From the IMG/VR virus record IMGVR_UViG_2700989159_000002: a DNA stretch of 4,552 nucleotides, one strand, 5' to 3'. Positions within the stretch are counted from its first letter, which is position 1; the number at the start of each line of letters is the position of its first letter. Below, piece by piece: positions 1 to 4,552 of the stretch. The position numbers and the translations under genes were made by a program. The stretch comes from a virus. Lineage: Duplodnaviria; Heunggongvirae; Uroviricota; Caudoviricetes. The notes under the pieces were generated by a model, which saw nothing but the letters and a program-made list of their open reading frames with translations, was not told the DNA's origin and ran no database searches.

Positions 1-16
1 GAGTATTTTTAGTCAT
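1..16 (-). CDS. Possible 5' end of the next downstream gene (ATG at 16..14, reads MTKNT and runs off the window); product unknown
   Basis: Minus-strand ATG at 16..14 preceded by AAGAGG (revcomp of 25..30) with an 8-nt spacer. Only 5 codons are visible, so this is a start-site prediction only. Confidence 0.25.
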
Positions 17-141
17 CCTGTTTACCTCTTTCTCAGGAAGTTTAGTCTCCAGGATTCCCGGGGCGGTTCACGTTGGGTTTTTCTGCTCATTATTAGCTCC
101 TTCTGATGCCATTCTATTTCAGGAAGGAGTGTCCGTTAAAC

Positions 142-1872
142 TCAGGCTACCTCAACTCTCTTTTCAATAGGGTCAAGGTTTTTCATCCCGCCAAGATCTT
201 CTGCCACCTGTTTGAGCATTGACCTTGTTGATGGCGCATCAATTTTTGCACCTGCAGGCATCGCCTTTTCAACATTGCGATAAAGCTGGTCGCTTCGTTT
301 CATCAGCGCAGACATTCTTCCATTGACCGTATCAATAAACTTGTCGCTCATACCAAGAGCATCTTTTGCACCGGAAACGCGATCAATTATCTCACCCGCG
401 CCCTGTGCTAGCTGCCTGATTGCTTCATTTTCCTGCACCTGTAGAGCAGAACCCGCACGGGACTTGATTGCTTGCTCAACTGCCTTGTATTGCTCGTTCC
501 CGGAAAAGTGTGAAGGGAGTAATGAATCAACATTAAGCCTTTCAGCAGACTCCAGAACTTCAGCCTGAGGATTGATATCTAGTTCATCAAGCGATGAAGC
601 GAGATTTGGCCTTTTTTGTGCTGCTACTGTGCGAACGACTTCCTCTGGGTTCTTCGTCGCAGGCGTCATTGGTACACCTTGTGCTACTCTTGCCTCTGCG
701 GCATGAACCGCAGGATTTGTTGCTGCAGCGGCATCACCGGAGAATGGTGATGTTTCTGTTGGCGCAGTGGTCGCTCTCTGTGCAGATGTTTTATTGCCAC
801 TAATTATATTTGATGCACCACGAACACCACGGGTAACGCCATTTATCAGGCCATGCGTAGCAATGCTAAGTCCGGCATTAATAGCGGCATTTTCGGCAAA
901 ATCACCCCGTTGATTCGCCGCGTCAGCGAGAGAACCAATGACCATGTTTCCAGCTACACCTGCTCCAGGAACAAGATAACCGCCTATTGACTCTCCAGCT
1001 TGCGCGTAGGGGTCTGTCGGTCTGTCTACTGGACGATAAACATCATCCAATACTTTTGGCCCCCCAAGCCCCTGACTGATTGCATTAATCAGACTTGCGC
1101 CACCCTGCAATACGTCAAATGGTATGTTTACCAGACCACGACCAGCCTGTTCTGCAATTTGCCCTGCACTTTGACCACCAGTGAGCCAATCGCCAGCTTG
1201 TTGCATCAATGATGGTTCTTCCCGTGTTGGTGCATTATTGGCCTGATTAACTGTTTGTTGCTGAACAGGTTTCGGTGCGACAGAACTTACGGGTTGAGGT
1301 GGCTGCTGACTGGCTGCCTGCTGCTCAATCTGAGCAAATGGATTATTTGGGTCTGACTGCACACCTGATGCCGATACTTGTTCGGATGACTGTACTTCCA
1401 GTTGTGCAAACGGGTTGTTAGGGTCTTGCTGAGGATGTACCTTTGCAGAGGTGGCGCGCTGTTCGACTGTTGAGTCTGTCACCGGGTCACCAGCCCATTG
1501 AGCAAAGCGATCATCAACGTAACCGCGGCCTTCAGGTCCTGGCGTATATTCACCACGCTTTGCCTTCATAACGTTGCCGGGACCGTCGTGATAAGCCTGA
1601 AGAGAGTCACGCCAGTTACCAAACTGCTGGTACATCTTTGCCAGATAGCGCGCGCCAGCGTCAGCCTGATATTCGGGGTTTTGCATTTGCTCATCGGTAT
1701 AACCCATATCACGCCATGTCCCAGGCATGACCTGAGTCAATCCTACAGCCCCGGCGGAGCTTACTGCGGCAGGGTTGTAAGAAGACTCCTTGGCACCCAG
1801 TGCAGTCATCAACCCTTCTGGCACACCGTAACGTGCGCCAGCCTGCTCTAACAAATCACGGTAATTAGCCAT
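142..1872 (-). CDS. Virion ejection/internal protein with N-terminal lytic transglycosylase (SLT) domain, at the position of P22 gp16
   Basis: 576-aa ORF, ATG at 1872..1870 directly after the upstream stop (TAAATG), TGA stop at 144..142. Residues ~20-100 carry family-1 lytic transglycosylase motifs read directly from the translation: AKESS (candidate catalytic Glu29, codon 1786..1788), GLTQVMP, AYHDGPG. This is followed by a Q/P-rich linker with a duplicated DPNNPFAQ motif, a Gly-rich hydrophobic segment and a charged helical C-terminus. The gp16 assignment is by synteny and size only. Confidence 0.85.
1330..1425. repeat. Imperfect tandem direct repeat (72-bp period) inside the SLT-protein linker, encoding two copies of DPNNPFAQ
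   Basis: Plus-strand tgagcaaatggattatttgggtc (1331..1353) and tgtgcaaacgggttgttagggtc (1403..1425) are near-identical and 72 nt apart. They encode residues 174-181 and 150-157, both DPNNPFAQ. Confidence 0.6.
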
Positions 1873-3273
1873 TTACTGCCCCAAAGATGGAAGATATCCG
1901 TAGCGATTAATGAAGTCGATTGACAGCTCGGGGTGCTGCTTCAGGTAATCTATAGAAGCCTGAGGCGCTTCCACTCGCTTGATACCGTTTTGCTGAACGT
2001 ACTTACCAACCGCCTCATTACGCTTCTGGTTGAGCGTGTTCAGGATGACGCCAGCGTTGCGACGAAAGGACTCCTCGCTCTGCGAGTTCTGCAGCGAACC
2101 AACAGCCTGGTCGAGCTTTTTGCCCTCGGCATCAGAAAGTGCGCCCATGCCTCGCATGGCCTGAACCGCTGTCAGGTATGCTTGTGATTTAAAGGTATCA
2201 AGTCGTGCCTGAGTGTCTGCAGCCTGTGAGCCTGGAACGTTGGGGATTACTCCACGTAAGCCTGTAATGCTCTTAAGTGAAGGAGAACTAACGATATCGT
2301 TCAGAGTGAACATGCTGGTTGTGAGGGTGTTGATGCCGTCTTTGTAGCCATCATTTAGCGCTTGCTGCTTCTGCTGCAACTGCTGGTTGTTGGCTGCTAT
2401 GCGGCTCTGTATTTCCTGGCGCTTCAGGTCGTTAGTTTCTGCTGATAGCATCCGGTCAAGGCGCTTATTTTCGTTGTTAATGCGGTTTGTTTCTGCGTCC
2501 AGATTAATGCGCTGCTGACCTAAATTCGCCTGGATATCTTGTCCGCGCATTGTGATTGCCTGATTCCGAGCGGCGGTTTGCGAATCCAGATCCTGACCGC
2601 GCATGGTAACCTGGCGACCCTGCATTTTATCCTGTAGGTCAAAGTATTTTTCGGGCCCGAGACTGTTCATCCCCAGGTGATCGACAAATTCGCCGAACTG
2701 CCGCGGGTTCTGTTGGTACATCTGAGCGACGTCATGAGGATTAACGCCAACACGAGCTAACTCACCGGCGTTGTTTTGCAGCCATGATTGCATTGCTTCT
2801 GGAGACGATGACGCAAGGCGTGCGCCAGCCGCTAAGGTGCCGATAGAATTACGCTGCTCTTCATCAATGAATCCCATGCCTTTACGAACGGATTCAATCT
2901 GGTCTGGATATTGAGTAGCCAACTGACGCAAAGCACCGCGATCACCAGACGCATAAGCATTAGCGTACGCCTGCTGAAATTCTTTCTGCCGCTGAGCCTG
3001 CTTTTCCTGCTGAAAAACACCCGCAATACCTGAAAGACCTTGCAAAGCAGTCAGCCCAACATTGTTAGCGCCTGAACGCTCAATATCATTGTTCTGCCTG
3101 ATAAGCTGANNNNNNNNNNNNNNNNNNNNNNNNNNNNNNNNNNNNNNNNNNNNNNNNNNNNNNNNNNNNNNNNNNNNNNNNNNNNNNNNNNNNNNNNNNN
3201 NNNNNNNNNNNNNNNNNNNNNNNNNNNNNNNNNNNNNNNNNNNNNNNNNNNNNNNNNNNNNNNNNNNNNNNNN
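1873..3273 (-). CDS. Q/N-rich coiled-coil ejection protein at the position of P22 gp20; the 5' end lies inside the assembly gap
   Basis: Continuous minus-strand reading frame from 3109 down to the TAA stop at 1875..1873, which directly abuts the ATG of the next gene. About 411 aa are supported by sequence; the start codon and roughly 55 N-terminal codons are hidden in the N-run 3110..3273. The sequence is rich in Q/N/R with coiled-coil character and MRGQD-type repeats. The ORF-track N-terminus (MGRWYW...) is read in a frame overlapping the upstream gene and is an artefact. Confidence 0.75.
   Translation of the reverse strand, partial: XXXXXXXXXXXXXXXXXXXXXXXXXXXXXXXXXXXXXXXXXXXXXXXXXXXXXXXQLIRQNNDIERSGANNVGLTALQGLSGIAGVFQQEKQAQRQKEFQQAYANAYASGDRGALRQLATQYPDQIESVRKGMGFIDEEQRNSIGTLAAGARLASSSPEAMQSWLQNNAGELARVGVNPHDVAQMYQQNPRQFGEFVDHLGMNSLGPEKYFDLQDKMQGRQVTMRGQDLDSQTAARNQAITMRGQDIQANLGQQRINLDAETNRINNENKRLDRMLSAETNDLKRQEIQSRIAANNQQLQQKQQALNDGYKDGINTLTTSMFTLNDIVSSPSLKSITGLRGVIPNVPGSQAADTQARLDTFKSQAYLTAVQAMRGMGALSDAEGKKLDQAVGSLQNSQSEESFRRNAGVILNTLNQKRNEAVGKYVQQNGIKRVEAPQASIDYLKQHPELSIDFINRYGYLPSLGQ
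3110..3273. other. Assembly gap (run of 164 N)
   Basis: Uninterrupted n characters from 3110 to 3273. Confidence 1.
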
Positions 3274-3278
3274 CCCCC

Positions 3279-3971
3279 TTAAAACAACGAGCCAAGCAAT
3301 CCGATACCAGCACCAATACCAGCGCCCCAAGGCGTTGATGTTCCCAAAAGGCTGGCAAGACCTGCACCGGCAATCGCACCAGACGTGCCACCGCTAATTG
3401 CAGTCTGAAGACTTGATGGTTTATTGGCATTAGCAGCGGCAAGAGCTGCGCTTTGCTGTGCAATGCTGCTCATGTTGTTGGCGTACGTCTGCCCGGCGTT
3501 TGCCTGACCTTGCAGCGCACCAAGCCCAACGTTTGCCAGATTGTTGTAATTGCTCATCTGATTTGATAACCAAGACTGACCGAGTGTCGGCGCGATCGTA
3601 GCCAGTTGATTGCTTGTGGCTGTCGAACCAAGTCCACCCGTCGCCTCCGCAGCAGCAAGACTCTGGTAACGCGCCTGCCCTGCAAGGTCTTTATACTGCT
3701 TAGAGTTGTAATACTGATTAAGTGCCTGCCCCTGACCTTCTAAACTGGAAAGGTTCTGAAGCTGGTTAACATACTGCTCCGCAAGAGGCGTGAACGGAGC
3801 AAGGTTTTTCATGATCGTCTGCCACTGCTGATTTTGCAGGTCTGCAGCATACTTCTGGGCTTCTGCTGCATACTTTGCGCTTTTATCAGAACTGCCACCT
3901 TTCCCGCCTTTTTCAGGGCAATAAGGTTCCTCGCCGCGCAGTTTTCTGCCCAGCTTAAATGCATATAACAT
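3279..3971 (-). CDS. Ejection protein at the position of P22 gp7, with a C-terminal glycine-zipper hydrophobic segment
   Basis: 230-aa ORF, ATG at 3971..3969 preceded by GGGAG (revcomp of 3978..3982) with a 6-nt spacer, TAA stop at 3281..3279. The size matches P22 gp7 (about 229 aa, recalled). The C-terminal ~37 residues (GGTSGAIAGAGLASLLGTSTPWGAGIGAGIGLLGSLF) are Gly/Ala/Leu-rich and membrane-insertion-like. Confidence 0.85.
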   Translation of the reverse strand: MLYAFKLGRKLRGEEPYCPEKGGKGGSSDKSAKYAAEAQKYAADLQNQQWQTIMKNLAPFTPLAEQYVNQLQNLSSLEGQGQALNQYYNSKQYKDLAGQARYQSLAAAEATGGLGSTATSNQLATIAPTLGQSWLSNQMSNYNNLANVGLGALQGQANAGQTYANNMSSIAQQSAALAAANANKPSSLQTAISGGTSGAIAGAGLASLLGTSTPWGAGIGAGIGLLGSLF

Positions 3972-3973
3972 GG

Positions 3974-4429
3974 CTATCTCCCGTGATTCAGGAAGTCGAT
4001 TAGTTCTTCGCGTGTGGCGCTGTAAAAAGTCACGTCATCCACGCCTTTGAAGTATTTCTTGATGGTTCCTACACGCTTAAGGCCAATCATTGCGCAGTAC
4101 ATCTGACCGTGTCGGAATTTGCGTGCAGCGAACGATGTTACGCACTGAACGGTGGTGTTAGTCAGAATGTATCGCCAGAACGCCAGCCCAATTTCCTTGC
4201 TGAAGCCGCGAATCTCTGGCAGGTACATGGCGTGGCAATCTAATGTCAGCGGCTGAATCTCCTGATAGTAAACAATGCCGCCAAACTGACCGTGCACGTT
4301 CACCTCAAAGTAACGGCATTCAGGTTTGTAGTCGTATCCATCACCGTTGTTGCTCCCGGCGATAATGTCAGGGTGATTTCCGACTGCTTCTATCAGGTCG
4401 ATGTTTCGCGTTGGTTTGAATGTAATCAT
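3974..4429 (-). CDS. Small conserved late protein at the position of P22 gene 14; function uncertain
   Basis: ORF with ATG at 4429..4427 (the track uses the adjacent in-frame GTG at 4432..4430), GGAG 8 nt upstream, TAG stop at 3976..3974. The start overlaps the upstream stop by 1 nt (TGATG), and the stop lies 2 nt from the next ATG. Placement is by synteny only. Confidence 0.8.
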   Translation of the reverse strand: MITFKPTRNIDLIEAVGNHPDIIAGSNNGDGYDYKPECRYFEVNVHGQFGGIVYYQEIQPLTLDCHAMYLPEIRGFSKEIGLAFWRYILTNTTVQCVTSFAARKFRHGQMYCAMIGLKRVGTIKKYFKGVDDVTFYSATREELIDFLNHGR

Positions 4430-4552
4430 CACTGCTCCGCGATTATCTTGATGGTTGTGGCAGTAAACGCCGCACCATTCGACTGAATGGTTAACGTACT
4501 GCCATTTGTGGCAAGAAAGCCGTCTTTATCCACGCTGAAGAACGTAGCTAAC
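4429..4552 (-). CDS. 3' end of an upstream late gene (C-terminal 40 aa: LATFFSVDKDGFLATNGSTLTIQSNGAAFTATTIKIIAEQ); by P22 synteny this would be the tail-needle gene 26, unconfirmed
   Basis: The only open minus-strand frame from the window edge. It ends in TGA at 4431..4429, overlapping the next ATG by 1 nt, which is the classic coupled junction. Other frames hit stops immediately. Confidence 0.55.
   Translation of the reverse strand, partial: LATFFSVDKDGFLATNGSTLTIQSNGAAFTATTIKIIAEQ

Follow-up and report, generated by a model that had tools for sequence, protein, structure and literature searches.

A P22-like DNA-injection gene block at the probable distal edge of an IS-truncated prophage remnant in Shigella flexneri

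Ejection proteins that are packaged in the virion and leave it as a trans-envelope conduit are known for the phages P22 and Sf6 (PMC8402733, PMC8954989). P22 injects about 12 molecules of gp7, 12 of gp16, and 30 of gp20, which give rise to a trans-periplasmic conduit (PMC8402733). The C-terminal regions of gp16 and gp20 matter for function, as mutations that escape SieA lie in these regions and gp20 fragments from C-terminal nonsense mutations do not function (PMC10883804). The genes for the ejection or "E" proteins of P22 are 14, 7, 20, and 16, with sieA, mnt/arc/ant, and gene 9 following gene 16. Their counterparts are genes 10–13 in Sf6 and the genes for gp10–gp13 in the Shigella phage Sf101 (NC_027398/KJ832078), a Lederbergvirus with the same gene order, in which an mnt-like gene and the tailspike gene come after an intact gp13 gene (911 aa). 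A 2022 review describes P22-like phages as lacking the T7-style transglycosylase domain.

Gene order and layout of the block

The analysed stretch of DNA, 4,552 nt in its entirety and hereafter called the window, carries four consecutive co-oriented minus-strand genes in the order 14-7-20-16, each of them a real gene by its Pfam match (E-values between 9e-25 and 3e-134); every ORF of the window was matched in both Pfam and PHROG. Preceded by the tail-needle gene (26), they reproduce the order 26-14-7-20-16 of the annotated P22, Sf6, and Sf101 records, and their orientation and tight junctions are common to P22 as well. Between positions 155 and 4429 the window is 98.4% identical to Sf101 at the DNA level, with the annotation in agreement. 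BLASTP comparison with P22 gave identities of 93% for gp14, 83% for gp7, and 43% for gp20 (N-terminal 242 aa, about one-half of the protein), whereas the last protein was 80% identical over 137 aa only. On these matches, the window is identified as the DNA-injection gene block 14-7-20-16 of a P22-like (Lederbergvirus, Sf101/Sf6-type) prophage. The earlier note had made this assignment from gene order, size, and composition, and it is borne out by the DNA identity to Sf101, the Pfam families, the BLASTP matches to P22, and the morphogenesis genes found upstream; the four proteins do resemble the gp14, gp7, gp20, and gp16 families, and no non-phage element such as a conjugative one takes the place of the upstream phage genes. 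The argument from size holds for genes 14 and 7 and fails for gene 20, where a run of Ns misled it, and for gene 16, which is truncated by an IS element. The same note was silent on the N-run, on the IS elements at 1–154, and on the gene-26 fragment at 4429–4552.

The right end of the window (4429–4552, minus strand) is occupied by the last 40 codons and the stop codon of the gene-26 homologue, the match to Phage_tail_NK (E = 2e-21) covering positions 136–175 of the 175-position profile. The gene extends past the right edge and encodes 282 aa when complete, as read in genomes of identical sequence. Its needle knob is of the Sf6 type and separates the window from Sf101: DNA matches to Sf6, Gally, and phiKp_30 reach position 4552, whereas the match to Sf101 ends at 4429. 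The gene-14 homologue (3974–4429, minus strand; DUF2824, E = 1e-52) encodes 151 aa from an ATG that overlaps the stop codon of gene 26 by 1 nt (TGATG); the ORF list had proposed a GTG start one codon upstream of this ATG. Its product is 98% identical to the Sf6 protein and 99% to that of Sf101. Following a gap of 2 nt, the gene-7 homologue (3279–3971, minus strand) encodes 230 aa that match P22_gp7 over its full length (E = 3e-134) and are 99% identical to gp11 of both Sf6 and Sf101. The glycine-zipper C-terminus attributed earlier to the gp7-position protein was found as two GxxxGxxxG motifs, at aa 194–202 and 216–224.

The junction between genes 7 and 20 lies beneath 164 Ns (3110–3273), a masked stretch or gap covering most of the 9-nt spacer, the ribosome site, the gene-20 ATG, codons 1–31, and two bases of codon 32. 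The length of the N-run is not faithful, since the corresponding segment measures 99 nt in six S. flexneri chromosomes whose flanks match those of the run at 100% identity. These chromosomes supply the hidden part: a 9-nt gap with GGGGG before the ATG, and a complete gene 20 of 443 aa. In the window, the visible part of the gene-20 homologue (1873–3109, minus strand) runs from the last base of codon 32 to codon 443 and the stop, and matches Inj_translocase (E = 2e-58) and phrog_2534 (E = 4e-176). The size of 470–485 aa given previously is an artefact, the 485-aa ORF (1873–3330) crossing the Ns to a TTG within gene 7. The gp20 homologue is 98% identical to Sf101 gp12 and 65% to Sf6 gp12; P22 gp20 is longer (471 aa), and the C-terminal halves of the two are unrelated by BLASTP. 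The protein is Q/N-rich, as had been noticed, with 20% Q+N overall and up to 33% at aa 241–280. Genes 20 and 16 are directly adjacent (TAAATG).

All gene junctions are thus 9 nt or shorter, which fits translational coupling, as had been suggested, and falls short of proving it. Because no terminator-like site was found on the minus strand of the window, promoter-like sites are no more frequent in it than expected by chance, and the junctions are this short, the needle end and genes 14, 7, 20, and 16 are predicted to be part of one late transcription unit.

The gp16-position protein and its transglycosylase domain

The gene at the gene-16 position (142–1872, minus strand) is open for 576 aa, its phage-derived portion (155–1872) comprising codons 1–572 and two bases of codon 573. 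The ORF corresponds, at 99% identity, to residues 1–573 of the 911-aa gp13 of Sf101, and an intact 911-aa ORF of the same protein is present in E. coli F1005. In the intact Sf101 protein, an SLT lytic transglycosylase at the N-terminus and a linker precede a block resembling P22 gp16, after which comes a long C-terminal part. In the window, the SLT domain (aa 7–110, positions 1543–1854, minus strand; Pfam SLT, E = 9e-25) is followed by a Q/P-rich linker carrying the repeat DPNNPFAQ twice, a block homologous to aa 53–189 of P22 gp16 (aa 221–353, positions 814–1212, minus strand), and about 220 aa of a variable region; the intact protein continues for another 338 aa, which are missing here. The protein is an SLT-domain fusion with no overall likeness to P22 gp16: the 609-aa P22 protein has no SLT domain and shows no BLASTP similarity outside the shared block. 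In genomes of identical sequence, the last protein has a precomputed hit to PF26808 (Phage_P22_gp16). Sf6 gp13 (665 aa), which occupies the same position, gave no BLASTP match to it at E < 1e-3 and is a different mosaic module.

Homology to Sf101 ends at position 155. The adjoining 84 nt (71–154, minus strand) are the first 84 nt of IS600, an IS3-family element, beginning with the terminal repeat TGAGGTAGCC... from 154 downward and including the first 20 nt of orfA (ATG at 90–88). Only this fragment is present in the window, the element being cut off by a nested IS629; it matches, at 100% identity, the 5' end of a copy for which RefSeq names the transposase "IS3-like element IS600 family." Positions 1–70 (minus strand) are the left end of IS629, also of the IS3 family, with the terminal inverted repeat TGAACCGCCCCGGG... 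from 70 downward and an orfA start (ATG at 16–14, MTKNT...) that continues off the left edge of the window. A complete 1.31-kb copy of this element is 98.6% identical to one annotated by its depositor as "IS3 family IS629"; the element occurs in multiple copies on the chromosomes and plasmids of E. coli. The last 3–4 residues (E-V-A) and the TGA stop codon (142–144) of the phage gene are supplied by the IS600 end. A complete gene-16 reading frame is therefore absent, the phage codons stopping after 572 in comparison with the 911 aa of intact homologues. The 576 aa were rejected as the size of a full-length gp16-like protein, and their nearness to the 609 aa of P22 gp16 is a coincidence.

The SLT assignment (PF01464) scores 86.9 bits against a gathering cutoff of 21.3. 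E29-S30, GLTQVMPGT, and AYHDGPG align with E478-S, GLMQIMPGT, and AYNAGPG of Slt70, as in family 1 lytic transglycosylases. The closest parallel outside the P22-like phages is T7 gp16 (internal virion protein D), likewise the largest product of three consecutive ejection-protein genes with an SLT-type domain first; its residues 10–139 are 28% identical to residues 2–119 here (E = 1e-8), the catalytic E-S motif included, and phrog_342, which bears the T7 gp16 product name, was matched at E = 8.5e-24. Outside the SLT domain there is no BLASTP similarity to T7 gp16, which differs further in length (1318 versus 911 aa), and the neighbors here are of the P22 type, not the T7 type. The resemblance is one of domain architecture and not of family membership. 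An SLT transglycosylase on the gp16-position protein is found in Sf101, IME10, APC_JM3.2, Dewey, Huey, phiKp_30, and many E. coli prophages. The architecture can be regarded as essentially shown here, yet databases already annotate it.

Origin and fate of the prophage

Six complete S. flexneri chromosomes match the window at 100% identity, and in them the genes follow one another as terminase, portal, scaffold, coat, gp4, gp10, needle, 14, 7, 20, truncated 16, IS elements, and psiF-phoA-iraP-ddlA. The portal and coat genes expected in the flanking sequence are thus present upstream, along with scaffold, gp4, and gp10, the window itself holding only the needle end; the expected tailspike gene is missing downstream, where IS elements and core genes stand instead of the genes that follow gene 16 in P22. 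The DNA beyond the IS elements belongs to the core E. coli/Shigella chromosome (5359/5426 E. coli genomes), and no Sf101 tailspike or gene-16 3' sequence was found within about 6–10 kb past the breakpoint. With gene 16 devoid of its last 338 codons and the prophage stopping at the IS elements, the picture of a working phage cassette implied earlier has to be given up. We consider it very probable (roughly 93%) that the window forms the distal edge of an IS-truncated, defective P22-like prophage in the S. flexneri chromosome, and that the remnant has been carried clonally.

By analogy with the P22 literature, gp7, gp20, and gp16 of the live relatives would reside inside the head near the portal, leave ahead of the DNA, and build a conduit through the outer and inner membranes and the periplasm between them. 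The gene-16 protein of the Sf101-type lineage is a 911-aa mosaic whose N-terminal SLT domain presumably cuts peptidoglycan during penetration, as in T7 gp16. An IS600 copy would then have inserted after codon 572 of gene 16, and IS629 later, 84 nt into IS600. Loss on the distal side would have taken away the remainder of IS600 and the final 338 codons of gene 16, as well as the tailspike gene, attR, and the immI region; IS629 now abuts the psiF-phoA region. The nesting of the elements suggests the order IS600, IS629, and then deletion or rearrangement; alternatively, the distal part could have been relocated in the chromosome by inversion or recombination between IS629 copies and not deleted. 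Without these distal parts, the cassette is expected to yield no infectious particle, and their absence makes the remnant probably non-functional.

The truncated allele occurs in very many assemblies (1949 index blocks). The cassette is 99.96–100% identical among the complete genomes compared, and in most genomes none of the retained ORFs, portal through gene 20, is disrupted, which some would take as a sign of maintenance; CP001383 carries a +1 frameshift in gene 7. The profile of phrog_21143 has exactly 576 positions and is matched end to end by the truncated protein. Since the allele is present in so many index blocks, the best explanation of this length is that the truncated allele is itself a member of the family. 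The intact 911-aa gene of E. coli F1005 carries a flag as a partial pseudogene, with an end that coincides exactly with the Shigella breakpoint. Together with the 576-position profile, this flag makes the over-represented Shigella allele appear to distort annotation elsewhere.

An origin of the N-run and of the sudden end of phage homology in assembly or masking errors of a single record has a negligible probability. The 164 Ns in place of 99 nt and the patchy, error-dense sequence just past IS629 in sister assemblies of the same project speak for it, but it is true of the N-run only. The IS600/phage junction and the nesting of IS629 in IS600 recur in independent complete genomes of different projects (CP001383, CP058589, CP102209, CP178302, and CP1825xx), and the exact junction is found in two further chromosomes and in one short-read contig; given this recurrence in independent genomes, an assembly chimera is unlikely. 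Extremely improbable, too, is the reading implicit in the earlier note, namely an intact, inducible P22-like prophage or phage with 576 aa as the normal length of its gp16 equivalent. All four ORFs are open, and the 576-aa length is close to that of P22 gp16 and coincides with that of the PHROG profile. This profile is better accounted for by the truncated allele, however, and the IS600 terminal repeat provides the final residues and the stop codon, the protein runs 338 residues longer in Sf101 and E. coli F1005, and core genes, with no tailspike gene, lie past the IS elements.

A domesticated remnant, in which head and ejection genes or the intact SLT fragment are kept for the benefit of the host, is very improbable. 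The host might gain by remodelling its cell wall, by hindering superinfection with Sf6/Sf101-type phages, or by having modules in reserve for recombination. The intact ORFs from portal to gene 20, the preserved SLT catalytic motifs, the abundance of the allele, and the near-identity of the cassette are compatible with such a role. S. flexneri lineages are recent clones, however, and near-identity over 12 kb is what neutral drift would leave; one genome has already lost the frame of gene 7, and the chance-level promoter signal in the window also counts against it, as does the dependence of P22 late genes on a phage-encoded antiterminator. A joint reading, by which a P22-like sub-lineage acquired the T7-style transglycosylase independently and S. 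flexneri perhaps expresses and has exapted the IS-truncated protein with its intact SLT domain and conserved N-terminal block of gp16, is very improbable; exaptation as a peptidoglycan-remodelling enzyme or as a decoy against superinfecting Sf6/Sf101-type phages is pure speculation. A defective remnant carried clonally remains the preferred reading.

As a discovery the locus is of little weight, being an ordinary, already-sequenced dead prophage remnant: its sequence is annotated in very many S. flexneri genomes, and a published phage matches it at about 98% identity. The locus illustrates how masked sequence and an inserted IS element can give ORF sizes that accidentally mimic a textbook cassette. 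Its one mildly interesting feature is that an ejection protein of P22-like type carries a T7-style transglycosylase domain, and the SLT-bearing gp16-position proteins qualify the published claim that P22-like phages lack such a domain.

Gene content and relatives of the cassette

The window is the edge of an already known, defective prophage. The minus strand carries four consecutive ORFs and a fragment of a fifth, as seen from an ORF listing and direct reading, and their families were assigned by Pfam and PHROG scans. In gene order, these are the C-terminal end of a tail needle whose knob is of the Sf6 type (4429-4552, minus strand; PF16532, 2e-21), a DUF2824 protein of the P22 gp14 family (3974-4429, minus; Pfam, 1e-52), a full-length P22_gp7 protein (3279-3971, minus; Pfam, 3e-134), an Inj_translocase of the P22 gp20 family (1873-3109, minus; Pfam, 2e-58; visible fragment scanned as 1873-3108), and the gene-16-position protein (142-1872, minus), in which a "DNA transfer protein" region (phrog_770, 2e-107) comes after an N-terminal SLT lytic-transglycosylase domain (9e-25). 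The earlier note had read these genes, from their sizes, order and composition, as the 14-7-20-16 ejection cassette of a P22-like phage. The family assignment was correct and is borne out by BLASTP against P22, Sf6 and Sf101 proteins from annotated records, while two of the sizes and the implied integrity of the cassette do not hold.

At the sequence level, identity to characterised phages settles what the cassette is. Megablast against phage genomes aligned Sf101, a Shigella phage of the genus Lederbergvirus, across window positions 155-4429 at 98.4% identity, and other P22-like phages gave progressively shorter matches beginning at 2668, 1255, 974 or 860, a mosaic pattern of the kind expected of this region. 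The BLASTP identities to Sf101, Sf6 and P22 are 99, 98 and 93% for gp14 and 99, 99 and 83% for gp7, whereas gp20 is 98% identical to its Sf101 and 65% identical to its Sf6 counterpart, and 43% identical to P22 gp20 over the N-terminal 242 aa only. The gene-16-position protein is 99% identical to the Sf101 protein over aa 1-573, has no match among the Sf6 proteins at E < 1e-3, and resembles P22 gp16 over 137 aa only (80% identity; aa 221-353 correspond to gp16 residues 53-189). Homology to different Lederbergvirus genomes recurrently starts or stops at 2668 (about codon 179 of gene 20) and at 1255, 974 and 860 (about codons 206, 300 and 338 at the gene-16 position), and these points mark putative recurrent exchange boundaries within the ejection-protein genes.

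The genes are tightly packed, with a one-base overlap at the 26/14 junction (TGATG), gaps of 2 nt at 14/7 (GGGAGA upstream) and 9 nt at 7/20 (GGGGG upstream), and direct adjacency at 20/16 (TAAATG; GGGG upstream). Terminator-like sites are absent from the gene strand of the window and overall occur at chance level, and promoter-like sites in the window are no commoner than chance. This arrangement fits a single predicted late transcript with translational coupling. Neither an Rfam scan at the gathering threshold nor a tRNA scan gave any hit in the window.

The N-run and the size of gene 20

Positions 3110-3273 of the window are 164 Ns, absent from the earlier account. The 485-aa ORF (1873-3330) crosses them and begins at a TTG within gene 7, and alignment of the junction with Sf101 and E. 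coli F1005 demonstrated that the Ns hide the beginning of gene 20 (start codon and first 32 codons) together with the spacer that precedes it. A search for exact matches to the 576-aa gene-16-position product retrieved six complete S. flexneri chromosomes (CP001383, CP058589, CP102209, CP182546/549/555), in which the flanks of the Ns are 100% identical to the window, save one indel in CP001383. All six have the same 99-nt segment at the N position (AATCATGGCTACTTGG...AATACGCT) and a gp20 of 443 aa. The N-run does not keep the length found in these genomes, and ORF or spacing measurements that span it are unreliable; the gene-20 size of 470-485 aa proposed previously is an artefact of reading through the Ns.

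Truncation of the gene-16 homologue and the chromosomal flank

The left ~150 nt of the window, on which the earlier note was silent, behave unlike the remainder. The 576-aa product matches Sf101 gp13, a protein of 911 aa, at 99% identity over residues 1-573 and then ends, the final codons (E-V-A) and the TGA stop of the ORF being contained in the terminal repeat of IS600. The first 84 nt of IS600 occupy window 71-154 (100% identity with the 5' terminus of a copy that has a RefSeq-named IS600 transposase), and the left end of IS629 (1-70) is inserted in the IS600 end. The size that had been taken as gp16-like is therefore that of an IS-truncated ORF, and its nearness to the 609 aa of P22 gp16 is coincidental. 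The sole promoter-like site on the gene strand (111-139, minus) lies within the end of IS600, upstream of where the element's orfA starts; from its consensus match it is plausibly the element's own promoter, now directed into IS629.

In S. flexneri 2002017 the IS629 copy is complete (1.31 kb, 98.6% identical to a depositor-annotated IS629). Past IS629, the complete genomes carry psiF, phoA, iraP and ddlA, i.e., core chromosome found in 5359 of 5426 E. coli genomes, and neither the Sf101 tailspike nor the gene-16 3' sequence was found there within ~6-10 kb of the breakpoint. The IS600/phage junction also occurs in two further chromosomes by exact pattern search, and the truncated allele is listed in 1949 assembly-index blocks.

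Several further features of the remnant and its flank were observed. Between the truncated gene and psiF, the S. flexneri segment L007 has ~2.3 kb (12594-14852) that segment L008 lacks, a difference that points to a further IS inserted here in some strains. The large terminase encoded ahead of the portal gene has a recorded length of just 351 aa (L007 and L011, the latter from strain 2002017; positions 1-104), and the left side of the remnant may be truncated as well. Five S. flexneri assemblies, L005, L006, L009 and L010 (CP182556/555/549/546) and L004 (CP178302), have zero differences from CP102209 over the 12-kb remnant; just past IS629 the differences number 50-150 per kb and include many indels, and they fragment phoA, ddlA and sbmA. 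Real hypervariation of this flank was rejected because the differences are indel-rich and patchy; they look like uncorrected assembly error, and this may account for two such genomes being listed as representatives of separate "species".

Domestication of the remnant by its S. flexneri host is very improbable: the ORFs are intact, though in a young clone, and beyond this nothing positive supports it, while in one genome gene 7 is frameshifted. This change, found in strain 2002017 only (CP001383, segment L011, ~8083), inserts one C near codon 39 of the gene (CCC to CCCC) and is attributable either to continued decay of the remnant or to a sequencing error in a homopolymer.

A recombination breakpoint at window 155 shared with E. 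coli F1005 (NZ_OY754353, segment L003) was also rejected, since the 911-aa ORF of that strain is intact (4983-7718; DNA 99.7% identical to Sf101) and only its annotation ends there. The RefSeq feature covers 6000-7718 alone, is labelled "incomplete, missing C-terminus" and has its end precisely where IS600 interrupts the Shigella gene. The phrog_21143 profile likewise has a length of exactly 576 positions. It seems that the over-represented truncated allele from Shigella acts as an annotation template and produces false pseudogene calls.

The intact protein and the consequences of its truncation

P22 virions contain ~12 gp7, 12 gp16 and 30 gp20 molecules near the portal, which exit ahead of the DNA and build a trans-periplasmic conduit (PMC8402733, PMC4992974); a tube is formed by gp20 and by Sf6 gp12, with gp16 positioned at the inner membrane (PMC8954989, PMC10883804). 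The intact Sf101-type protein consists of the SLT domain (aa 7-110; motifs including AYHDGPG align with E. coli Slt70), a linker rich in Q and P in which DPNNPFAQ occurs twice, the block common to P22 gp16 (aa 221-353), and a long variable C-terminal part. Within the window, the linker that joins the SLT domain to the gp16-like block has a stretch rich in Q, P and S in which the peptide DPNNPFAQ(L/I)E is directly repeated, its two copies 24 residues apart (1330-1425, aa 150-181). Of the moderately hydrophobic glycine-rich segments, that at ~aa 295-319 is kept in the truncated allele and that at ~aa 802-823 is lost. A PDB sequence search with the 911-aa protein returned SLT-domain relatives only, with no solved structure for the gp16-like part. 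In P22, the C-terminal region of gp16 is where substitutions that escape SieA fall, and gp20 truncated at its C-terminus does not function (PMC10883804); by analogy, loss of the 338 C-terminal residues very probably abolishes the function of the gene-16-position protein.

Likeness to T7 gp16 is restricted to the SLT domain (28% identity, aa 2-119, by direct BLASTP), and the wider similarity, into the "molecular tape" region, that phrog_342 suggested by its span (aa 3-238) was rejected on the same alignment. With the SLT domain as the query, tblastn matched seven phages at 98-99% identity, six with full-length genome records (Sf101, IME10, APC_JM3.2, Dewey, Huey, and phiKp_30) and one, ECO26.1 3-1, with a 2.7-kb fragment record, and also a separate group of ~41-kb phages, these at 57-66%; the annotations of many E. 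coli prophages include the domain as well. Judged from these matches, the SLT-bearing gene-16 type is a minority form, though an already annotated one, and by analogy with T7 gp16-N the domain would add peptidoglycan cleavage to the Sf101-type protein.

Follow-up and report, generated by a model that had tools for sequence, protein, structure and literature searches.

The window analysed here, a 4,552-nucleotide stretch of viral DNA (IMG/VR record IMGVR_UViG_2700989159_000002), very probably derives from a P22-like (Lederbergvirus) prophage and carries the gene of its P22-gp16-type ejection ("DNA transfer") protein, in a known mosaic variant which begins with a predicted family-1 lytic transglycosylase (SLT) domain. 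This copy is truncated by an insertion sequence, and the proposed role of the domain in infection is discussed below for the intact relatives of the protein.

The only long open reading frame (ORF) that spans positions 1498-1872 is found on the minus strand, at 142..1872, where it encodes 576 amino acids, and its first 125 codons correspond exactly to positions 1872..1498. The TAA stop codon of the preceding gp20-type gene, whose 5' end is obscured by a stretch of Ns at 3110-3273, is followed directly by the ATG of this ORF. The order of the genes on the minus strand is gp14-gp7-gp20-SLT ORF (Table 1), and the same order is found in P22, Sf101, Sf6, Huey, and IME10. Further support comes from the protein itself, given that residues 221-353 share 81% identity with residues 53-189 of P22 gp16 (E=1e-67), and that the ORF matches phrog_770, a family annotated as "DNA transfer protein", with E=2e-107. 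The original prediction had assigned the protein to the gp16 position, and this assignment is borne out by the upstream genes matching PF11039, PF25688, and PF16928, in this order, together with the identity to the P22 gp16 core.

A second ORF, at 1498..1851 of the plus strand (117 aa, TTG start), was rejected as an antisense shadow, given the strong homology on the opposite strand. Neither the antisense nature of this ORF, nor the strand of the gene, nor its truncation by IS600 at codon 573 had been mentioned in the original prediction.

Table 1. Features of the window, with positions counted from its first letter.
Feature	Position	Strand	Basis or detail
Left end of an IS3-family element, inside the IS600 fragment	1..70	-	"IS3 family transposase" in matching records
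IS600, approximately its first 85 bp (left end and 7 codons of orfA)	71..154	-	100% identity to the IS600 left end
Sf101-type body of the gp16 protein (residues 354-573), ending at the IS junction	155..812	-	Identity to Sf101 gp13
Conserved P22 gp16-type core, residues 221-353	813..1211	-	Matches to P22 gp16 and phrog_770
Gln/Pro-rich low-complexity linker, approximately residues 126-220	1212..1497	-	Composition, repeats, low pLDDT
Two DPNNPFAQ repeats in the linker	1402-1425 and 1330-1353	-	
Predicted N-terminal family-1 lytic transglycosylase (SLT) domain, residues 1-125	1498..1872	-	Pfam, AF2, Foldseek
Motif AYHDGPG	1576-1596	-	
Motif GLTQVMP	1723-1743	-	
Motif AKESS	1780-1794	-	Glu29 codon GAG at 1786-1788
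gp20-type ejection protein gene	1873..3273	-	PF16928, E=4e-55; phrog_2534
gp7-type ejection protein gene	3279..3971	-	PF25688 (P22_gp7), E=3e-134
gp14-type gene (DUF2824)	3974..4432	-	PF11039, E=1e-52

The predicted lytic transglycosylase domain

At the level of the sequence, the SLT signature of the 576-aa ORF is far beyond what chance would provide. Residues 7-110 match the Pfam SLT profile (PF01464) over positions 2-110 of its 117, with E=9.3e-25 and a score of 86.9 bits against a curated cut-off of 21.3 bits. In a phmmer search, the top match among the PDB sequences was E. coli Slt70 (E=5e-10, approximately 32% identity), and Glu29 of the window protein pairs in this alignment with Slt70 Glu478, which is found within a ...QES... 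motif.

The predicted fold is in agreement with this assignment. The AlphaFold (AF2) model, which was built with an alignment of 117 sequences after a single-sequence model with a pLDDT of 54 had been discarded, reached a pLDDT of 88.4 and a pTM of 0.82, with a pLDDT above 94 over residues 11-100 and below 50 past residue 130, and it presents the goose-lysozyme-like alpha-helical fold. When the model was compared with the PDB using Foldseek, the top 50 matches were essentially all lytic transglycosylases, including Slt70 (TMq 0.73), LtgA (TMq 0.75), P. aeruginosa Slt, MltE, MltC, MltF, and MltD, with a probability of 1.00 given for Slt70 and LtgA. The N-terminal domain of T7 gp16 was also among the matches, as 7k5c_B (TMq 0.67) and 7eyb_I, which are structures of the ejectosome and core, with scores in the range of 0.67-0.69. 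The original prediction had read an SLT signature in the first ~125 residues, and had named a search against PF01464 and a structural prediction as the means of checking it; the signature is present in these residues, the Pfam match is strong, and the model has the expected lysozyme-like (SLT) fold, with lytic transglycosylases as its closest structural matches.

The best matches in both sequence and structure are family-1 lytic transglycosylases, i.e., E. coli Slt70, MltE, and MltC, and P. aeruginosa Slt, which share the ES, GLxQ, and AYxxG motifs with the window domain. The latter differs from the Slt70-type enzymes in the lack of a signal peptide, a lipobox, and the superhelical U and L domains, and in its fusion to an ejection protein.

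An exchangeable N-terminal cassette and its relatives

The SLT domain and the Gln/Pro-rich linker, i.e., residues 1 to approximately 206, show 100% identity among the proteins of Sf101 (911 aa), Huey (875 aa), and IME10 (797 aa), and the three proteins diverge past approximately residue 206, where the cassette is found on different gp16 bodies. Huey tracks Sf101 up to approximately residue 300 and diverges thereafter. In IME10, the stretch of 100% identity stops at approximately residue 206, which places the junction inside the linker, and the body switches at residue 207, with residues 208-797 being 97% identical to residues 76-665 of Sf6 gp13. The comparison with P22 gp16, which the original prediction had recommended, was run together with that of Sf6 gp13, and no SLT domain was found in either protein; their N-terminal modules are short (approximately 52 residues in P22 and 75 in Sf6), unrelated, and also end in a Gln/Pro-rich stretch.

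Given that identical residues 1-206 are found on differing bodies, and that P22 and Sf6 lack the SLT domain and have Gln/Pro-ended modules of their own, the SLT domain and linker are best described, on these alignments, as an exchangeable N-terminal module with its junction in the linker. The near-identity of the cassette over divergent bodies also suggests a recent horizontal spread. A more specific reading, which we put forward tentatively and would give somewhat less than an even chance, is that of a discrete cassette which is spreading recently and recombines within the Gln/Pro-rich linker onto gp16 bodies that are otherwise unrelated.

In terms of its distribution, DNA with at least 95% identity to the SLT domain was found in 68 of 5,426 complete E. 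coli genomes. A gp7 probe matched 1,194 E. coli genomes, 811 of them at a coverage of at least 80%, so that the cassette is present in roughly 6-8% of the carriers of P22-like prophages. Among the phages, a protein identity of at least 98% in the SLT domain was found in Sf101, APC_JM3.2, IME10, Huey, Dewey, and phiKp_30, as well as in a fragment from ECO26.1.

The closest known system is gp13 of Sf101 (YP_009153087), which is identical to the window protein at 566 of 573 residues (99%), and shares with it the place directly behind gp20, as well as the SLT cassette, the linker, and the body. The difference lies in the length, given that Sf101 gp13 is intact, with 911 aa, and the window copy stops at residue 573, at the IS600 junction. 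The KJ832078 record names the Sf101 protein "transglycosylase", RefSeq lists it as "lytic tail fiber protein", and its family, phrog_21143, matches the window protein with 1,365 bits. P22 gp16 (609 aa) and Sf6 gp13 (665 aa) occupy the same gene position, although they differ from the window ORF not only in the lack of the SLT domain, but also in their C-terminal two thirds, which are highly divergent.

The same architecture, with the SLT domain at the N-terminus, is also found in other genera, i.e., in Hungariovirus C130_2 (1,021 aa) and Murrayvirus IME_EC2 (1,007 aa), where the genes are arranged in the order gp7-gp20-X-tailspike and X is an SLT-bearing "DNA transfer protein", as well as in Lumpael, Skarpretter, and the sort- phages. 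The SLT domains of this type are 56-66% identical to that of the window and share the AYHDGPG motif, and the proteins are approximately 38% identical to the window ORF over residues 9-302.

The original prediction had also compared the protein with T7 gp16 (internal virion protein D, "Peptidoglycan transglycosylase gp16"), and this likeness holds for the architecture, as in both cases the ejection protein that comes last and is the largest has an SLT domain at its very N-terminus. Residues 3-112 of the window protein align in phmmer with residues 11-126 of T7 gp16 (E=0.002, approximately 24% identity), and Glu29 falls on Glu37 of T7 gp16, which is highlighted as catalytic in the review of Swanson/Cingolani (PMC8954989). 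On the other hand, the similarity is confined to the SLT domain, with none past residue 112. By analogy, the window protein would work like the N-terminal domain of T7 gp16, yet it does not belong to the IVP-D family, given that the phmmer alignment with T7 gp16 is limited to residues 3-112. The P22-gp16-type and T7-IVP-D-type proteins have been presented as alternative solutions that exclude one another (PMC4819975). The linker (residues 126-220) was also considered as a homologue of the "molecular tape" of T7, and this was rejected, given that the phmmer match ends at residue 112 and that the DNA contains no tandem repeat. The alignment of phrog_342 to the window ORF reached residue 238.

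Proposed role in infection

The mechanism proposed here begins with the replacement of the short N-terminal module of a P22/Sf6-type gp16 by the cassette of approximately 206 residues, formed by the SLT domain and the Gln/Pro-rich linker. The intact protein, such as Sf101 gp13, would then be packaged in the capsid alongside gp7 and gp20, and would be expelled through the tail at infection, whereupon the SLT domain would cleave the MurNAc-GlcNAc bonds beside the tail tip. The opening of the peptidoglycan would allow the gp20/gp16 conduit to reach and enter the inner membrane. No hydrophobic signal sequence can be read at the N-terminus of the window ORF, and the periplasm would thus be reachable only through ejection from the virion. 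P22 gp16 is present in approximately 12 copies per virion and is released before the DNA (PMC4992974), and a wall-opening role of the same kind has been suggested for the N-terminal domain of T7 gp16 (PMC8954989). It is by analogy with these systems that we infer the packaging, the ejection, the muralytic activity, and the entry role of the SLT-bearing gp16.

A second protein must be considered in this context, as these phages still encode gp4, which was found as PF11650 in the matching Shigella prophage locus. In Table 2 of Latka et al. 2017 (PMC5380687), which cites Moak and Molineux 2004, the muralytic activity of the P22 virion is attributed to gp4, in agreement with the original prediction. 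This activity of gp4, a neck protein, is the only one of its kind reported for the P22 virion. Given that gp4 is encoded alongside the SLT-bearing gene, the gene content indicates an addition of the putative SLT activity to that of gp4, rather than a relocation of the gp4 function, and the SLT domain may contribute redundantly or only under some conditions. The interpretation that the muralytic domain sits on the gp16-type protein itself is thus supported, with the qualifications imposed by the retention of gp4 and by the pseudogene state of the window copy.

These considerations lead to the strongest of the alternatives, to which we would assign nearly an even chance, i.e., that the SLT domain, although genuine and active, is dispensable, being a redundant or conditional accessory that matters only for particular hosts or growth states, as gp4 or another route would already bring P22-like phages through the wall. 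The corresponding motif of T7 gp16 is reported to matter in such a conditional manner. Most P22-like phages, including P22 and Sf6, have no SLT domain on the gp16-type protein, the cassette is found in 68 E. coli genomes in comparison with the 811-1,194 that have the gp7 gene, and gp4 is retained where the cassette is present. However, the cassette is 99-100% conserved on at least three gp16 bodies, and all the representatives of Hungariovirus and Murrayvirus that were examined carry it, which suggests selection. This alternative also refines the proposed wall-opening role more than it opposes it.

The proposed wall-opening role further depends on the activity of the domain, which can be assessed from the residues that are conserved. 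In the alignment of 117 homologues, E29, S30, G41, A42, G44, Q47, A74, Y76, Y94, and G97 are invariant. The catalytic Glu and the Ser of motif I (ES) correspond to E29-S30 in the window ORF, motif II is found as GLTQ (GLMQ in the family), with G44 and Q47 among the invariant positions, and motif III reads AYHDG in comparison with the consensus AYNAG, with A93, Y94, and G97 being kept. The deviation in motif III could be taken as a sign that the domain is inactive and functions as a peptidoglycan-binding or structural module, e.g., as an anchor for the periplasmic conduit, a role for which there is a parallel in T7, where the counterpart domain also forms the "wings" of the periplasmic tunnel (PMC8954989). 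We consider this improbable, however, given that the Glu-Ser pair, the G..Q motif, and the Tyr of motif III are invariant, and that the predicted fold superimposes on active enzymes. The substitutions of N by H and of A by D are common to all the phage ejection-protein relatives examined, so that AYHDG is a signature of this clade rather than a mark of decay, and E29, S30, G44, Q47, and Y94 are kept throughout the phage clade as well. The window SLT domain is thus apparently catalytically competent, judging from its conserved residues and its modelled fold.

Truncation of the window copy and annotation of the variant

The window copy ends at residue 573 of the 911 found in the full-length gp16-type protein, given that the junction with IS600 lies after codon 573. 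The insertion sequence donates the last three codons of the ORF (EVA), as well as the stop codon at 142-144. At codon 573, the sequence GAAAAGAGAGT continues into CTTTCGGGCAG in intact loci, such as that of E. coli F1005, and into TGAGGTAGCCTGAGTTTAACGG in the window. The intact 911-aa ORF is found in Sf101 and in the prophage of E. coli F1005, and the possibility that the "partial" flag given by PGAP to the F1005 copy reflects a shared truncation was ruled out, as this ORF runs to the full 911 aa. The left end of IS600, matched at 100%, adjoins an annotated IS600 transposase in the matching record. The IS3-family end found inside the IS600 fragment belongs to an element which we take to be IS629-like, and it is followed in the matching locus by HTH_Tnp_1 and rve ORFs.

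In a search that included one genome per species, two genomes, those of Shigella flexneri SFBU1023 and "E. coli" ECMA0423, were found to carry an identical truncated ORF (100%), and in both loci IS elements and a phoA fragment lie downstream. On either side of the run of Ns, the window matches the SFBU1023 locus at 100%. The genes found upstream in the latter are gp4, gp10, one for a needle protein whose knob domain is of the Sf6 type, gp14, gp7, and gp20, and transposase ORFs and the phoA fragment are found downstream. Neither the missing 338 codons nor the tailspike gene were found within 6 kb downstream in this source-like locus. Given the truncation by IS600, the loss of the 338 codons, and the absence of the tailspike gene downstream, the locus is what remains of a Shigella flexneri prophage, and the gene is a pseudogene. 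The truncated copy cannot yield a complete ejection protein.

The co-option of the truncated 576-aa product by Shigella as a host cell-wall enzyme, which might be imagined from the 100% identity of the truncated ORF in two genomes and from the SLT domain and 450 further residues that are still in frame, was rejected as very improbable, given that the absence of a signal sequence would leave the product in the cytoplasm, that the end of the ORF is made of IS-derived codons, that the gene is a late-operon fragment of a decayed prophage which has lost its tailspike, and that a perfect match between such close relatives is a poor guide to selection.

The caution with which the original prediction had avoided any claim of novelty was justified, as the variant is annotated in Sf101 (KJ832078) and in RefSeq prophages, and the E. 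coli proteins among the matches listed are annotated as "lytic transglycosylase domain-containing protein" or "transglycosylase SLT domain-containing protein". The SLT-bearing gp16 is thus an already annotated, moderately common mosaic variant, and is not new. In the literature searched, neither an explicit description of an SLT-bearing P22-like gp16 nor experiments on this protein were found, although an earlier published account may exist, and virion proteomics, zymograms, or mutants were likewise not found for any SLT-bearing member. More generally, the internal virion proteins of podoviruses are said to "variably host tail lysozyme domains" (PMC4819975), and a 2022 review describes the P22-like phages as lacking a transglycosylase domain at the N-terminus of gp16, a statement that is too broad.

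For the window itself, the practical message is one of annotation, i.e., that the gene is a pseudogene, cut short by IS600, within the remains of a Shigella prophage. For the family, the gp16 bodies of IME10 and Sf6 form a natural near-isogenic pair (97%), with and without the cassette, and, if the reading of a discrete, recently spreading cassette is true, natural pairs of this type would permit a direct test of whether an ejected muralytic activity alters the host range of P22-like phages or the dependence of infection on the growth state. The route by which the DNA conduit of the short-tailed P22-like phages passes through the peptidoglycan is still poorly explained, and the presence of a T7-style SLT domain on the gp16 of a minority of these phages corrects a published generalisation.

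Masked junction and nested insertion sequences

The coordinates of the features considered here, both in the window and in the loci with which it was compared, are brought together in the table below.

Features of the window and of the comparison loci
Feature	Position	Remark
Run of 164 N	window 3110-3273	covers the gp7-stop/gp20-start junction
IS600 left end, ~85 bp	window 71-154	cuts the gp16-type gene short
IS3-family element	window 1-70	sits inside the IS600 fragment
Peptide DPNNPFAQ, two copies	window 1330-1353 and 1402-1425	in the Q/P-rich linker that joins the SLT domain to the gp16 core
Intact SLT-gp16 ORF, 797 aa, phage IME10	L009 4501-6894 = NC_019501 31064-33457	
gp16 homologue, 665 aa, Salmonella phage VSe13 (MT932212)	L011 5276-7273	named "lytic transglycosylase domain-containing protein"
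gp16-type gene, E. coli F1005 (NZ_OY754353)	L002 5617-8352	PGAP: pseudogene, "incomplete; missing C-terminus"

Given that the window carries 164 N where the otherwise 100% identical locus of Shigella flexneri SFBU1023 (L006) has 99 nt (4665-4763), the length of the masked stretch was not kept, and the 485-aa gp20 with X residues returned by the ORF finder is an artificial product of this run.

At the truncated end of the gp16-type gene, the IS600 fragment is broken after seven codons of orfA by the IS3-family element, presumably IS629-like, which leaves nested insertion sequences over window 1-154. The SFBU1023 locus lacks the remainder of gp16 as well as a tailspike gene, and has a phoA fragment downstream.

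Database annotation of the gp16 homologues

The intact ORF of IME10, in which the SLT cassette is joined to an Sf6-type body, is unannotated in all three records of this phage. Pfam finds no SLT domain in the VSe13 homologue despite its name, which appears to have spilled over from relatives that share its body and do carry the domain.

In the E. coli F1005 copy, the PGAP annotation ends at codon 573, and the ORF reads on past this codon to give an intact protein of 911 aa, 99.7% identical to Sf101 gp13. As the annotation stops at a point that matches the truncated protein from Shigella in length, this truncated form may have served as the annotation reference. The best PHROG profile match to the window protein, PHROG 21143, has exactly 576 positions, as many as the truncated ORF has residues, whereas the intact protein has 911 aa. 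Its label, "lytic tail fiber protein", misleads as a name for an internal ejection protein.

Linker repeats and SLT motif III

The two DPNNPFAQ copies, spaced 24 residues apart, are kept in Sf101, Huey and IME10; the repeats do not match the "molecular tape" of T7 gp16, and a search of the linker for a tandem repeat in the DNA found none.

Motif III of the SLT domain (window 1576-1596) reads AYHDGPG in every phage ejection-protein SLT domain examined, a survey which took in the Lederbergvirus cassette, C130_2 and IME_EC2 (comparison loci L012 and L013), whereas the bacterial homologues have AYNAGP. Judged from these sequences, AYHDGPG is a signature specific to the clade of phage ejection-protein SLT domains.
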